From: Candidatus Heimdallarchaeota archaeon
Lineage (GTDB): Archaea > Asgardarchaeota > Heimdallarchaeia > Heimdallarchaeales > Heimdallarchaeaceae
Direction: 5' to 3'
Assembly: GCA_016840095.1 (NCBI GenBank)
Contig: JAEOSZ010000040.1
Location: forward strand, 32,001-96,000
Length of the DNA stretch: 64,000 bases
The position numbers were made by a program, and so were the translations under genes. Under the pieces are notes generated by a model. That model was not told the origin of the DNA and made no database searches. It saw only the letters and a program-made list of their open reading frames with translations. Positions 1 to 64,000 of the stretch are shown piece after piece. Position 1 is the stretch's first letter. Each line of letters begins with the position of its first letter.

Positions 1-778
1 CCGTTAGTCCAAGTTCATAGATAAATTTAACATGTTTATCATCAAGATTAGAAATAAAAGCAAGTAAGGAAATTGCTGTTACGAATATTCCAATTGGAAG
101 AACATAATCAGGAAAAATAGTTGTAGTAGGTATTGTTAAAGCAATAAGCACAATACCACTCAAAGCTCCAATTATTTTGAGGAAAAGAAAGATTATGCTC
201 TCTTTTACATAAGTATTAGGACCATATAGTGAGTAAAAAGTCCAGTAGTTTAATGACTGAGGATTAATGTAAGGTTTTGACAACATGCCAAGAAAATTGC
301 TTCTCTCTACTTGCTTTAGGTCTTCTATTTCTCTAATCTGAGAAAATTCAAAATTTGCAGTTAGATAAACTTCTTTCTTCTCATACACTAACAATTGGAA
401 ATAATTCTTTCCTTGTTTTATCGAACTTACAAAGGATACATCTCTGAACCAAACCTCTTCAGGTTGAAGAGTTATGGTTTCAAGTTTCTTGGTTTTTTCA
501 TGTTTCCTTAAGTCACTAAACCAGCCAACAATTGAATATTTTATAGTTAGAGTAATAGGTTGACTTTCATTATTGGTTAAGAAAATTCTTACAATACCTT
601 TTTTGTTTTCTGGAATCTGATCAACTATGGGTAACATGACATAAGATAAAGCTTTAACCGATTCCATTTCGATATTATCTCTAAAATCTTTGTCTAATTC
701 GGTATAATGTGTGAACTTAGAAATAAATTTTGAAGCAAAAATAGGATTTTCAAGAATCTCATTGGTCATGTTGTTCAT
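1..778 (-). CDS. Hypothetical membrane protein, 3'-truncated by the window edge
   Basis: Hand translation from ATG 778: MNNMTNEILENPIFASKF... stays open to position 1 (~259 aa). Two hydrophobic segments near the end (IIFLFLKIIGALSGIVLIALTI; YVLPIGIFVTAISLLAFI). Not in the ORF track because it has no stop in the window. Confidence 0.75.
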   Translation of the reverse strand, partial: MNNMTNEILENPIFASKFISKFTHYTELDKDFRDNIEMESVKALSYVMLPIVDQIPENKKGIVRIFLTNNESQPITLTIKYSIVGWFSDLRKHEKTKKLETITLQPEEVWFRDVSFVSSIKQGKNYFQLLVYEKKEVYLTANFEFSQIREIEDLKQVERSNFLGMLSKPYINPQSLNYWTFYSLYGPNTYVKESIIFLFLKIIGALSGIVLIALTIPTTTIFPDYVLPIGIFVTAISLLAFISNLDDKHVKFIYELGLT

Positions 779-914
779 GTAAAACATTTATTTTAACTAT
801 AAAAAAACTTCGTCAATATGCAATGATAAATGCAATTTCTGGAGAAAGATAGTATTGCTAGTACTGTAAGAATCTTTAATAAATCTTTCAACTACTTCAA
901 TAGTGTGAAATAGT

Positions 915-2951
915 TTGAGATCAGATAATTTTGATTTACCAAATGAATTTTCTAGATTCGAGAAATTCATTAAGTCTGATTTTGAACAATTTTACCCAGT
1001 TTTTCAAAAATACCAAGATATGGAATATAGTTTCTTTCAGTCTATAGTTTATGCTTCAGATGATCTTGCAAATACTCCTAAAATTCCTGAATTTACTAGG
1101 ATAAACTATACCCAGATTGCGATGATAGGTTACTTCCTTCTCTCACAGTTCAAGAAAGTGTTAACCTTTCCCATACCTGAAGATAACTTCGAGGCTATGT
1201 ATTTCCGAATGAAATCTGCGAAATTTACAGGAGATAGAGAAGTTGTGTCAGCTCTTCTAGCCAATACAATTGCATTAATGGTTGAATTGAAGAAATCAGA
1301 CCCATCAATGCACAAGGCTTTCTCGGTAATTTTATCAATGGAAATAGCATCAATGAACTCTGATGTTCAGACAGTTCAACAATATTCTAAGGTTTTTAGA
1401 ACCAATCTTTTCGACACTGTTCTGATTGAAAAATACCCTCTTCTTACTCTCCAAGTAGTTAGTGATCTAGCTTACAGAGAATTTCGAACAGGAGATGAAA
1501 CATATTCAGGTTGGTTAGAAATTTACAAAGAATTAGCTGAAGCTTTGAATATGGACACAAAGAGACTTGATTGTTATACTATGCTTGGAGGACTATATAG
1601 ATTCAAAGGTTATCTAGAAGAAGCTTCTGAATATTATAGTAAAGCAATTGTAATTGCAGAAAAAATTGGCAATAAAGAATTCATTGCATCACTAATAGCT
1701 AATATGGCAGATTTAGAACATACTAGAGGTAATTTAGAAAAAGCCCTTTCATTATGTTTAGAAGCTCTTAAGGATCCAGAAATCTCACAATCTAAACCAA
1801 CTATTTACGTTAATATTGCTGAAGTACTAATCAAGAAAGAAGAGTTCAAAGAAGCATTAGAATATTTAGATAAAGCTCAGAAATTAACCAATAGAAATTC
1901 ACCTATTGTCAATTTGCTCTATGGATATGCGCTTACAAAAATCCCAGGAAAAGGCAATCTTCAGGAAGGTATAAAGTATCTAGAAAAGGGTGGTAATCTT
2001 AGCGAAAAATCAAAAAATCAAAGGTGGTTAACTACTTACTACTATTACATGGGAAGAATATATCTAGATACTTACGATCTTTCATCTTCAATTGAATCTT
2101 TTGAAAAATGTTATGAAATGGCAATCATAAGTGAATTTCAGTACGTTGTTTTATCACAATTATATTTAGCAGAAGCTTATTTACATAGATATAAGATCTC
2201 ACAGTCAGAAGGTGACTTAACTAACTCAGAGCGGTATTTGGCAAATGTTATTTCTATTTGTCAAGAACAAGATTTACCTATCTTAGCGGAGGTCCTCTAC
2301 ATTAGTGGACAATTACTTGTTGCACTAAACGAATTAGTTGATGCTGAGTTTGTTTTTGATCAAGCAATGGATTTAGCAGAGAAAAATGTTAACGCTCCAT
2401 TAGTGAAGAAGTGTGAAAATAGTATCTTAATGATTCAAAGTAATGAAATTGAGAAACCAATGGTAATCATTCATGAAATAACTGATGTCATTAATGATCT
2501 TGCTAAGCATTCTTACATCAAGAAAACTAAACGAATGCCTCAAGTTTATTTCCTAAACATCTTTACTGATGAAGGATCATATATTTATTCTTATTACTTC
2601 AACAGACAATTTCCAATAAATGATGTATTGATTTCAGGTTTAATTTCTGCAATAAGAACAATGTCTTCAGAAGTTTTTGGAAGCGGACTAAGGGGAATAG
2701 ATTTCGAAGGTAAAAAGTTGCTCGTGGAGAGTTTTGGTAGATTTTGTGGAATTCTTGCTTGTGATAGAGACAGTTTCAATGCGCGAACAAAATTATACAA
2801 TTATGTTCAGAGATTCAACCAAAAATTTGAAGATGTATACCAAAACATTGCTGCTGGACAGACATTGGATCAACTTCAAAAGGAAGCCGACTTATTAATT
2901 GAAATTATTTTTGAGAAATCTGATAGAGCATTTGTTGCACCTCCAGAATAG
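915..2951 (+). CDS. TPR-repeat protein with C-terminal longin-like domain
   Basis: MalT-like TPR helices (LGGLYRFKGYLEEASEYYSKAI; MGRIYLDTYDLSSSIESFEKC). C-terminal VYFLNIFTDEGSYIYSYYF...LISGLISAIRTMSSEVFGSGLRGIDF matches the longin pattern common in Asgard proteins. Confidence 0.75.
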   Translation: MRSDNFDLPNEFSRFEKFIKSDFEQFYPVFQKYQDMEYSFFQSIVYASDDLANTPKIPEFTRINYTQIAMIGYFLLSQFKKVLTFPIPEDNFEAMYFRMKSAKFTGDREVVSALLANTIALMVELKKSDPSMHKAFSVILSMEIASMNSDVQTVQQYSKVFRTNLFDTVLIEKYPLLTLQVVSDLAYREFRTGDETYSGWLEIYKELAEALNMDTKRLDCYTMLGGLYRFKGYLEEASEYYSKAIVIAEKIGNKEFIASLIANMADLEHTRGNLEKALSLCLEALKDPEISQSKPTIYVNIAEVLIKKEEFKEALEYLDKAQKLTNRNSPIVNLLYGYALTKIPGKGNLQEGIKYLEKGGNLSEKSKNQRWLTTYYYYMGRIYLDTYDLSSSIESFEKCYEMAIISEFQYVVLSQLYLAEAYLHRYKISQSEGDLTNSERYLANVISICQEQDLPILAEVLYISGQLLVALNELVDAEFVFDQAMDLAEKNVNAPLVKKCENSILMIQSNEIEKPMVIIHEITDVINDLAKHSYIKKTKRMPQVYFLNIFTDEGSYIYSYYFNRQFPINDVLISGLISAIRTMSSEVFGSGLRGIDFEGKKLLVESFGRFCGILACDRDSFNARTKLYNYVQRFNQKFEDVYQNIAAGQTLDQLQKEADLLIEIIFEKSDRAFVAPPE

Positions 2952-2990
2952 GAAACATTTTTTAGCTGTTCTTCGGAAGGAAAATTACTC

Positions 2991-4178
2991 ATGAGTAAAT
3001 TAGATTATGAAAATCTTACTTCAACTGCATTTCAATTAAGATGCACTGCTTGTGGAGACATTCACAATATTGACTCAAAGCATAGATTGTGTTCTTGTGG
3101 GAAGGTTTTATTCGCTGATTATGACTTGGAAAAAGCTAAAGAGACTCTGGATAAATCAACCTTTTACAACCGAAGATATGATATATGGAGAATGGCAGAA
3201 ATTATGCCTGTTTTTAAAAATAAATACCGTTTCACTCTTGGAGAAGGTTGGACACCCTTAGTGAAAATAGTCAATCTTGGGGAAAAACTTGGTTTGAAGA
3301 ATCTTTATTTGAAAGATGAAAGCTTCAATCCAACAGGCTCATTCAAAAGTAGAGGTTTATGTGCAGCAGTTTCAAGAGCTGTAGAGTTAGGAATAAAGGA
3401 ATTTGTCATACCAACAGCTGGAAATGCTGGAGCTGCTCTAGCTGCTTATGCTACAAGATCTAATTCGAAAGCTCATGTGTTCATGCCAGAGGATACACCT
3501 CCTTTTATTGTAAGAGAAATCAAAGCTCTCGGTGCTGATGCACGTCTGATTGAAGGATTAATAACAGATGCAGGCAAGATGGCTAGAAAGGAAGCAGAAG
3601 AAAATGATTGGTTCGACGTATCGACTTTAAAGGAACCTTACAGAGTTGAAGGAAAGAAGACTATGGGACTTGAACTAGCAGAGCAATTTGACTGGTCATT
3701 ACCAGATGTTATAGTTTATCCAACTGGTGGAGGAACAGGTATTATAGGCATGTGGAAAGCATTTGATGAACTTGAACAACTTGGATTTATTGATAGTCAT
3801 AGGCCTAGGATGATATCCGTTCAATCAAGTACTTGTGCACCTATTGTCAAAGCATTTGAGGAGGGAAAAGATTATGCTGAATTCTGGGAAAATGCACATA
3901 CAATTGCTGCAGGATTACGCGTTCCAGCAGCTATAGCTGACTATCTCATTCTGAAAACTATAAGAGATTCAAAAGGAACAGCTGTTGCAGTTGATGATTT
4001 AACTATCAAAATAGCTATGAATCAACTTGCCAAAGAAGAAGGCATAATGTTATCACCTGAAGCAGCAGCTACTGTAGCATCTTTGGACATACTAATAGAC
4101 AATAAAGATATCTCTAAAGATGAAACAATAGTTATATTCGGTACAGGTTCTGGATTAACTACTCCTGAAGAATGGTAG
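2991..4178 (+). CDS. thrC: Threonine synthase (PLP fold II)
   Basis: N-terminal Cys pair, LGEGWTPL, NPTGSFKSRG PLP-lysine motif, TAGNAG, PTGGGTG. Confidence 0.85.
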   Translation: MSKLDYENLTSTAFQLRCTACGDIHNIDSKHRLCSCGKVLFADYDLEKAKETLDKSTFYNRRYDIWRMAEIMPVFKNKYRFTLGEGWTPLVKIVNLGEKLGLKNLYLKDESFNPTGSFKSRGLCAAVSRAVELGIKEFVIPTAGNAGAALAAYATRSNSKAHVFMPEDTPPFIVREIKALGADARLIEGLITDAGKMARKEAEENDWFDVSTLKEPYRVEGKKTMGLELAEQFDWSLPDVIVYPTGGGTGIIGMWKAFDELEQLGFIDSHRPRMISVQSSTCAPIVKAFEEGKDYAEFWENAHTIAAGLRVPAAIADYLILKTIRDSKGTAVAVDDLTIKIAMNQLAKEEGIMLSPEAAATVASLDILIDNKDISKDETIVIFGTGSGLTTPEEW

Positions 4179-4180
4179 AA

Positions 4181-5128
4181 TTAAACATGTGGAAGAATTT
4201 CTTCTACTAATATCTTCATTTGTTCAATTTCCTTATCTTGAGGAAACATGAAAATAAACTGTTCAATTCCTAATTTTGAATAAGCTTTCAACCATTCACG
4301 AATTTCTTCTATTGTACCATGCATAGAACCCTTGTTTCTCTCTTCCATTTCTTCTAAAGTGAAACCTCTTTTTTCAGCTATCTCTTTCCAGATTCTTTTC
4401 TTCTCTTCATCTGATTCAAAAATTCTAGTCCAGACACCGTAGGTTCGTCTTAGAGAGCTAGGTTTTCTCTCATACTTCTCACATAGTTCATCTAATTGGT
4501 TCATCTTATCTTCAAAATCTTCTAGAGTATATGACCATGCTAAGTTGATACCATCAGCATATTTAGCTGCAATATTGAGCATTTTTGGTCGTCCATACAT
4601 AGTTCCAACAAAGATAGGTGGATAGGGTTTTTGTAAAGGTTTGGGAAATGATACTGCATTGTTTAATTGGTAATATTCTCCTTGATAATTAGCTCTCTCT
4701 TGAGTCCATAATTCTCTAATTACTTCAATACCTTCAACCATTTGTTTAAGTCTAATTCCTGTAGATGGAAACTCTATCCCATATTGTTTATATTCTACTT
4801 CTTTCCATCCTCCACCGTAACCAAATTCTATCCTTCCATTTGAATAGTGATCCAAGGATGCAATCTGCTTTGCAAGAACGGTTGGATGTCTATAATTATT
4901 ACAAAATACTAAGGAACCAATTCGTAGCTTCTCAGTGTAGGAAACTGCTGCCATCATTGCAGTAAAACACTCATATGCTAACGTTTCGGTTGAATCACCT
5001 GTTACCATAAAATGATCTGAAAACCAAGCATGACTAAAACCAATTTTTTCAGCATATTGAGTCATATCTTTTATCTGTTCGAAATCAAAACCAAATTGAG
5101 GTTCTACTTGTAACCCATATGAAACCAT
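4181..5128 (-). CDS. LLM-class (probably F420-dependent) oxidoreductase
   Basis: WFSDHF, YRHPTVLAKQIASLDHYSNGRIEFGYGGGW, PKPLQKPYPPI. Confidence 0.9.
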   Translation of the reverse strand: MVSYGLQVEPQFGFDFEQIKDMTQYAEKIGFSHAWFSDHFMVTGDSTETLAYECFTAMMAAVSYTEKLRIGSLVFCNNYRHPTVLAKQIASLDHYSNGRIEFGYGGGWKEVEYKQYGIEFPSTGIRLKQMVEGIEVIRELWTQERANYQGEYYQLNNAVSFPKPLQKPYPPIFVGTMYGRPKMLNIAAKYADGINLAWSYTLEDFEDKMNQLDELCEKYERKPSSLRRTYGVWTRIFESDEEKKRIWKEIAEKRGFTLEEMEERNKGSMHGTIEEIREWLKAYSKLGIEQFIFMFPQDKEIEQMKILVEEILPHV

Positions 5129-5173
5129 GAAAGAAGTTAGATTCTCTAATTAATAAATTGTTAGGTAAAAAAA

Positions 5174-6121
5174 TTAGATTTTTGGCATGATTTTATCCGC
5201 AAAAATCTTTATTTGTTGAACTTCTTCATTTTGAGGGAAAAACATTATGAAATGATCTACACCAATTTTCTTGTAATCCTTCAATTTAGCTACAATTTCA
5301 TCTGGAGTCCCATGAACAATGTTAGCCAAACGCTTCTCCAGCTCCTCAACAGAAACTTTTTGATGTTCAGCAGTTTCTTTCAGATGTTTCTTCTTCTCAT
5401 CTTCATCCTTGTAAATCTGCGACCAAGCTCCATAAGATTTTTTCATAATTTTTGGATCTCTTCCGTGTTCAACCATCATATTATCAAGTTTGTAGAATTT
5501 CTGTTCTAAATCATCAACAGATACTGCCCATGCAAAGTTTACTCCTTCCCCATATTTTGCTGTAAGATTGAGAATCTTATCTTTACCACTACCTACACCA
5601 ATCCAGATAGTAGGATGAGGTTTTTGTAAAGGTTTAGGTGCTGCTACTGCATCCTTAATTTTGTAGTATTTTCCATCAAAAGTTGTTCTTTCTTCAGTCC
5701 AAAGACTCTTAATAATCTGAAGAGCTTCTTCAAACATTGCTAAACGAACACCACCACTTGGGAATTCTATTCCATACTGATTGAATTCCACTTCTTTCCA
5801 TCCTGTTCCAAATCCAAACTCTATTCTCCCATTGCTGAAGTGATCAAGTGTTGCTATTTGTTTAGCTAATACAGCTGGATATCTATATAGATTGCAAAGA
5901 ACTAAAGGACCTATTCTTAGTTTCTCTGTTTTCGCAGCTGCTCCCATCATAGCTGCTATACATTCGAAGCAATTCTGGTCTACTGAATCAGCTCTAAGAA
6001 GAAAATGATCTGAAAACCAGGTATGAGTAAAGCTATTTTTCTCAGCTGCTTGAACTATATCGTAAATTTCTTTCCAATTATACCCCATCTGAGGTTCAAT
6101 TTGTACTCCGAAAGTAGTCAT
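5174..6121 (-). CDS. LLM-class (probably F420-dependent) oxidoreductase, tandem paralogue
   Basis: WFSDHF, YRYPAVLAKQIATLDHFSNGRIEFGFGTGW, PKPLQKPHPTI. Same length (315 aa) as its neighbour. Confidence 0.9.
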   Translation of the reverse strand: MTTFGVQIEPQMGYNWKEIYDIVQAAEKNSFTHTWFSDHFLLRADSVDQNCFECIAAMMGAAAKTEKLRIGPLVLCNLYRYPAVLAKQIATLDHFSNGRIEFGFGTGWKEVEFNQYGIEFPSGGVRLAMFEEALQIIKSLWTEERTTFDGKYYKIKDAVAAPKPLQKPHPTIWIGVGSGKDKILNLTAKYGEGVNFAWAVSVDDLEQKFYKLDNMMVEHGRDPKIMKKSYGAWSQIYKDEDEKKKHLKETAEHQKVSVEELEKRLANIVHGTPDEIVAKLKDYKKIGVDHFIMFFPQNEEVQQIKIFADKIMPKI

Positions 6122-6218
6122 AGTTTTTACTTTTATTGGATTTTAATAAGTTTTTAGTAAAATTTGATAGCTGGACAGTGAAAAGGAATAATTAAATAAT
6201 AGTACCCGTAAAATATTA

Positions 6219-6632
6219 TTGATGTCAGTTATAAAATTCTTTGATGACATGGAAGTAGATAACTTCCTATGGTTATCAGCAGCATTCGTAATCTTATTCG
6301 CTTCTGGTTTTGTCATAGGATTCATTAGAGACTATTTATGGATGGTAATTCTAGCAGCTGTAGTAGCAGGATTATTCCTTATTTGGTGTTCAATGTATGT
6401 GATTATCAACAGAAAAGAATGGAAAAAGGAAAAGGAAATTCTAGTAGAATTACCAAGCTTTCCTGAACCTGATTTCTGTGACATGTGCAGTAAAGAATTG
6501 GAGGGAGGAGAAAGAAGAACTGATGGAGAGTTCTTGATAATCATATGCCCTCATTGTAAAGCTGAAAATATTGTATCAAGTGAAGCTAAGATACAAGAAG
6601 TAGAGAAAACAATAGAGGGAGAAGAAGAGTAA
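6219..6632 (+). CDS. Two-TM membrane protein with C-terminal C4 zinc ribbon
   Basis: Two hydrophobic helices, then CDMC...CPHC. Ends 2 bp before the next gene. Confidence 0.75.
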   Translation: MMSVIKFFDDMEVDNFLWLSAAFVILFASGFVIGFIRDYLWMVILAAVVAGLFLIWCSMYVIINRKEWKKEKEILVELPSFPEPDFCDMCSKELEGGERRTDGEFLIIICPHCKAENIVSSEAKIQEVEKTIEGEEE

Positions 6633-6634
6633 AT

Positions 6635-7879
6635 ATGCCCAGAGAATTTCCAATAGTTAAACCTATGATTATAACTTATGCAGTTTCTATGCTAGTTCTT
6701 GTACTAACAGCAGGATATCATCATACTCAAGGATTTATTGAGATGTTTGCTGTTATTTTCATAACTCCAGTGTGTATAATAGCTCTAGTAGGTTTTGAAT
6801 GGACTTTCAAACCTATTAGCAGATGGTTTAAGAGGAATCGTTACAATTTTGACTATAGTATATTAGAATTAGTTTGGGTAATCATACTACAAGCAGCTTT
6901 TTGTTTTGGTTTACTGCTTTCCTGGAGCAATTTCTTTTCTATAGGTAGAATAGAAGTTTTAGTTTTTAGTCTTACTACTATATTTCCTTCATCTTTCTTT
7001 ATTTTCTATCTTATATCTTGGATAAGGTATAGAAGGAAAGATGTTGTTACCAGTGATTTAGATGTAATTATCAAGAAAACTTCCTGGTTAGAATCAAAAA
7101 AGAAAATCGAAACTGAATATGATTTCGAAAGCAAAATCTTAATTCCGGGGTTAACTTCTGAGAATATTATTGATCAAGATAAACTTAGTATCACATACGA
7201 AGTTCCCTCCAAGCACAGGTATTATGATGTATTTACTAAACTCAAAATTGATTATATAGATTATCTGAAAGCTTTACGTCTTACTATGAAATTAAAGTCA
7301 GATTCTTTGCTTTCACTTAGTATTAAAAGAAGAGACACTGCATTTTCACATTTAAAAGAGGAACTAGTGATTCCTCGTTTATCTAATGTATATGTACTAG
7401 ATAGTTCAACTCCAGAGGTGTGGGGTAATCTCTTTAATGATACTTTATTTAGACAAAGCTTACTCATGCTCAGACCACATTTGGATCAATTTTCATTGAA
7501 AGGAGAATATGTTGAAGTTGTAATTTATTCAGAGAAAGCAATTCTAAAAGTTCTTGATTGGGTGATGGATCTTAATCCTTCAATGGAAAAGTTAACTGGA
7601 GAACTAGAAGTAACAAGAGCAGAAAAAATGCTTTGTTATAGTTGTCAAGATCCGTTTGACCCATTTGAAGAAATTTGTGGTAAATGCGGAAGTCCTAGAC
7701 CTAGATGCATTATTTGCTTCCAAGATCTCAAACCTGAAGTTGATATTGATGTAGTCATCTTACCTTGCTGTAAGATTTATGCCCACAAAGATCATATGAC
7801 TCTTTGGTTTACTCGAAAAACAAATTGTCCTAATTGTCATGCTGATCTTAGCAGATGGGCAAATGAAATAAGAATATAA
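6635..7879 (+). CDS. Multi-TM protein with C-terminal Zn-ribbon + RING finger (putative membrane E3 ligase 1)
   Basis: About 4 N-terminal TM helices. Tail CYSC..CGKC-GSPRPR-CIIC..PCC-x4-HKDH-x3-W-x6-CPNC. Confidence 0.8.
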   Translation: MPREFPIVKPMIITYAVSMLVLVLTAGYHHTQGFIEMFAVIFITPVCIIALVGFEWTFKPISRWFKRNRYNFDYSILELVWVIILQAAFCFGLLLSWSNFFSIGRIEVLVFSLTTIFPSSFFIFYLISWIRYRRKDVVTSDLDVIIKKTSWLESKKKIETEYDFESKILIPGLTSENIIDQDKLSITYEVPSKHRYYDVFTKLKIDYIDYLKALRLTMKLKSDSLLSLSIKRRDTAFSHLKEELVIPRLSNVYVLDSSTPEVWGNLFNDTLFRQSLLMLRPHLDQFSLKGEYVEVVIYSEKAILKVLDWVMDLNPSMEKLTGELEVTRAEKMLCYSCQDPFDPFEEICGKCGSPRPRCIICFQDLKPEVDIDVVILPCCKIYAHKDHMTLWFTRKTNCPNCHADLSRWANEIRI

Positions 7880-7920
7880 AAAAAGGTGTATGTACATATA
7901 AGATTCAAGCAGAAAAGGAG

Positions 7921-8862
7921 TTGAATGTGGTGGTTGATGTTACAGATTTTCTATATTTGATTTTTTTAGTTGTTATTGCTTTTATTGCAATTCCTATAAG
8001 TAGATCGAGAAAGAAAAAAAGAGAACAAAGAGCAAGACAACATCAAACGTATAAAAGCTATACTCAACCTCAGCCAGGATATGCTGCTTATCAACAAAAA
8101 AAAGCGATAGATTTTGACAGTATTTTGCGTAATCTTAGGATTACTGATACTTCTTCTGTCGATAGAGCTCTTAACGGAATTCAATTAGTACTTCCAAAAG
8201 ACAATCCCTATTCATTATTTTCAGATATTAAAATCATTCAACATAGAAATAATGCCATCAAAATTTATGCAACTTTATCTAGAGTTATTCCTTCTGATTT
8301 GGAAGTGAGAAATAAGCAGAAAGTTTTTTCTTCGGGCGTAAATGAAATACGAGTACCTCAATTAGCTAGTACATACAATATCTCAACAGAAAAAGGAGAA
8401 ATGTGGGCAAGCATACTATCTATCGATAAGTCTGTAGATCACTTGTTATCCTTACAGTATGAACTAGAATATTTCTACCTAAGAGAAGATTATTTTGAAT
8501 CAGTAGTTTATTCTGAAGCTGGTGTTTTCAGTGTGCTCAATTTTATCAAATTTCTACATTTCAATATCAAGAATCTTTTTGTTGATGTGAAAGATTATGA
8601 CGTTGAGCAACTAAAATGTTACAATTGTGAAGATCCATTTGATCCATTGGAAGAAATATGCGATAAATGCGGAGCACCACGACCTCGTTGCTTGATCTGT
8701 TATCAAGATTTGAAACCTTCAGAAAAACAAGAAGTAGTTCAGGTACCTTGTTGTAGTATTTATACTCACAAAGACCATATGTTAGCTTGGTTAAAGAAAA
8801 ATAAAAAATGTCCAAATTGTCACCAAGATCTAAGTCATTGGGCAAATAAGCTAATGCTGTAA
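7921..8862 (+). CDS. Single-TM protein with C-terminal Zn-ribbon + RING finger (putative membrane E3 ligase 2)
   Basis: N-terminal TM followed by a basic stretch. Tail CYNC..CDKC-GAPRPR-CLIC..PCC-x4-HKDH-x3-W-x6-CPNC. Confidence 0.8.
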   Translation: MNVVVDVTDFLYLIFLVVIAFIAIPISRSRKKKREQRARQHQTYKSYTQPQPGYAAYQQKKAIDFDSILRNLRITDTSSVDRALNGIQLVLPKDNPYSLFSDIKIIQHRNNAIKIYATLSRVIPSDLEVRNKQKVFSSGVNEIRVPQLASTYNISTEKGEMWASILSIDKSVDHLLSLQYELEYFYLREDYFESVVYSEAGVFSVLNFIKFLHFNIKNLFVDVKDYDVEQLKCYNCEDPFDPLEEICDKCGAPRPRCLICYQDLKPSEKQEVVQVPCCSIYTHKDHMLAWLKKNKKCPNCHQDLSHWANKLML

Positions 8863-9001
8863 AAGCAAAATCATCTAAGAGAAATCTATTTGTTAAACAA
8901 TTTTTAAAATATGGTTTATCTCTTAAAGTAGAACTTATAATAACTTACAAAGCTTGTTAGGATTTATTAAGATAGTATTTTAAAGCTGGAAATACATATT
9001 T

Positions 9002-9946
9002 TTGGTGCAGATGAATTGGTTAGGGATATTTGCTTTAATTTTATGTTCAATATTGTTATTAGTTTTTATTGTGTTAATTCGGTTGAGGTTATTGGATAGA
9101 AGTTATGAAAAATCTCTTAGAAGTCGAAATGAATCAGAATTTTTGGGAATCGAAAAACAGACTTCAAAATCTCTAAAACCAATTATGAATCAACTTAGAA
9201 AATTGGAATTCTTTAATGTAATAATTAATAAGAACACTATAAGAATAGAAGTTGAGGAACATCATAAATTTTCCATTTTTAGGAGAATAAGAATTAAAAA
9301 GAATTTTCTAGGTAGTATAGATATTAATGCTACACTAAGTAAGAGTTTTCCTGATCGGTTAATAATTTTTGCTCGAGGTTACCCAATGTATCATGATCTT
9401 TCAAAATTTACTATAGGTGGATTAGAAAAACTATATGATTTTTATTCAAATGATCCATCTTTCTGGGAAGTGATTCTGAATAATACTGTTAGTCAAACAT
9501 GTTTGATGAATCTTGGTTTAAACATGAAGCAATTATACATAACAGAAGACATGATTGAAACAAGTTTAGTGAAAAAGACAGATTTTGAAAATTTTGCTAA
9601 ACTGATAATAAGTTTAGAAGTAAAAATACTAACTTCTCACAAGGTTTTTGAAGAGACCGTAATAGAAGATTTGGTTTGTTATTCCTGTGGAAATCCGTTT
9701 GATCCTTTGGAGGAAGTTTGTGAAGAGTGTGGAGCTCCAAGACCAAGATGTATAATTTGTTATCAGAAGCTAGACACGCTTGAAAAAGATATTGTAGAAC
9801 TAGCATGTTGTAACATTTATGCACACAAAGAACATCTGATTCAATGGTTAAATACTAGACCAAAATGTCCAAATTGCCAGAAAAACATTCAAAAGTGGTT
9901 TAACGAGTTCATTCGATTTGAAGATCTCAAACAACTTTCAATCTAG
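9002..9946 (+). CDS. Single-TM protein with C-terminal Zn-ribbon + RING finger (putative membrane E3 ligase 3)
   Basis: N-terminal TM. Tail CYSC..CEEC-GAPRPR-CIIC..ACC-x4-HKEH-x3-W-x6-CPNC. Confidence 0.8.
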   Translation: MVQMNWLGIFALILCSILLLVFIVLIRLRLLDRSYEKSLRSRNESEFLGIEKQTSKSLKPIMNQLRKLEFFNVIINKNTIRIEVEEHHKFSIFRRIRIKKNFLGSIDINATLSKSFPDRLIIFARGYPMYHDLSKFTIGGLEKLYDFYSNDPSFWEVILNNTVSQTCLMNLGLNMKQLYITEDMIETSLVKKTDFENFAKLIISLEVKILTSHKVFEETVIEDLVCYSCGNPFDPLEEVCEECGAPRPRCIICYQKLDTLEKDIVELACCNIYAHKEHLIQWLNTRPKCPNCQKNIQKWFNEFIRFEDLKQLSI

Positions 9947-10110
9947 ATATGGAATTACACATAAAAATATGAAATTATCATTTCCAACATTTTTGTATCC
10001 ATGAGGTTTCAATAATAAAATATGCTTTCTCAATTTTTCAGAAGTAGTTTAAGGCAAAGGCTTATTTATTTCTGAATCAAAATTACGCTAGAAAATAATG
10101 GTGAATTTAA

Positions 10111-10899
10111 ATGAGTGAAGGATTTTGTCCAGACCATTCTCCTGAATATTATGAGGAATTCTTGCGTGAAATAGAGTATACTAAGGAATTTAGAAAGAAA
10201 ATCTACGAACAAGTAGGAATAAAAGGTGCTAGAAGAGTTCTAGAAGTTGGCTGTAGAAACGGAGTAATAAGTCAGGAATTACGAGATGCTACGAAGGCTC
10301 AGATTACAGCAATAGATGCTGATCATATAAGTATTGCAGATGCTTCTCAAAGAATAAAAGGAATAGAATTTTTTAGAGAAGTAGGAGACAAACTGTCAAT
10401 GCGAGATAATTCTTTTGATATAGTATTTTGTCATTATTTCTTTATCTGGAAACCCAAACCTTTTGGTGTTTTAATGGAATTAAAAAGAGTAGTTAAAGAG
10501 GGAGGTTATGTAGTTGCTCTTGCTGAACCTGATTATCGTGGATGGATAGAAAATCCAGATTTAGGTCTAGGTAAAAATCACATGAAGGCTCTTGAAGAAC
10601 AAGGTGGAAATCCAGGTGTTGGAAGAAGGCTGCTTTCTATATTCTCATCGGGTGGATTAGAAACTGAAATACACATTAACACAAGAATATGGACACAAGA
10701 TGAATTAGAAGGATGTATCGGGCATGAATGGCAAAATGTTTTCGAACAAGGCTTGATAACTGAAGATGAATACAAAGCTAAAGTTGAGGAAGAGAATAAA
10801 ATAATTGCAGAAAAACTACGAGTAGTAGCTCTACCAGTTTTCAGTGCTATAGGTAAGAAAGTAGTTCTTCCTGATGAAGTAATCGACCCATATGATTAA
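10111..10899 (+). CDS. Class I SAM-dependent methyltransferase
   Basis: VLEVGCRNG motif I, DNSFDIVFC, KRVVKEGG. GGTGA SD-like sequence upstream. Confidence 0.85.
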   Translation: MSEGFCPDHSPEYYEEFLREIEYTKEFRKKIYEQVGIKGARRVLEVGCRNGVISQELRDATKAQITAIDADHISIADASQRIKGIEFFREVGDKLSMRDNSFDIVFCHYFFIWKPKPFGVLMELKRVVKEGGYVVALAEPDYRGWIENPDLGLGKNHMKALEEQGGNPGVGRRLLSIFSSGGLETEIHINTRIWTQDELEGCIGHEWQNVFEQGLITEDEYKAKVEEENKIIAEKLRVVALPVFSAIGKKVVLPDEVIDPYD

Positions 10900-11688
10900 C
10901 TAATCTTTTTCAAAAATGACAACTAAGTCATTACTCTCTTTTTCTTTAAACTCGTTTTTTTCATAATCTCCATAAATGCTTAAATGAAGCCTATTTGATG
11001 TGAAATCAGAGAAATCACTATTAGAAGTAACAAAAAATTCAGTTCTTTTTTTATTCAGATCAAACTCTTCAGTTTCAAACCCTCTTTGAAGAATTTTATG
11101 AACATACATTGTTATTTTGTCATACTTATTTTTCCATTCCATCATTCTTACATGGAAGATTAAAGCTCCATCTGAATTTCTTTTTAGACTTGGATTGTAG
11201 AACCATTGTTCATCATCCCTGTGTGAAAGATAATTAACAATCTGAAGAAGCACTATTCCATTATCATTTAGAAGATTGAGCATCTGATTGACTATATTTC
11301 TCCTTTCATCTTTATCAAATATAGAAAGTGTATTTCCAATACAAAAAATAAAATCAAATTTTTCATTGGAGAAATTTTTTTCTAAGTCAAGGATATCTCC
11401 TAAAACGAAATCTATTTTCTCATTACAGTTATTATTTCGAGCAAGCAATCTAGCTTGTTCAACATTCTGTTCTGATATGTCAATGCCTTTACCTGTAAAT
11501 CCCCATTTCGCAAGCATGACCATATGATCTCCAGTTCCACAAGATACATCCAAAATTCTTGCATCTTTCTTTTGCAGTTTCGACAGAATTCCTTGAAAGA
11601 AAGGAGCTTCACGTTTTAATCTAGTATCCCAAGAAACAAGTTCTTTGTAGAGGATTTCATCTTTCCAATCAATATCCATTTCTAACAT
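10900..11688 (-). CDS. Class I SAM-dependent methyltransferase
   Basis: ILDVSCGTG, GIDIS, FDFIFCIGNTLS (glycine/sarcosine N-methyltransferase-like pattern). Confidence 0.85.
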   Translation of the reverse strand: MLEMDIDWKDEILYKELVSWDTRLKREAPFFQGILSKLQKKDARILDVSCGTGDHMVMLAKWGFTGKGIDISEQNVEQARLLARNNNCNEKIDFVLGDILDLEKNFSNEKFDFIFCIGNTLSIFDKDERRNIVNQMLNLLNDNGIVLLQIVNYLSHRDDEQWFYNPSLKRNSDGALIFHVRMMEWKNKYDKITMYVHKILQRGFETEEFDLNKKRTEFFVTSNSDFSDFTSNRLHLSIYGDYEKNEFKEKESNDLVVIFEKD

Positions 11689-11748
11689 GAATCAAATCTC
11701 AAAGTAATTATTAATCTTATTCATAAAGCAAAAATGGGATGAGATTAA

Positions 11749-13143
11749 CTAAACTAGATCATTTAGCTTCTTAGTTATTTCATCCTTATTCAATCGGTCT
11801 GTTTGCTCAATAAAAGTTTCAACTTTTTCTGCATATTCAGAAGTTGTTTCATCATTATCTATGTTACAGATGAAAATCCTGCTATGCTGGGATAACTCTG
11901 GTTTTTCAAATTCATGGAATAATTCTTCAGTTAGTTTTTCACCTGGACGAACGCCAATTATCTCAATTTTTATATCCTCTTTGTCGTAACCATAAATTTG
12001 AAACAATCTATAAATAATATCAAGCATTTTGTAAGGTTTTCCCATATCCAGAACAAATAATTCTCCACCTTGACCTAAAATTGAAGCTTGAACAACTAAT
12101 TGAGCAGCTTCAGTGATAGTCATGAAGAACCTCTCCATCCTTTCATCTGTTAGGAGTACAGGACCGCCATTTTCGATCTGATTTTTGAAAATAGGAATAG
12201 CGCTCCCACTGCTTTCTAAAACATTGCCAAATCTCACTATCATGAATTTTGTAATAGTTGAAGTCTGAGCAAGAATATATTTCTCAATTATTCTCTTTGA
12301 AATCCCCATTACATTGATAGGATGAACTGCTTTATCTGTAGAAACGAAAACGAATTTCTTGATTTCTTCTTCTAGTGCTACTTTAATGAGATTGATTGAG
12401 CCCTGAATATTGTTTTTGACACATTCGTGAGGAAAAAGTTCCATCATACCAACATGTTTGAAAGCTGCGCAATGATAGATAATATCTGGTTTATATTTTC
12501 GAATAATCTTGCTTAATCGTTTCTCATCTCTAATATTGGTTAGAACTGGAATAAAGTTAATATCCTTATAGTTTTGAATCATAGAATTCTTAAGTTCAAA
12601 AAGTGGTGTTTCAGCAACATCTAATCCGATGATTTTTTTTGGAAAACATCCAGCTAATTGATAACAGATTTCAGATCCGATTGAACCTGCAGCACCTGTA
12701 ATTAAAATTGTATAATTTCCAATTTCTTTCATTGAATCTTCAGTTAGAACATTTTCAATAGGTGCTCGTATTAGATCATGCACACTAATTTCTCTTGGTG
12801 CTGAAATTGTATTTATTCTTAGGTTCTGGAATATTGGAGGAACAATCATGAAACTAGAATTTGTCTGATAAATGATGTCAACTATACGTGTTATGGTTTT
12901 TCCAGGAGCGGAAGGTATAGCAATAATTGATAAGTCTATATTGAACATTTTAATTATTTCTGGTATTTGCTCTGTATTTCCTAGAATATCCAGATTTTCT
13001 ATTTTTTCTCCCATCTTTTTTGGATCATCATCTATAAAACCAACAACTCGGTAATTCTTGTATCTGGGTTGGGTAAGTTCTGCTAAAAGCAATACACCAG
13101 CTTTTCCTGCACCAATAATTAAAACATTAGAAGATTGGCTCAT
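11749..13143 (-). CDS. CapD/PglF-like nucleotide-sugar 4,6-dehydratase, without the N-terminal TM region
   Basis: IIGAGKAG/GFIDDDP CoA-binding-like domain, ITGAAGSIGSEI, HCAAFKHV, STDKAVHPINVMGISKR, VRFGNVLESSGS, RPGEKLTEEL. Confidence 0.9.
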   Translation of the reverse strand: MSQSSNVLIIGAGKAGVLLLAELTQPRYKNYRVVGFIDDDPKKMGEKIENLDILGNTEQIPEIIKMFNIDLSIIAIPSAPGKTITRIVDIIYQTNSSFMIVPPIFQNLRINTISAPREISVHDLIRAPIENVLTEDSMKEIGNYTILITGAAGSIGSEICYQLAGCFPKKIIGLDVAETPLFELKNSMIQNYKDINFIPVLTNIRDEKRLSKIIRKYKPDIIYHCAAFKHVGMMELFPHECVKNNIQGSINLIKVALEEEIKKFVFVSTDKAVHPINVMGISKRIIEKYILAQTSTITKFMIVRFGNVLESSGSAIPIFKNQIENGGPVLLTDERMERFFMTITEAAQLVVQASILGQGGELFVLDMGKPYKMLDIIYRLFQIYGYDKEDIKIEIIGVRPGEKLTEELFHEFEKPELSQHSRIFICNIDNDETTSEYAEKVETFIEQTDRLNKDEITKKLNDLV

Positions 13144-13194
13144 TGTAATTGAGTTTGTATTTGATGTTTTTTAAAGTTTTGAAAGCAATTGATG

Positions 13195-14082
13195 TTAGTC
13201 AAAAATCGATTTAATGGAATCCTCAATAGTATACTTGGGTTGATAACTGCAACATTTAGCCAGTTTTGTGTTATCTATCCAACTTTTTGTTGGAGCTCTT
13301 TCAGAATCGGTGTATGTGATTATTGAACGTTTTTCAAAGATTTGTTCATATTTATTTATTAGATCAATGTTTGAAATCGGTTGATTAGCAGAAATATTGA
13401 AAACTTCTCCTTCTATTCCAGTCATTTCTTGTAGTAAAATCAAAGCTGAACAAGTGTCCCTCACATCAATATAATCTCTTACATCTTCAGGATGGGATAT
13501 TTCAATTTTAAGTGTCTTTTCATGTTCATAGAATTTATCGTTCAAGTAGCCTGACAGTAGTTGGTTGGAAACACCTTTTCCGATGAATGAAGCAGGTCTT
13601 GTACAGATTACATCGATACCATATTTTTCGTGGAAGTTAAGAGCTAGATTCTCTTGTTCCTGTTTAGTTTTCCCATAGATGCTCATTGGGTTAATTCGAT
13701 CTTCTTCCCTAAGTGGTTTGTCTATTTCCTCAAAGGTTCCATATTGAGCAGAAGAACCTAAGATTAATAATCTACTCTCTATTTCAGCATCTCTAAATCC
13801 TTCTATGAATCTTTGAAAAGATTCAACATTGGTTGCGTACATTTCTTCTTTTGTTCCCCGGAATAAACCTATTAGATGAAAAACTAAATCTGGTTCTATC
13901 GATTTGATTTTCTCTTTCCAGCTGATTTCAGAGTTAAAGTTCAACGTCTCAAAATTATAATCAATTCCTTCAATTGCATTGAGATCAAAACCGTTTATTT
14001 CCCAATCAGGTCTCATGGATTTAATGTGACTTACTAAATTCTGTCCTAGAAATCCAGTTGAACCAGAGATTAATACTCTCAT
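13195..14082 (-). CDS. NAD-dependent epimerase/dehydratase (extended SDR)
   Basis: MRVLISGSTGFLG, GSSAQYG, YGKTK, RDYIDVRD. Start moved from 14196 to 14082 to begin at the Rossmann motif and avoid overlap with the upstream gene. Confidence 0.85.
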   Translation of the reverse strand: MRVLISGSTGFLGQNLVSHIKSMRPDWEINGFDLNAIEGIDYNFETLNFNSEISWKEKIKSIEPDLVFHLIGLFRGTKEEMYATNVESFQRFIEGFRDAEIESRLLILGSSAQYGTFEEIDKPLREEDRINPMSIYGKTKQEQENLALNFHEKYGIDVICTRPASFIGKGVSNQLLSGYLNDKFYEHEKTLKIEISHPEDVRDYIDVRDTCSALILLQEMTGIEGEVFNISANQPISNIDLINKYEQIFEKRSIITYTDSERAPTKSWIDNTKLAKCCSYQPKYTIEDSIKSIFD

Positions 14083-14131
14083 CAGAAGAGGATTAATTAC
14101 TTGCTTTAATAAATTTATCCAAAATGGAAGG

Positions 14132-15061
14132 TTATTTCTTCTTTGGATTATAAAGACTGAGACAAATCTCATCAAATTTCTTGAGAAATTTATCATAGTG
14201 AAATTGCTTGTTGAATAGTTCTATTCCCTTTTTGTTCACTACATTATCATTTTGAATTTTGATTAATTCATATACTACATCTTCATTTGTTTCACAAAGA
14301 ATTACTCCAGGTAGAGGATAATTATGAATTACATACCTTCCTTTGGAATAAGCTTCAACAATTATTTTTGGAAAACCATCATGTTCTGTCATTCTTACAA
14401 TTACGCTTATTTTTGGCCATAATTCGTTCAAGTCTACATAGCCAAGAAAATGGAGATTGACTTTATCATACTTCTTCTTATACTTCTCTGGTTTGAAATG
14501 TCCAACAAAATAGAAATCTATATAATCGAGATTTTCGGAGATTTCAACAACTCTTTTAACGCCATAGAGTTTTTCTCGTCCTTCAATAAAATAGACTAAA
14601 GCTCCTACTCGTTTTGGCATTTGTATTTCCTCAGGTTCTATATCTGAACCATGAAAAAGTTCTATGCTTTCAATTCCTTTGTCCGTTAATTCATCCTTTA
14701 TCCTACTAGAAACTGCGATGTGCAAGTCTATAAATTTTGAAAAAATCTTTGTTTGTAATTTTCTTTTTAAACCTTGATTTGCTAGAACAGAGTCAGAACC
14801 AACCCAATGACATATCGTTTTTTTCCTCTTTAGTTTCCCAATAACAAACCAAGGCCAAGCTGATTGAAAGTATGCTCCTAAAATGATGTCAACATTTTTG
14901 ATTAATTTTCCTTTAGGTAAATGTGTAGTTGGTAAAAGAATTGTATTATATCCTCTCTTTGAAAGTGCTTGATTTAGTGATTCTGTATGTGCTCCAACTA
15001 GAGCTATTTTTACATCTTTAACTGAACTAGGAATAGTCACTAATTTCAACTCTTTTTGCAA
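14132..15061 (-). CDS. GT-B fold glycosyltransferase (GT4-like)
   Basis: HWVGSD, FLGYVD, HDGFPKIIVEAYSKG acceptor/donor motif. Confidence 0.75.
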   Translation of the reverse strand: MQKELKLVTIPSSVKDVKIALVGAHTESLNQALSKRGYNTILLPTTHLPKGKLIKNVDIILGAYFQSAWPWFVIGKLKRKKTICHWVGSDSVLANQGLKRKLQTKIFSKFIDLHIAVSSRIKDELTDKGIESIELFHGSDIEPEEIQMPKRVGALVYFIEGREKLYGVKRVVEISENLDYIDFYFVGHFKPEKYKKKYDKVNLHFLGYVDLNELWPKISVIVRMTEHDGFPKIIVEAYSKGRYVIHNYPLPGVILCETNEDVVYELIKIQNDNVVNKKGIELFNKQFHYDKFLKKFDEICLSLYNPKKK

Positions 15062-15132
15062 TCAGAGCTATCATAAACTAGCTTATTAAATTTATTGATA
15101 AACAGTGTTCATTATAGTAATTGAATCTAGTT

Positions 15133-15657
15133 CTATAGAGAATAACTCTTGAGTTTATTCATCTCCGAATTCATCAGATTCTTCGCTTCTGATAGTCCCT
15201 TATTCATTTTAAGTGCATTTTTATAGCAATTAATTGCTTCCTCTCCGGTGTGAATCTTTCCTAAATTCAACCAATCAACACTTGATTGAGGTTTCTTATC
15301 ATCAAGTACATATTTCAAACAATCACATGGTTCCCCAAATTCAACAAATACCATTTCTTGATCAATGAATTGTGTTGAACCAGGAGGTAAAACTGATGTA
15401 AAAAACTCATCTTTATACTGAGGATGTTGATGTTTTTTGGATACCAACCATATCCATCTTGGAGGATCCATGTATGTAAGTAAGACATGTGTCTTATGCT
15501 CAATTTTTGTCTTACATTTAGGACAATAAGAAAAGTTAATTTTCCCTTCAATAACATCATTAATGACTCTCGGATTTTCAGATAAATTGATAGCTTCCCC
15601 GATTCTCTTCTTTACTTTAGCACCACACTTATGACACCCAATCTCTTTTAACGGCAA
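15133..15657 (-). CDS. CpXC-type zinc-finger protein with C-terminal TPR-like helix pair
   Basis: CHKCG...INLSENP...GKINFSYCPKC; WLNLGKI...EAINCYKNALKMN. Confidence 0.7.
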   Translation of the reverse strand: MPLKEIGCHKCGAKVKKRIGEAINLSENPRVINDVIEGKINFSYCPKCKTKIEHKTHVLLTYMDPPRWIWLVSKKHQHPQYKDEFFTSVLPPGSTQFIDQEMVFVEFGEPCDCLKYVLDDKKPQSSVDWLNLGKIHTGEEAINCYKNALKMNKGLSEAKNLMNSEMNKLKSYSL

Positions 15658-15739
15658 TTTGAACCCCTACTTCTATTTTATTATCAATAATTACATAAGT
15701 TAACATCATTTATATAATTTATTATTCACTTCTACTAGA

Positions 15740-16231
15740 ATGGAAAACAAAAAACAAGGTAGACGACTACTACAAGCCTCTATAGTGGTTTCCTTGATAG
15801 GTTTCTTAGATGCACTTTATCTTTTCTATATGGAAATTACTGGAAAATTCCAATGTTTGATCAATAAGGGTGTTTTTCAATGTGAAACGGTGAATTCAAG
15901 TCCTTATGCTAAGTTTCTTGGTGTCCATGTAAGTCTGTGGGGAATGATCTTCTATATCTTGGTTATTGTTTTGCTATTTTTGTCACTGATTTCTAAGAAC
16001 GAATACTTCCTTAGTTTCTTTCTTCCAATTGCCTCTCTCTTCGGTTTGGGATTTTCTATTTATCTCACAATAGTAGAAATTTTCATAATTAAACTCGTTT
16101 GTGAATTTTGTCTACTCTCAGCAATTTGCTCAATAGTATTGATTGTTTTAATTATGCTTGCTAAATATATGAAACACTCTACAATTTTTGCTAAATTAGA
16201 TTTCTGGAACATTTTGAAAAAGAATCAGTAA
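15740..16231 (+). CDS. Vitamin K epoxide reductase (VKOR) family protein
   Basis: 4 TM helices, C..CETVNSSPYAKFLGV loop, CEFC redox motif. Confidence 0.9.
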   Translation: MENKKQGRRLLQASIVVSLIGFLDALYLFYMEITGKFQCLINKGVFQCETVNSSPYAKFLGVHVSLWGMIFYILVIVLLFLSLISKNEYFLSFFLPIASLFGLGFSIYLTIVEIFIIKLVCEFCLLSAICSIVLIVLIMLAKYMKHSTIFAKLDFWNILKKNQ

Positions 16232-16294
16232 AAATAAGTAATTAGACATGTATATAAATGACTGAACATTAAATATTTAAATCAGGAGTGTCAC

Positions 16295-18535
16295 TTGATG
16301 AGAACTAAATATAAAATCAGTTTTTTTATCGTCATAACACTTGTTTTTCTGACTCAGAATTTCAATTCAGAAATAGAAGCTTTGGATGAAGAAAACTTTA
16401 TCTTTGAAAAAGAATTTGAAGAAAGAATTTCAATGTTAGTTAATTCTCCTCCAATCAATATATTTTCAGATACAGACTTTGTTTCATTAGGTTTACCCGG
16501 AAATGGAAGTCAAGAAAATCCGTATAGAATAGAAAATTTACTTATTCAAGATTCATTTGGTTATGGAATTTATGTCAGTGGTGTATCTTCATACTTTGTT
16601 GTTCAAAACTGTGTAATTCGCAACTCTCTGTATGAAGGAATGATTATCAACAATATCCATTTTGGTAATGGAAATATCAGCAATAATCTTATTGAAGACT
16701 GTGGAAATGTTGGAATGTTAGTGATAAATACAGATGGAATTTTAGTTGAAGATAACATTTGTATCAACAATGAAATTGGAATTGAGATGCGTTACTCAGA
16801 CAATGGATATATTTTCAATAATACATGTGAAGAAAATAGAGAAAGTGGAATGTATTTGAGAAATGAGCTACAAACTTGTACATATGAGAATAACACCCTA
16901 ATTAACAATAACATTTATGGAATGGATTTTCTCCAGGCAAATGGCTCTTTTGTTTATAATAACTCATTCATCAACAATGGTCTTCATATCTCTGAACTTG
17001 TATTTGAGAATTATCTAAATTATGTAATTCTTGATAACACTTTAAATAATCAAAAAATCGGGTATTTCACAAATGATGATTCTGTTTCGCTTACTGATAC
17101 AGAATACGGTCAGATATTTTTATTCAATTGCTCAAATTTTCTGATTGAAAATCAAATATTCGAGAAATCATTATTCGGTATTTACTCATATGAAAGTAAT
17201 AATTGTACTTTCAGAAATAACACATTTGATAACAACTTAGCTCATGGAATTGATTTATATTACTCGAATGAAATTATAATTGACGCAAACACATTTTATA
17301 ACAATTCTAATGGACTGAATTTCATTGACACTTATGATATGATAATTTGTAATAACAGATTCTACAGTGATGGTTTGGTAATTGAGAGTGCAGATGTGGA
17401 GATGCTAGCTACTTTTGAGGTTACAAATAATACTGTGAATGATAAACCCTTAGGATTTTTCATTAATGAGCATAATCTAGATTTATCTAGTTCAGTTCAG
17501 TATGGAGAACTACTGATTCTAAACTCTACAAATATTCATGTTTCTAACCAAAATATATCTGATACACAAGCTGGTTTCATTATCGCTTTCTCCAATTCAT
17601 GTTCTCTTCAAGAATCAATATTTTCAAACATCATTACAGCTATTCTTGTTTATGGATGCAACGATATAACAATTTCAAATAATGTGATCGAAGAAAATTC
17701 CGATGGAATTATAGCACTATATGTTGACCACTTGGATATAAAGAACAATGTTATTTCAAATAACCTAGATGATGCTCTTGAAATACAGTATTGCACCCAA
17801 ATCCTTGTTGATAATAATACTTGTGAATATAATGCTCAGTGGGCTTTTATTTTCTTGTACAACTCTTTCTTGAATATAACCAATTCAATCATTCAGTATA
17901 ACACATTTGGGAATATCTTTGTGAGATTTACAGATAATTTACTGGTTTACAACACTACAAGTACTAATTCAGAATGGGGTATTTATCTTGCAGATATTAC
18001 AGATAGTGAGATTCGTGAATCAAAGATTAGAGATCATAACGTTGATGGGATTTATATGATAAATAGTTTGAATGTATATTTCTATGCAAACAATATCAGT
18101 GGTAGTTTCTTTGGAATAAAGGTAAAAATAACTGATTACTGTACTTTTACTCACAATACTATTCGAGATAATCACCAACGAGGAATCTCATTTGACGCTC
18201 AATGCGATCATAATCTTATTTATCAGAACTATTTCATTAATAATCAGCTAGATGATACAACAGGTAGATTGTCTTACGGATATGATGACGGCTATAATAA
18301 CACCTGGTACAATATAGCTACACAAACAGGAAATTGGTGGTCAAATATAGAAAGTTATGCTTACAGAATTGGCGGTTATGGATATTCAGTAGATATTTAT
18401 CCATTGAATCCAAAAGATCCCCCAACACCAACGAATACTCCAACTACAACAACTAATTTGACCTTTATTATTCCAACTATTTTTGGGTTTAGTATGATGG
18501 TCATTTTTAGATTAAGAAAACGATTGAGAATCTAA
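16295..18535 (+). CDS. Secreted right-handed beta-helix (NosD/CASH-like) surface protein
   Basis: Signal peptide, GLPGNGSQENPYRIEN, many N-N-x-F/I repeats, GNWWS, P/T-rich linker, C-terminal TM + RLRKRLR. Confidence 0.85.
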   Translation: MMRTKYKISFFIVITLVFLTQNFNSEIEALDEENFIFEKEFEERISMLVNSPPINIFSDTDFVSLGLPGNGSQENPYRIENLLIQDSFGYGIYVSGVSSYFVVQNCVIRNSLYEGMIINNIHFGNGNISNNLIEDCGNVGMLVINTDGILVEDNICINNEIGIEMRYSDNGYIFNNTCEENRESGMYLRNELQTCTYENNTLINNNIYGMDFLQANGSFVYNNSFINNGLHISELVFENYLNYVILDNTLNNQKIGYFTNDDSVSLTDTEYGQIFLFNCSNFLIENQIFEKSLFGIYSYESNNCTFRNNTFDNNLAHGIDLYYSNEIIIDANTFYNNSNGLNFIDTYDMIICNNRFYSDGLVIESADVEMLATFEVTNNTVNDKPLGFFINEHNLDLSSSVQYGELLILNSTNIHVSNQNISDTQAGFIIAFSNSCSLQESIFSNIITAILVYGCNDITISNNVIEENSDGIIALYVDHLDIKNNVISNNLDDALEIQYCTQILVDNNTCEYNAQWAFIFLYNSFLNITNSIIQYNTFGNIFVRFTDNLLVYNTTSTNSEWGIYLADITDSEIRESKIRDHNVDGIYMINSLNVYFYANNISGSFFGIKVKITDYCTFTHNTIRDNHQRGISFDAQCDHNLIYQNYFINNQLDDTTGRLSYGYDDGYNNTWYNIATQTGNWWSNIESYAYRIGGYGYSVDIYPLNPKDPPTPTNTPTTTTNLTFIIPTIFGFSMMVIFRLRKRLRI

Positions 18536-18601
18536 TAAAATTCTCTTTAATCCTCTTTTTTCTTAAACACATTTAAAAATATAAGATTTAATTTTACTTG
18601 A

Positions 18602-19993
18602 ATGACAGTCAATGATTCTGATTTTTCTGATTTAATTCGTAAAAACAGACTTGCTGGTTCAGCAAGTGAACTATCTCCAGAAAGAGCTGCAACACTTGGA
18701 GCAATCTTGGGAAGTTATCTTGGTGGAGAAGAAGCAGTTGTTGTCTCAGCAAGAGATTTCAGAAAAGATACAAGGATGATTAGCAGAGCTTTTAATGCAG
18801 GATTAATCAGTGTAGGAACTACTGTGTTTGAGCTTCATGCTTGTTCATTACCTGTCGTACAATTTGCAATAAGACGTTTCAGTGCTCATGCAGGAATCCA
18901 TCTTGCAGCAGCTCATAGAACATCAAATAAGATAAATGTAAGGATTTTTGATCAAACAGGAGTTGAAATTCCTTTCCATGACATTTTTTCAAAAAATAAG
19001 GTATCACAAATAAAAATCAGGAGATCTGAACCTCAGAAAATAGCTGATATTCTTTCAGTGAAACAAGCAAATGATCTTTATCGAGCAGCTATAGGTTCAG
19101 CTTTAGGAACAGAGATTCTCAAACAGCAGAATTATTCAGTAGTTGTTGACTGTGCTTTTGGACCAGTAGCAGAAGTTTTCCCAAATATACTTGCTGAGCA
19201 AGGGTGCAATGTTCTCACATTGAATTCGTTTAAACCTGAAGGAATACCTGAATCGTTACCCAGCCCTAATTCTCTGTCAATATTGTCTCGAACAACTGTA
19301 GCTGCTAATGCTGATTTAGGTATAGCATTTGATCCAAGTGGTTCAAGGGCAATTTACTTGGAAGAACATGGAAGAATAATTGATCCTTGTATAATAATCA
19401 AAATACTTTTGGAAAATAAAATGATAGGTAGACAGAAAGGAAAAGTTGTCCTATCTCATACTCTCTGGCCTCTAGAAGATTGGTTAAGTAAAAACAATAT
19501 TGAAGTAGTTTATTCTGGTGAATCTCCGGGAGAGCTCTCCAAAACTCTACAATTTAATAGAGCGATGTTTGGAGGTAATGAGCAAGGTAATTATATCCAT
19601 CCAACAATTTCGAATGAATCTGAACCCTTTGTTTCTACTTTGTTACTTCTTTCTTCCTTTGCCAGGGATGAGAAACATAAGTACTTCTCAACATTCGCAG
19701 AAGCTCATGATATTTGTAATAAAGAGATATTTGAGGAAAAATCGTATTCTCTTGTAGCTAACCCAGAATTGTTCTTAAAAAAGATTTATGAAATGGATGA
19801 GCAAAATAAAATTATAAACACTTTGAACGGTGTGAAAATCATTCACGAAGATAGACAATGGAGTCATATCTTTAGCACAATAATTCCAAGTAGAATAACA
19901 ATTCGAGTTTGTGCTGAGAACAGTGATGATAGAGAAAGAATAGTGAATGAAACTTATCAAATGGTCGAAACACTAGATGGTGAGCTGTCTTGA
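18602..19993 (+). CDS. Alpha-D-phosphohexomutase (PGM/PMM)-fold protein with degenerate catalytic motifs
   Basis: ARDFRKDTRMI, VVVDCAFG, ADLGIAFD. The phosphoserine loop reads LAAAHR and the metal loop reads DPSGSR. Confidence 0.8.
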   Translation: MTVNDSDFSDLIRKNRLAGSASELSPERAATLGAILGSYLGGEEAVVVSARDFRKDTRMISRAFNAGLISVGTTVFELHACSLPVVQFAIRRFSAHAGIHLAAAHRTSNKINVRIFDQTGVEIPFHDIFSKNKVSQIKIRRSEPQKIADILSVKQANDLYRAAIGSALGTEILKQQNYSVVVDCAFGPVAEVFPNILAEQGCNVLTLNSFKPEGIPESLPSPNSLSILSRTTVAANADLGIAFDPSGSRAIYLEEHGRIIDPCIIIKILLENKMIGRQKGKVVLSHTLWPLEDWLSKNNIEVVYSGESPGELSKTLQFNRAMFGGNEQGNYIHPTISNESEPFVSTLLLLSSFARDEKHKYFSTFAEAHDICNKEIFEEKSYSLVANPELFLKKIYEMDEQNKIINTLNGVKIIHEDRQWSHIFSTIIPSRITIRVCAENSDDRERIVNETYQMVETLDGELS

Positions 19994-20142
19994 AGAGAAC
20001 TGTGGATGAAAAAAAGGATGAAGCTGATAAATTCAATGTCTGTTTGAAATGTGCTAGACCTATAGCAAAAAAAGAAAAATTTTGTATGAGCTGTGGAATT
20101 GTGCTCAATATCCGTCAGCATTATCCACATAATCTTTTGTGA
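19990..20142 (+). CDS. Small zinc-ribbon protein (50 aa), not in the ORF track
   Basis: Hand translation from TTG overlapping the upstream stop (TTGA): MKRTVDEKKDEADKFNVCLKCARPIAKKEKFCMSCGIVLNIRQHYPHNLL. Confidence 0.7.
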   Translation: MKRTVDEKKDEADKFNVCLKCARPIAKKEKFCMSCGIVLNIRQHYPHNLL

Positions 20143-20203
20143 GCTACTAAAAATTAGTCGAGATTCAAAAAAATTAAAGAATGAGTAATATTAGCATCTC
20201 TTA

Positions 20204-21928
20204 ATGACCAAAGGATATCTCAATTTCGTTTTGCATGGACATTTACCATGGGTATTGGAAGCAGGAACATGGCCTCATGGAGAAGTCTGGTTACATGAAG
20301 CTGCAGCTGAAACATACACTCCTACTCTATCTATGTTAACTGACCTTTCTGAAAAAGAAGGTTTTACTAACATGTTAACTGTTGGTTTGACACCAGTTTT
20401 AAGTGAACAACTCGCTCATCCAAGTTTTAAAGCAGGTTTTGTTGAGTATCTTGATAACAGAATAGATGCTAGTTATAAAGATAAAGATCACTTTAACTGG
20501 GTTGGAGAAACAGACACTGCACATCTTGCAGAAAGATGGGCTAATTTTTATTCTTCGATTAAACAGCAATTTAATGAGAGATTTAATCAAGATCTTTTAG
20601 AAGGTTATAAAAATCTCCAAGATAAAGGAGCAATTGAGATTATTACTTGCGGACTAACTCATGGATATCTTCCTTTACTCGGAAAAGAAGAAACTGTAAG
20701 TGCTCAAATAAAAGGTGGTCAAAGTATCTATAAGCACAGATTTGGAGGAAATGATTCTCAAGGAATTTGGTTACCTGAATTAGCTTATAGACCAGGGTAT
20801 AAATGGAAAAATCCAGTTACTGGAGAGGAAATAGATAGAAAAGGTGTAGATTATTATCTACAGAAAAACAATATTGAATATTTCATTGTTGATACACCTT
20901 TGTTGAAAGGTGGGAAAGGTATAGGAGCTTATCTAGATAGGTTTGATGCTTTGAAACTACTATGGAATCAATTTGAAAAAGAAAAACCAGAGATAGAAGG
21001 TTCAGATCTCACTCCTTACAGACCTTACAAAGTTAAAGATTCAAAAGATTATGATAAAGAAGTAACCTTTTTCACAAGAGATAGCAAAACAGGAATTTTA
21101 GTCTGGTCTGGTGACATTGGTTTTCCAGGTGATGAATACTATCTTGAGTTTCATAAGAAGCATTTTCCAAGTGGAAACAGGTATTGGAGATTAACAGGAA
21201 AAGATGTAGATTTAGGAGAAAAAGAACTCTATAATGATCTAAAAACAATTGAAAGACTAGATGAAAACTCTGAATACTTCTTCAAAATTGTAAAAGAATC
21301 TTTGCTAGAAAATTATTCAAATAACAAGAAGCCAGGTATAGTACTAAGTCCATATGATTTCGAATTACTAGGACACTGGTGGTTTGAAGGTATTGGTTTT
21401 CTAGAAAGAGTTATCAAGCATGTAAAGAATGATGATGAAATTGAAACTACTACTAGCAAGAAATATCTTGAAATGTATCCTCCAGACAAGAAAACATATG
21501 TTTCTTTACCAGAAGGATCTTGGGGTGAAGGTAATTTCCATTGGATATGGTTAAATGACAATACAACTTGGTGCTGGAAGTATATCTATGAAACTGAAAA
21601 ATTATATTTAGAAGCAATTGAAGAATTTAAAGCTACAAATTACAAGGATTTTGGAACAGCTAAGAGGTTGATCAATCAACTTGGTAGAGAACTCTTCTTA
21701 CTGTCTTCTTCTGACTGGGAATTTCTAATATCCACTTGGGCAGCTAGAGATTATGCTGAGCATAGAGTAACAACTCACTATGAAAATTTCAAGAAGTTAC
21801 TTGTTTTGTTCAAAAAATGCAATATTGAATCAATTTCAGATTCTGAATATAAATTGTTAGAAAAGATAGAAAAGGAAGATAGTATCGCTTGGGAACAAGA
21901 TGTTTACAAGTGGTTCGAACTACCTTAA
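20204..21928 (+). CDS. GH57 1,4-alpha-glucan branching enzyme (DUF1957-type)
   Basis: HGHLP, THGYLPL, WLPELAY nucleophile, YDFELLGHWWFEG acid/base, SSDWEF. Confidence 0.9.
   Translation: MTKGYLNFVLHGHLPWVLEAGTWPHGEVWLHEAAAETYTPTLSMLTDLSEKEGFTNMLTVGLTPVLSEQLAHPSFKAGFVEYLDNRIDASYKDKDHFNWVGETDTAHLAERWANFYSSIKQQFNERFNQDLLEGYKNLQDKGAIEIITCGLTHGYLPLLGKEETVSAQIKGGQSIYKHRFGGNDSQGIWLPELAYRPGYKWKNPVTGEEIDRKGVDYYLQKNNIEYFIVDTPLLKGGKGIGAYLDRFDALKLLWNQFEKEKPEIEGSDLTPYRPYKVKDSKDYDKEVTFFTRDSKTGILVWSGDIGFPGDEYYLEFHKKHFPSGNRYWRLTGKDVDLGEKELYNDLKTIERLDENSEYFFKIVKESLLENYSNNKKPGIVLSPYDFELLGHWWFEGIGFLERVIKHVKNDDEIETTTSKKYLEMYPPDKKTYVSLPEGSWGEGNFHWIWLNDNTTWCWKYIYETEKLYLEAIEEFKATNYKDFGTAKRLINQLGRELFLLSSSDWEFLISTWAARDYAEHRVTTHYENFKKLLVLFKKCNIESISDSEYKLLEKIEKEDSIAWEQDVYKWFELP
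21870..21918 (+). repeat. Direct repeat copy 1 (49 bp; 3' end of the branching-enzyme gene)
   Basis: aaaaggaagatagtatcgcttgggaacaagatgtttacaagtggttcga; 44/49 identical to 22931-22979. Confidence 0.9.
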
Positions 21929-22156
21929 TACTCTTTCTTTCTCATTCTTAGTGTAAACCTTGTTAGTTTGTTTGAAATTCAAGAAAATCCGACTAATTGA
22001 TCAATAGATTACATATTTTTTAATGCTTTCTAGTTAGAAAGAGAATACATATTAATTAAGAATAGACAGATTAAAGATGAATTTAAGCTACTAAAAAGAC
22101 CAATAAAATTGCGAATACCAATACCGTTATTATGATGTTTCTCTAATCAGTTTATT

Positions 22157-22783
22157 ATGTCTCGCAAGAAGAAAATCTTCGTCATTGTATTCAGTATATT
22201 CTTTGCAATTGCTGCAAGTTTTGGAGGTTTTGTTCTATACAAATTATGGCCTGCTACTTTGGAAAGAGGTCCTCCCAGTATGGATTTTCCAATTCAAGAT
22301 CCAGATGTCATACACATTCTTGGAGGTTATGGTTATGTTCCGTGGGGTATAGATACTCACAATGGCATTGATTATGGGTGTAATGCTTCTGTTTACATTG
22401 TTGCTTGGTGTGACTTACGTGTAACTGGATTGAAAACTTGGTTTAATGATGGTGGAGGGCACTGGCAGACAAATGTTGGTCTTTCATATAATTGGAAATA
22501 CACTTTCGATTGTGTCTTTGAATCATGGGCACTAAACGAGACTTATGGAAATCTCCAACGAGCTGATATTTATGTAAAAGTTGGTCAAAAAATTTCAAGA
22601 GGAGACATCATTGGTAAACTACTTTATCATGGTGAAGGTACTCATATTCATTTTGGAATGAAAGAAAGTGGAAATGATGTTTGCCCGTACTTATTCCTCT
22701 CTCCATCTGCTAAGCTTCAATTCGATTCCTTGTGGATTAATTATGGTTCATGTCCAATTGTATGTAATACCACACTTAGCTAA
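22157..22783 (+). CDS. Membrane-anchored M23-like metallopeptidase domain protein
   Basis: N-terminal basic stretch + TM, HNGID (HxxxD), VKVGQKISRGDIIG, HIHFG (HxH), VCPY. Confidence 0.7.
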   Translation: MSRKKKIFVIVFSIFFAIAASFGGFVLYKLWPATLERGPPSMDFPIQDPDVIHILGGYGYVPWGIDTHNGIDYGCNASVYIVAWCDLRVTGLKTWFNDGGGHWQTNVGLSYNWKYTFDCVFESWALNETYGNLQRADIYVKVGQKISRGDIIGKLLYHGEGTHIHFGMKESGNDVCPYLFLSPSAKLQFDSLWINYGSCPIVCNTTLS

Positions 22784-22930
22784 CATTAAATGTAATTTAT
22801 ACTATTAAACTGGGAATTGATTTTATTCTTATTAAAACCATCCTTAAACACCTTTAACATCTAAAGACAACCCTAGTTTAGATAACTTATATATTGTCGA
22901 AACTTTTCCTTATATCCTTCATCAGTACGA

Positions 22931-22986
22931 AAAAGGAAGATAGTATTGCTTGGGAGCAAGATGTCTATAAATGGTTCGAGCACTAA
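22931..22986 (+). pseudogene. Direct repeat copy 2: orphan 3' end of the branching-enzyme gene
   Basis: Encodes KEDSIAWEQDVYKWFEH* versus KEDSIAWEQDVYKWFELP* in the intact gene. All 5 mismatches in the 49-bp core are synonymous third positions. Confidence 0.85.
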
Positions 22987-22994
22987 TTTTAAAC

Positions 22995-24461
22995 TTACAT
23001 CTTGATCTTCTTTATTTTTGCTTTTAGATAGACCTTTTGCCATTGTTTAGCTGCATTGTTCCAAGAGAAATCTTTGTTCATAATATTTTTCTGAAGTTTA
23101 ACAAATTTAGCTTTATCTTTTTTGTAAAGATTAACTGCTCTTTCAATTGCATCAAACATATCATCAGCATTTATCCTATCAAACACAAACCCAGAACCTT
23201 CTCCTGTTTCCTCATTATAATTCTGAACTGTATCTGATAAACCACCTGTATTTCTTACAATTGGTACAGTTCCATAAAGCATTGAATAAAGTTGGTTTAA
23301 ACCACAAGGTTCGTATCTACTTGGCATTAGGAAGAAGTCTGCTCCTGCTTCGATTTGGTGAGCTAATCTATTATCAAATTCAATGTTGATTGAACAATCT
23401 TGACTATATTTCTTTTCTCTGTTTTTGAAATTCTTTTCGATTTTGGAATCACCAGTACCTAAAAGAACAAACTGCACACCTAAATCCATAATTTTCTTGA
23501 ATTTCTTCGAAACTAAATCCAATCCTTTTTGAGTAGCTAATCTAGAAATTATTCCTATCATTGGTTTATCTGAAACATCTAGATTGAGTTTATCTTGTAA
23601 ATAGTTTTTACATTCTTCTTTTCCTTTCAAACTCCTTGAATCATAATTTTTTGGAATTAACTCATCTGTTTTAGGATTCCACTCAGTTAGGTCTATTCCA
23701 TGAACAATACCATAAAGATCATCCTTTCTTGTCTTAATTACCTTCTCTAATCCATAGCCAAATTGCTTGGTTTGAATTTCTTCTGCATATTTAGAACTTA
23801 CTGTAGTCAGAACATCTGTATAAACTATTCCAGCTTTCATGAAATTAAAGACACCATGAAATCCTAGAAGATCATCATTAAGATAGATTTCTGGAATATT
23901 TGCGTCTTTAATTGTTTCAAATCCATACACGCCTTGGTAACCAATGTTGTGAATAGTGAAAACTGACTTTGCATCCTTGAATAATTCATGTTCTTTGTAA
24001 TCAGTTTTTAGGAAGAATGGAAGTAATCCTGAATGCCAATCATTTACATGAAATATGTCAACAGGTGCTTCAATAAGTTCTAAAGCTGTGAAAATTGATT
24101 TCACAAAACTAATGAATCTAATTGGGCTATCTGGGTAATCTTCACCATCTTCTCCAACATAAATGCCTTTTCTATACAAGTAAGCATTTTTGATGAAATA
24201 AACAGGAATTGTACTATCTGGGTGAATAGTTTCGTACAAATCAAAAATAACTTCTGATTCATTTCCTATCGGTGCTAAAAGATCTTTTTTTACCAGTTTG
24301 ATATCATGTTTTTTAACATCTACACTTTTGTAGAGAGGTGTAAATATGATTACTTTGTGCCCTAATTTTTCCATTGCTTTTGGAATAGCAGATGAAACAT
24401 CTCCTAAACCACCAGTTTTTGAGTAAGGTACAACTTCAGCAGATACAAATACTATCTTCAT
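22995..24461 (-). CDS. glgA: Glycogen synthase (GT5)
   Basis: KTGGLGDV, HVNDWH, FTIHNIGYQG, PSRYEPCGLNQLYSM, TGGLSDTV. Confidence 0.95.
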   Translation of the reverse strand: MKIVFVSAEVVPYSKTGGLGDVSSAIPKAMEKLGHKVIIFTPLYKSVDVKKHDIKLVKKDLLAPIGNESEVIFDLYETIHPDSTIPVYFIKNAYLYRKGIYVGEDGEDYPDSPIRFISFVKSIFTALELIEAPVDIFHVNDWHSGLLPFFLKTDYKEHELFKDAKSVFTIHNIGYQGVYGFETIKDANIPEIYLNDDLLGFHGVFNFMKAGIVYTDVLTTVSSKYAEEIQTKQFGYGLEKVIKTRKDDLYGIVHGIDLTEWNPKTDELIPKNYDSRSLKGKEECKNYLQDKLNLDVSDKPMIGIISRLATQKGLDLVSKKFKKIMDLGVQFVLLGTGDSKIEKNFKNREKKYSQDCSINIEFDNRLAHQIEAGADFFLMPSRYEPCGLNQLYSMLYGTVPIVRNTGGLSDTVQNYNEETGEGSGFVFDRINADDMFDAIERAVNLYKKDKAKFVKLQKNIMNKDFSWNNAAKQWQKVYLKAKIKKIKM

Positions 24462-25606
24462 TTCTGTTCCTCTATTTTAGATACTATATCTATTATCCTT
24501 TTAATTATGTCGTTTGATAGATTAAAAATTATTTGTTGCGAATCTTCAGATAAATCTTCTATCATCTTACCTAAAGCATTTCGTTGGTATTTCAAACCTG
24601 TATGAATTAACTCTTGACTCCAGCTGTATCTAGAAGCCCACCAAAATTGACAAGAATACTGAGCAGCATGATATTCATCCAGCCAGTCTCCAGTGGTCAA
24701 ATATTGTTTTATCTGGTCTAATAACCGGATATGAGTGTGTTGTAGCTGATGTATTGGGTTTCTAGAATCATCCCAAAGAGGATATGGAATACTCTCTTTA
24801 AGATCTTCCTCGGAAGTTGACCAGGATGTAGGAGTTATATCTGTTATCACTCTAGTTATAGGATAATTTGCTGCACATTTGGATAATGTGAGTGTATCAA
24901 CCACAGCTGCTAATCCAAAGAAAAATTCAAAATAGTCTTCATGGTGTTCTCCGAAAGTTTCTAAATCCATAGCTAAAACTATAGGGTAATTCCTCATCTT
25001 AAATTTAATCTGAAGTTCTCTAAGACCTAATGATACATCTCTTTTGAAGTGATCAAATGAAATTTTGTTACTAATTTCTTTATCTCGTTTGATTGTTAGA
25101 ATGGACTTTCCATTTTCTAGAAAATAATTTCCGCCAACTAATTGGTAATAACTATTATCTGGGACAACCATAATTTCATACTTTTTCTCTATAATTTGAG
25201 GAATAATATCTTTTGAGATTGCTAGTTCTGGGGGAAAGAAAACTCTGGTATTTAATCCTAATATATTCTGAATGAATTCTTTCTGTTTTCCTATTTGGTA
25301 TTTCTGATTATCAATAGAAATCAAAGGTAAAAGAGGATGATAAAATGCTGATCCCATCAACTCAATTTGTCCAGTCAAAATCGCTTTTTCAATTAATGTT
25401 AAAACATCTGGGTAATCAACAGCTAATTTCTCTAATAAGCAACCTGAGATGTTCAGTGTGATTCTAATATTTTTATTGTTTAACAAGTTTTCAAAAAATG
25501 GAATGTAACAATTAGTAATGATTCTTTCAAGAATCTCTCTTTTCTGAGTTATAGGTTGGTAAGCATGTAGAATAAAGACTACTGGAACAGATCCTCTGAT
25601 TGCCAT
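24458..25606 (-). CDS. GH57 family glycoside hydrolase (alpha-amylase-like)
   Basis: HAYQP, YHPLLPL, FPPELA, MDLETFGEHH, SCQFWW. 4-bp overlap with glgA. Confidence 0.8.
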   Translation of the reverse strand: MAIRGSVPVVFILHAYQPITQKREILERIITNCYIPFFENLLNNKNIRITLNISGCLLEKLAVDYPDVLTLIEKAILTGQIELMGSAFYHPLLPLISIDNQKYQIGKQKEFIQNILGLNTRVFFPPELAISKDIIPQIIEKKYEIMVVPDNSYYQLVGGNYFLENGKSILTIKRDKEISNKISFDHFKRDVSLGLRELQIKFKMRNYPIVLAMDLETFGEHHEDYFEFFFGLAAVVDTLTLSKCAANYPITRVITDITPTSWSTSEEDLKESIPYPLWDDSRNPIHQLQHTHIRLLDQIKQYLTTGDWLDEYHAAQYSCQFWWASRYSWSQELIHTGLKYQRNALGKMIEDLSEDSQQIIFNLSNDIIKRIIDIVSKIEEQK

Positions 25607-25627
25607 TACTATTCCCCAATATTTGGC

Positions 25628-26830
25628 TTATTTAGTCTCTTTTAAGCTTTCTCTCATAATTTCTGCAACATCTTCAGGAAACATTGTAGCTATTCTATAG
25701 GTTTCCATAATCTCAGCACCACCAATTCTCTGAATTGGTATGATGTCAATTATCATGTGCATTCCAGAATCATAACCAATATTATCCTGTCTAAACAAGA
25801 TGTTTCTATCTTGTAAGAGATGCATACTTGGGCTAGTTCCTTTAATGAAATTATCAAGAGCTTTGTTTGCATAAACTAGTGCTTCTGCTAAATCAGTTAT
25901 TTGCTTATCATCAAGATAAATAAATTGAGATACATGTCTTTTGGGAAAAATTCTAAGTTGACCATCTCTTTCTGGTGAAAAAGCTGTAACTACTAACCAT
26001 TCTCCATTTTCAAACACTTTTCTTTCTTTAACAAGTAAATCCTGACCAATTGGATCTATTACCTTTTTATCAGCTTTTGATAATTCACAAGCTAAGCAAT
26101 AGTTGAGATTGTTTTTCAGCTTCTTATGGAAACCTGGAACACTTAGGAAACCTAATGAAGTCCACCCATGTCCGATTTCATTAGCGTAGATGTATGTCTG
26201 TGAATGTAGATGGCATATACTCGCTCCTGCTTCTTCTCCTATATTAAAGAAGTGCAAAATAGTTAACTTATCTGTATCATATTTTGCTTTTAGTTCAGAA
26301 ATAGAATTCTTTTGAGCTAAACGTGTTGTTAAAAGAAGCTGTTCTACCTCAGAAATTGGTACTTCAGATAGAGTATCATAATGATTTACAAGAAGATGAA
26401 CTAAACCGACTCCAACACTCTTATCTCTAACTGAAGTTATTTGCTGAACATTGTCATAAAGAACCCTAGCCATTGGTGTGAATAAGTTAACTATGGAAAT
26501 GGCGTTAAATTCACTTAAAATAGCTTTTGAAGAGTTTATACTTAGAGCATCTTCCTCCTTAGAAGTGTCTTTAGAAATGATAACAGCTGGAAGTTTTCCT
26601 TCCACAACTTTGCAGAAAGAATCATCTCGTGGAGAATGGATGATTTCCTCTTTGTCATTATTATGTTCAAATGGTCGTTTTCCTCTAACAGGAGAAAATT
26701 GTGTAATATGCCCTACCTTTGTGCTAAATTCGTTAATTATTGTTCTGAAAGAATCGAACCTTTCCAAAGGCATGTTTTCTATGTTTTTGTAAATACCCCA
26801 GTGACCTTCCTCTACCAAATAGTTCACCAT
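25628..26830 (-). CDS. GalT-like HIT-family nucleotidyltransferase
   Basis: RGKRP, FNIGEEAGASICHLHSQ (HxHxQ), CLAC, IFPKRH, FPEDVAEIMR. Confidence 0.75.
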   Translation of the reverse strand: MVNYLVEEGHWGIYKNIENMPLERFDSFRTIINEFSTKVGHITQFSPVRGKRPFEHNNDKEEIIHSPRDDSFCKVVEGKLPAVIISKDTSKEEDALSINSSKAILSEFNAISIVNLFTPMARVLYDNVQQITSVRDKSVGVGLVHLLVNHYDTLSEVPISEVEQLLLTTRLAQKNSISELKAKYDTDKLTILHFFNIGEEAGASICHLHSQTYIYANEIGHGWTSLGFLSVPGFHKKLKNNLNYCLACELSKADKKVIDPIGQDLLVKERKVFENGEWLVVTAFSPERDGQLRIFPKRHVSQFIYLDDKQITDLAEALVYANKALDNFIKGTSPSMHLLQDRNILFRQDNIGYDSGMHMIIDIIPIQRIGGAEIMETYRIATMFPEDVAEIMRESLKETK

Positions 26831-26885
26831 TAACTAGACACATTGCCAAAAGTATGGTTCTTAAAATTGGCGATAGGACTCCTTT

Positions 26886-27587
26886 TTGTTATCTCTTCGT
26901 AAAATAAGATTTTTAAACTCAAATGATGAACTAGACATGAAATGTTGTGAGGTTATGCTAGGAAAGACTCATACTATTAATCCAATTCTCTTCAAAGATA
27001 TGATGATAAAAAGTGAAGAACAAATCTTGAAAGAAAAAGAAAACATCAATGCAATCAATGTTTTTCCAATACCTGATGGTGATACTGGATCCAATATCTA
27101 TTACACTCTACGAGCAATTGTAGAAGAAGTAAAATCGATTGATGAAGGAAGTGTGGACAAAGTCTTCCAAGCAATTAGCAAGGGGAGTTTTATTGGAGCT
27201 AAAGGAAACTCAGGAGTAATTTACTCACAATTTCTGATAGGTGTAGTTGATTACCTTGATACCGTCGATAGTGTCACTCCAACATCTTTTACACATGCTC
27301 TTAAGGATGGAACAGAGTTTGCCTATGAATCTGTTCTAAACCCAACTGAAGGAACTATACTAACTGTAATGAAAGAGGTAACTACAAAAGCAGCTGAACT
27401 TATTGCAGATAATCCTGAGATTGGATGGGCTGATTTTATCAATGGTCTAGTTGAGATAAGCTGGGATTGTCTCGAACGAACCAAAGAAATGCTGGATGTT
27501 CTAAAAGAAGCAAATGTTGTGGATGCAGGAGCAAAAGGTTTTGTACATATACTAGAATCATGGCGAGACATCATTGTCAGAGAATAA
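26886..27587 (+). CDS. DAK2-domain protein (stand-alone FakA-like N-terminal kinase domain)
   Basis: INAINVFPIPDGDTGSN, GAKGNSGVIYSQF, PTEGTILTV, VVDAGAKG. The true start may be downstream of the annotated TTG. Confidence 0.85.
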   Translation: MLSLRKIRFLNSNDELDMKCCEVMLGKTHTINPILFKDMMIKSEEQILKEKENINAINVFPIPDGDTGSNIYYTLRAIVEEVKSIDEGSVDKVFQAISKGSFIGAKGNSGVIYSQFLIGVVDYLDTVDSVTPTSFTHALKDGTEFAYESVLNPTEGTILTVMKEVTTKAAELIADNPEIGWADFINGLVEISWDCLERTKEMLDVLKEANVVDAGAKGFVHILESWRDIIVRE

Positions 27588-27605
27588 TCTATAAAAGCTG
27601 ATTCG

Positions 27606-28121
27606 ATGCGTTTTTTCATTATTACAGGTAGAAGACATATAGGAAAAACAACTTTTGTCAAACAATTAATAGAAGAACTCAAGGAATTTTACACTATTGG
27701 AGGATTGCTTACAGTAGGTGTGAAAGAAAAAATGTTTTTGAACCTGAAGAATGACAAAAGTTTCCCTTATTACCAATCAAATGAGATAATTAAAGATCAG
27801 ATTGGAGATTATAAAATATCTGAAAAAGCAATTATGTTTGCAGAAGAAGCATTAAAGAAAGCTTCAGATGTAAAACTAGCAATCATAGATGAATTTGGAA
27901 GACTAGAGAGAGAGAAAAGAGGGCTGTATGAGGGTGTAAAAAAACTAGTAGAACTTATTCGAGACAAGCAAGAGACAGTACTGTTAATGATAGTCCAAAT
28001 TGATGTAATAGAAGATGCGAAAGTTTTACTTGAGTTAGAACCTGAAAAGATTTGGGAACTAAAAAAAGATTCCAGTAATGAGAAAGTAAAATTTGAGATT
28101 AAAAAAATGATAGAAAATTAA
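27606..28121 (+). CDS. Nucleoside-triphosphatase (THEP1/NTPase_1-like P-loop)
   Basis: ITGRRHIGKTT Walker A; IIDEFGRLE Walker B. Confidence 0.8.
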   Translation: MRFFIITGRRHIGKTTFVKQLIEELKEFYTIGGLLTVGVKEKMFLNLKNDKSFPYYQSNEIIKDQIGDYKISEKAIMFAEEALKKASDVKLAIIDEFGRLEREKRGLYEGVKKLVELIRDKQETVLLMIVQIDVIEDAKVLLELEPEKIWELKKDSSNEKVKFEIKKMIEN

Positions 28122-28122
28122 G

Positions 28123-28181
28123 CTAATGAGGGAGGGAGGGTTGTGAGAAATAAAACAAATTACTCACAACCAATCCATTAG
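28123..28181. other. Imperfect stem-loop in intergenic DNA
   Basis: ggttgtgag (28139-28147) pairs with ctcacaacc (28163-28171); ctaatg (28123-28128) pairs with cattag (28176-28181). Confidence 0.5.
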
Positions 28182-28308
28182 TATCTTGGACTTATATAAA
28201 TTGATTCATTCTTATTATTTTCTAATAATAAATCTCACTCGTCTTTGTGATATTGTAGTTTTATTAAAAGGAGAAATATTTATTAGATATTGATTCTTCC
28301 AATGGAAT

Positions 28309-29607
28309 ATGAAGAGAGCAAAAACATATTTTATTATACTAATTATAGTCTTTCCACTGATTCTTAGCAAAATCAGTATAAATATAGGAACAGCAATATC
28401 TGTTGACAATCCAAATAATTCTCAAGAACTTGATTATATTCCTGTAGGAACACCAGCTCCTGATTTCAATATCACTGATGTTACCACTCATGTTTCATAT
28501 AATTTATCAGATTTTGTTGGCAAAATTGTAGTTGTATTCTTCTTTACAACTTGGTGTCCATACTGTAAATATGAGTACCCATATCTTCAAGAGTTATATA
28601 AAATGTACACACCAGATTTGATGGAAATTATTTTTGTTGATCCCGATGAAAGCGAAACCCAAAGTCAGGTTTCAAGTTTCAGAAACAATTGGGATATGGA
28701 TTGGATAGTTGGTTTAGATGATAACGACACAATTGCTAATGCATATGATGTTGGGGGATATCCTACAATGTTTATCTTGGATCAAACTCAAGAAGTTGTT
28801 CATGTTGAATATGGATGGGGTGAAGACAATTGGCCAGGACTTGTTTATTCAGTTTTTGCTTCACTAATGCCTGATGACGTTACTACACCATCTTTCAATT
28901 CAGTAACAATTTACAACGAAACTGAATTATCAATTTTCAATCCAACAATACGAGTTATTGCTAACATATCTGAAGACAGAACATTAGATTATGCTACATT
29001 ACGAGTTGATACTACTGAAGGATTAGATGAATTTTCTCTATATTTCACTAAAGAAGAAGGTTACTATTTAGTAAACCGAATCATAGAATTTGAACCTGAA
29101 TTTATCTATCTCATAGATGAAATGACGGTATCAATCAAAGTTGGAGATTTTTGGTCACATACTAATACTTCAGTAACCTCGTTACTCCCTATAACACAAT
29201 ATGTAGATGCTGCGGTACCAACATATTCAGATGTTTCAGTAGGTTATGTGCAAACTAGTTCAACTATATACAATGTAACAGTTTATGCAAGAATAGAAGA
29301 TGACTTAATGCTAACAAGAGCTGATTTACAATTGAAGAAAGGAACATCAACAGTAAGAGCAGTCTCTTTCGAGGATTATAATGGGACACATATGGTTGCA
29401 TCAGGAACTTTAATGAATAGTCTTGCAGAACCTTATGAATTAGTAGCTAGACTTGTACTTGAAGATGTTGCAGGAAATGAAGTGATTGGTGAATTTACGG
29501 TAGCTGATGCTCCTGAAACAGAAGAATCTAGTATGGAGCTTGCTCTAGTCTTTATAGGATTCATTTTCTCAGTTGTGGTGTTGAGAGAATTTAGAAAAAG
29601 AAAGTAA
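28309..29607 (+). CDS. Secreted TlpA/ResA-like thioredoxin with Ig-like extension and C-terminal anchor
   Basis: Signal peptide, GTPAPDF, FFTTWCPYC, GYPTMFILD, C-terminal TM + FRKRK. Confidence 0.85.
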   Translation: MKRAKTYFIILIIVFPLILSKISINIGTAISVDNPNNSQELDYIPVGTPAPDFNITDVTTHVSYNLSDFVGKIVVVFFFTTWCPYCKYEYPYLQELYKMYTPDLMEIIFVDPDESETQSQVSSFRNNWDMDWIVGLDDNDTIANAYDVGGYPTMFILDQTQEVVHVEYGWGEDNWPGLVYSVFASLMPDDVTTPSFNSVTIYNETELSIFNPTIRVIANISEDRTLDYATLRVDTTEGLDEFSLYFTKEEGYYLVNRIIEFEPEFIYLIDEMTVSIKVGDFWSHTNTSVTSLLPITQYVDAAVPTYSDVSVGYVQTSSTIYNVTVYARIEDDLMLTRADLQLKKGTSTVRAVSFEDYNGTHMVASGTLMNSLAEPYELVARLVLEDVAGNEVIGEFTVADAPETEESSMELALVFIGFIFSVVVLREFRKRK

Positions 29608-29677
29608 CACATTACTTTTCTTCTTTATTTTTTAGTAAACCAGATATTTTTTAAATGACCTTACTTCTTCCTTTTTC

Positions 29678-31132
29678 GTGAAGAGAGGACAAATAGCTTT
29701 AATCATAACTTTTGTAGTTATTATTGGTGGAGGTGTAGGAGTATATTTTCTCATTGAGTCCTTAGGGACCAAGACAACGATTGCACCAGATTATCAGCTT
29801 CAGAGTCTTAATGGTACAGATTTTACTATCTCTTCTCTCCAACCAAAAACAATTTTGTTGGATTTCATGAGCATTCCTTGCATTCCTTGCAAGGAGATGA
29901 ATCAGAGAATGATTGATTTACAAGCTGACACTGATCTTCAAGGAAAATTCACTGTTATTTCAATTGAAACATATACAAATACCTCTCTTATTGACCTTCA
30001 AAATCATGCAACTACTGAAAACATGACTTGGGCAGTTGCTATTGCTCCTGAAGGTATGCAAGCTGAGTACGGTGTTACTTTAATCCCAACTTTTGTAATA
30101 ATTAATGATGAAGGAAAAATAACCTATTTTCAAGAAGGATTAATAGCTTATGATACTCTTAAACAAGAACTACTGGATACTATTGAAGGTAGAAGTCAAG
30201 GTATAGAAATAACAAGCTATCAAGGCTTCATCATAGGTTTTGCAATTATAACAGCTTTTTCATCCTTTTTCTCTCCATGTTCTTTTCCATTGCTTCCAGG
30301 ATATGTAGCACATATCATGGGTATGGATATTAAGAAGAAAAAAGAAACAGAAGAAGAAATTGAGAAAAAACGTAATAAAGGTCGTATATTGGTCTATCCT
30401 CTGTTGGGTTTAAGCAGTGGAATAGGTATTCTTGTTAGTTATCTAATTCTTGGAGTGGTTGTCAGCTCAGTTGGAAATACAGTTCTTCCTTATGTTACAT
30501 ATTTTATGCCAATAATCGGTGGAATTTTTATAGTTCTAGGAATTCTGATGTTTACTCCATTGCAGTTTTCATTTTCTAGATTATTAGGATGGATTAGAAA
30601 AAGACAAATTTCTGCTGAAGACAAAAAAGAAGGTTCAAACTTCACAAACTTCTCAAGTACTTTTCTTTATGGACTAGGGTATGGAATTGCTTCCTTAGGT
30701 TGTAATGCTCCAATTTTTCTAGCTTTCAGTTTACAAGTTTCTTCCCAAGAGAAAGCAATTCAAATGGTATTTGCTTATGTAGCTTTTTCAGTAACAATCA
30801 TAGCTTTAATGGTAGGAGCTACAATCCTTATTAGCACCTCTAAAGATGCTTTTCTCCAAAAACTCAAAGCAAGCACAGAAACAATAAAGAAAATAAGTGG
30901 AGTGGTAATCGTAGCTGTTGGTATTTACCTCATCTTAGAATTCACTGTAGGGTCTTTATTTGGTATCGGAGTAGCATTAATGTTTGTAGGTTTAGCAGCA
31001 TTTACAGATCTCATATTCAGAGTGATTAAAAGAAAGTTTGAGCTATATTTAGGATTAGTAGAATTCATTTTAGGAGGGACTCTATTAGGGTTAGGAATAA
31101 CCTTATTATTAAGACATATACTAGGTGGATAG
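29678..31132 (+). CDS. TlpA-like thioredoxin fused to CcdA/DsbD transmembrane domain
   Basis: APDYQL, DFMSIPCIPC, IPTFVIIN; then SFFSPCSFPLLPGYV and ASLGCNAPIF in a multi-TM region. Confidence 0.85.
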   Translation: MKRGQIALIITFVVIIGGGVGVYFLIESLGTKTTIAPDYQLQSLNGTDFTISSLQPKTILLDFMSIPCIPCKEMNQRMIDLQADTDLQGKFTVISIETYTNTSLIDLQNHATTENMTWAVAIAPEGMQAEYGVTLIPTFVIINDEGKITYFQEGLIAYDTLKQELLDTIEGRSQGIEITSYQGFIIGFAIITAFSSFFSPCSFPLLPGYVAHIMGMDIKKKKETEEEIEKKRNKGRILVYPLLGLSSGIGILVSYLILGVVVSSVGNTVLPYVTYFMPIIGGIFIVLGILMFTPLQFSFSRLLGWIRKRQISAEDKKEGSNFTNFSSTFLYGLGYGIASLGCNAPIFLAFSLQVSSQEKAIQMVFAYVAFSVTIIALMVGATILISTSKDAFLQKLKASTETIKKISGVVIVAVGIYLILEFTVGSLFGIGVALMFVGLAAFTDLIFRVIKRKFELYLGLVEFILGGTLLGLGITLLLRHILGG

Positions 31133-31682
31133 AATAATGAAAATTAAGTATAAATCTTTGGTATTATTGGTTATTGGCTTACTAGCTTTAGCAACTATTA
31201 CTAATGTAGAAGTAAGTGCATCAATTGATTACGGAATTAGTGAAATCACACATTCTCCTGAAACTTTGCAGAAAGGTCAAAACATGACTGTTGAAGTAAT
31301 TTTTGACAATACTACAGATGTAGATATTGTAAGACTTTTGATTTGTACTCTTAGTCCTAGTTTTGTTTGTGAACCTCAACCAATAGTCATGGATAATATT
31401 TCTGCTATAACCTATTCTGCTGATTTTCTTATTGAATATGATGAAGGCACTGAAGTGGGATACCATATCCAAATAATCTATCTAAATGCTACATCAATAT
31501 TGATCCCAGATACATCAGATTTCCTTGGTAAGGAGATAGTTGAACCAATAACAGATGAATTCTTTTTTAGTGCTGGAGTAGTTGGTGGAATAAATAAAAC
31601 TGGTTGTTGTGGAATATTTAGTACTGTTCTAGCAGTAGTAGCTTCAACAATTATACTCAAAAAGAAAAAGAAACACAACTAG
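31125..31682 (+). CDS. Secreted/anchored Ig-like hypothetical protein
   Basis: Signal peptide, one Cys pair (ICTLSPSFVC), C-terminal GCCG + TM + KKKKK. Overlaps the upstream gene. Confidence 0.7.
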   Translation: MDRIMKIKYKSLVLLVIGLLALATITNVEVSASIDYGISEITHSPETLQKGQNMTVEVIFDNTTDVDIVRLLICTLSPSFVCEPQPIVMDNISAITYSADFLIEYDEGTEVGYHIQIIYLNATSILIPDTSDFLGKEIVEPITDEFFFSAGVVGGINKTGCCGIFSTVLAVVASTIILKKKKKHN

Positions 31683-31714
31683 ATATTTAATGATCATTTG
31701 AGAATTGATGATAT

Positions 31715-32674
31715 ATGAGCAATCCTGAAGAAATTTTTTCTCACACCTCTGAACAAAAGGAAATTATTCAGAATTTCTTGAAACAAGGTAGAAGAGATGT
31801 TCCAACATATTTAGAAGGAGGAGCTGAAGCTAAATATGTGGAAATTGATGATGGAGAACTAAGATATTTCCATCATAAACCTGATAACATTCAAACAAAA
31901 AGACCTGTTGTTTTCATTCCTGGTTATGTGGCTGCACCAATTAGTTGGGTAGACTTTTCACTTCCACTACATGGTATTGGAGAATACTACTATCTGGAAA
32001 CAAGAGAAAAGAAGTCAAGTAAAATTCAAAACAAACGAAAAGCTTCTATGACTGTTGATCAAACTGCAAAGGATATTGGAGTTGCACTTGAAAATTTGGG
32101 AATGAAAAACAAGGATTTTGTATTGTTGGGATCAAGCTATGGATCAACAAATATCTTAGCAGGATTGAGTAAGAAGTATTTTACAGCGCCAACTATTGTG
32201 GTTCATGATCCAATGGTTACATGGGTCAATAAAAATAGAGCTATGGAAATCTTAATGCAAGTTGTACCTAAATTCATTCTAGTTCCAATTAAAATGCCAT
32301 TAGCATATATTGCAACAATGGGGATGGAAAACAAAGCCAATAGGAAAAGGATGCTGGACTTCATGAGAGGTGTAGAACCATGGAAGTTCAAAAGATGTAC
32401 TCTTCAGAACAATAAACTAGATATGTTTAATGATCTCAAAGAAATAGAGGAAGAAGTGTTTTTCTCAACAGGTCCCTTGGATAGATATCATTTTCGATCA
32501 GAATTTTATGGATATGCTAAAGAAATAGCTAAGGGAAGATTCATTTTCATGAATACACCAGACGAAGATAGACAATTGATTACAGGTATAATAGGCAGAG
32601 AATTCATGAAAGTCACCCAAAATGAAGGTATTCCTGAATCACTAAAGCAATTTGAAATAAGGATTGATAGGTAG
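31715..32674 (+). CDS. Alpha/beta-hydrolase fold protein
   Basis: PVVFIPGY, LLGSSYGS nucleophile elbow, GPLDRYH. Confidence 0.75.
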   Translation: MSNPEEIFSHTSEQKEIIQNFLKQGRRDVPTYLEGGAEAKYVEIDDGELRYFHHKPDNIQTKRPVVFIPGYVAAPISWVDFSLPLHGIGEYYYLETREKKSSKIQNKRKASMTVDQTAKDIGVALENLGMKNKDFVLLGSSYGSTNILAGLSKKYFTAPTIVVHDPMVTWVNKNRAMEILMQVVPKFILVPIKMPLAYIATMGMENKANRKRMLDFMRGVEPWKFKRCTLQNNKLDMFNDLKEIEEEVFFSTGPLDRYHFRSEFYGYAKEIAKGRFIFMNTPDEDRQLITGIIGREFMKVTQNEGIPESLKQFEIRIDR

Positions 32675-32723
32675 TATTAAGTTTCGAAAAGCACATAAAT
32701 AAAGAGTTTCGAGGCAAAGTAGT

Positions 32724-33689
32724 ATGAATAATAAACAGTCCTTATTTCAGCATACTAAAGAAGAAAAATCAATAATTGCTAAATTTCTGAAAGAAGGAAG
32801 AAGAGCTGTACCAACTTTTCTAGATGAAGGTGCTGCTGAGATCAAATACGTCCCAATTGATGAAGGAGAACTCAGAGTTTTTCACCACAAACCAAAAAAA
32901 AGTGAAACTAAAAGACCTGTAATTTTCGTTCCAGGCTATGTTGCAGCTCCAATTACATGGGTGGATTTTCATATACCTCATCAAGGTTTTGGGGAATACT
33001 ATTATCTAGAGACTAGAGAAAAAAGATCAAGCAAAATTAAAAAAACTAAAAGAACATCCATGTCTGCAAACCAAACAGCTAAGGACTTAGGTCAGGTTAT
33101 TGAAAACTTAGGATTAAACGAAAAGGATTTTGTTTTGTATGCTTCTAGTTATGGAGCAACTGTTGTTCTAGAAGGTTTAATTCAAGGTTATTTTACAGCA
33201 CCTACAATTATAGTACATGATCCAGTAATAAAGTGGGTGTGGGGGGAAAGATCGCTAAATAATTTTGCACTTAAATTTGTTCCTAAGTTTATCCTTTCTG
33301 CATTAAGAATGCCTCTTGCATATATTTTCACATGGGGTATGAAAAACAAAACAAACAAAGAAAGAATGCTTGAGTTTGCTAGGGGAATAGTACCTTGGAA
33401 ATTCAAAAGAGTCACATTAGAAAATAACAAACTGAACATGTTTAATGATCTAAAGAAGATAAAAGAGGAAGTCTTTATCACAACTGGTCCTTTAGATAGA
33501 TATCACCCTAGAATTGCTTACTACAATTATGCTAAGGAAATACCTAGAGGAAGGTTGATTTTCATGAATACTCCTGATTCTGAACGACAATTAATTGCAG
33601 GTATAATTGGTACTGAATTTGTAAAGGTTTCAAGTGAAGAAGGTATTCCAAAGACAATTGAACAGTTTGAAATTGATTTAGAAAGATAA
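32724..33689 (+). CDS. Alpha/beta-hydrolase fold protein, tandem paralogue
   Basis: PVIFVPGY, LYASSYGA, GPLDRYH. Colinear with the previous gene. Confidence 0.75.
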   Translation: MNNKQSLFQHTKEEKSIIAKFLKEGRRAVPTFLDEGAAEIKYVPIDEGELRVFHHKPKKSETKRPVIFVPGYVAAPITWVDFHIPHQGFGEYYYLETREKRSSKIKKTKRTSMSANQTAKDLGQVIENLGLNEKDFVLYASSYGATVVLEGLIQGYFTAPTIIVHDPVIKWVWGERSLNNFALKFVPKFILSALRMPLAYIFTWGMKNKTNKERMLEFARGIVPWKFKRVTLENNKLNMFNDLKKIKEEVFITTGPLDRYHPRIAYYNYAKEIPRGRLIFMNTPDSERQLIAGIIGTEFVKVSSEEGIPKTIEQFEIDLER

Positions 33690-33776
33690 TTTGATATTCT
33701 ATATATACTGTATAAGCAAATGATTATAAGTGTGGTTTTTTTCAAGAGGATAAGAGAACATATTAGAGGTAATTAA

Positions 33777-34139
33777 TTGACTACTACAGAAACTAAGTCT
33801 TTTCCTTTTAAGAAAGTTTTACCAATATTAGGCTTTTTTCTAGGCCCTATTTTGATTTCCATTGGAATATTCATTCAAGGAACTCTATGGAAAGTATTGT
33901 TAATTGTACTTGGGTCAATCTTGCTTCTAAGTCTGTATTTTCTAAGAAAACCTATTTCTAAAACTTCCCAAAAAACATGTTCTGTTTGTAGTGGGTCAGG
34001 ATCCATAAAACAAACAGCTTTTCCAAATCATTCTGTAAATAATTGTCAAAGCTACAAAACAATAACAAAAACCTGTGGAATGTGCAATGGAACAGGTGTA
34101 GAACCACTTGAAGAATTGGAAGAAGTAGAAGGTAAGTAA
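33777..34139 (+). CDS. Two-TM protein with DnaJ-type zinc finger (no J domain)
   Basis: Two TM helices, then CSVCSGSG and CGMCNGTG (CxxCxGxG x2). Confidence 0.75.
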   Translation: MTTTETKSFPFKKVLPILGFFLGPILISIGIFIQGTLWKVLLIVLGSILLLSLYFLRKPISKTSQKTCSVCSGSGSIKQTAFPNHSVNNCQSYKTITKTCGMCNGTGVEPLEELEEVEGK

Positions 34140-34216
34140 ATTTGATTAGTTTTTAATCTTATTTTCAATATATTTATCAGTTGCAATCTGTATATATTGA
34201 ATAAGGCAGTGAAATC

Positions 34217-34525
34217 TTGAAAACTAAAGATAAGAAGAAAATTGAAGGTGATTGCTATTTTTGTAAACAAGAGCTTAAGACTGTTGATAAAACTGAGAAG
34301 ATTCGTTTAGGTTGTTGTGATGTTGTTTCACATAAGAAAGAATTATACCAATGGTTCCTGAAAAATCAACACTGTCCAAATTGTCTAAGTGTGCACAAAC
34401 AACTAAGAACTAAATTGCTAAACTGGGGAATGAATTTAGAAAGTCCCCAAAGAAAGCATCAGAAAACTAGCACATTTGAAAAAAAAAGAAAACCAATTAG
34501 GTATGAAAAGAAATTGAGGAAGTAA
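34217..34525 (+). CDS. Small soluble RING-like protein
   Basis: CYFC..GCC-x4-HKKE-x3-W-x6-CPNC, with a basic C-terminal tail. Confidence 0.7.
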   Translation: MKTKDKKKIEGDCYFCKQELKTVDKTEKIRLGCCDVVSHKKELYQWFLKNQHCPNCLSVHKQLRTKLLNWGMNLESPQRKHQKTSTFEKKRKPIRYEKKLRK

Positions 34526-34578
34526 AATATTTTTGTAATTCACAAAAATTGAAAAGGGTTTGTCCAGTTTTCTGATAT

Positions 34579-35391
34579 ATGCTTCATCGAAGAGTCTTGC
34601 TACTAATGATTGTGCTAATCATACCTCTATCTGTGATGCCATTAACTGGAATTTCATCAGAAGCAAATACAAGTCCAGAGATTATTACAGAAACAACTTT
34701 TGTACAACAAGCACCAGAAATTTCTGTACAAGATGTAGATTCAGGCTTAATTTACTCTCTTAGTGATTTCCTAGGAAAAATAGTTATTCTAGATCTCTTC
34801 GCAACTTGGTGTCCGCCTTGTCAGTTATCTCTTCCTTACCTAAGAGAAGTATATTCATCTTATTCTCTTAGTGATTTACAAATTATATCAGTTGATATAG
34901 ATACAGCTGAATCACAAGCTGTTGTATCTCAATTCAGACAAGATGAAGGGATGAGCTGGATTGTCAGTTTAGATCCTGGTAATACCATTCTTGGAATCTA
35001 TGGAACTGGTTCAATTCCTACATTTTACATAATAGATCAGGAAGGAACAGTTCAATGGAGTGATACAGGATTTACCAATGAAATAACCAAACCAGCAATG
35101 GAAGATACAATAAAAGGGCTACTAGAAGAAAATCCAACTAATGGAAATCCTGGTCCATCTCCAACATCTAAAGTGTTTTTTATTATTTTAGAGATTGTAG
35201 CTGGTTTAGCAGTTGCAATTGCAGCTGTGTTTGGAGTGTACAAACTTCGACAACGAGTTGGAATTAAAAATTGCCCAACTTGTGGTAGTTTAGCCAGCTC
35301 TAAATGTGCAAAATGTGGAATTCTTACCTGTGCTAATTGTTCTGGAAGAGGATGTAAAAATTGTGGTAGTAGACAATTCATAAGGTTGTAA
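34579..35391 (+). CDS. TlpA-like thioredoxin - TM - cytoplasmic 8-Cys zinc finger fusion
   Basis: Signal peptide, FATWCPPC, IPTFYIID, TM helix, then CPTC-x7-CAKC-x4-CANC-x4-CKNC. Confidence 0.85.
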   Translation: MLHRRVLLLMIVLIIPLSVMPLTGISSEANTSPEIITETTFVQQAPEISVQDVDSGLIYSLSDFLGKIVILDLFATWCPPCQLSLPYLREVYSSYSLSDLQIISVDIDTAESQAVVSQFRQDEGMSWIVSLDPGNTILGIYGTGSIPTFYIIDQEGTVQWSDTGFTNEITKPAMEDTIKGLLEENPTNGNPGPSPTSKVFFIILEIVAGLAVAIAAVFGVYKLRQRVGIKNCPTCGSLASSKCAKCGILTCANCSGRGCKNCGSRQFIRL

Positions 35392-35423
35392 TCTTCAAAA
35401 AATAAAAAAAGAATTAAAGGAAG

Positions 35424-36533
35424 TTAAGGAATTAACCATTTTCCTGCTTTGTATATCTCTTTTCCATCTAGATAAATAATTGAATCATCGCTCTTCATGT
35501 CTTTGAGAATATCCCAATGAACATTAGCAACATTCTTGGATCCAATTTCAGCAAAACCTGCACCTAAAGCAAGGTGTACTGTTCCACCCATCTTTTCATC
35601 AAAGAGCATGTTTTTAGTAAATTTTTGAATCCCATAATTGGTTCCAATTGCAACTTCCCCTAATATGTCAGCATTTTCAATTTCGAGTACTTTTTCAAGA
35701 ATTTCTTGTCCTTTCTCAGCGGTGTACTCTGCAACCTTTCCGTCCTTGAATTTGAGCCAGATGTTTTCAACTTCCTTACCCATAAAGATTCCAGGATAAG
35801 TGAAACGAATAGTTCCATTAACAGAATCTTCAACGGGAGAAGTGAATACTTCACCATCAGGAAGATTCTTATCTCCACAAGCATTAATCCATCCTCTACC
35901 TTCAATACTCATAACAAGATCAGTATCTTCTCCAACTATTCTAAGTTCTTTTCCAGTTCTAAGAATCTCGACTATTGCTTCTTGTTCTTCTTTTACAGAT
36001 TGCCAATAAGCAACTGGATCATCTGTATCTAGAGCTAAAGCTTTGTAAACAAATTCTTTGTATTCCATAGTTCCCATATTACCTTCTTGTGCAAATGCAG
36101 GAGAAGGATAAGGACAGATGGTCCACACAAGATCTCCAGAACCAGATCTTTCGAAGTAAATCTTTCTTAATTCTTTGTTAGCTTCATTTACTTGCATTTG
36201 CTTTGCTGGATCAACATTAACAAGAGCTTTTCTATTAGTGGAGCTAAATACATTGACCATTTTATCGACTTTCTTTATCATCTCCAAGGAGAAAGGATTG
36301 ACATAATTTAATTGATGTTCTTGAGCATGTTTGAAGTACAGTTCAGCTGTTCCAGGAATACCTAGTCTGACATGAACTACATGTCCACCAGCTTTGATAG
36401 TTTCAATATGTATCTCTCTTACCAGATCTGCGGAGTCTATCCCTCCATCAATTGTAACTGTGTCGCCTTTCTGAACATTAATTGAATAGTTCACAACAAG
36501 TTTAGCTAATTTTTCATTATAATCATCTAACAT
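35424..36533 (-). CDS. Aminopeptidase, M29 (AmpS/AmpT) family
   Basis: NLPDGEVFTSP, LGEVAIG, LFDEKMGGTVHLALG, VHWDIL. Confidence 0.92.
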   Translation of the reverse strand: MLDDYNEKLAKLVVNYSINVQKGDTVTIDGGIDSADLVREIHIETIKAGGHVVHVRLGIPGTAELYFKHAQEHQLNYVNPFSLEMIKKVDKMVNVFSSTNRKALVNVDPAKQMQVNEANKELRKIYFERSGSGDLVWTICPYPSPAFAQEGNMGTMEYKEFVYKALALDTDDPVAYWQSVKEEQEAIVEILRTGKELRIVGEDTDLVMSIEGRGWINACGDKNLPDGEVFTSPVEDSVNGTIRFTYPGIFMGKEVENIWLKFKDGKVAEYTAEKGQEILEKVLEIENADILGEVAIGTNYGIQKFTKNMLFDEKMGGTVHLALGAGFAEIGSKNVANVHWDILKDMKSDDSIIYLDGKEIYKAGKWLIP

Positions 36534-36627
36534 TCTAAAATCACTACCAAAATCTTCCTTTCAGATAATTATAAGTTTTACACTGTTTAGATGAGTCGAT
36601 AAGTTATCAAAAGTAGAATTTGAGTGG

Positions 36628-37815
36628 TTATCTGAATAACCACATTTTGGTCCATTTATACTCCTTGATAATAGAGTATAAGATTTGAAGATTCAACAAT
36701 TCACCATTAATTCCATTTGCCATTATAACTGCCCCTTGACCAGTAACTGGATTTGCAATCATCAGACAAGTAGCTCCTGGCAAATTTGTACCAGGATGAG
36801 TTATTAGTAGCTTATCTTCTTCTTCAATCAAAAAGATTCCCAATCCTTGACTTGTAAAACCAAAGTATTTCGCTGGATCTAGTTTTAGTTGTGAAGAGAG
36901 CATCTCTTTTGTCATTCCATGTGATAATAGTTTATTTGATCTACCATGAAATGAGTTCATAAGTTCAACTAAGAATAAGCATAGTTCAGTTGGTGTAGTA
37001 AGAATTCCTCCTTGACCTAAAGCTGTTGGATGTAAGCCAGATTCTCTGGCTATACCTTGATCATCATGAGGGACAATAGATTTACTTTTTAATTCTCCAG
37101 AAGGAAATTCGAACGTACTATTTATCATATTAAGAGGATTAAAAATTACGTCTTTGATGATCTTAGGGAAAGAACTATCTTCCAAATCTTCTAGGAGTTT
37201 TTGTATTATGATGTATCCGAAATTTGAATAGTTGTGCTCTTTACCAGGTAAGGAATTAACTTCGACAGCATCATTGATAGCAGGTGATACACCATTCAAA
37301 ACTTGTTCAATTGTAGGAATTTTGCTATCTTCAACGCCGAACATAGAATCAGGACGATTTATACCTGAAGTATGTGTTAACAAATGTCTAAGAGTTATTC
37401 TATTTTTTTGAGTAAAATCATTAGTTGGAATCTTCCAGGTTTTGAGATATTGGTTAACATCACTATCTAGAGAAATAAGTTCCCTATCTATTAAGTTAAG
37501 AATCGCAACAGAAGTGAAAGTTTTAGAAGTTGAACAACCTTCAAATAGAGTATCTAAGGTTACTTTCTCATTTGTTCTAACGTCTTTAATACCATAACAG
37601 GCAGACCACTCAATTTCGAAGTTGTTGATAACTGATATACTTATACCAGGTACCTTTAACTCCTGCATTCTCTCTTCTAATTCACTAGTATTTTCCCAAA
37701 CAGGTAAAGGCATTCCTGTTTGCATATCCAATAAAGGAATTTCATTAACAATAGTTTCAAAATGTTTCTTAGCAGATTGTTTGTCTTTATTATAAATTTC
37801 TAATTCATTTTTCAT
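36628..37815 (-). CDS. Serine hydrolase, beta-lactamase/AmpC-like family
   Basis: STSK (SxxK), LLTHTSG, YSN, HPG. Confidence 0.88.
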   Translation of the reverse strand: MKNELEIYNKDKQSAKKHFETIVNEIPLLDMQTGMPLPVWENTSELEERMQELKVPGISISVINNFEIEWSACYGIKDVRTNEKVTLDTLFEGCSTSKTFTSVAILNLIDRELISLDSDVNQYLKTWKIPTNDFTQKNRITLRHLLTHTSGINRPDSMFGVEDSKIPTIEQVLNGVSPAINDAVEVNSLPGKEHNYSNFGYIIIQKLLEDLEDSSFPKIIKDVIFNPLNMINSTFEFPSGELKSKSIVPHDDQGIARESGLHPTALGQGGILTTPTELCLFLVELMNSFHGRSNKLLSHGMTKEMLSSQLKLDPAKYFGFTSQGLGIFLIEEEDKLLITHPGTNLPGATCLMIANPVTGQGAVIMANGINGELLNLQILYSIIKEYKWTKMWLFR

Positions 37816-37954
37816 TTTAGCACTTCTTGTTAAGTTTTATAATGAGTAGTATCAAGCCAGCTTATGAAGTGTTCTGATAAAAAGAATTATAAAAAACTAT
37901 GTAAATACTCAGCAGAATATTTAATGTAAAAAAGTAAAAATAGAAAAGAGTATG

Positions 37955-40246
37955 TTACTCTTTCTTTAGCAATTTTTGCATAACTTTGCTATTTCTTGCA
38001 AACTTGACAACAATCCAAATACAGATACCTAGTGCTGCAGCTCCAACAAGAATAACAACAACTAGCCAAACCCATTCATTAGCAATTCCTTCAAGCTTGA
38101 ATAAGGTATCACTAAGAACACCTTCTCCAGAATTTATCTTAGATAGTAAGCCCATGAATATAGAAGCAGTTAGAGACATAACAACTAGAAGTGTGTTAAT
38201 GCTTGGTCCTGCAGTATCCTTGAATGGATCACCAACAGTATCACCAGTGATAGCAGCATGATGAGTATCAGTACCTTTACCACCAAGATTACCATCTTCG
38301 ATCCATTTTTTTGCATTATCCCAACTTCCACCAGCATTTGACATGAATATAGCGAAGACAAATCCTGATAGAATTGCTCCTGCTAGAAATGCTCCTAGTG
38401 CTGCTACTCCAAAGAATATACCTACTATTAGAGGTATAACTATTGAAATTACGCTTGGTAAAACTAGTTCTCTTAGAGCACCTTTTGTAGCAATTTCAAT
38501 TGTTCTATTGAAATCAGCTGGTACTTTACCTTCTAATATACCTGGTTCCTCTTCAAATTGTCTTCTGATTTCTAGAACCATTTTGGCTGCATTTCTTTGA
38601 ACTGACAAGATCAGCAATGCTGAGAATAGAGCAGGTACTACTACACCTACGAAAGCACCAATCAAAACTTTAACATTAAGAAGATCAATTACTGCGATTC
38701 CTGCTTCTTGAACAAAAGAGAACAGAAGTGCTAATACAGCTAGGTTAGCTGCTCCAATTGCAAATCCTTTGGTAATTGCTTTTGCAGTGTTTCCAGCTGA
38801 ATCTAAAGCATCAGCCTTTCTGATAATGTCTTCACCCAGTCCTCCTTGTTCAGCAATTGCTCTAGAATTATCAACAATAGGTCCATATGCATCATTTGAT
38901 ACAATTGTTCCAACAATTGCTAGCATACCTACTGCAGCCATAGCTACACCAAACACTCCGTCAAGAATGAAAGATACTGACATTGCTACAATAATTCCTA
39001 CTGCAGGTAGAACAACGCTTTGTAAACCATAAGCAAATCCTGAGAGAATTACAACTGCATGTCCTTCTTCAGCTGAATGAGCGATTTCTCTGGTTGGTTT
39101 CTTATCTTCTCTAGTGTAATAATCACTAGTCCATCCAATTACCACTCCACTCAATAAACCGAGAACAACTGCAATATAGTCTTTCCAATATTTCCAAGTT
39201 GCAACTTTGATTTCAGAACCAGTTAAACTCTCTGGGATCTGTGAAACCATTATTGCTACAATTACTGCTGCTAGTCCAGCAAATATTGCTGTTGAAATGT
39301 ATGTTCCCATATTTAATGATTTACCTGGATTGTCTCCACCAAAGTATTTGATTAAGAAGATACCAATTAGTGAAGCAATTAAACCTGCTGCTGAGAGAAG
39401 GATTGGTAAGATAACAAAATCTGGACGAACACCAGCTGCTGCAAGAACAGTGGTTCCTAAGATCATAGCCGCTACAATAGAAGCTACATAAGAATCCAGT
39501 AAATCGCTACCCATACCTGCAATATCACCAACATTGTCACCAACATTGTCAGCGATAGTTGCTGGGTTACGAACGTCATCTTCAGGTAAGTCGTATTCTG
39601 CTTTACCTACTAGATCTGCACCTACATCTGCTGTTTTGGTATAAATACCTCCTCCACATTTCATGAACAAGGCTATTCCAGAAGCTCCAAAGCTGAACCC
39701 TAGTACAATTTGAGTTGCAAATTGCAATGCTTCTGCATCTGGATTGTTACCTGCAAATATCCAGTAGATTCCACCTACACCAATCAATGCAACACCAACA
39801 ACGGCGAGTCCCATTACTGATCCTCCAAAGAAGGCTATATCGAATCCTTCCTTGATGCCTTTTGTTACTCCTTGTGCTGCTCTTGTATTGGTCTTTACTC
39901 CAACAATTAATCCTAACCATCCTGCAAACATTGATGCTAATGACCCAACTAGGTAAGCTACTGCTTGTTGCCAATTGAGTGTTCCAGCTAAAACTGGTAC
40001 TTCATGTCCAGTCATTGCGGAAGGTAAGAATAAGAGTATAACTAAGAACAGAACTAAAATGAATATTCCTAAAACCAAATATTGGACCTTTAGAAAGCTT
40101 TTAGCTCCTGTTTCAATATAACCGGAAACCTCTATCATTTTTTCGTTTCCACGGTCTTTTCTCATTACAATTACTGTGAAATAGATCGCTGCTAAAATTG
40201 ATATGACTCCGGTTATTAAAGCTATAAGTAATAATATATTAGCCAT
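37955..40246 (-). CDS. hppA: Membrane-bound ion-translocating pyrophosphatase (probably K+-independent H+-PPase)
   Basis: GGGIYTKTADVGADLVGK, DNVGDNVGD, GNTAKA (Lys at the K+-dependence position), GDTVGDPFKDTAGP. Confidence 0.95.
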   Translation of the reverse strand: MANILLLIALITGVISILAAIYFTVIVMRKDRGNEKMIEVSGYIETGAKSFLKVQYLVLGIFILVLFLVILLFLPSAMTGHEVPVLAGTLNWQQAVAYLVGSLASMFAGWLGLIVGVKTNTRAAQGVTKGIKEGFDIAFFGGSVMGLAVVGVALIGVGGIYWIFAGNNPDAEALQFATQIVLGFSFGASGIALFMKCGGGIYTKTADVGADLVGKAEYDLPEDDVRNPATIADNVGDNVGDIAGMGSDLLDSYVASIVAAMILGTTVLAAAGVRPDFVILPILLSAAGLIASLIGIFLIKYFGGDNPGKSLNMGTYISTAIFAGLAAVIVAIMVSQIPESLTGSEIKVATWKYWKDYIAVVLGLLSGVVIGWTSDYYTREDKKPTREIAHSAEEGHAVVILSGFAYGLQSVVLPAVGIIVAMSVSFILDGVFGVAMAAVGMLAIVGTIVSNDAYGPIVDNSRAIAEQGGLGEDIIRKADALDSAGNTAKAITKGFAIGAANLAVLALLFSFVQEAGIAVIDLLNVKVLIGAFVGVVVPALFSALLILSVQRNAAKMVLEIRRQFEEEPGILEGKVPADFNRTIEIATKGALRELVLPSVISIVIPLIVGIFFGVAALGAFLAGAILSGFVFAIFMSNAGGSWDNAKKWIEDGNLGGKGTDTHHAAITGDTVGDPFKDTAGPSINTLLVVMSLTASIFMGLLSKINSGEGVLSDTLFKLEGIANEWVWLVVVILVGAAALGICIWIVVKFARNSKVMQKLLKKE

Positions 40247-40341
40247 TATTTTTCACTCTTTTAATTTTAGCTAGTTTTTGAAAAAATACGTATTATTTAA
40301 AACTTACGAACTGGATTTAGTAAGAAAAAAGTGAGAAAGTG

Positions 40342-41670
40342 CTATTTCTCATCATTATAAGTTGGAATATAAACCTTAGAATTTTCTCCATTTATTTGAC
40401 CTCTTTTTAGTTTACCTATCTTCCAATCTCGTCTAAACAGAAAGAAAGCCAATACTGTAGAAGCTGCAGCCAAAACTAGCAGAAATACAAACGACCATTT
40501 GAATGTGGAATTATCTAGAATCCATCCAAAGAACCATGGAAATACACCTGCTAATGCACTTGGGATAGCAAAGAGAAATCCTAAAGCTAAAGACCTAGAT
40601 TTTTGTGGAACATTTTCAGAGACATATTTCGTGGTTGCTGCTGCAGAAAAATAGAGAAAAGCTATAAATATGAAGAATAGAGCAATAGCTCCTTTTCCAG
40701 AAACAACATCACCCAGGACTACTAGTAATAATAGCATAACTGTAGATCCAGCTGCGGAAATTATCATTGTCAGACTAGTAGCTACTTTGTCACTGAGCAA
40801 TCCTCCAGCAATTGACGTAAAACCTCCAATTACTAGAATGACTGTGGTTATCCATCCTGCTTCGAAAATGTTGAATCCATAATTATCTACAAAGATGATA
40901 GATAGAAACTGATTTGTGATTCTGAAGATTCCAGATCTGAAAACAGAGAAGAATAGACAGATCATTATTATAATTGTTAGAACAACAAGGAGCTCTTTTT
41001 TCACCCAATTGGTGAATTTCTTTTCTCGTTTGAGATTCTTGTTTTGTGCCATTTCTTCAATTTCTTCAGGAGTTCGTTTGTATGAGATCATGAAATGAAA
41101 TAGAACAAACATCAAAAGAGCTAGTATGATTGCTACAATTCCAAATACAATGAAAGCTTTTTCCCACCCTATCCACTCATCGAAAGTAACTATTACTACA
41201 GGAGTAATTGATGTACCAATCATTCCTAAAGCTGTGTTCATCCCCATGGCAATACCTTTCTTGTTTTCAAATAAATCAGCTATAGAAGCATAAGCAACTG
41301 GATGATAAAAGGATGCCCCAAATCCAGTTAGTATTGCTGCAAAGATTAATCCTCTTAAACTCTGTGAGTAAGAAACAATGAACATACTCGCCCCCATTAG
41401 TAACACTCCTAGAGGAACAAATGTGTTTTTACTTCTTAACCACCTATCACCAATTATTCCCACAAGAATGCTGAAAACAGCAAAAACAACTATTTGTGCT
41501 GTACCAACTAAACCAACTTGTGCGTTAGTTAAAGCTATATCCTCTCGAATGATAAATAATGAAGCTCCGAGAACATAGGCATAGAAGTGATTTAAGAAGT
41601 GACCAAAAATCAAAGCTGACAAAGCAACTATAGGAGATTTACTACTAACTTCTGGCATTGAAAAAATCAA
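40342..41670 (-). CDS. MFS transporter
   Basis: About 12 TM helices, GIIGDRW motif A, GASFYHP, GGLLSDK. Confidence 0.9.
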   Translation of the reverse strand: MIFSMPEVSSKSPIVALSALIFGHFLNHFYAYVLGASLFIIREDIALTNAQVGLVGTAQIVVFAVFSILVGIIGDRWLRSKNTFVPLGVLLMGASMFIVSYSQSLRGLIFAAILTGFGASFYHPVAYASIADLFENKKGIAMGMNTALGMIGTSITPVVIVTFDEWIGWEKAFIVFGIVAIILALLMFVLFHFMISYKRTPEEIEEMAQNKNLKREKKFTNWVKKELLVVLTIIIMICLFFSVFRSGIFRITNQFLSIIFVDNYGFNIFEAGWITTVILVIGGFTSIAGGLLSDKVATSLTMIISAAGSTVMLLLLVVLGDVVSGKGAIALFFIFIAFLYFSAAATTKYVSENVPQKSRSLALGFLFAIPSALAGVFPWFFGWILDNSTFKWSFVFLLVLAAASTVLAFFLFRRDWKIGKLKRGQINGENSKVYIPTYNDEK

Positions 41671-41740
41671 TAATTGACTACGTTAAAAAGTTTCTTGTAA
41701 AGACTGATACGATTGGAGATGTGAAATCTACCAATTCGAC

Positions 41741-41857
41741 TTAAGGTTTCTGAAGAGCCATTCTAGCTTCAACTCGACGAATTTCTTTCTCTGTGATTTC
41801 CTTAGCTGAAAGTTCTTTAGTCTTTTTTTTCGAAGACTTACTTTTTTTAGACTTCAT
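41741..41857 (-). CDS. Small basic hypothetical protein (38 aa), not in the ORF track
   Basis: MKSKKSKSSKKKTKELSAKEITEKEIRRVEARMALQKP. TATA-like TATATAAG ends 23 nt upstream of the ATG. Confidence 0.5.
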   Translation of the reverse strand: MKSKKSKSSKKKTKELSAKEITEKEIRRVEARMALQKP

Positions 41858-41948
41858 TGCTTATACATAGATAGTTCTGACTTATATACATTTCATTTCA
41901 AATCAAGTAATAAGTAAGTTTATAGGTGATTTATGCAGATAATTAGAT

Positions 41949-42503
41949 GTGAATAAAAAAGCTGAATATGTCTTCAAGATTACTTTGATTGGAAATGGAG
42001 CAGTAGGAAAAACCAGCATCAGGAATAGCTACATGGGGTATGGTTTTTCACATTCTCATCAGATGACTTTGGGAGCAGACTTCAGCGTAATTGAGAAAGA
42101 ACTATACCCAGATGAGATCTGGCGATTTCAAATCTGGGATTTAGCAGGACAGCCAATTTTCAAAGAGGTTAGAGGAAGATTTTACAATGGAAGTATGGGA
42201 GCTTTAGTTGTTTTTGATATTACTAACAAGAAAACTTTGAAAGATTGTACAATTTGGATTAGAGAACTCTTCAAATATTGCGGTCAGGCTGTTGTTCCTA
42301 TTGTCTTACTTGCAAATAAAACCGATTTAAGAACCAGAAAAAGTGTAAGTATGAAAGAAGCGCAAAAGTTCGTTGATATTCTAAATAAGGGAACTAGAAA
42401 CTTTGGAGTGGAGAATATAGTCCTTGAAACAAGTGCAAAAACGGGTCTTAATATTGATGAAGCTTTCAAAAAATTAGGTACTGCAATACGCACAAGATTT
42501 TAA
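41949..42503 (+). CDS. Rab-like small GTPase
   Basis: G1 GNGAVGKT, G2 MTLGADF, G3 WDLAGQ, FYNGSMGALVVFDIT, G4 NKTD, G5 ETSAK. Confidence 0.92.
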   Translation: MNKKAEYVFKITLIGNGAVGKTSIRNSYMGYGFSHSHQMTLGADFSVIEKELYPDEIWRFQIWDLAGQPIFKEVRGRFYNGSMGALVVFDITNKKTLKDCTIWIRELFKYCGQAVVPIVLLANKTDLRTRKSVSMKEAQKFVDILNKGTRNFGVENIVLETSAKTGLNIDEAFKKLGTAIRTRF

Positions 42504-42549
42504 AACTGTAATATGATAATACTTTTGAAAAGAAAAAATTATGTTATAA

Positions 42550-43125
42550 TTGTTAGTGGTTAATATCATGAAATTCAAAGTGCTGATTGTTGGGGATTAT
42601 GGAGTAGGAAAAACATCTCTTTTTCGTCAGATTGAGAAATCTATTCCTGGTGCAGAACAAAAACCTTCGATAAGATTAGAATTGATAGAATTTACAAGAA
42701 TGATCGAAGGTCAAGAAATCATCGTCAATCTGTATGATATCCCCGGTAGAGAACTATCGAATGAGCATAGATCCAAGCACTACCTTAACACTAACGGAGC
42801 ATTAGTTGTTTATGATATTACTAGCCCTCATAGTTTTAGACATACTCCTTTTTGGATTGAAGAATTAATGAATTACTCTGGTTTTGGGCATATCCCTGTA
42901 ATAATTGTTGGGAACAAAGCTGATATGAGAGAAGTTAGTCAAAGAACTTTGAATCCTATCGATGCAAAAGAATATGCATTCCGATTAAACAGAACTGCTA
43001 AGAGAAGTAACATAGAGAATCATTTTGTAGAAGTATCTGCAAAGAGCGCTAAAGGTTTATCACAAATGATAGATAAGTTGATTGTTTCTATGATCAATCA
43101 TAAAAAATTCATCGATAACAAATAA
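42550..43125 (+). CDS. Rab-like small GTPase, divergent switch motifs
   Basis: G1 GDYGVGKT, G3 YDIPGR, GALVVYDIT, G4 NKAD, G5 EVSAK. Confidence 0.88.
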   Translation: MLVVNIMKFKVLIVGDYGVGKTSLFRQIEKSIPGAEQKPSIRLELIEFTRMIEGQEIIVNLYDIPGRELSNEHRSKHYLNTNGALVVYDITSPHSFRHTPFWIEELMNYSGFGHIPVIIVGNKADMREVSQRTLNPIDAKEYAFRLNRTAKRSNIENHFVEVSAKSAKGLSQMIDKLIVSMINHKKFIDNK

Positions 43126-43144
43126 CAACTTTTTTTGAGAAAAC

Positions 43145-43150
43145 TATAAA
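43145..43150 (+). promoter_or_regulatory. Archaeal TATA box, probable leaderless transcript
   Basis: TATAAA preceded by purine-rich GAGAAAAC (BRE-like), ending 24 nt before ATG 43175. Confidence 0.55.
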
Positions 43151-43174
43151 GCCACATTTGTTCATTTCTAATTT

Positions 43175-44320
43175 ATGAGTTCAGATTATATTGCTAAGGT
43201 TAGAGAAGAATCACCCACAATACAGAAGAAAACCTTCCTAAACCATGCTGCACGTTGTCCTCTTCATGGTAGGGTTGCTGAAGCTATAGACAAATACAAA
43301 GAATGTTGGGGTAAATTCGATTTTGAGGAGACAAACCAGAAAAAGCAAGATGCTATTGTCAAATTTAGCCAACTAATCAATGCATCTGAAGATGAAATTC
43401 TCTTTACTCCTGATGTTACTGCAGGTTCTAGACTAGCAGCAAATCTTATCGAATATGACAAGAATAGTAATATTGTTTGCTACTGGAATGACTATGTTGC
43501 TCAAGTTTATCAGGCACTCTTCCTAAGAAAAACAAAAGGGATAGATTACAGACCAGTTCCTGATAGAAAGAATAAAGTTCTTCCTGAAGAATTTGCTGAA
43601 AAGATTGATGAAAATACTAAACTAGTTCTACTTTCTCATGTTCAATGGTTATCTGGATTCAAAGCAGATGTTGAAGAAATAGCCAAAATTGCTCATGAAA
43701 ACGGGGCTCTTATTGTTGTAGATTCCATTCAATCATCTGGAGCAATGGTTAATGATGTGAAAAAGTGGGATATTGACTTTTTAACTTGTGGGACAGCTAA
43801 ATGGCTACTTGGACCGAACCAAGCTGGCTGGTTTTATATGAAAAAAGAATTAATACATGAGTTTAATCCACCTTTTGCTGGTTATCACGGAATAGAAATA
43901 GGTAATTGGGATGAACCTTATTGGAATGTGAATGAGATGGTTTATGTTGATTCCATTGCCAAATATATGGATACTAATCCAAGTGATTTTCTATATTCTA
44001 TTGCAGATAGTGGAATGAGTATAATTCTTGATTATGGCATAAAAAAAGCAGAAAAACAGATACTTAAAATAACTGAATACCTAATAGAGGAACTACAAAA
44101 GATTGGCTGTAATGACTTTTTAACACCTTTAGACGCTGAAAATAGATCAGGAGTAATAAATGTAAAAATACCAAATAATGTAGAAATCTCTAAAAAATTG
44201 AGAGAGAATAATATCATTTTATCCAGTAGGTATGGTGGTTTAAGAATTAGCCCTCATTTCTATAGTATAGAAGAAGATGTTGATAATCTAATTTCAGGAC
44301 TTAAGAAACTTTTAGAATAG
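43175..44320 (+). CDS. PLP-dependent aminotransferase class V (cysteine desulfurase/lyase-like)
   Basis: FLNHAA, LSHVQWLSG, VDSIQSSG, TAKWLLGP, LRISPHFYS. Confidence 0.88.
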   Translation: MSSDYIAKVREESPTIQKKTFLNHAARCPLHGRVAEAIDKYKECWGKFDFEETNQKKQDAIVKFSQLINASEDEILFTPDVTAGSRLAANLIEYDKNSNIVCYWNDYVAQVYQALFLRKTKGIDYRPVPDRKNKVLPEEFAEKIDENTKLVLLSHVQWLSGFKADVEEIAKIAHENGALIVVDSIQSSGAMVNDVKKWDIDFLTCGTAKWLLGPNQAGWFYMKKELIHEFNPPFAGYHGIEIGNWDEPYWNVNEMVYVDSIAKYMDTNPSDFLYSIADSGMSIILDYGIKKAEKQILKITEYLIEELQKIGCNDFLTPLDAENRSGVINVKIPNNVEISKKLRENNIILSSRYGGLRISPHFYSIEEDVDNLISGLKKLLE

Positions 44321-44389
44321 TCCTATTTTTTCTTGTTTTTTTCATGTCGCTCAAACAAAACTTTTAAACCCACTAGTAAATTCAAATTG

Positions 44390-44410
44390 TAAAGTTACAT
44401 AAAGTTACAT
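44390..44410 (+). repeat. Tandem 10-bp repeat (taaagttaca x2) upstream of the P-type ATPase
   Basis: taaagttaca taaagttaca t, lying between a TTTTAAA box and the AAGGTG SD-like sequence. Confidence 0.6.
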
Positions 44411-44437
44411 TTAGATTCATTCTAAAAAGGTGTAGAC

Positions 44438-47437
44438 ATGTCGAAAAAGAAGAAGAAAAAAACAGAAACACCAGAAGAAGAAATCATATTAACACCTTGG
44501 CACAGTTATGACTCAAAGAAAATCTTTGACGAACTGGGCAGTGAAGAAAAAGGACTTTGGGAACATGATGTTGTAAGTCGGTTAGAAAAGTATGGTCATA
44601 ATAAGCTGACTATAACTGAAAAGTTTAAAGTTCTGAAAATGATTGCAGAGCAATTTACAGATTTTCTAGTTCTGCTCTTGATTGCTGCAGGTATTATTAG
44701 TATTGGTTTCGGTCTTAACCACTATATTCATGCGATTAATGACCCAGATATTCTAAAACCAACTCTTCTAGAACACGGAGAGGAAATCATTGATGCAATA
44801 GCGATATTTGCGATTGTAATAATTAATGCTGTTATCGGTTTTGTTCAAGATTATCGGTCGAATCAAGCATTGGAAAAACTAAAAGAGTATTTTGAACAAG
44901 ATGTTGTTGTTATTAGAGAAGGAAAAGAACAGATTGTTCATAGCAGCGATCTTGTCCCTGGAGATATTGTTAACCTAGAAGTTGGGGATAAGATACCTGC
45001 AGATTGTAGATTATTAAAAGCAAATAATTTCAAGATTGATGAAGCTCCTCTGACAGGAGAGAGCAATCCTATTACAAAGAATCTCGAAATAGTCGAAGAA
45101 GATTCAAGACTCCATGAACGAAAGAATATGATCTATTCCGGAACTACTTGTGTTTATGGAAGAGGACAAGCAATTGTTGTTGAAACTGGAATGAGAACTG
45201 AGATGGGTAAGATTGCTGAACTCACTCAAGTTAAAGAGGAACTAACTCCTCTTCAACAAGCACTTGATAAATTAGGAAAAGTACTTGGAATCATTATTCT
45301 AGTTATCTGTGCAGTTGTTATGATTGTAAATGCTTCTTTAGGAGAACCACTTCTAGAAAGTTTTGAAGTAGCTATATCACTAGCAATTTCAGCGGTTCCT
45401 GAAGGATTACCAGCTGCCATTGTAATCACATTAGCAATTGGTGTCTCTAAGATGGCTAAGAAAAACACAATCGTTTCCCGCTTACCAGCTGTTGAAACAC
45501 TAGGTTCAGTAGATTACATCTGTAGTGATAAGACTGGAACTCTAACAAGAAACGAGATGACAGTTAAGGAAGTCTGGACGATGCAAGGTAAAACAGAAAT
45601 TGGCGGTTCAGGATATTTACTCGATGGAGATTTCACACAAGATGGAAATGTAATAGATCCAAAGAGTGATAATATCTTAAACCAGCTAATCGAAACTGTT
45701 TATCATTGTAATAATTCAGGTGTTCTTAGAAATGAAGGAAAGATAGATATCAAAGGAGATCCAACAGAAGCAGCTCTTGTAGTTATAGGAGAAAAAGCAG
45801 GATATACTCCTGATATGATAAAGGAAAGAGATCACGAAATTTTCTTCGATTCTGACAGAAAAAGAATGACAACCATTCATGTTGATAATGGAAAATTATT
45901 TGCTTACATGAAAGGAAGTCCCCCCGTAGTACTGACAAGATGCAATTCAGCTATGAGTAACGGTAAAGTCGAGAAAATGACTAAGAAACTGGAACAAGAG
46001 ATTATGGATGCAAACCTGGAGATGTCTACAAGAGCACTAAGAGTACTAGCAGTAGCATACAGGGAAGTTCCTAAAGGTTACGATAAAGAAAATGTAGACG
46101 AAATAGAGGATGACATGGTTTTCATTGGATTAACAGGAATGATAGATCCAGCAAGACCAGAAGTAAAAGATGCAATAGAAGAATGTAGAATGGCTGGAAT
46201 TACAACAGTTATGATAACTGGAGATCAGCAACCAACAGCAATGGCAGTAGCTAAAGAAATTGGTATAATTACTTCTGAGGATGATTTAGTAGTGAACGGA
46301 GATGAATTCTCTCTAATGCCAGATGATGAGCTAAAAGAGATAATAGAGAAAATCAAAGTTTACAGTAGAATGAGTCCAAAAGACAAATACAGAGTAGTAG
46401 AAACATTACAAGAACTAGACCATAGAGTAGCATGCACCGGTGATGGTGTCAACGATGCTCCAGCAATCAAAAAGAGTGACATTGGAGTTGCCATGGGGAT
46501 TACAGGAACAGATGTTACAAAAGAAGTAGCTGATATGGTTATTACAGATGATGCTTTCAATACAATAGTTTCAGCTGTAGAAGAAGGAAGAAACATTTTC
46601 GAAAACATGAAAAAGTTCATTCGTTATCTCCTTAGTTGTAATTTTGATGAAATCTTCGCAGTTCTAATAGTATTTTCCATATGGCAAGAAATTCCATTCT
46701 TACCATTACAAATTTTATTCCTTAATCTCTTAACAGATGCTTTACCTGCATTAGCACTATCATTTGATCCTTATGATCCTGAATTGATGAAAAGACCTCC
46801 AAGAGGTAAACAATCATCATTTGTAAAAGACATGTATGTCTTTGCATCTATTGCAGGAATTGTTGCATTGGCATGTTCATTAGGAATATTCCTCTGGGCA
46901 TTCCTACATTATGCACCAAATGTATATGGATCTGAACATGATATTGGTGCTATTGGCAAAACATTCTATGATTGGGCAGTATTAGATGCAAATAACCTAG
47001 CTCAAACAGGAGAATTTACCATGTTTTCAACGGAATATTGGACATTTCTGCATGATCAAGTTAGACATTATGTAGTCTCTTACTCGCAAATGCTTGCTTT
47101 TATAGCTACCTTATCATTCGAACTATGGTTTGTCTTTATTGCAAGAAATGATAATCAAACTTCTCTAATAAAATCCAGGCCCTTTAAGAATAAATACTTG
47201 ATAGGTGCAGTCTTACTATCTTGGTTCTTATTAGTTGGAGCAGTTTATCTACCATCTACACAAGCAATATTTACAGGATTTAAATTACATACTTATAAGA
47301 TAACGTTAACTGATTGGGGAGCAATAATGGCTTTCACACTAGGATTCTGTTTGTTTGCGGAACTTATGAGATACGTGTTTAGAACAAGAGCATTCAAGAG
47401 TTTAGTTTCTAGATTTGGAGCAGCTGATTTAGCATAG
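44438..47437 (+). CDS. P2A-type cation (Ca2+) transporting P-type ATPase
   Basis: TGES, PEGLP, DKTGTLT, KGSP, MITGD, TGDGVNDAPA, LNLLTDALPALAL. Confidence 0.93.
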   Translation: MSKKKKKKTETPEEEIILTPWHSYDSKKIFDELGSEEKGLWEHDVVSRLEKYGHNKLTITEKFKVLKMIAEQFTDFLVLLLIAAGIISIGFGLNHYIHAINDPDILKPTLLEHGEEIIDAIAIFAIVIINAVIGFVQDYRSNQALEKLKEYFEQDVVVIREGKEQIVHSSDLVPGDIVNLEVGDKIPADCRLLKANNFKIDEAPLTGESNPITKNLEIVEEDSRLHERKNMIYSGTTCVYGRGQAIVVETGMRTEMGKIAELTQVKEELTPLQQALDKLGKVLGIIILVICAVVMIVNASLGEPLLESFEVAISLAISAVPEGLPAAIVITLAIGVSKMAKKNTIVSRLPAVETLGSVDYICSDKTGTLTRNEMTVKEVWTMQGKTEIGGSGYLLDGDFTQDGNVIDPKSDNILNQLIETVYHCNNSGVLRNEGKIDIKGDPTEAALVVIGEKAGYTPDMIKERDHEIFFDSDRKRMTTIHVDNGKLFAYMKGSPPVVLTRCNSAMSNGKVEKMTKKLEQEIMDANLEMSTRALRVLAVAYREVPKGYDKENVDEIEDDMVFIGLTGMIDPARPEVKDAIEECRMAGITTVMITGDQQPTAMAVAKEIGIITSEDDLVVNGDEFSLMPDDELKEIIEKIKVYSRMSPKDKYRVVETLQELDHRVACTGDGVNDAPAIKKSDIGVAMGITGTDVTKEVADMVITDDAFNTIVSAVEEGRNIFENMKKFIRYLLSCNFDEIFAVLIVFSIWQEIPFLPLQILFLNLLTDALPALALSFDPYDPELMKRPPRGKQSSFVKDMYVFASIAGIVALACSLGIFLWAFLHYAPNVYGSEHDIGAIGKTFYDWAVLDANNLAQTGEFTMFSTEYWTFLHDQVRHYVVSYSQMLAFIATLSFELWFVFIARNDNQTSLIKSRPFKNKYLIGAVLLSWFLLVGAVYLPSTQAIFTGFKLHTYKITLTDWGAIMAFTLGFCLFAELMRYVFRTRAFKSLVSRFGAADLA

Positions 47438-47480
47438 CTCTCTTCTTTCTTTTCTTTTTATTTTTCAAATTTTTTTTTAC
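47438..47480 (+). terminator. Oligo-T/pyrimidine tract, probable archaeal intrinsic terminator
   Basis: Long run of T/C with several T5-T9 stretches directly after the ATPase stop codon. Confidence 0.55.
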
Positions 47481-47539
47481 TTGTTTACAAAATCTTTTTA
47501 TTGAAAAAATATTGACTTTAAACATTCAGAATAGTTCGG

Positions 47540-48163
47540 TTGGATAAAATGAATTATGATTTGAAAGACTTTCCAGTGATTATTCTAGCAGCTGGAGATT
47601 CAACCCGAACTGGTATTCCTAAAGGACTTTTAGATTATAATGGAACACCTTTTCTTTCACATCAATTACTTTTGTTACTAGATATAGGTTTTAAAAATCT
47701 GATTGTTGTTTTAGGTAAGGATGCAGAACAGTACAAAGCTGAAATAAGACAATTAAATCACTTAACTGTCTGTATAAATACACAACCAGAGAGAGGACCT
47801 TTTTCATCTATACAATGTGGTCTACAGGAAATAGATGCTGGAGAACAAAATGGTCCTTTCATTTTACCTGCAGATGTTCCTTGTCCTGAAAAAGAAGTAT
47901 GGGTCAAGTTGATAGAAGGTTTGAACTCTTCTGAAACATTAGTAACGATTCCTGAATTTAATGAAAGACGAGGACATCCTGTACTTATTTCTGCGGAATT
48001 CAAAAACTACTTGTTGGAATGTGAATCAGATTCTCGTTTAGACTTTGAAATAAATAAACAAAAAGAATTGCAGAAGGCAAAGATTATATCTGTAAACGAT
48101 AAGAAAATTACACTCAATATTAATACTCTTGAAGATTGGGAAGCTTTTAAGGTGATGAAATGA
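47540..48163 (+). CDS. MocA-like molybdenum cofactor nucleotidyltransferase
   Basis: IILAAGDSTRTGIPKGLL, PADVP, RGHPVLI, NINTLEDW. ATGA overlap with the Mo-hydroxylase gene. Confidence 0.8.
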   Translation: MDKMNYDLKDFPVIILAAGDSTRTGIPKGLLDYNGTPFLSHQLLLLLDIGFKNLIVVLGKDAEQYKAEIRQLNHLTVCINTQPERGPFSSIQCGLQEIDAGEQNGPFILPADVPCPEKEVWVKLIEGLNSSETLVTIPEFNERRGHPVLISAEFKNYLLECESDSRLDFEINKQKELQKAKIISVNDKKITLNINTLEDWEAFKVMK

Positions 48164-50799
48164 ATGTAACTTTTACTCTTAATGGAAAAGAAACAACAGT
48201 CGAATATGAAGAGGGAATGAGTGTTTTAGATGTTCTACGAGAAGTATGTCTGATTAAGAGCTGTAAAGATGGATGCTCAGGTCAAGGTTTCTGTGGAGCA
48301 TGTACAGTTCTCATTAATGGAAAAGCCATGATGTCTTGTAGACAAAAACCCGAATCAATTGAGGGTAAGGAAATTGTCACTATTGAAGGACTTAGGAAAG
48401 AAGAGCAAGAGATAATTTCTAAATCTATGGTTAAAGAAGGTGCAATCCAGTGTGGTTTTTGTACTCCTGGAATTGTAATGAGGATCAAAAGTTTTCTTGA
48501 CCAAAACCCAATTTCAACAAGAGAAGAGAAAGCAAGAGCAATCACAAGCAATTTGTGTAGATGTACTGGTTATCAGAGAATAGTAGATGCAATTGAGACA
48601 GCAGAAAAACACTGGCAGAGTAAAGATACTAATATCTCAGGTCCACCAAGAAGAAATGAGTTCTTTGGTGAACAACATGGATTTTCTAGAGAATTCGAAC
48701 CCAAAAAAGATGGTGTAGGATCAAGTGCTCCCAGATACCGTGGAATAGATATGGCACTAGGTGAGAAGCCATACATAGCAGATATGGAAAAGGAAAATAT
48801 GCTTCATGGAGCTTTACTTTTGAGTAAATATCCACGTGCCAAAGTTCTAAAGATTGATACTTCTGAAGCTGAAAATGGTTGTGGTGTTGTAAGAATATTC
48901 ACTGCACCAGATGTTCCAGGTAAAAGAATAATTGGTCATATAATACCCGATTGGCCAGTGTTTGTTGCAGAAGGAGAAATAACTAGATATGTTGGTGATG
49001 TTCTTGCTATGGTTGTTGCTGATTCGATGCTACACGCAAGAGCCGCTCTAGAGAAGATAAATATAGAATATGAAATCTTGGAACTAGTTGATGATCCTAT
49101 CAAAGCATTAGCAGAAGATGCTATAAAAATCCATGAAAAAGGAAATCTTTTAGGTCATACTTTCTTTGGAAGAGGAGATGTAGATGACGCTCTTAGTAAA
49201 TCAAAATATGTGATTAAACATCAATTCAAGACTCAAAGAATTGAACATGCTTTCATGGAGGTAGAAAGCTCTCTTGCAGTTCCAACTGAAAATGGAATTC
49301 ATGTTTATAGTCAAGGACAAGGAGTGCATGAAGATCAAAGACAGATTGCAGAAGTACTTGGTCTTGAAACTGGAAATGTTATTGTGGAATTAGTAACTAA
49401 TGGAGGAGCTTTTGGTGGTAAGGAGGATCTCAGCTGTCAAGCACAAACAGCTATTGCTTCGTTCTTGTTGAAAAAACCAGTTAAAACAGTATTAACTAGA
49501 GAGCAGTCACTTTTGATGCATGTTAAACGTCATCCTATGACCATGAACTATGAAGTTGGAGCAGATGAAAATGGTAAGCTAACAGCTGTAAGAATGAAAC
49601 TCATTGCAGATACTGGTGCATATGCTTCTGTTGGAGCTAAAGTTGTAGAACGTGCAGCTGGACATTGCTGTGGTCCATACTATGTTCCCAATGTAGATGT
49701 TGACGCAAAAGCTGTCTATACCAACAATCCTGTTTGTGGAGCGATGAGAGGTTTTGGAGTCAATCAAACTTCTTTTGCCATGGAAACTTGTTTGAATTTA
49801 ATTTCTCAAAAAATGAGAGAAGATGGTTTAGAAATAGATGATTTTGATATAAGGGAAAGGAATATTCTCAAGGATGGTCAAAGATTCGCAACAGGACAAA
49901 AAATGACACCAACTGTAGTTGGAATGCAAAAATGCTTAGATGTTGTAAAAGATGCATACAAATCATCTACAGTTCCTACTGGGATAGCATGTGGTATAAA
50001 GAACACTGGTATTGGAAATGGACTTGAAGATACAGGAAGAGTTTTGATAAAGGTTTTAGAAGATGAAACAATTGAGATCTTAACTGGTTTTACAGAAATG
50101 GGTCAGGGGCTTTTTACTATTTTATCACAAGTTGTTTCTGAATTAACAGATATTCCTTTGTCTAAAATGAGCATAAAATCTATTAGTTATCCAAAAACTA
50201 AATGTGGGATGACAACTGCTTCAAGAGCAACAGCTCTAGATTCTATGGCTGCAAAGAAGGCTGCTGAAAAGCTTGTAAAAGCTCTTGAATCTAAAACTCT
50301 CAAAGAGTTAAAAGGACAAGAATTTCATGGAGAGTATATAACCAATTTTACAGTTAAACCTGGAACACCAATCGATAATCCAGTTACACATCTAACTTTC
50401 AGTTATGCTGTTCAAGTTGCTTTTCTTGACGAAAAAGGAAACCTGAAGAAAATGATTGCTGCACATGATGTTGGAAAAGTAATGAATCCTATGGCTTGTG
50501 CTGGTCAGATTGAAGGCGGAATCCATATGGGTTTAGGTCATACTCTTTCTGAAAGTTTTCCATCAACCAAAGGAGTTCCAAATTCTTTGAAAATGAGAGA
50601 TTTGCAGATAGTAAAAGCAAGAGACACTCCAGAAGTAGAAGTTATACTTGTTGAGGTTCCAGAAGATATTGGAGGATTTGGATCTAAAGGAGTAGGAGAG
50701 ATTGGTCTAGTTCCTACAGCTGGAGCAGTTGCAGGTGCCTTGTATAAATTTGATAATAAACCCCGTTTCTCTCTACCATTATTGAGAAAAGAAAAATAA
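48160..50799 (+). CDS. Xanthine dehydrogenase-family Mo-hydroxylase, fused 2x[2Fe-2S] + Mo domains (selenium-dependent XDH-like)
   Basis: KDGCSGQGFCGACTV, QCGFCTPG, NLCRCTGY, GGAFGGKE, AMRGFG, TTASR, GSKGVGE. Confidence 0.88.
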   Translation: MNVTFTLNGKETTVEYEEGMSVLDVLREVCLIKSCKDGCSGQGFCGACTVLINGKAMMSCRQKPESIEGKEIVTIEGLRKEEQEIISKSMVKEGAIQCGFCTPGIVMRIKSFLDQNPISTREEKARAITSNLCRCTGYQRIVDAIETAEKHWQSKDTNISGPPRRNEFFGEQHGFSREFEPKKDGVGSSAPRYRGIDMALGEKPYIADMEKENMLHGALLLSKYPRAKVLKIDTSEAENGCGVVRIFTAPDVPGKRIIGHIIPDWPVFVAEGEITRYVGDVLAMVVADSMLHARAALEKINIEYEILELVDDPIKALAEDAIKIHEKGNLLGHTFFGRGDVDDALSKSKYVIKHQFKTQRIEHAFMEVESSLAVPTENGIHVYSQGQGVHEDQRQIAEVLGLETGNVIVELVTNGGAFGGKEDLSCQAQTAIASFLLKKPVKTVLTREQSLLMHVKRHPMTMNYEVGADENGKLTAVRMKLIADTGAYASVGAKVVERAAGHCCGPYYVPNVDVDAKAVYTNNPVCGAMRGFGVNQTSFAMETCLNLISQKMREDGLEIDDFDIRERNILKDGQRFATGQKMTPTVVGMQKCLDVVKDAYKSSTVPTGIACGIKNTGIGNGLEDTGRVLIKVLEDETIEILTGFTEMGQGLFTILSQVVSELTDIPLSKMSIKSISYPKTKCGMTTASRATALDSMAAKKAAEKLVKALESKTLKELKGQEFHGEYITNFTVKPGTPIDNPVTHLTFSYAVQVAFLDEKGNLKKMIAAHDVGKVMNPMACAGQIEGGIHMGLGHTLSESFPSTKGVPNSLKMRDLQIVKARDTPEVEVILVEVPEDIGGFGSKGVGEIGLVPTAGAVAGALYKFDNKPRFSLPLLRKEK

Positions 50800-50831
50800 A
50801 AGAATTGAAGAACTAATCTTCAATAATATTT

Positions 50832-51788
50832 CTATGGAACAATTCTAGTTCCTGTTTCACCTTTCAAAGCACGACCTATGTTTTCAGGATTGGTGATTAA
50901 AGCTTCTTTGCCACCCTGTTCTAAAAATCCAACAATAGCTTTAATTTTTGGTTCCATAGATCCTTTTGCGAAGTGAGTTCCTTCATCAAGATATTTCTTT
51001 GCTTCTGCAACTGTCATTTGGTCTATATCAACTTGATTTGGTTTACCAAAATTCAAAGCAACTTTTTCAACAGCAGTTGAAATCAATAGCATATCAGCAT
51101 CAATCTTATTAGCTAGGAATGCTGATGCAAAATCCTTGTCAATAACAGCTGCAGTTCCAATGATTCCATCATCTGTTTGAATAACAGGAATACCACCACC
51201 ACCTACAGTAATTGTGATTACACCTGCAGCAATCAAAGCTTTAACAGCTTCCAATTCCATTATCTCTACTGGTAATGGGGAAGGTACTACTCTACGCCAA
51301 CCACGACCTGAATCTTCAACAACATTCCACCCTAATGATTCCTTTCTTTGTTCTGCTTCATCTGCTTCCATGAAAGTTCCTATAGGTTTAGTAGGTTTTA
51401 GAAAAGCAGGATCAGTAGGATCTACTCTGACTTGAGTAACCACTGTAGTTACTGGTTTGACTATTCCTCTTATTTTGAGCTCGTTCTGGATATTTTGCTG
51501 CAATGCATATCCTATAGCACCTTGACTATCAGCTCCACAAACATCAAGAGGTAATTCATGCATACCTTCAACCTTATGAGCAATTTCACTTCGGCGTAGA
51601 ATGAATCCAACTTGAGGTCCATTACCATGACCTATAGCAATATCCCATCCTGCTTCAATCATATCTACCATGTGATATGCAGTTTCTTTGGCAGCTTTGT
51701 ATTGGTCTTGTACAGTTTGATGTTGCTTATCTTTTATTAGTGAATTACCACCTATAGCAACAACTGCTACTTTCTTTCCTTCAGACAT
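50832..51788 (-). CDS. arcC: Carbamate kinase
   Basis: VVAIGGNSL, HGNGPQVG, PTKPIG, EDSGRGWRRVVPSP, AVIDKD, GSMEPK. ATG 51788 preferred over 51797. Confidence 0.93.
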   Translation of the reverse strand: MSEGKKVAVVAIGGNSLIKDKQHQTVQDQYKAAKETAYHMVDMIEAGWDIAIGHGNGPQVGFILRRSEIAHKVEGMHELPLDVCGADSQGAIGYALQQNIQNELKIRGIVKPVTTVVTQVRVDPTDPAFLKPTKPIGTFMEADEAEQRKESLGWNVVEDSGRGWRRVVPSPLPVEIMELEAVKALIAAGVITITVGGGGIPVIQTDDGIIGTAAVIDKDFASAFLANKIDADMLLISTAVEKVALNFGKPNQVDIDQMTVAEAKKYLDEGTHFAKGSMEPKIKAIVGFLEQGGKEALITNPENIGRALKGETGTRIVP

Positions 51789-51893
51789 CGGTATCACATT
51801 CCTTCAATTATGTAGTTTAAATATTTCGTTTTAGGACTAACTGAGTTAGGGGTTACTAGAAATTCTTATAATTTCAAAATTAAACCTTACTAG

Positions 51894-52754
51894 TTGAATA
51901 GAATGTTACATGAATTAGAAGAAAATGAGTTCTACCAAGTTAAAAAACTATTTTCCAGTTTAGCTGAACATCAATTAATGTTGGTTTCAGTGTTAGAAGG
52001 AAACCAATATGGTAGGATATTTGTTGATGATAAAGAAAATCCTGGTTCTGGTTTTGTTCATCTAGGAAAAGTTTTTTTCTTTTTTGCGGGATCTTCAAAA
52101 AACAATGAATTCAATTGTGATTTGAAAGAAATTCTCGGAAATGATATATTTCCAAATTATAAGGAAGACTACAAATATATCTTTATGTTCTATGAACAAG
52201 AATGGAGGGATGCAATCAAAGATATATTTGACGGAAAAGTATCGACTGGAGAGGAAGTATACCACACTTTAAGTAGAAATGAAAGGAAAGAATGGAATTC
52301 TACTTTATCACAAGATTTCAGCATTAAAAGAGTGAATAGAGAATTTATTGAAAACAAATCTAATGAAATTCCAGAAGAAATCAGAATTGAATGGTGGCTT
52401 TCAGATAATAAGAACTCGTTAGATGAATTTTATAATAGAAGATTTGCATTTGCAGTAGTTTATCAAGAGAAACTTGTTGTTGGTTTCTGTTATTGCAGTT
52501 ATATCTCAAATAACTTGAGTAGGTGTGATCTTGGGATAACAACAAAATCAGATTTTCAAAGAAAAGGATTAGGGAAGAATCTTTTATTTCATACATTAGA
52601 ACACTGTTGGGAATTAGGAGTCAACACAGTTGAATGGCATACTACAGAAGATAATATTGCAAGTATTAAGTTGGCAGAATCTGCTGGTTTCAAATTTAAT
52701 AGAAAATTACCCATGTGTTTTGGAAACTGGGAGTTAAGTAGACCTAATTCATAA
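51894..52754 (+). CDS. GNAT-family acetyltransferase
   Basis: DLGITTKSDFQRKGLG acetyl-CoA motif; NIASIKLAESAGF. Confidence 0.85.
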   Translation: MNRMLHELEENEFYQVKKLFSSLAEHQLMLVSVLEGNQYGRIFVDDKENPGSGFVHLGKVFFFFAGSSKNNEFNCDLKEILGNDIFPNYKEDYKYIFMFYEQEWRDAIKDIFDGKVSTGEEVYHTLSRNERKEWNSTLSQDFSIKRVNREFIENKSNEIPEEIRIEWWLSDNKNSLDEFYNRRFAFAVVYQEKLVVGFCYCSYISNNLSRCDLGITTKSDFQRKGLGKNLLFHTLEHCWELGVNTVEWHTTEDNIASIKLAESAGFKFNRKLPMCFGNWELSRPNS

Positions 52755-52778
52755 AAGTAAGATTGTGTGATTACTCAT

Positions 52779-52958
52779 TTAATTTAAATGACTATTAAAA
52801 CATCTTCTACATTTGTAACAAAAAGTATCATCTGAGTTTAATTTAATTCCACATACAGGACATTTTTTTTCGTTCATCCTTCTTGTTCTATTGAAAGTGT
52901 CAGTCTTGTAGTTAAGGTTCTGTTCTTTTCTAATCTTTGAAAGATATTTTCTTGCCAA
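52779..52958 (-). CDS. Small zinc-ribbon protein (59 aa), not in the ORF track
   Basis: GAGGAG SD-like sequence, then TTG: MARKYLSKIRKEQNLNYKTDTFNRTRRMNEKKCPVCGIKLNSDDTFCYKCRRCFNSHLN. Confidence 0.7.
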   Translation of the reverse strand: MARKYLSKIRKEQNLNYKTDTFNRTRRMNEKKCPVCGIKLNSDDTFCYKCRRCFNSHLN

Positions 52959-53088
52959 GTAGTTCTCCTCTTTTCAAATTAAAAAATTTGATTCAACTAT
53001 TTCCATTTCAATTATAGAAAAAATACTAATAAATCACTAGATTTTACAAAAATTCTTTTGAAAAATTAAATCTAGAAAAAGAGTTATT

Positions 53089-53106
53089 GGAGAAATTTAA
53101 TTCTCC
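53089..53106 (-). terminator. Short hairpin immediately after the YgeW-like stop codon
   Basis: ggagaa-atttaa-ttctcc inverted repeat, followed on the minus strand by CTCTTTTT. Confidence 0.35.
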
Positions 53107-54086
53107 TATTTCATTGTTAGAGCCATAACTGCTTTTTGAGCATGCATCCTGTTTTCAGCTTGATCAAAAACAACTGATTGAGGACCATCCATAACTTCAC
53201 TTGTGACTTCAACATCACGATCAGCAGGTAATGGGTGCATGTAAATAGCATCTTTGTGAGCTAATGCCATCTTCTTTGAATCAGTTATCCAATCCTTGTA
53301 CTTGTCTTGGATTTTCTTACCTTCTTCTGGATCATTAGTTGTTAGTAAAGGTCCCCAAGATTTTGCATAAACTATTTCTGCATCTTTAAAACCCTCTTCC
53401 ATGCTGTCGACTACTTCGAACTTACTACCAAACTTATCAGCTTGTTCTTGAGCTTGTTTCATGATTTCAGGCATCAATTTGAATTCAGGAGGATGTGCTA
53501 AAGTAACATCTAATCCAAATCTAGGCATCTGTAGAATTAATGATTGTGGAACAGAAATTGGTTTCAAGTATGATGAAGCATAAGCCCATGAAACCACCAT
53601 CTTTTTGCCTTTCAAATCACGACCCTTTTTCTCAATGATTGTCATGATATCAGCTAAGCACTGATGAGGATGATAAACATCACACTGCATATTCAATACT
53701 GGTGAGCGAGATGCAGATGCTACATGATTGATGTACTTGTTACCTATACCCCAATCACAGTGTCTAATTGCAATTCCATCAAAATATCTGCCAAGGATTT
53801 CTCCTAGTTCTTTTTCAGTGTCTCCATGAGAAACTTGAGTAGTACGACTCTCCATAAACGCAGCGTGACCTCCTAGCTGTGCCATACCAGCTTCAAATGA
53901 GGCTCGAGTACGTGTGCTGGAGAAGAAGAAAAGCATACAAAGGGTCTTATCTAGAAGAAGAGCATGTCTTTCACCTAGAGCTCTTCTTTTCTTAAGATCC
54001 CAAGCAACATCTAAGATGGTTTCGACTTCTTCTTTGGTGAAATCTAAGTCACCGATTAAATCTCGACCACGTAAATCAGATTGCAT
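53106..54086 (-). CDS. YgeW-like (knotted) carbamoyltransferase
   Basis: SSTRT, HPHQ, WAYASSYLKPISVPQS (YgeW-type loop), YAKSWG, HPLPADR, QAENRMH. GGGTGA SD before ATG 54086. Confidence 0.82.
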   Translation of the reverse strand: MQSDLRGRDLIGDLDFTKEEVETILDVAWDLKKRRALGERHALLLDKTLCMLFFFSSTRTRASFEAGMAQLGGHAAFMESRTTQVSHGDTEKELGEILGRYFDGIAIRHCDWGIGNKYINHVASASRSPVLNMQCDVYHPHQCLADIMTIIEKKGRDLKGKKMVVSWAYASSYLKPISVPQSLILQMPRFGLDVTLAHPPEFKLMPEIMKQAQEQADKFGSKFEVVDSMEEGFKDAEIVYAKSWGPLLTTNDPEEGKKIQDKYKDWITDSKKMALAHKDAIYMHPLPADRDVEVTSEVMDGPQSVVFDQAENRMHAQKAVMALTMK

Positions 54087-54093
54087 TAAGTCT

Positions 54094-55050
54094 TCACCCT
54101 TCTTCTGCACCTAAAACTAGTGCTATTAGAGCCATTCTCATTACAACGCCGTAAAATCCTTCTTGCCAATAACGAGCCCAACGTGTTTGATCCACATCAG
54201 GTGGTATATCATCCATACGTGGTAGAGAGTGAAGTAATATAGCATCAGATTTTGCTTTGGTTTCAAGTAGTTCTTTAGTGATTTGGAATTCTGGTGGAGT
54301 TAAAGCAACATCACCATCTCTTTCATCACGAGATTTGGTGTAATCAGGTTGGACAACAGGTTCAACTAGAATGACATCAGCATCTGCAATAACCTCTCGA
54401 ACATCATCAGCTTCAGTGAAGTTCAAACCATTACGTCTGAAATCTTCCTTATATTCTTCTGGCATTGCCATATCTTTTGGTGCGACAAAAGTGATTGGAC
54501 AATCAAACTGAGTAAGTGCATGACCTAGAGAATGCATTGTTCTCATTCTCATATCTCCGACAGCTACCCATTTTAATCCGTCAATCTTTCCTTTTTCTTT
54601 AAGAACTGTATAGAGATCAGTGAGGATCTGAGTAGGATGTTCTCCCCAGCCGTCGCCTCCATTAATTATTGGAATACTTACCCATTTAGATGCTTCTTGT
54701 GGTGCACCTTTTTGGAAGTGTCGCATAACAATAACATCTCCATAATTCTCAAGCATTTTGAAAGTATCCTTGATTGTTTCTTGGTAAAAATCACCTGCAC
54801 GTGTCATTTTAGCATCGGAGAATCCAGTTACTTTACCACCTAATCTTAGCATAGCTGATTCATGAGCTAAACGAGTTCTTGTTGATGGTTGATAAAATGC
54901 AGTAACCATTATCTTATCTTTCAACAAATCAACATTTTTTCTATTGCGAGCTATAGGTTCTAATTTTCTAGCAACCTCAAATATACGCTCATATTCATGA
55001 CGTTCAAAGTCTCTTAAAGAGATAATATCTCGTCCTTTAAAACTTCTCAT
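54094..55050 (-). CDS. Divergent aspartate-carbamoyltransferase-like enzyme, substrate uncertain
   Basis: PSTRT, MRH, INGGDGWGEHPTQ, HSLPR are present. The aspartate-specific motifs (SxxKGES, RxQxER) are replaced. Confidence 0.8.
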   Translation of the reverse strand: MRSFKGRDIISLRDFERHEYERIFEVARKLEPIARNRKNVDLLKDKIMVTAFYQPSTRTRLAHESAMLRLGGKVTGFSDAKMTRAGDFYQETIKDTFKMLENYGDVIVMRHFQKGAPQEASKWVSIPIINGGDGWGEHPTQILTDLYTVLKEKGKIDGLKWVAVGDMRMRTMHSLGHALTQFDCPITFVAPKDMAMPEEYKEDFRRNGLNFTEADDVREVIADADVILVEPVVQPDYTKSRDERDGDVALTPPEFQITKELLETKAKSDAILLHSLPRMDDIPPDVDQTRWARYWQEGFYGVVMRMALIALVLGAEEG

Positions 55051-55227
55051 AATTAATTCACCTTAATATTCCAGACTAGTTTCATCTAACATAGTCTTGT
55101 TGCTCTGCCAATACTAGTTTTTGTTTATAAACCTTCTTTTTAGCAACTGAAGATGAGTTTTTGAAGTCTCTCTGTGAGTTTTCAAGAAGAGATAACTTTT
55201 ATTTATGGAGTAGAATATGGTCAAGTA

Positions 55228-56556
55228 ATGAAAGACAATTTCAAGTATGATTTAGGTTTGGTAAACGGCAAAGTGTACATAAATGGTAGTTTCGTTGCTG
55301 TGGATATCTATATCAAGGATCAAGTCATTTCAGAAATTGTCCCTCAAGGAACAGAACTTCCTTGTGAGAATATAGTCAGTTGTATAAGCAAATTAATTAT
55401 GCCTGGATTTATTGATCCACACGTTCATATCAATCTTGACTTGGGAGAATTTAGATCAGCTGATGATTATGAAAGTGCTTCCAAAGCTGCAGCATTTGGT
55501 GGAATAACCACTTTTATAGATTTTTTAGACCCTATAATAAATGTTGATGAGTTTGAAAATAGATTTGCTCAAAAAATGAAGGAAGCTAAAGATTCCTATA
55601 TCGATTACTCTTTTCACACAACAGTTGGTAATTTTGACGATGATGTAGATAAATTAGTAGCTATTTCTAGAGCCAATGGTATTCCATCAATTAAGATGTT
55701 TACAACTTATTCAGAGAGTAACCGAAAAATATCAAAAGAAAAACTTCAGGAATTCATGAAAAACTCAAGTAAAACAAGTACATTGATTCTTGTACATGCT
55801 GAAAACGATTACATGATATTGAATGCAGAAGTTGATGATACTTTAGAGCAATATGAAAGATCCAGACCAGCAGAGGCAGAAATACTTGAAATTGAGAAAT
55901 TAGTAAGAATTGTGAAGGATATACCAGGAAAGCTCTATATCGTTCATGTAACATGCGGTTCTTCAATAAACCTCATCAAAGAAGAGTGCAAAGAACTAAT
56001 CGGAAAGAACATATTCATAGAAAGTTGTCCTCAATATTTCCATTTAACTAAGGATTTATTTGAACAAGATAATGGTAATCTATTTCTCCTTGCACCACCT
56101 TTGCGATCAGCTGATGAACAACAAAAACTCAAAGAAAACATTTCCTCAATCCAAACAATAGGAACTGATCACTGTCCTTTTACTAAAGAAGAAAAAATGA
56201 GGTACAAAGTTGCAAGTAAAATACCTAAAGGACTAGGAAGTTTGGAGTACAGTTTTTCTCTTATGTATCACCTGTTTGGAGAAGAAATTATCGATAAGTT
56301 TACAATAAATCCCGCAAAGATTCATAACCTCTATCCAAAGAAAGGTGTAATTCAAAAGGATTCAGATGCTGATTTTGTTATTTTTAGTCCAGATAAAACA
56401 CTGATGATTGATTCAGGCCATTCCAGAACAGATTATAGTCCCTATGAAGATATGCTAATTAATGGTTTAATTGAATCCACAGTTCGAAGAGGAGAATTTA
56501 TAGTAAAAAACAGGAAACTAGTAGCAAAAACCAATGGACAATTTATCGAACGTTGA
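55228..56556 (+). CDS. Cyclic amidohydrolase (dihydropyrimidinase/hydantoinase/allantoinase-like)
   Basis: PGFIDPHVH, AAAFGGITT, SIKMF, VHAEN, YIVHV, ESCPQY, PPLR, GTDHCPF, NPAKI. ATG 55228 preferred over GTG 55174. Confidence 0.85.
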   Translation: MKDNFKYDLGLVNGKVYINGSFVAVDIYIKDQVISEIVPQGTELPCENIVSCISKLIMPGFIDPHVHINLDLGEFRSADDYESASKAAAFGGITTFIDFLDPIINVDEFENRFAQKMKEAKDSYIDYSFHTTVGNFDDDVDKLVAISRANGIPSIKMFTTYSESNRKISKEKLQEFMKNSSKTSTLILVHAENDYMILNAEVDDTLEQYERSRPAEAEILEIEKLVRIVKDIPGKLYIVHVTCGSSINLIKEECKELIGKNIFIESCPQYFHLTKDLFEQDNGNLFLLAPPLRSADEQQKLKENISSIQTIGTDHCPFTKEEKMRYKVASKIPKGLGSLEYSFSLMYHLFGEEIIDKFTINPAKIHNLYPKKGVIQKDSDADFVIFSPDKTLMIDSGHSRTDYSPYEDMLINGLIESTVRRGEFIVKNRKLVAKTNGQFIER

Positions 56557-56665
56557 AGATATGTTATTTGGGTTTTATTGCAATTCTAAATTCTGAACTG
56601 AACTCTTTTGCTGTTTATGTATTGTGTTAATAGTTTCGGTTGATATTAGGAGATAAGAAGAAAAA

Positions 56666-57544
56666 CTAATCTCTTACCAGTTCTAAGAAGTCTATTACAG
56701 TAGGCATAACGGCTGTAACATCGGAATAGAATAAACCATGTCCAACTTCTTCAATTTTCTTGTGTACTACAATTTCAATTTTTTCTTTTGCCATTTTAAC
56801 ACATTTATCAGTCATCATTCCACCAAGTTTAGAATCTGCTTGAAGTAATAAAGTTGGGCATTTAATCTTTTGGAGAAACTCAGTACTATCGTATATCTTC
56901 CATTGTATTCTAAAAGCTTCAATATTACTAGCTCCTGCTTGTGTTTTATGATCTAGTTTAGTAAGGTTTTGAGCTAAGAATAATAACCATGGAATGCTCC
57001 CTGGTGCATCACCCCAAGCAATTGTTTGATCACTATTTGGGATAGGTATTTGATGTTTGAGTAATTTGCTGAGAAGTGAATCACTTGATTTATCTTCCTT
57101 CGCCCATTCTGACCAAACCTTGAAGGTACCTGAATTAATTGCAGCTTGTACTTGTTGTTCCATAGATGCAAAATCAATAGTTATATCTCCAATGATGATT
57201 CCCTTTACTAAATTAGGCATATCAGCTGCTAATAAGAATGCAACAGCAGCACCCATTGAATGACCAAAAATAACTAAGTCTTCTTTAACAATATTTTCAA
57301 CAAATGATTTTGTATCTTCTAAATACATATTGAGTGAATAAGTATCTGTGCGTCCAGAACTCCCATGTCCTCTGAAATCTATTGCATAGACGTGCCATCT
57401 CTGCGTTAGAAAAGGCATAATTGATAGATAACTTTGCCATCTCCAAGAGTTTCCATGAAGAAGCAGAAGAGGTGGACCAGATTTGGGACCTTCTGCATAA
57501 TTGAGTTCTACATCTCCTGTGTGATACTTCTTTTCAACTAACAT
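56666..57544 (-). CDS. Alpha/beta hydrolase
   Basis: LLLHG, DFRGHGSS, GHSMG, GHG. Confidence 0.88.
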   Translation of the reverse strand: MLVEKKYHTGDVELNYAEGPKSGPPLLLLHGNSWRWQSYLSIMPFLTQRWHVYAIDFRGHGSSGRTDTYSLNMYLEDTKSFVENIVKEDLVIFGHSMGAAVAFLLAADMPNLVKGIIIGDITIDFASMEQQVQAAINSGTFKVWSEWAKEDKSSDSLLSKLLKHQIPIPNSDQTIAWGDAPGSIPWLLFLAQNLTKLDHKTQAGASNIEAFRIQWKIYDSTEFLQKIKCPTLLLQADSKLGGMMTDKCVKMAKEKIEIVVHKKIEEVGHGLFYSDVTAVMPTVIDFLELVRD

Positions 57545-57696
57545 AATATTACACTAACTTAGTACAAAATATAAACTTTTACTATACTCAAATAATTACC
57601 TTTTACTTCATTTTAATGATCAGGGACATGAAATTGAGTTAGGGGATTATCACAGTTCTAAAATCTGCTATAAATTTTTTCTGCTGATTATGAATA

Positions 57697-59349
57697 TCAT
57701 CTCTTTCTTTTCTTATAGTGTTTGTTAAGAATAGTTACTACTAATAGTGTAGGAAATAGTAAGAAGAAGCTTAAACTGATATTATTCAATCCTTCGTTCA
57801 GAGGATAAGGATCTGTTGAATTAGATCTACCTTCAATCAAGTATGGTTTTCTCTTATTCCAATTTGACCAATGATTCCCTTGTTTAGTGTTAGGATCCCA
57901 CCAGGTGTTATTGTTTCCATCATCCTTGGCTTGAGAAACTCCATCTAGGTTGTTGTCCTTGAAATAATTATGATGAATCAGATTATTATCACAAAAGGAA
58001 GTCAATTGAATACCGTGTTTCTCATTTTCTCGTAGCATAGTGTAGGTAAAAATACAATCATCAGAACCTTCGACATATATTCCAATAGTGTTATTATTGC
58101 ACTTGTTACCAATTAGAATGTTATTATCAGAACCAAGTAGATGAATCCCATAATACTTAATGTTATCACATCTATTATCTGACAGATAGTTTTCGGTTGA
58201 TTCTATCAACCAAATCCCATAGTGTGTAGTGTTGCTAAAAACATTTTCAGAAATGAAAATATTGCTAGAATAATATACTCTAACTCCAGCTTCATTGTTT
58301 TCACAAATATTGTCATGTAATGTAACTTCTTTACATCTTACAATGAAGAAAGCTCTGTCAGTATTTGCTATTATTTGGTTACTTATAGAAACTTCTGTAC
58401 AGTTAACTAAAGTAAACTGTCCATAAATTGGTTCAAGAAAGGAATGTTTGTTCAAATTAACAAAAAATCCAAACAGTTTATCATTTACCAAATTATCTTC
58501 TACTGTATAGGTTAAATATTCTGTAGTATTCCAGTCTTCTATAGCTAACCCATCATTGGTGAAGTTATTGCCTTTTATGATTGAACCTGTACACATATCC
58601 ATTCTATTCATGAATTCATTATCTCTTACAGTATTATTGATTAGTGAAGCAGTTACAGACATGAAAAGATAGAGTCCCCAACGATTATTGTTGGATATAG
58701 TATTGTTTTCCAGTGATAAAAGAGAACAATCCCTTGTATTAACTCCAATATAATTATTTGAATCAAATGTGTTATTTCTTAATGATACCTTGGAAGAATA
58801 TTCAATATTGATTCCATCATAAAAATTGTTGGAACATGTATTGTTAACAATAGACACAAATGGAGAAGAATGTATATGGATACCATCTCTGCTATTAATA
58901 CATGTATTGTCTTGAATTACAGCTGCAGGTGCATCAAATATTCTAATTCCAAGGAAGTAATTACCAATACAGGTATTATTGATTATCTTAGTATTTGCAA
59001 TTCCTACTTCTTCAATATTTATTGCAGTTTGATCAGCATTAATATAGCAGTTCCTAATAACAAAAAACATATCAGTAAACTCAATATCGATTCCATATTC
59101 TTGGCTAGTTGATATATAATAGTTCTCTATAATGAATGGATTATTTGAGCTTCCATTTCCAGGAAAACCATAATCAGTGAATGTGCTGTCATTATGTATA
59201 ATAATTGATTCGAAGGGTGTGTAAGATGAAAAATCTTCTTGCATTTTTGTATTAGCATGATTGTATTGAATGTCATTTTGAGAAGAGAAAAGTGCTATCA
59301 ATAGAATTAAGAAAAAAACAAAGAAGTTAGGTTTAGTGCTCTTCCTCAT
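57697..59349 (-). CDS. Secreted right-handed beta-helix (NosD/CASH-like) surface protein
   Basis: Signal peptide, GFPGNGSSNNPFIIEN, PbH1-like repeats, GNHWS, DPYPL, C-terminal TM + KKRKR. Paralogue of 16295..18535. Confidence 0.85.
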   Translation of the reverse strand: MRKSTKPNFFVFFLILLIALFSSQNDIQYNHANTKMQEDFSSYTPFESIIIHNDSTFTDYGFPGNGSSNNPFIIENYYISTSQEYGIDIEFTDMFFVIRNCYINADQTAINIEEVGIANTKIINNTCIGNYFLGIRIFDAPAAVIQDNTCINSRDGIHIHSSPFVSIVNNTCSNNFYDGINIEYSSKVSLRNNTFDSNNYIGVNTRDCSLLSLENNTISNNNRWGLYLFMSVTASLINNTVRDNEFMNRMDMCTGSIIKGNNFTNDGLAIEDWNTTEYLTYTVEDNLVNDKLFGFFVNLNKHSFLEPIYGQFTLVNCTEVSISNQIIANTDRAFFIVRCKEVTLHDNICENNEAGVRVYYSSNIFISENVFSNTTHYGIWLIESTENYLSDNRCDNIKYYGIHLLGSDNNILIGNKCNNNTIGIYVEGSDDCIFTYTMLRENEKHGIQLTSFCDNNLIHHNYFKDNNLDGVSQAKDDGNNNTWWDPNTKQGNHWSNWNKRKPYLIEGRSNSTDPYPLNEGLNNISLSFFLLFPTLLVVTILNKHYKKRKR

Positions 59350-59408
59350 AATGTTCAGCCAGTGTAAAAACTATCACTTAAACAATTATAAGATTTTGGT
59401 GCTGAGGT

Positions 59409-60455
59409 TTACGGAACAATAACTGTTCTAAAATCAGCTTTGAATTCTTTTAACTGACTATGAATCTCATTTATGTTTTTAGCTTTTAATGGAACAGTTT
59501 TTGTTACTACTTTATTTAAGTCCAATTTTCCTTGATCTGCAAGATCTAAGATTACAGGAATTTCAGATAGTAAATGGTCAGATACTCCAATTATCTCTTT
59601 TTCTCTACCAATTACTTGATATGAATCAATACCAAACTTATCAATAGTTATTCCAGCTATTCCTAGTCTTCCAAATCTAGCTAGTGATCTTACTCCTTGA
59701 TTCATTGTAATTGGCAGTCCAATAAGCTCAAGTGCAACATCTACTCCATCATTGGAAGTAAGTTCCATTATTTTTGCAGCAGGTTCATCATCTTTTGCAT
59801 TAATTGGAATTGCACCCATTTCCATCGCAGTTTCAAGTTTCTTAGAATCAATATCTACAGCATAAATGTCTCTAGCTCCAAGAGCTTTTGCCAATTGTAG
59901 AGCAGAAATACCTAAACCTCCTAGTCCAAAGATAGCAATATTCTCTCCTTCTTTGAAACGAGTCTTTCTAAGTGCATGAAGAGATGTTGAAGATGAACAC
60001 ATCATTACGGCTGCATGTTCATATGAAATTGATTGTGGAAGTTGAAATAATCCTCTAGGAGGTACCTTAATGTATTCAGCATATCCCCCATCAATGTTCT
60101 TGCCAATCATTTTTCCTTCTACACAAAATTGTTCAGTTCCTTGAATACAATATCTACATTTTCCACAAGTAACCATATAGTTAAGACATACTCTATCTCC
60201 TACTTTGAAATCAGAAACATTGTTTCCTATTTCTTCTATCTCACCTGCTACTTCATGTCCTAAAGTTATTGGAAGATAATCAACTGAAGAGATTCCATCT
60301 CTGTAATGAACATCAGAATGACAGATTCCAGCAGCTTTAATTTTGACTATAACTTCTCCCGATTTAGGTTCAGGTTTAGGTACTTCCATGTTTTCTAAAT
60401 TTTCTCCTATCTTGACCAATTGAACTGCTCTCATAAATCCTAAATTTCTACTCAT
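59409..60455 (-). CDS. Zinc-dependent alcohol dehydrogenase (MDR family)
   Basis: GICHSD, GHEVAG, CGKCRYC..C structural Zn site, GLGGLG. Confidence 0.92.
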   Translation of the reverse strand: MSRNLGFMRAVQLVKIGENLENMEVPKPEPKSGEVIVKIKAAGICHSDVHYRDGISSVDYLPITLGHEVAGEIEEIGNNVSDFKVGDRVCLNYMVTCGKCRYCIQGTEQFCVEGKMIGKNIDGGYAEYIKVPPRGLFQLPQSISYEHAAVMMCSSSTSLHALRKTRFKEGENIAIFGLGGLGISALQLAKALGARDIYAVDIDSKKLETAMEMGAIPINAKDDEPAAKIMELTSNDGVDVALELIGLPITMNQGVRSLARFGRLGIAGITIDKFGIDSYQVIGREKEIIGVSDHLLSEIPVILDLADQGKLDLNKVVTKTVPLKAKNINEIHSQLKEFKADFRTVIVP

Positions 60456-60561
60456 CTTAAAACTCTTTTCGAGATTAGGGAAAAAGTGGCTTGTTAAGGG
60501 CTACAAAACTGTTTTATACCTATTTTTACACTAGAACAATATAAATCTGGGTGTAGTAGAA

Positions 60562-63500
60562 TTGAAAAGAATAAAATTTTATGTAAAATTGTGTGTACCA
60601 TTTTTAGTTTTTTTGATCACAATACCAACATCTGTTAACGCACTTTATAATGATTTTAGACTAATGAATCTTAATGCACTTCCAGATTCAGATGACTGGA
60701 TACAAACAAATGGTCCATATGGAGGAATAATCCATACTATAGAAGTAGATCCGGTACAACCAAATGTTCTCTTTGCTGGTGGTGCAGGAGGTATTTTCAA
60801 ATCTATTGATTCAGGTGTTTCTTGGAGTAATCAACCAAGATTTCTTGAAGGGAATAAGAGAGTTGAAAAAATAATAATCTCTCCAGACAATTCCAACATC
60901 TTGTTTGCAATTGCTGAAAGTCCAATTGCTGGTATGAGTGGAGAGGTTTTTAGAAGTTTGGATGGAGGTCTTAATTGGACAAAGATTGATCAAAGCAAGT
61001 CCTTCAAATCTTTAGCTCTACATGATAACAATCCTACAGATATTATCAGCTGTACACAGGCAAGAGAGGTTTTGTTTTCTGATAGCAGAGGGAGTAGTTG
61101 GGGAGATATTACTGGAGATTTACCAATTTCAGAATTTGGGTTCACAGACGTAGCTATTAGTTACGAAAATACCTATTGGGTTGGAACTAAGAATGAAACA
61201 TATGGAAATGGTAATTTGTATTTAACAACAGATGGAGGGATTTCTTGGAATAGTATAGATATAGGTCAACCACCCGATACTTCTGTTAGGAGTATTCTTG
61301 TTCATCCAGAAGACAATGAAACTATCTATGTCTCTCTTGAGAAAGCTTATGATAAGATTCAAAATCCAGCGGAATCATATCTGTTCAAAACTGAAAATGG
61401 AGGTCAAAGTTGGGCAAAATTATTCCCTCCTTACAATGGAAGAATTCTTGGAATTGATCCAGGTTCCAGTTATGATACAATCTATCTTGGCTATGGAAAT
61501 TTAGTATACAAAACAAAGAATGATGGAATAAATTGGACAAGGATAGATCCAATGTTAACACCTGGTATTAATACAGGTGACATTAGAGATATTGCAATAG
61601 ATCCAACTGATGGAAACATAATTTATCTGCCTATTTCGAGTCATGGATATTTCAAAAGCACAAATGAAGGAAGCTCATGGACACGCATAACTCAAGGATT
61701 ACTTAATACAGGAATTGTACTTATGGCTGTTCCCAATGTTGCAGGGAGTGATACTGTGTATGTAACAGGCTGGGATGGTGAAGGTACATTTAGAACTGAT
61801 GATGGAGGAGAAACATGGATTCGTCTAGATGGAGGTGGGATTGATCACTCGTTCCCAGATGAAATAAAAGTTAACCCCCTAGATCCTTCAGTAGTTTGGG
61901 AGATAAGTGATTTGGGAGGGTTATTCTTATCAACAAATTATGGCACAAATTGGACGCAACAATTTAATGCTCATAAATATGATGGCTTTCGATTCGGATC
62001 AGTTCAAGCTCTATCCCCTGCTCCATCAAATTCGAGTATTATCTATGCAGTTAAAAGTGGCTATGGAATTTTCAAAAGTACAGATGCTGGTAAAGACTGG
62101 GATTTCTTAAGACATTCAGAAGTAGACTATTCATACACTTTAGCTGTACATCCCACAGATCCTAACACGGTTTATAGTGGATATAATTCTAAACCATTTC
62201 AAGATTGGGCAATGATTAGAAAAACAGTCAATGGAGGTGATTCTTGGACTACTGTGCTAAATGTTACATCATCTAAGGGTATCACTTCGATTGTAATTGA
62301 TGATGATAATCCAGATATTATATATGCAGCAAGTATTAGTGAACTAGGTGGAGAAATTTACAAAAGCATTAATGCTGGTTCAAGTTGGATAAAACTAAAT
62401 GATAATTTCACTATGTTTACAGTTATGGGACAACCTCAGCTAGTTGTTGACCCCAGTAATCCTTTTATTGCATATACTGGGTCCTGGCTAGCAGGAACTT
62501 GGAAAACATATGATGGGGGAGAAAATTGGGAGTTACTTCATGATGCACCTATGTCTGCAACAGCTCTAAGCTTGGATTCTCAAGACAGTAGTATTATTTA
62601 TCTTGCAGACCGTTCTACTCCAACATTATGGAGATCTACAGATGGTGGAACTGTATGGAATGAAATAGCTGATTTCTCAAGTGAAGGGGCTTTCTTAGTG
62701 AATACAGTTATCGCTAATGATTCAACAATCTATTGTTCAACCTTTGGTCCTAGTGAACTAACGGGGAAACTATTCAAATCAACAAACAATGGAGTAAGTT
62801 GGACTGATATAACAGGTATATTACCTAGAAGTGTTTTAGATATTGCAGTTGATCCTAACAACCAAGATAATGTTTATGTTACAACTCATCTTTTCGGAGC
62901 ATATAGATCGTTTAACGGGGGAACTGATTGGGAACTGATTCATGATTTTCCAGATATAGGCACATTTGATATTGAAATTGATCCGGTTGATCCATCTATT
63001 TTGTACTCTTGTGGGTTAGGTAATTTGACAATACCTACTTGGGTAACACCAGGAGGACACGATATAACAGGAGATCCAGGGGTGTATAAATCTACAAATT
63101 CTGGTCAAAATTGGACTCAAGTTTTATCAACAGAACATAAAGTGCGAGGAATTAGAATACATCCAGCTAATCATGATGTTCTCTATGCAGCTGTCCATGA
63201 TGAAGGATTATATATGAGTAATAATGGAGGATCAAGTTGGAGTCCATATAACACGAATCTTGACAGTACAGTTCTAACTTCTCTAGCAGTTCATGAAGAG
63301 ATAATATATGTTGGAACCCAAGGATATGGTGTATATTCTGGAGATATCATCTTAGCAGATTATTCAGTTACATGGCAAGCAGTTAGAAGTAACAAACCTA
63401 TTCCACCAGTGTATAGTATAGATCTACTAATTGATCCTGAAGATTCCAATAGAATCTATGTAAGCTCAAATCCTGGAGGGCTATATCGCACTGATGATGG

Positions 63501-64000
63501 AGGAGTTACCTTCTATGATAAGAATTTTCAAACACCAACTGTTATTGTGGATGATCCATACCGACAAGGGTACTATCCTTTTGCCATAAATCCTAACAAT
63601 ACAGAAGAAATATGGTTAGGGACATGGGGTAGAGGGATGTTTAAATCCTATGATGGAATGGATTTCAATACTCATTCTTTTGGAGCTGGATTTACAATGC
63701 TAGACAAGCACATCTACAAAATTGTTATTGATCCATATGTGCCTAAAACGGTTTATGCAGCTACAGAGGAAGGTGTTTATAGATCATCAGATGATGGAGC
63801 TACTTGGAGTAATTTTAGTGTTGGGTTGGATAATTTTCAAGTAAGAACTATAGCTATTACAGCAGATGGAACATTGATCTGTGGTACATTGGGGTATGAA
63901 CTTTATTCATACAATACTTCTGCAAGTAAATGGGAACAGATGGAAAATTTCAATGGCTTTGGTTTGACTTGGCCAATTTGGAATGATAGACCACTGTATC
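60562..64000 (+). CDS. Large secreted Asp-box/BNR beta-propeller protein (VPS10/GH74-like), 3'-truncated
   Basis: Hand translation from TTG 60562: MKRIKFYVKLCVPFLVFLITIPTSVNA...WIQTNGPYGG...FKSIDSGVSW, with repeated S/T-x-D/N-G-G-x-x-W boxes. Appears open to the window end (>1100 aa). Confidence 0.85.
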   Translation, partial: MKRIKFYVKLCVPFLVFLITIPTSVNALYNDFRLMNLNALPDSDDWIQTNGPYGGIIHTIEVDPVQPNVLFAGGAGGIFKSIDSGVSWSNQPRFLEGNKRVEKIIISPDNSNILFAIAESPIAGMSGEVFRSLDGGLNWTKIDQSKSFKSLALHDNNPTDIISCTQAREVLFSDSRGSSWGDITGDLPISEFGFTDVAISYENTYWVGTKNETYGNGNLYLTTDGGISWNSIDIGQPPDTSVRSILVHPEDNETIYVSLEKAYDKIQNPAESYLFKTENGGQSWAKLFPPYNGRILGIDPGSSYDTIYLGYGNLVYKTKNDGINWTRIDPMLTPGINTGDIRDIAIDPTDGNIIYLPISSHGYFKSTNEGSSWTRITQGLLNTGIVLMAVPNVAGSDTVYVTGWDGEGTFRTDDGGETWIRLDGGGIDHSFPDEIKVNPLDPSVVWEISDLGGLFLSTNYGTNWTQQFNAHKYDGFRFGSVQALSPAPSNSSIIYAVKSGYGIFKSTDAGKDWDFLRHSEVDYSYTLAVHPTDPNTVYSGYNSKPFQDWAMIRKTVNGGDSWTTVLNVTSSKGITSIVIDDDNPDIIYAASISELGGEIYKSINAGSSWIKLNDNFTMFTVMGQPQLVVDPSNPFIAYTGSWLAGTWKTYDGGENWELLHDAPMSATALSLDSQDSSIIYLADRSTPTLWRSTDGGTVWNEIADFSSEGAFLVNTVIANDSTIYCSTFGPSELTGKLFKSTNNGVSWTDITGILPRSVLDIAVDPNNQDNVYVTTHLFGAYRSFNGGTDWELIHDFPDIGTFDIEIDPVDPSILYSCGLGNLTIPTWVTPGGHDITGDPGVYKSTNSGQNWTQVLSTEHKVRGIRIHPANHDVLYAAVHDEGLYMSNNGGSSWSPYNTNLDSTVLTSLAVHEEIIYVGTQGYGVYSGDIILADYSVTWQAVRSNKPIPPVYSIDLLIDPEDSNRIYVSSNPGGLYRTDDGGVTFYDKNFQTPTVIVDDPYRQGYYPFAINPNNTEEIWLGTWGRGMFKSYDGMDFNTHSFGAGFTMLDKHIYKIVIDPYVPKTVYAATEEGVYRSSDDGATWSNFSVGLDNFQVRTIAITADGTLICGTLGYELYSYNTSASKWEQMENFNGFGLTWPIWNDRPLY

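Follow-up and report, generated by a model that had tools for sequence, protein, structure and literature searches.

A tandem array of probable membrane-anchored RING-type E3 ubiquitin ligases with a CCDC47/TtfA-fold domain in a Heimdallarchaeaceae archaeon

Three consecutive genes in the genome of a Heimdallarchaeaceae archaeon end in the same zinc-ribbon and RING-like tail, and the question that they raise is whether their products are ubiquitin ligases held at the membrane. They lie in a window (the whole stretch of DNA analyzed, 64,000 nucleotides) in which the first-pass annotation had described three co-oriented genes with a conserved tail and N-termini of either about four transmembrane (TM) helices or one. 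Both observations hold: the tail, with 12 candidate Zn ligands, is seen in each of the three co-oriented genes, here called A, B, and C, and hydropathy gives them 4, 1, and 1 TM segments, respectively. Genes A, B, and C probably encode paralogous membrane-anchored RING-type E3 ubiquitin ligases. The features of the locus are the following:

6219..6632, + strand: upstream small gene, 137 aa; two TM helices and one zinc ribbon
6635..7879, + strand: gene A, 414 aa; four TM helices (aa 7–127), middle domain of CCDC47/TtfA fold (aa 157–327), zinc ribbon (aa 334–351), RING (aa 358–401), linchpin His, short C-terminal helix
7103..7615, + strand: gene A middle domain (aa 157–327), modelled on its own
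7921..8862, + strand: gene B, 313 aa; one TM helix, CCDC47/TtfA-fold domain (aa 58–224), then zinc ribbon (ligands C233, C236, C247, C250) and RING (ligands C257, C260, C277, C278, H283, H286, C297, C300); E2-contact residues I259, W290, P298; linchpin H301; C-terminal helix with W307
8617..8820, + strand: gene B zinc ribbon and RING tail (aa 233–300)
9002..9946, + strand: gene C, 314 aa; one TM helix, middle domain and tail as in A and B, linchpin Gln

The start codon of gene B is TTG, and the database call begins two codons later; gene C likely starts at the ATG at 9011. The small gene at 6219–6632 is co-oriented with the array and ends 2 bp before gene A. It has a nonsynonymous/synonymous ratio of 0.08, and in each of the 15 relatives whose sequence at the same locus extends to that side it stands next to a gene of the family. 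Its product, in which hmmscan found no Pfam family above cut-off, is a candidate partner or adaptor of the array proteins. The first-pass annotation had mentioned neither this gene nor the atypical ligands, the non-Arg linchpin, and the whole-tail match to GATOR2/IFT-A described below. The neighbors of the array are metabolic (a PLP enzyme, luciferase-like monooxygenases, and methyltransferases). A promoter scan with a sigma-70 model, which is not apt for an archaeon, stayed at chance level (21 vs. 20.8). One metatranscriptome contained two exact contigs of 151 bases (6324–6474 and 6525–6675, depth 2), which may be library DNA and show neither expression nor an operon.

The tails of the three paralogs are 53–62% identical and under purifying selection, with nonsynonymous/synonymous ratios of 0.07–0.21. 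Chance clusters of Cys and a DNA-level repeat were ruled out; since 57–80% of the synonymous sites have changed between the paralog tails, these are old duplicates and not the result of recent conversion. In a six-frame search of the genome, all three passed the cut-off of Pfam zf-RING_2 (29.9, 33.7, and 31.2 bits vs. 27.3), while in a protein-level hmmscan it was passed by gene B only. The order of the RING ligands in the family is four Cys, two His, and two Cys, with adjacent Cys at ligands 3 and 4 and with His at ligands 5 and 6 (H283 and H286, both invariant). Having no Cys at ligand 6, this set is neither canonical RING-H2 (C3H2C3) nor canonical RING-CH (C4HC3); we infer how the ligands are allotted to the two zinc sites. 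The tail models as a RING, as had been anticipated: in the gene B model (pLDDT 90, and 92–98 in the tail), it superposes on the E2-bound RNF165 (Z 5.5, rmsd 1.7 Å, 49 residues aligned). The Ile, Trp, and Pro of the E2 contact had also been pointed out, and in all 53 family members position 259 carries Ile or Val, position 290 Trp, and position 298 Pro; the Ile/Val, however, stands two residues past the first RING Cys, rather than next to it as first described. In the profile search, the RING part gave its best scores with RING-H2 E3s (E ~1e-8), the top matches being the RINGs of EL5, RNF24, Arkadia, gp78, and Hrd1. A zinc or redox sensor, or a generic protein-binding module with no link to ubiquitin, would suit the atypical ligands and the metabolic neighbor genes, but is very improbable for a RING fold with an intact E2 face, belonging to a class that co-occurs almost perfectly with E2 and ubiquitin.

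The whole tail, ribbon and RING together, is covered chiefly by IFT144, IFT122, MIOS, and WDR24 (E 3e-7 to 3e-5; IFT144 3e-7, MIOS 5e-6), and its profile spans IFT144 1251–1328 and WDR24 716–781 end to end. The best structural matches of the tail are likewise GATOR2 chains (WDR24, Z 6.7–6.9, 24–26% identity, rmsd about 6), and a His-x2-His ligand pair is presumably common to the array tails and WDR24/MIOS. As tails of this layout are structural dimerizers in SEAC, the tail may be a dimerization module of the GATOR2/SEACAT and IFT-A kind, by which the paralogs lock tail to tail into a membrane scaffold without ligase activity. SEAC RINGs heterodimerize and have a clear structural role (PMC9646525); the array linchpin is not Arg, and an extra C-terminal helix, conserved in the family (L304, W307), could serve as an interface. 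Such a scaffold is nonetheless improbable, since the family does not vary at its E2-contact positions, the RING part by itself gives better scores with active RING-H2 E3s, no sampled Asgard lineage without E2 and ubiquitin yielded this RING class, and a single gene at the locus is found in many relatives. Furthermore, the array proteins have no propeller or solenoid, and their ribbon–RING geometry fits WDR24 loosely (rmsd about 6 Å).

For the ligase reading, the presence of the remaining cascade had been left to a genome search, and ubiquitin, E1, and E2 were all found. The genome encodes ubiquitin, E1s, a UbcH5-like E2, JAMM, ESCRT, Cdc48, and the proteasome; one contig carries ubiquitin-E1-UEV/Vps28-ESCRT-II-Vps4, and another E2-JAMM-TM RING-Ubl-E1. 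There are two E1s, on contigs C118 (which also carries ubiquitin) and C159, and two E2s, on C49 (101456–101920) and C159. The UbcH5-like E2 matches UbcH5b (E 6e-28), with 91–98% identity among members of the genus and with both RING-binding loops conserved. Among 151 Asgard genomes, the tail profile matches 110 and E2 108, with both present in 108, neither in 41, and the tail alone in two drafts that are 77–85% complete; ubiquitin follows nearly the same pattern as E2. Because the tail profile also catches RING-only E3s, and because kin are not independent (about six lineage-level absences), this co-occurrence supports the RING class more than genes A, B, and C.

The linchpin is His in A and B and Gln in C, and in the family (n = 53) it is His in 26, Lys in 14, Gln in 7, and Arg in 2. 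A model of the tail in complex with the E2 scored 0.44, compared with 0.18 for the best control, a weak pass of a kind more often wrong unless the pair was likely beforehand; the runs agree in at least 97% of contacts, and the partner pLDDT is at least 91. Of 80 solved pairs, 58 reach the mark for a pass, as do 2 of 110 mismatched ones; 7 of these solved pairs and both mismatches score 0.60 or below. The pass may also reflect likeness only, because RING–UbcH5 is a solved textbook pair. Some or all of the array proteins might belong to the ubiquitin system as inactive or weak RING partners, forming homo- or heterodimers in which one RING sits on the E2 while the other supports it or brings the substrate, as in the paired-RING pattern of BRCA1-BARD1 and Pex2/10/12. 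Besides the weak pass, the His/Gln linchpins, the conserved C-terminal aromatic helix, the close spacing of the co-oriented genes, and RING-less copies of the middle domain elsewhere in this genome would fit such pairs. Their probability is slim, as the full E2-contact set is present in all three proteins, single-copy loci are common among relatives, and a His linchpin is functional in Doa10.

In the array proteins, one to four N-terminal TM helices are followed by a soluble domain and then by the C-terminal RING. The net charge after the last TM is greater than that before it in 44 of 46 family members; the RING is accordingly predicted by the positive-inside rule to be cytoplasmic, the side expected at first pass. 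By computation, the proteins have an N-terminal TM anchor, with the CCDC47/TtfA-fold domain, the zinc ribbon, and the RING in the cytoplasm, in a cell that has the whole ubiquitin cascade.

The middle domains had been taken for highly diverged parts of variable substrate modules. The divergence is real (16–23% identity among A, B, and C), but the domains align almost gap-free, and an HMM of the middle part alone recovers all three proteins (E < 1e-34); the supposed modules are versions of a single homologous domain of CCDC47/TtfA fold. Unrelated middle domains were ruled out by the near gapless alignment, the middle-only HMM, and the fold match. Modelled alone (pLDDT 89), the gene A domain matched CCDC47 7tut_4 (Z 12.0, rmsd 3.2, 157 aligned), TtfA 6t84 (Z 11.4), and fungal CCDC47 (Z 9.4), with the next match at Z 6.2, and in the fold searches with two independent models CCDC47 came first or shared first place (Z 11.1 and 12.0; Atlas TM 0.71). 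At the sequence level, the putative homology to CCDC47 is visible only profile to profile: HHalign aligns the profile of the array domain with Asgard CCDC47-like proteins over 106 columns (probability 91.6, E 8e-7; an unrelated control gave 0.1), and the profile of those proteins has mammalian CCDC47 as its best PDB match (E 0.004). Searched directly by sequence against the PDB, the middle domain had no match, and PF07946 matched weakly in 3 of 45 middle domains (best 16.3 bits vs. a cut-off of 27.7). A feature search of the ESM Atlas yielded nothing beyond unnamed bacterial clusters at 0.90 and, below 0.9, leads to DUF3137/DUF3156. The same genome has a separate full-length CCDC47-like gene, to which the array domain appears to be related. 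Regarding Asterix, there was no PF03669 match above cut-off in this 89%-complete genome.

In the eukaryotic ER, CCDC47 assists the assembly of membrane proteins. A more specific form of the ligase reading, whose chances are contained in those of the whole, is that the CCDC47-fold domain docks on the ribosome/SecY translocon, so that the ligases would tag failed nascent membrane proteins co-translationally. The fold matches of both models, the profile link through the Asgard CCDC47-like proteins, and the domain order, with TM and then a globular domain as in CCDC47 (PMC12572126), are in its favor. We consider it unlikely: TtfA and bacterial DUF3137-type proteins fit equally well, at 8–12% identity, and a full-length CCDC47-like gene exists separately in the genome. 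In gene B, the domain closes with a helix that extends to aa 224 and leads into the zinc ribbon; a zinc tail takes the place of the C-terminal latch or docking helices, which in CCDC47 contact Sec61 and the exit tunnel. The signature of the CCDC47-like alignment, Gly/Asn at the TM end and an invariant Arg, is missing from the array domains, and the family alignment has no invariant residue in the middle domain, which in third-position copies evolves almost freely (ratio 0.68), unlike a ribosome-docking surface.

The family is nearly restricted to one genus, with one to three copies at this locus; gene B is closest, by phmmer score, to the copy of the single-copy relatives. Orthologs of gene A in four relatives are 57–60% identical in the middle domain and 76–78% in the tail, and its nonsynonymous/synonymous ratio is about 0.16. 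Gene C is a fast-diverging copy (long branch, 1.78), with a middle domain only 15–17% identical to that of the third gene of other three-gene arrays. The array probably grew by local duplication of one gene, the tail being kept while the anchor and middle domain drifted. Because the fusion of the CCDC47 fold with the ribbon and RING is confined to one genus and its sister genus, it is a lineage-specific invention, and eukaryotic membrane ligases do not descend from this fusion itself. No ubiquitin-system gene was found beside the array in the relatives' loci examined; this, the non-Arg linchpin, given that R69A impairs the archaeal E3 srfp, the non-canonical ligands, and the GATOR2/IFT-A-like layout weigh against the ligase reading.

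If the array proteins are ligases, the RING would bind the ubiquitin-loaded UbcH5-like E2 through the Ile/Val, Trp, and Pro, and the His or Gln linchpin would allow moderate E2 activation only, as in the membrane E3 Doa10, in which a His linchpin works, but less well (PMC7667886). More tentatively, the CCDC47-fold domain and TM helices might select membrane or membrane-near substrates, a different set for each paralog, and the small upstream protein with two TM helices and a zinc ribbon perhaps joins in this choice; the tagged proteins might then follow the UEV-Vps23/Vps28-ESCRT route or go to Cdc48 and the proteasome.

Those archaeal E3s that have been assayed biochemically are small RING proteins encoded in ubiquitin operons. 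Asgard ESCRT-I-like proteins bind ubiquitin, yet the searchable literature demonstrates no ligase that would act on membrane cargo. As the array includes short single-pass proteins and the highly conserved E2 is in the same genome, tagging of membrane cargo is directly testable in vitro. No paper in the searchable literature, which covers few subscription papers, combines a RING with the CCDC47 fold, Asgard with GATOR2 and RING, Asgard with CCDC47, or CCDC47 with TtfA; neither the CCDC47-type domain nor the GATOR2/IFT-A-type zinc tail joined here has been reported there from Asgard. The zinc tail is relevant to the question of whether the RINGs of GATOR2 were ligases at first. There is a small chance that this archaeon fused a membrane-anchored CCDC47-homolog core to a GATOR2/IFT-A-type ribbon and RING to make translocon-associated E3s acting on failed nascent membrane proteins; this would be an ERAD-like co-translational quality control in a prokaryote, built of parts later used by eukaryotes in the PAT complex and in protocoatomer cages.

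Among known systems, MARCH proteins have an N-terminal RING-CH before their TM helices, and Hrd1 has a core of 6–8 TM helices before its RING-H2. The analogy to MARCH/Hrd1 drawn at first pass stands, but a family tie does not, the order here being TM, soluble domain, and C-terminal RING. Doa10/MARCH6, Hrd1/gp78, RNF13/ZNRF3, and the plant ATL proteins (EL5) are alike in having a TM anchor and a cytoplasmic RING, and Doa10 also in its His linchpin. They differ in ligand pattern and domain order and lack the CCDC47-fold insert and zinc ribbon, whereas the array proteins have 1–4 TM helices and no luminal domain; the relation is analogy, not membership. The archaeal E3 srfp of Caldiarchaeum subterraneum, in which I30 and W58, the counterparts of the E2-contact Ile/Val and Trp of the array, are needed and R69A impairs function (PMC5654768), and the Helarchaeial RING E3 that ubiquitylates UEV-Vps23 (bioRxiv 10.1101/2023.07.25.550441) share the cross-brace RING with E2-contact Ile, Trp, and Pro and the same kind of Ub/E1/E2/JAMM cascade. 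Both are encoded in ubiquitin operons, whereas the array genes lie away from them. In srfp, a small protein, the RING is of the RING-H2 type (C3H2C3) and the linchpin is Arg; the array proteins are multi-domain and membrane-anchored, with His as ligands 5 and 6 and with His or Gln as linchpin. GATOR2/SEACAT (WDR24, MIOS, WDR59) and IFT-A (IFT144, IFT122) also place a zinc ribbon directly before the RING, in ~70 residues, but the array proteins are TM-anchored without beta-propeller or alpha-solenoid, and the ribbon–RING orientation differs (rmsd 4.5–6 Å). Finally, CCDC47 of the PAT complex (PF07946; 7TUT, 6W6L, 9I78) and the mycobacterial TtfA (6T84) have a TM helix followed by the same cytosolic alpha/beta domain (Z 9–12 over 142–164 residues), at 8–12% identity and below the Pfam cut-off; the array proteins lack the CCDC47-like signature residues and carry the zinc ribbon and RING in place of the latch helices.

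The three co-oriented genes sharing a common tail, as described in the first-pass annotation, were confirmed as open reading frames (ORFs), and a further small gene lies beside the array:

6219-6632, + strand: 137-aa zinc-ribbon gene with 2 transmembrane (TM) helices, belonging to no known family
6635-7879, + strand: gene A (414 aa)
7921-8862, + strand: gene B (313 aa)
9002-9946, + strand: gene C (314 aa)

The C-terminal tails (zinc ribbon plus RING) are 53-62% identical among the three genes, 12 of the 12 candidate zinc ligands are invariant in the aligned tails, and in the search of the genome each gene scored above the cut-off for the Pfam RING family. Hydropathy gave 4, 1 and 1 TM helices in genes A, B and C, in line with the N-termini first noticed (4 TM versus 1 TM). 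The last TM helix is trailed by basic residues, and the net charge after it is greater than that before it in 44 of the 46 family members. Because of this excess and the positive-inside rule, all parts C-terminal to the anchor are probably cytoplasmic, which agrees with the side predicted for the RING. The named homologues belong to Candidatus Heimdallarchaeota and Heimdallarchaeaceae.

The model of gene B, built from 53 sequences, was confident (pLDDT 90) and comprises:

Before aa 58: a single long TM helix, then a loose linker
aa 58-224: alpha/beta domain
aa 233-250: zinc ribbon
aa 257-300: RING
After the RING: a short last helix

As had been proposed, the tail models as a RING, that of gene B superposing on E2-bound RNF165 with an rmsd of 1.7 A across 49 residues. 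The zinc ligands of this RING run in an atypical order, four Cys then two His then two Cys, and ligand 3 directly adjoins ligand 4, whereas members of the wider family have it three residues ahead of ligand 4. We infer the assignment of these ligands to the two zinc sites. An adjacent-Cys-type RING was also seen in an open frame at 34205-34525 (+ strand) of the window, with no start codon ahead and just behind a 120-aa, 2-TM zinc-finger ORF (33777-34139); it resembles a RING gene that has been broken or split.

The postulated E2-contact positions, Ile/Val259, Trp290 and Pro298 (gene B numbering), are conserved in 53 of the 53 family members, and residues 259 and 290 match I30 and W58, both required in the tested archaeal E3 srfp (PMC5654768). 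The linchpin, the residue after the last RING Cys, is His, His and Gln in genes A, B and C. Because R69A impairs srfp (PMC5654768), a non-Arg linchpin counts against an E3 role; in the membrane E3 Doa10, a His linchpin is weaker, though still functional (PMC7667886). That genes A-C act as inactive partners seems improbable.

A genome search for ubiquitin, E1 and E2 revealed the full cascade (L-numbers are stretches of this genome's contigs, C-numbers, with their own coordinates):

L012:5577-11570 (C118): ubiquitin-ESCRT locus with ubiquitin, E1, a UEV-Vps23-Vps28 fusion, Vps22/36, Vps25 and Vps4
L013:6866-12662 (C159): ubiquitin-operon cluster with E2, JAMM, RING protein, membrane protein, ubiquitin-like protein and E1
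L017:4457-4924 (C49), + strand: UbcH5b-like E2

The C118 ubiquitin has one residue beyond the di-Gly, and the ESCRT-II genes share its contig with E1; Cdc48 and proteasome genes are also present in the genome. About 16 RING genes were counted, 12 with predicted TM helices (1 to 8) and 10 with the ribbon+RING tail. The C159 RING protein (370 aa, about 6 TM helices) is a membrane RING within the ubiquitin operon, and for a housekeeping membrane E3 it is a better candidate to begin with.

The C49 E2 is 91-98% identical across the genus and retains both RING-binding loops. Its usual His-Pro-Asn is replaced by His-Ala-Asn in 19 of the 19 genus genomes, while other genera retain His-Pro-Asn. Modelled in complex with the tail, this E2 scored 0.44 versus 0.18 for the best control, with contacts agreeing to at least 97% and the partner's pLDDT at 91 or above. 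Of 80 solved pairs, 58 reached the mark, and of 110 mismatched pairs, 2 did so; those at 0.60 or below comprised just 7 of the solved pairs and both of the mismatched ones. The model lends slight support, carrying little weight, and the pair resembles solved complexes.

When mapped across 151 Asgard genomes, the tail profile was found in 110 and the E2 family in 108: every one of the 108 E2-bearing genomes has the tail, both are missing from 41, and 2 have the tail only. In this count the tail profile also detects RING-only E3s, and related genomes are non-independent (about six lineage-level absences). Completeness is 77% and 85% for the two genomes with the tail alone, one of which carries a piece of an E2 at the edge of a contig, and the distribution of ubiquitin nearly parallels this pattern.

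Taken alone, the RING part gave its best scores against active RING-H2 E3s (for example EL5, RNF24 and Arkadia; E about 1e-8). Coverage of both ribbon and RING came chiefly from IFT144, IFT122, MIOS and WDR24 (E 3e-7 to 3e-5), and GATOR2 chains were the best structural matches of the tail (Z 6.7-6.9 for WDR24, at an rmsd of about 6 A). This coverage of the whole tail by GATOR2/IFT-A chains favours a structural or scaffold module, as in the GATOR2/SEA complex, a real rival to the membrane E3 ligase proposal; in the yeast SEA complex, RINGs of like layout heterodimerise and serve structurally, with their ubiquitin function undetermined (PMC9646525). WDR24 itself has been put forward as an E3, as cited in PMC12507694. 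However, across the 151 Asgard genomes the tail is missing from nearly the same genomes as ubiquitin, a loss that a module with a structural role alone would not be expected to share, and the scaffold role has a low probability. Genes A-C are probably membrane-anchored E3 ligases: computation demonstrates the fold, topology, E2 face and cascade, and E2 binding, activity and substrates would follow by inference. RING E3s are already known in Asgard archaea, and databases label some relatives of genes A-C as E3 ligases.

The array locus is fixed, with PLP enzyme and luciferase-like genes on one side and two methyltransferases on the other. Eight relatives carry a single family gene at this locus, three carry two (one of these being cut by a contig end), and this genome and four others carry three. 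In all 15 relatives that share the locus and have sequence on the relevant side, the 137-aa gene adjoins a family gene; overall it is under the strongest constraint (nonsynonymous/synonymous ratio 0.08), stronger than that on the RING genes. Genes A and B have clear orthologues, with purifying selection in both domains (ratio 0.07-0.17). For the third-position genes of five relatives, the ratio was 0.68 in the middle domain versus 0.21 in the tail (from minimum-change counts, Fisher p 0.007, kinship left uncorrected); gene C has a long branch, and its middle domain is 15-17% identical to the others at this position. A constant catalytic tail joined to a recognition domain that drifts fits this pattern, and so does relaxed selection.

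The middle domains, between TM and tail, are indeed highly diverged (16-23% identity among paralogues), but they are one homologous domain and not the variable modules first suggested. A middle-only HMM recovered genes A, B and C (each E below 1e-34), ruling out a set of swapped modules. The profile matched 22 of the 23 genomes of the genus and one sister genus; it gave no match in either of the family's two closed genomes and, beyond these two genera, only three marginal matches (E about 1e-5) among 301 Asgard genomes. The ribbon+RING tail itself occurs widely among Asgard archaea, attached to many other N-terminal parts, and most of these proteins are membrane proteins. The genome additionally holds two full paralogues of genes A-C and two RING-less copies, possibly adaptors or decoys:

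L051:4218-4805 (C155), - strand: RING-less middle-domain homologue, 195 aa
L010:5470-6318 (C22), - strand: RING-less middle-domain homologue, 282 aa, located immediately downstream of a full paralogue

In the gene B model, the middle domain matched TtfA (Z 11.8), CCDC47 (Z 11.1) and fungal CCDC47 (10.1), the next match being at 6.4; that of gene A, modelled alone, matched CCDC47 (Z 12.0, rmsd 3.2, 157 of 171 residues), TtfA (Z 11.4) and fungal CCDC47 (9.4), the next at 6.2. Atlas structure matches also include bacterial DUF3137-type proteins. The best Pfam family was PF07946, yet below cut-off (a weak sequence signal). A separate gene of this kind was found in the genome:

L111:1486-2394 (C25), - strand: full-length CCDC47-like gene, 302 aa, orthologue of the Asgard proteins passing PF07946

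Its product has a TM helix at the N-terminus, then a globular domain, and a long charged helix at the C-terminus; the orthologues of relatives exceed the PF07946 cut-off, and 26 of the 301 Asgard genomes match, 13 of them with proteins over the cut-off. The gene lies directly behind that for a small Ras-family GTPase. The Asgard CCDC47-like profile had mammalian CCDC47 as its first PDB match (E 0.004) and matched the middle-domain profile with a probability of 91.6 (E 8e-7; unrelated control, 0.1). In the searchable literature, which is incomplete, no paper was found on the TM, CCDC47-fold and ribbon+RING architecture, nor on CCDC47 homologues or GATOR2-type tails in Asgard archaea.

In a narrower form of the E3 reading, the CCDC47-fold domain would dock the ligase on the translocon, which we consider rather unlikely. 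The latch helices of CCDC47 extend to Sec61 and the ribosome exit tunnel (PMC12572126); unlike CCDC47, genes A-C have neither these helices nor its signature residues, and we read their middle domain as a recruited, diverged CCDC47 relative and not an orthologue.

Follow-up and report, generated by a model that had tools for sequence, protein, structure and literature searches.

Tandem carbamoyltransferase genes of a Heimdallarchaeota locus and a possible second carbamoyl phosphate from reductive purine catabolism

Two adjacent carbamoyltransferase genes and their neighbors

The window analyzed here is a stretch of 64,000 nucleotides from a Heimdallarchaeota MAG with a completeness of 89% and a contamination of 7.8%, values that make absences from this MAG weak evidence. 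It encodes two carbamoyltransferases, denoted TC1 and TC2, among the following genes:

47540..48163, plus strand: MocA/YgfJ-like molybdenum cofactor cytidylyltransferase, 207 aa (TIGR03310, below cut-off)
48160..50799, plus strand: selenium-dependent molybdenum hydroxylase of the xanthine dehydrogenase (XDH) family, 879 aa (TIGR03311)
50832..51797, minus strand: carbamate kinase, 321 aa, carbamoyl phosphate + ADP to ATP (TIGR00746, NF009007)
51894..52754, plus strand: 286-aa ORF with a weak GNAT (RimI-like) match, between TC2 and the carbamate kinase
53106..54086, minus strand: TC2, compact YgeW-type carbamoyltransferase, 326 aa from the ATG (35% identity to E. coli YgeW)
54094..55050, minus strand: TC1, pseudo-ATCase, a PyrB-like carbamoyltransferase, 318 aa (motifs, TIGR00670, own clade)
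55174..56556, plus strand: hydantoinase/dihydropyrimidinase-family amidohydrolase, 460 aa, likely the HyuA counterpart (TIGR02033, below cut-off)

Both transferase genes lie where an earlier reading of this DNA, made from the sequence only, had placed them: TC1 ends with a stop codon at 54094-54096 and the ATG of TC2, the downstream gene, starts at 54086, which leaves a gap of 7 bp. With the GTG at 54110 farther upstream as its start, TC2 would overlap TC1, but the orthologs align from the ATG. The 286-aa ORF on the opposite strand, for which no homolog was found in the other 80 loci, probably lies outside the module; in several Heimdall relatives TC2 and the kinase are separated by 3-12 bp, whereas in the window this ORF lies between them. 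The carbamate kinase shares 53% identity with E. coli YqeA and scores 372 bits against TIGR00746 (cut-off 358) and 402 against NF009007 (cut-off 266), and the selenium-dependent XDH-family protein reaches 870 bits against TIGR03311 (cut-off 830). The hydantoinase (286 bits against TIGR02033) and the MocA/YgfJ-like protein (112 bits against TIGR03310) score under their cut-offs, and the former shares 29% identity with E. coli HyuA (E = 1e-60).

TC1 is 37% identical to E. coli PyrB, its closest solved structure is the Pyrococcus abyssi ATCase 1ML4 (250 bits), and it resembles both in fold and carbamoyl-phosphate site. The segments QPSTRTR, GEHPTQ, LHSLPRM, TRAGDFYQET and EPVVQPDY can be read directly from its translation. 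Residues were compared in E. coli PyrB numbering in an alignment of TC1 with 80 orthologs, in which Ser52-Thr55, Arg105, His134, Gln137, Arg167, Leu267 and Pro268 are invariant, as are the carbamoyl-phosphate motifs STRT and HPTQ of PyrB. With this site complete and invariant over 81 sequences, TC1 is predicted to be catalytically competent. The earlier description of a PyrB-like scaffold that keeps STRT, HPTQ and HSLPR is borne out by the motifs in the ORF and by a score of 264.5 bits against TIGR00670, above the cut-off of 236.95. In genomes with TC1, canonical PyrB proteins score 309-371 bits and TC1 orthologs 235-263, so this cut-off lets a paralog through; in a quick tree the TC1 sequences form their own clade.

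Aspartate binding by PyrB involves the KGE of the 80s loop, with Lys84, and the RxQxER motif (PMC4581275). In TC1 the KGE has become FYQE; Ser80, Lys83, Lys84 and Pro266 are replaced by Arg, Asp, Tyr and Ser in all 81 sequences, in agreement with the proposed substitution of AGDFYQET for KGES, and the HP[LG]P motif of PyrB reads HSLP in 81/81. The loss of RxQxER, claimed on the same occasion, holds in that no alignment register keeps the Arg229/Gln231 pair, but the register of the 229-234 region varies with the alignment, and PVVQPDY appears as the replacement only in some: PVV falls under RVQ by HMMER against the P. abyssi ATCase and in a 107-sequence L-INS-i alignment, whereas MAFFT with the E. 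coli protein alone treats EPVVQPDY as an insertion and pairs TKSRDER with TRVQKER (RVQ = KSR). The invariant Arg and Glu within TKSRDER could still bind an anionic group.

The pseudo-ATCases form a large and diverse clade, in which Barba et al. (2013) assigned the protein A1SH59 of Nocardioides sp. JS614 to subgroup 2, 'ATC_III_HSLP' (PMC4016543). The labels in the supplement of that paper equate HTLP with Rubrobacter, HPLA with a marine group and HSLP with Nocardioides, the main text being ambiguous (PMC4016543). TC1 has STRT, HPTQ, HSLP and, where PyrB has RxQ, V-x-P (V-Q-P inside EPVVQPDY), and its segments agree with the published alignment row and the motifs of Table 1; the row of A1SH59 shares the TC1 signature GDGWGEHPTQ, GDMRM-RTMHS, IYMEPVVQADYTD and LHSLPRM. 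The A1SH59 gene adjoins a ygeW homolog, xdhABC and hyuA, a context like that of TC1 with its ygeW homolog, xdh and hydantoinase genes. TC1 is orthologous to this orphan pseudo-ATCase. The pairing of this pseudo-ATCase with a ygeW homolog was reported in 2013 from one genome (PMC4016543), and no function was proposed there. The TC1 family now extends to at least 145 species genomes, archaea included, of which 80 were examined, and it differs from the 2013 description in that a carbamate kinase always accompanies it and that it and YgeY show a displacement pattern.

E. coli YgeW and TC2 share 35% identity and the segments WAYxxSYxKPxSVPQ and KSWxP; the proline-rich loop segment WAYSPSYGKPLSVPQ and KSWAP of YgeW have the counterparts WAYASSYLKPISVPQ and KSWGP. 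At 326 aa TC2 is 70 residues shorter than YgeW (396 aa) and is devoid of the terminal extensions and of the inserts around the 240s loop. Published hallmarks of YgeW/YTCase are HP[TMF]Q, H[AVC]LP, extra terminal helices and an extended 240s loop (PMC4016543, PMC4581275); the two motifs read HPHQ and HPLP in TC2. The protein scores below every NCBIfam cut-off, including those for OTC (257 bits against 306), AOTC (251 against 288) and the YgeW profiles TIGR03316 (197.7 against 500) and NF005538 (204.4 against 453). The name 'YgeW-like' is thus apt in that YgeW is the closest characterized relative, by identity and common segments, but TC2 is not a true YgeW. The DxxxSMG and HCLP of ornithine carbamoyltransferase are represented by SWGPLL and HPLP, and a canonical OTC with SMG and HCLP is encoded on contig C32 of the same genome.

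Conservation of the trio and its urate-pathway setting

The order TC1-TC2-carbamate kinase is kept in 69 of 71 testable species loci from Heimdall archaea, Chloroflexota, Neomarinimicrobiota and others. TC2 follows TC1 directly in 68 of the 71 loci with enough flanking sequence, a 69th being broken only by an assembly gap; the median gap is about 100 nt, and the carbamate kinase comes after TC2 in most loci. Across phyla the pair shows unusually high identity, 74-97% for TC1 and 67-97% for TC2. A hydantoinase gene lies beside TC1 in 10/10 Heimdall-type loci, the XDH-family gene after the carbamate kinase is kept in the Heimdall loci, and the MocA/YgfJ-like gene after it is kept in five.

The trio lies beside genes of the reductive urate pathway (XDH, SsnA-like, YgfK or hydantoinase). 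In Neomarinimicrobiota a single run of genes on one strand comprises the trio, XDH subunits, an SsnA-like gene and a true YgfK (score 928 bits, cut-off 835). In the genome of the window, contig C145 encodes xdhABC, an SsnA-like protein, a ThrC-like PLP enzyme and a UacX-like DHODH whose C-terminal region is ferredoxin-like. Genes of the 8-oxoguanine, adenine and cytosine deaminase types and nucleoside ABC transporters are further members of TC1 clusters. An 'adenine-deaminase-like' gene was considered as a substitute for HyuA and rejected, as it encodes a true adenine deaminase (633 bits against a cut-off of 472.5).

In E. coli and Clostridium sporogenes, the lower module of the reductive urate (2,8-dioxopurine) pathway consists of YgeW, YgeY, YqeA, HyuA and YgeX. 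The setting described here shares with these organisms the XDH, SsnA-type and YgfK or UacX-type genes. In the genome of the window an ATCase-type transferase takes the place of YgeY, and ThrC-like and CysK-like PLP enzymes replace YgeX.

TC1 and the distribution of YgeY

Profile searches of the 89%-complete MAG found no YgeY or YgeX above cut-off. That its best M20 match (contig C119, 137 bits) could be a hidden YgeY found no support, the neighboring genes being unrelated to purines, although a gene for a CysK-like PLP ortholog lies 4 kb from it. Among 26 further TC1 genomes from several phyla, YgeY is absent in 19. In a sample of 301 Chloroflexota genomes, YgeY exceeds the cut-off in 24/24 genomes with TC2 only, versus 9/18 with TC1 (Fisher p = 1.1e-4), the counts being of genomes and not of independent events; whole operons move by horizontal transfer. 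In this sample TC2 always accompanies TC1, save for one case at a contig end, and TC2 orthologs without TC1 are found in 24 of 41 genomes. TC2 orthologs adjoin a true YgeY and carbamate kinase in 20 fetched loci. Three collinear operon orders, GntR-YgeY-TC2-CK, GntR-YgeY-TC1-TC2-CK and GntR-TC1-TC2-CK, place TC1 in the slot of YgeY.

The anti-correlation between the two genes, which the sequence-only reading had offered as a check, was not found in a strict form: 15 of the 80 loci hold both, often as neighbors together with TC2, and what survives is the conditional pattern. Their coexistence in these loci, and in half of the Chloroflexota TC1 genomes, indicates that TC1 and YgeY do not simply stand in for each other and might have different substrates.

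A probable role for both carbamoyltransferases in purine breakdown

We consider it moderately probable that TC1 and TC2 are separate catabolic carbamoyltransferases, that TC1 phosphorolyses the ureido group otherwise handled by YgeY, and that two ATP are gained per purine. What the data show are the gene identities, the conserved trio, its linkage to genes of the urate pathway, its independence from pyrimidine synthesis and the displacement pattern of YgeY and TC1; what the enzymes act on, which step comes first and how much ATP results are inferred as follows. In the lower reductive (2,8-dioxopurine) urate pathway, TC2 would act as the YgeW equivalent and remove one ureido group from 2,3-diureidopropionate by phosphorolysis. 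The remaining ureido group, which in E. coli and Clostridium falls to the M20 hydrolase YgeY, would be taken off by TC1, again by phosphorolysis, and the adjacent carbamate kinase would convert the two carbamoyl phosphates to two ATP per purine instead of one, the doubled yield probably following from the position of TC1 in the YgeY slot. The leftover 2,3-diaminopropionate would probably pass to the ThrC-like PLP enzyme encoded elsewhere in the genome. The idea that the second transferase replaces YgeY and channels both ureido groups to the kinase thus gains support from the shared slot and the conditional loss of YgeY. In the Neomarinimicrobiota gene run no other candidate for the second ureido cleavage was found.

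Precedents exist. E. coli YgeW and YqeA make ATP from the diureide (bioRxiv 10.1101/2025.04.24.650524). Phosphorolysis by YgeW has been reported to be thermodynamically less favorable than hydrolysis (PMC12507026). The one characterized member of the pseudo-ATCase clade is Rxyl_2847 of Rubrobacter xylanophilus, a ureidoglycine carbamoyltransferase (UGTCase) that is encoded next to a carbamate kinase and cleaves allantoate, a diureide derived from purines, by phosphorolysis of one ureido group (PMC4016543). TC1 agrees with the H[ST]LP pattern of UGTCase through its HSLP, but the G-x-[SC] at the RxQ position is absent; UGTCase has HTLP, branches apart from A1SH59 on the published tree and, unlike TC1, operates in an oxidative pathway with uricase and allantoinase and without a YgeW-type partner. 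No uricase-type context was found around TC1 in the window. The literature is divided over the ureido group that YgeW attacks (PMC12990295), which leaves any assignment of a TC1 substrate tentative. Since TC1 keeps Arg167, the ligand of the alpha-carboxylate, while the cationic ligands of the beta-carboxylate are replaced, it might use a 2-ureido (N-alpha-carbamoyl) compound, a weaker suggestion than that of its place in the pathway. We lean slightly towards TC1 representing a new specificity, a mono-ureido 2,3-diaminopropionate phosphorylase, that displaces YgeY in hundreds of anaerobic environmental species and came to Heimdall archaea by transfer.

It is rather unlikely, but worth weighing, that TC1 serves the purine-catabolic module by acting on a different carbamoylated compound, such that it adds a branch and does not take over the step of YgeY; it could attack the exocyclic ureido group of ureidomethyl-hydantoin prior to ring opening, a different stereoisomer, or the ureide of another nucleobase. 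The loci in which YgeY, TC1 and TC2 stand side by side suggest non-redundant roles, the deaminase-type and transporter genes of the clusters imply that several substrates enter, and the breadth of the pseudo-ATCase clade points the same way. Against this, YgeY is missing only where TC1 is present, TC1 occupies its slot, and the Neomarinimicrobiota run holds no alternative for the second ureido group.

The constant adjacency of the two genes, their unusual conservation across phyla and the sharing of transcarbamylase active sites between neighboring subunits (PMC4581275) would suit a single heteromeric YgeW equivalent, with TC1 as a structural or regulatory partner and the second ureido group left to another enzyme. 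We regard this as improbable: the 24 Chloroflexota genomes with TC2 alone imply that TC2 works by itself, which speaks against an obligate heteromer, the carbamoyl-phosphate site of TC1 is complete, and no heteromeric member of the carbamoyltransferase family was met in the literature consulted.

Least probable is a genuine ATCase with a variant aspartate site, serving pyrimidine synthesis or the catabolism of carbamoyl-aspartate, for even though TC1 passes the TIGR00670 equivalog cut-off, is the sole PyrB-like gene found in the MAG of the window and in 8 other TC1 genomes, and shares the former with a PyrD-type gene, it is devoid of Lys84 and of the Arg229/Gln231 pair in every alignment and stands always beside TC2 and the carbamate kinase and never, among the loci examined, beside pyr genes. 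A separate pyrB or pyrI, proposed as a check, was not found in the 89%-complete MAG, nor were carB and pyrE; elsewhere the check succeeded, a canonical PyrB (>300 bits) being present besides TC1 in 17 of 26 other TC1 genomes, one Heimdall MAG among them. Of the nine without it, eight also have no pyrE, and the ninth has only a pyrE fragment at a contig end; across 27 genomes pyrE tracks canonical PyrB and not TC1. TC1 is therefore not the housekeeping PyrB, from which it differs in the KGE, RxQ and HPLP positions, in being unlinked to pyr genes, in having no PyrI and in not co-varying with pyrE.

If TC1 does remove the second ureido group by phosphorolysis, several consequences would follow. 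The reductive urate pathway, whose solution dates only from 2025, is known in a form that saves one of the two ureido groups as ATP; the substrate-level ATP obtained from them would be doubled, a gain of importance to sediment anaerobes starved of energy, among them Anaerolineae, Neomarinimicrobiota and Heimdall archaea. A function would be assigned to a pseudo-ATCase subgroup which carries the annotation PyrB and has lacked one since its description in 2013, and a systematic mis-annotation as 'aspartate carbamoyltransferase', through which pyrimidine auxotrophs can look prototrophic in metabolic reconstructions, would be corrected. The enzyme would also offer an alternative for engineered urate-degrading probiotics.

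Two adjoining carbamoyltransferases

The sequence-only reading placed two tandem transcarbamylases, 7 bp apart, at 53106-55050, and this interval is indeed occupied by two minus-strand open reading frames, TC1 and TC2, with 7 bp between the TC1 stop codon and the TC2 ATG. These genes and their neighbours, which also include a MocA-like gene, are:

48160-50799, selenium-dependent XDH-family molybdoenzyme (TIGR03311 above cut-off)
50832-51797, carbamate kinase (CK), 53% identical to YqeA
53106-54086 (from ATG), minus strand, TC2, YgeW-type carbamoyltransferase, 326 aa
54094-55050, minus strand, TC1, PyrB-like carbamoyltransferase, 318 aa
55174-56556, hydantoinase-family amidohydrolase, 29% identical to HyuA

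Both proteins contain two Pfam transcarbamylase domains. The solved structure closest to TC1 is P. abyssi ATCase; for TC2, P. furiosus OTCase ranks first, followed by AOTCase and YgeW. TC2 falls under every NCBIfam cut-off (OTC, 257 versus 306; AOTC, 251 versus 288; YgeW, 198-204 versus 453-500). TC1 passes the aspartate carbamoyltransferase equivalog TIGR00670 (264.5 bits, cut-off 236.95) and, since this model admits the TC1 family (235-264 bits for the window and orthologues), public records name these proteins aspartate carbamoyltransferase.

The motifs STRT, HPTQ and HSLPR, previously recognized in TC1, are present as QPSTRTR, GEHPTQ and LHSLPRM, along with TRAGDFYQET and EPVVQPDY. In alignment with E. 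coli PyrB and 80 orthologues, all carbamoyl-phosphate ligands and Arg167 are invariant, and every TC1 sequence carries the substitutions Ser80->Arg, Lys83->Asp, Lys84->Tyr and Pro266->Ser. The RxQxER region is of uncertain register: PVV falls under RVQ in two alignments, and in one further alignment EPVVQPDY is an insertion, with TKSRDER opposite TRVQKER; the Arg229/Gln231 pair is missing in both registers. The suspected loss of the aspartate-binding signatures is thus borne out by this missing pair and the universal Lys84->Tyr replacement. Because Arg167 is kept, the cationic beta-carboxylate ligands are lost, and Asp83 and Tyr84 are gained, the predicted site would suit an N-alpha-carbamoyl substrate with an amine, not carboxylate, side chain.

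Among representatives clustered at 50% identity, TC1 falls within a broad clade, separate from canonical ATCases, in which the T-R-A-G-D-x-Y-x-E loop is common and RxQxER absent; a quick maximum-likelihood tree supports the TC1 family (SH-aLRT = 96) and sets it apart from the PyrB clade. Such proteins have been named "pseudo-ATCases", and one of them, Rxyl_2847, was shown to phosphorolyse allantoate (Barba et al. 2013, PMC4016543). The supplement of that study labels Nocardioides sp. JS614 A1SH59 'ATC_III_HSLP'; its alignment row (GDGWGEHPTQ, GDMRM-RTMHS, IYMEPVVQADYTD, LHSLPRM) is the TC1 signature, from which the second HSLP row differs, and its gene neighbours are a ygeW homologue, xdhABC and hyuA (PMC4016543). 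Row and neighbours together indicate that TC1 belongs to this orphan HSLP pseudo-ATCase subgroup.

TC2 is a YgeW in trimmed form: its identity is 35% with the E. coli protein and 32% with the canonical OTC of its own genome. It shares with YgeW the segments WAYxxSYxKPxSVPQ, FGxDVTLAHP and SMEExFKDAxIVYxKSWxP and lacks the inserts and terminal extensions of YgeW.

Genomic setting and spread of the module

A TC1 relative was found in at least 145 species genomes. Among the best 80 of these, TC2 lies directly 3' of TC1 in 68 of the 71 loci with sufficient flank, a 69th being broken only by an assembly gap, and carbamate kinase usually follows. Three cluster types recur. The Heimdall type has the order of the window (hydantoinase-TC1-TC2-CK-XDH). 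The Anaerolineales type comprises 8-oxoguanine deaminase, adenine deaminase, GntR, TC1, TC2, CK and a nucleoside ABC transporter. The Neomarinimicrobiota type is a single same-strand run of transporter, adenine deaminase, XDH, SsnA-like, TC1, TC2, CK, ThrC-like PLP, CysK-like PLP, XDH FeS and FAD subunits and a true YgfK (928 bits versus 835). The gene content of these clusters links TC1, TC2 and CK with reductive urate breakdown. In L045, L047 and L080 (Anaerolineae and Caldilineae loci), an NADPH-dependent F420 reductase gene, npdG, follows the two PLP genes (194 bits versus 150, measured in the near-identical locus L023), in keeping with a published remark that F420 may serve for ring reduction in Chloroflexota clusters.

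The source MAG is 3.44 Mb, 89% complete and 7.8% contaminated, the window being its contig C11. The nearest TC1 relatives are in Heimdallarchaeota MAGs (at most 97% identity), and since the gene order recurs in ten independent MAG loci of Heimdall type, the cluster is no binning artefact. Between TC2 and the kinase, 51798-53105 is an insertion of about 1.3 kb with an opposite-strand 286-aa ORF (weak RimI/GNAT match; none of the other 80 loci has a homologue); the two genes are separated by just 3-12 bp in several Heimdall relatives.

A second, operon-like purine locus of the genome (contig C145, L020:6074-14232) encodes an SsnA-like amidohydrolase (321-349 bits, under the cut-off), a DHODH-family reductase whose C-terminal ferredoxin-like region recalls C. 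difficile UacX, xdhA, xdhB, xdhC, and a ThrC-like PLP enzyme extended N-terminally by about 70 residues. The last is the orthologue of the PLP enzyme that follows carbamate kinase in bacterial clusters and may substitute for YgeX; neither YgeX nor YgeY was found above cut-off in the 89% complete MAG. Distant from the purine genes, contig C119 (L107:13380-14837) encodes a 485-aa CysK/CBS-like PLP protein that shares 63% identity with the second of the PLP enzymes in Anaerolineae clusters.

In a quick tree (loci L025-L044), Heimdall TC1 and 11 Anaerolineales sequences form a fully supported clade nested inside Chloroflexota diversity. The TC1 proteins share 88-92% amino-acid identity, TC2 and the kinase show comparable similarity, and the genes flanking the trio in the two groups are not alike; the clade and this closeness point to transfer of the three-gene module between domains.

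TC1 and pyrimidine synthesis

Besides TC1 and TC2, the source genome encodes a single transcarbamylase, a canonical OTC. No canonical pyrB, carB, pyrE or PyrI was detected in the MAG (89% complete), and pyrF gave a weak match only. A PyrD-type dihydroorotate dehydrogenase is encoded on contig C163 (L021:8132-9118; 309 bits versus 270). Its presence without the other genes could reflect incompleteness, auxotrophy or catabolic use of the enzyme. The separate pyrB sought after the initial reading was not detected here but accompanies TC1 in 17 of 26 other TC1 genomes, one Heimdall MAG included (309-371 bits). All 17 have a pyrE match; eight of the nine genomes without canonical PyrB give no such match, and in the ninth it is limited to a fragment at the end of a contig. 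Pyrimidine synthesis therefore follows canonical PyrB, and a housekeeping PyrB role for TC1 is rejected.

TC1 and YgeY

Two groups showed in 2025 that, in 2,3-diureidopropionate, YgeW removes one ureido group by phosphorolysis and YgeY the second by hydrolysis; their accounts disagree on which group is attacked first. ATP is produced by YgeW and YqeA together. No description of a two-transferase variant was found in the literature searched.

Of 301 evenly sampled Chloroflexota genomes, 18 have a TC1 orthologue (with TC2 each time, except for one contig-end case), 41 a TC2 orthologue (at least 60% identity) and 49 a YgeY above cut-off; an unpublished genome, found only in a TC2 group of 52-57% identity, contributes to none of the counts. 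The anti-correlation that was anticipated holds in part: YgeY is present in 24/24 genomes with TC2 alone versus 9/18 with TC1 (Fisher p = 1.1e-4), but these nine keep both. Across several phyla, 20 of 27 TC1 genomes lack YgeY. In 20 fetched TC1-less loci, none with a TC1-like gene nearby, those bearing GntR mostly read GntR-YgeY-TC2-CK, collinear with GntR-TC1-TC2-CK and GntR-YgeY-TC1-TC2-CK loci elsewhere, and in the others YgeY mostly adjoins TC2 or the kinase.

YgeY is dispensable solely where TC1 is present, and TC1 occupies its slot. Since TC2 works without TC1, the two are no obligate heteromer; TC1 never works on its own, which makes the TC2 product the simplest assumption for its substrate. 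Where YgeY, TC1 and TC2 stand together, replacement has not gone to completion, and YgeY may be kept there as a hydrolytic bypass or for different substrates. Most economically, TC1 would phosphorolyse the remaining ureido group, yielding a second carbamoyl phosphate for carbamate kinase.
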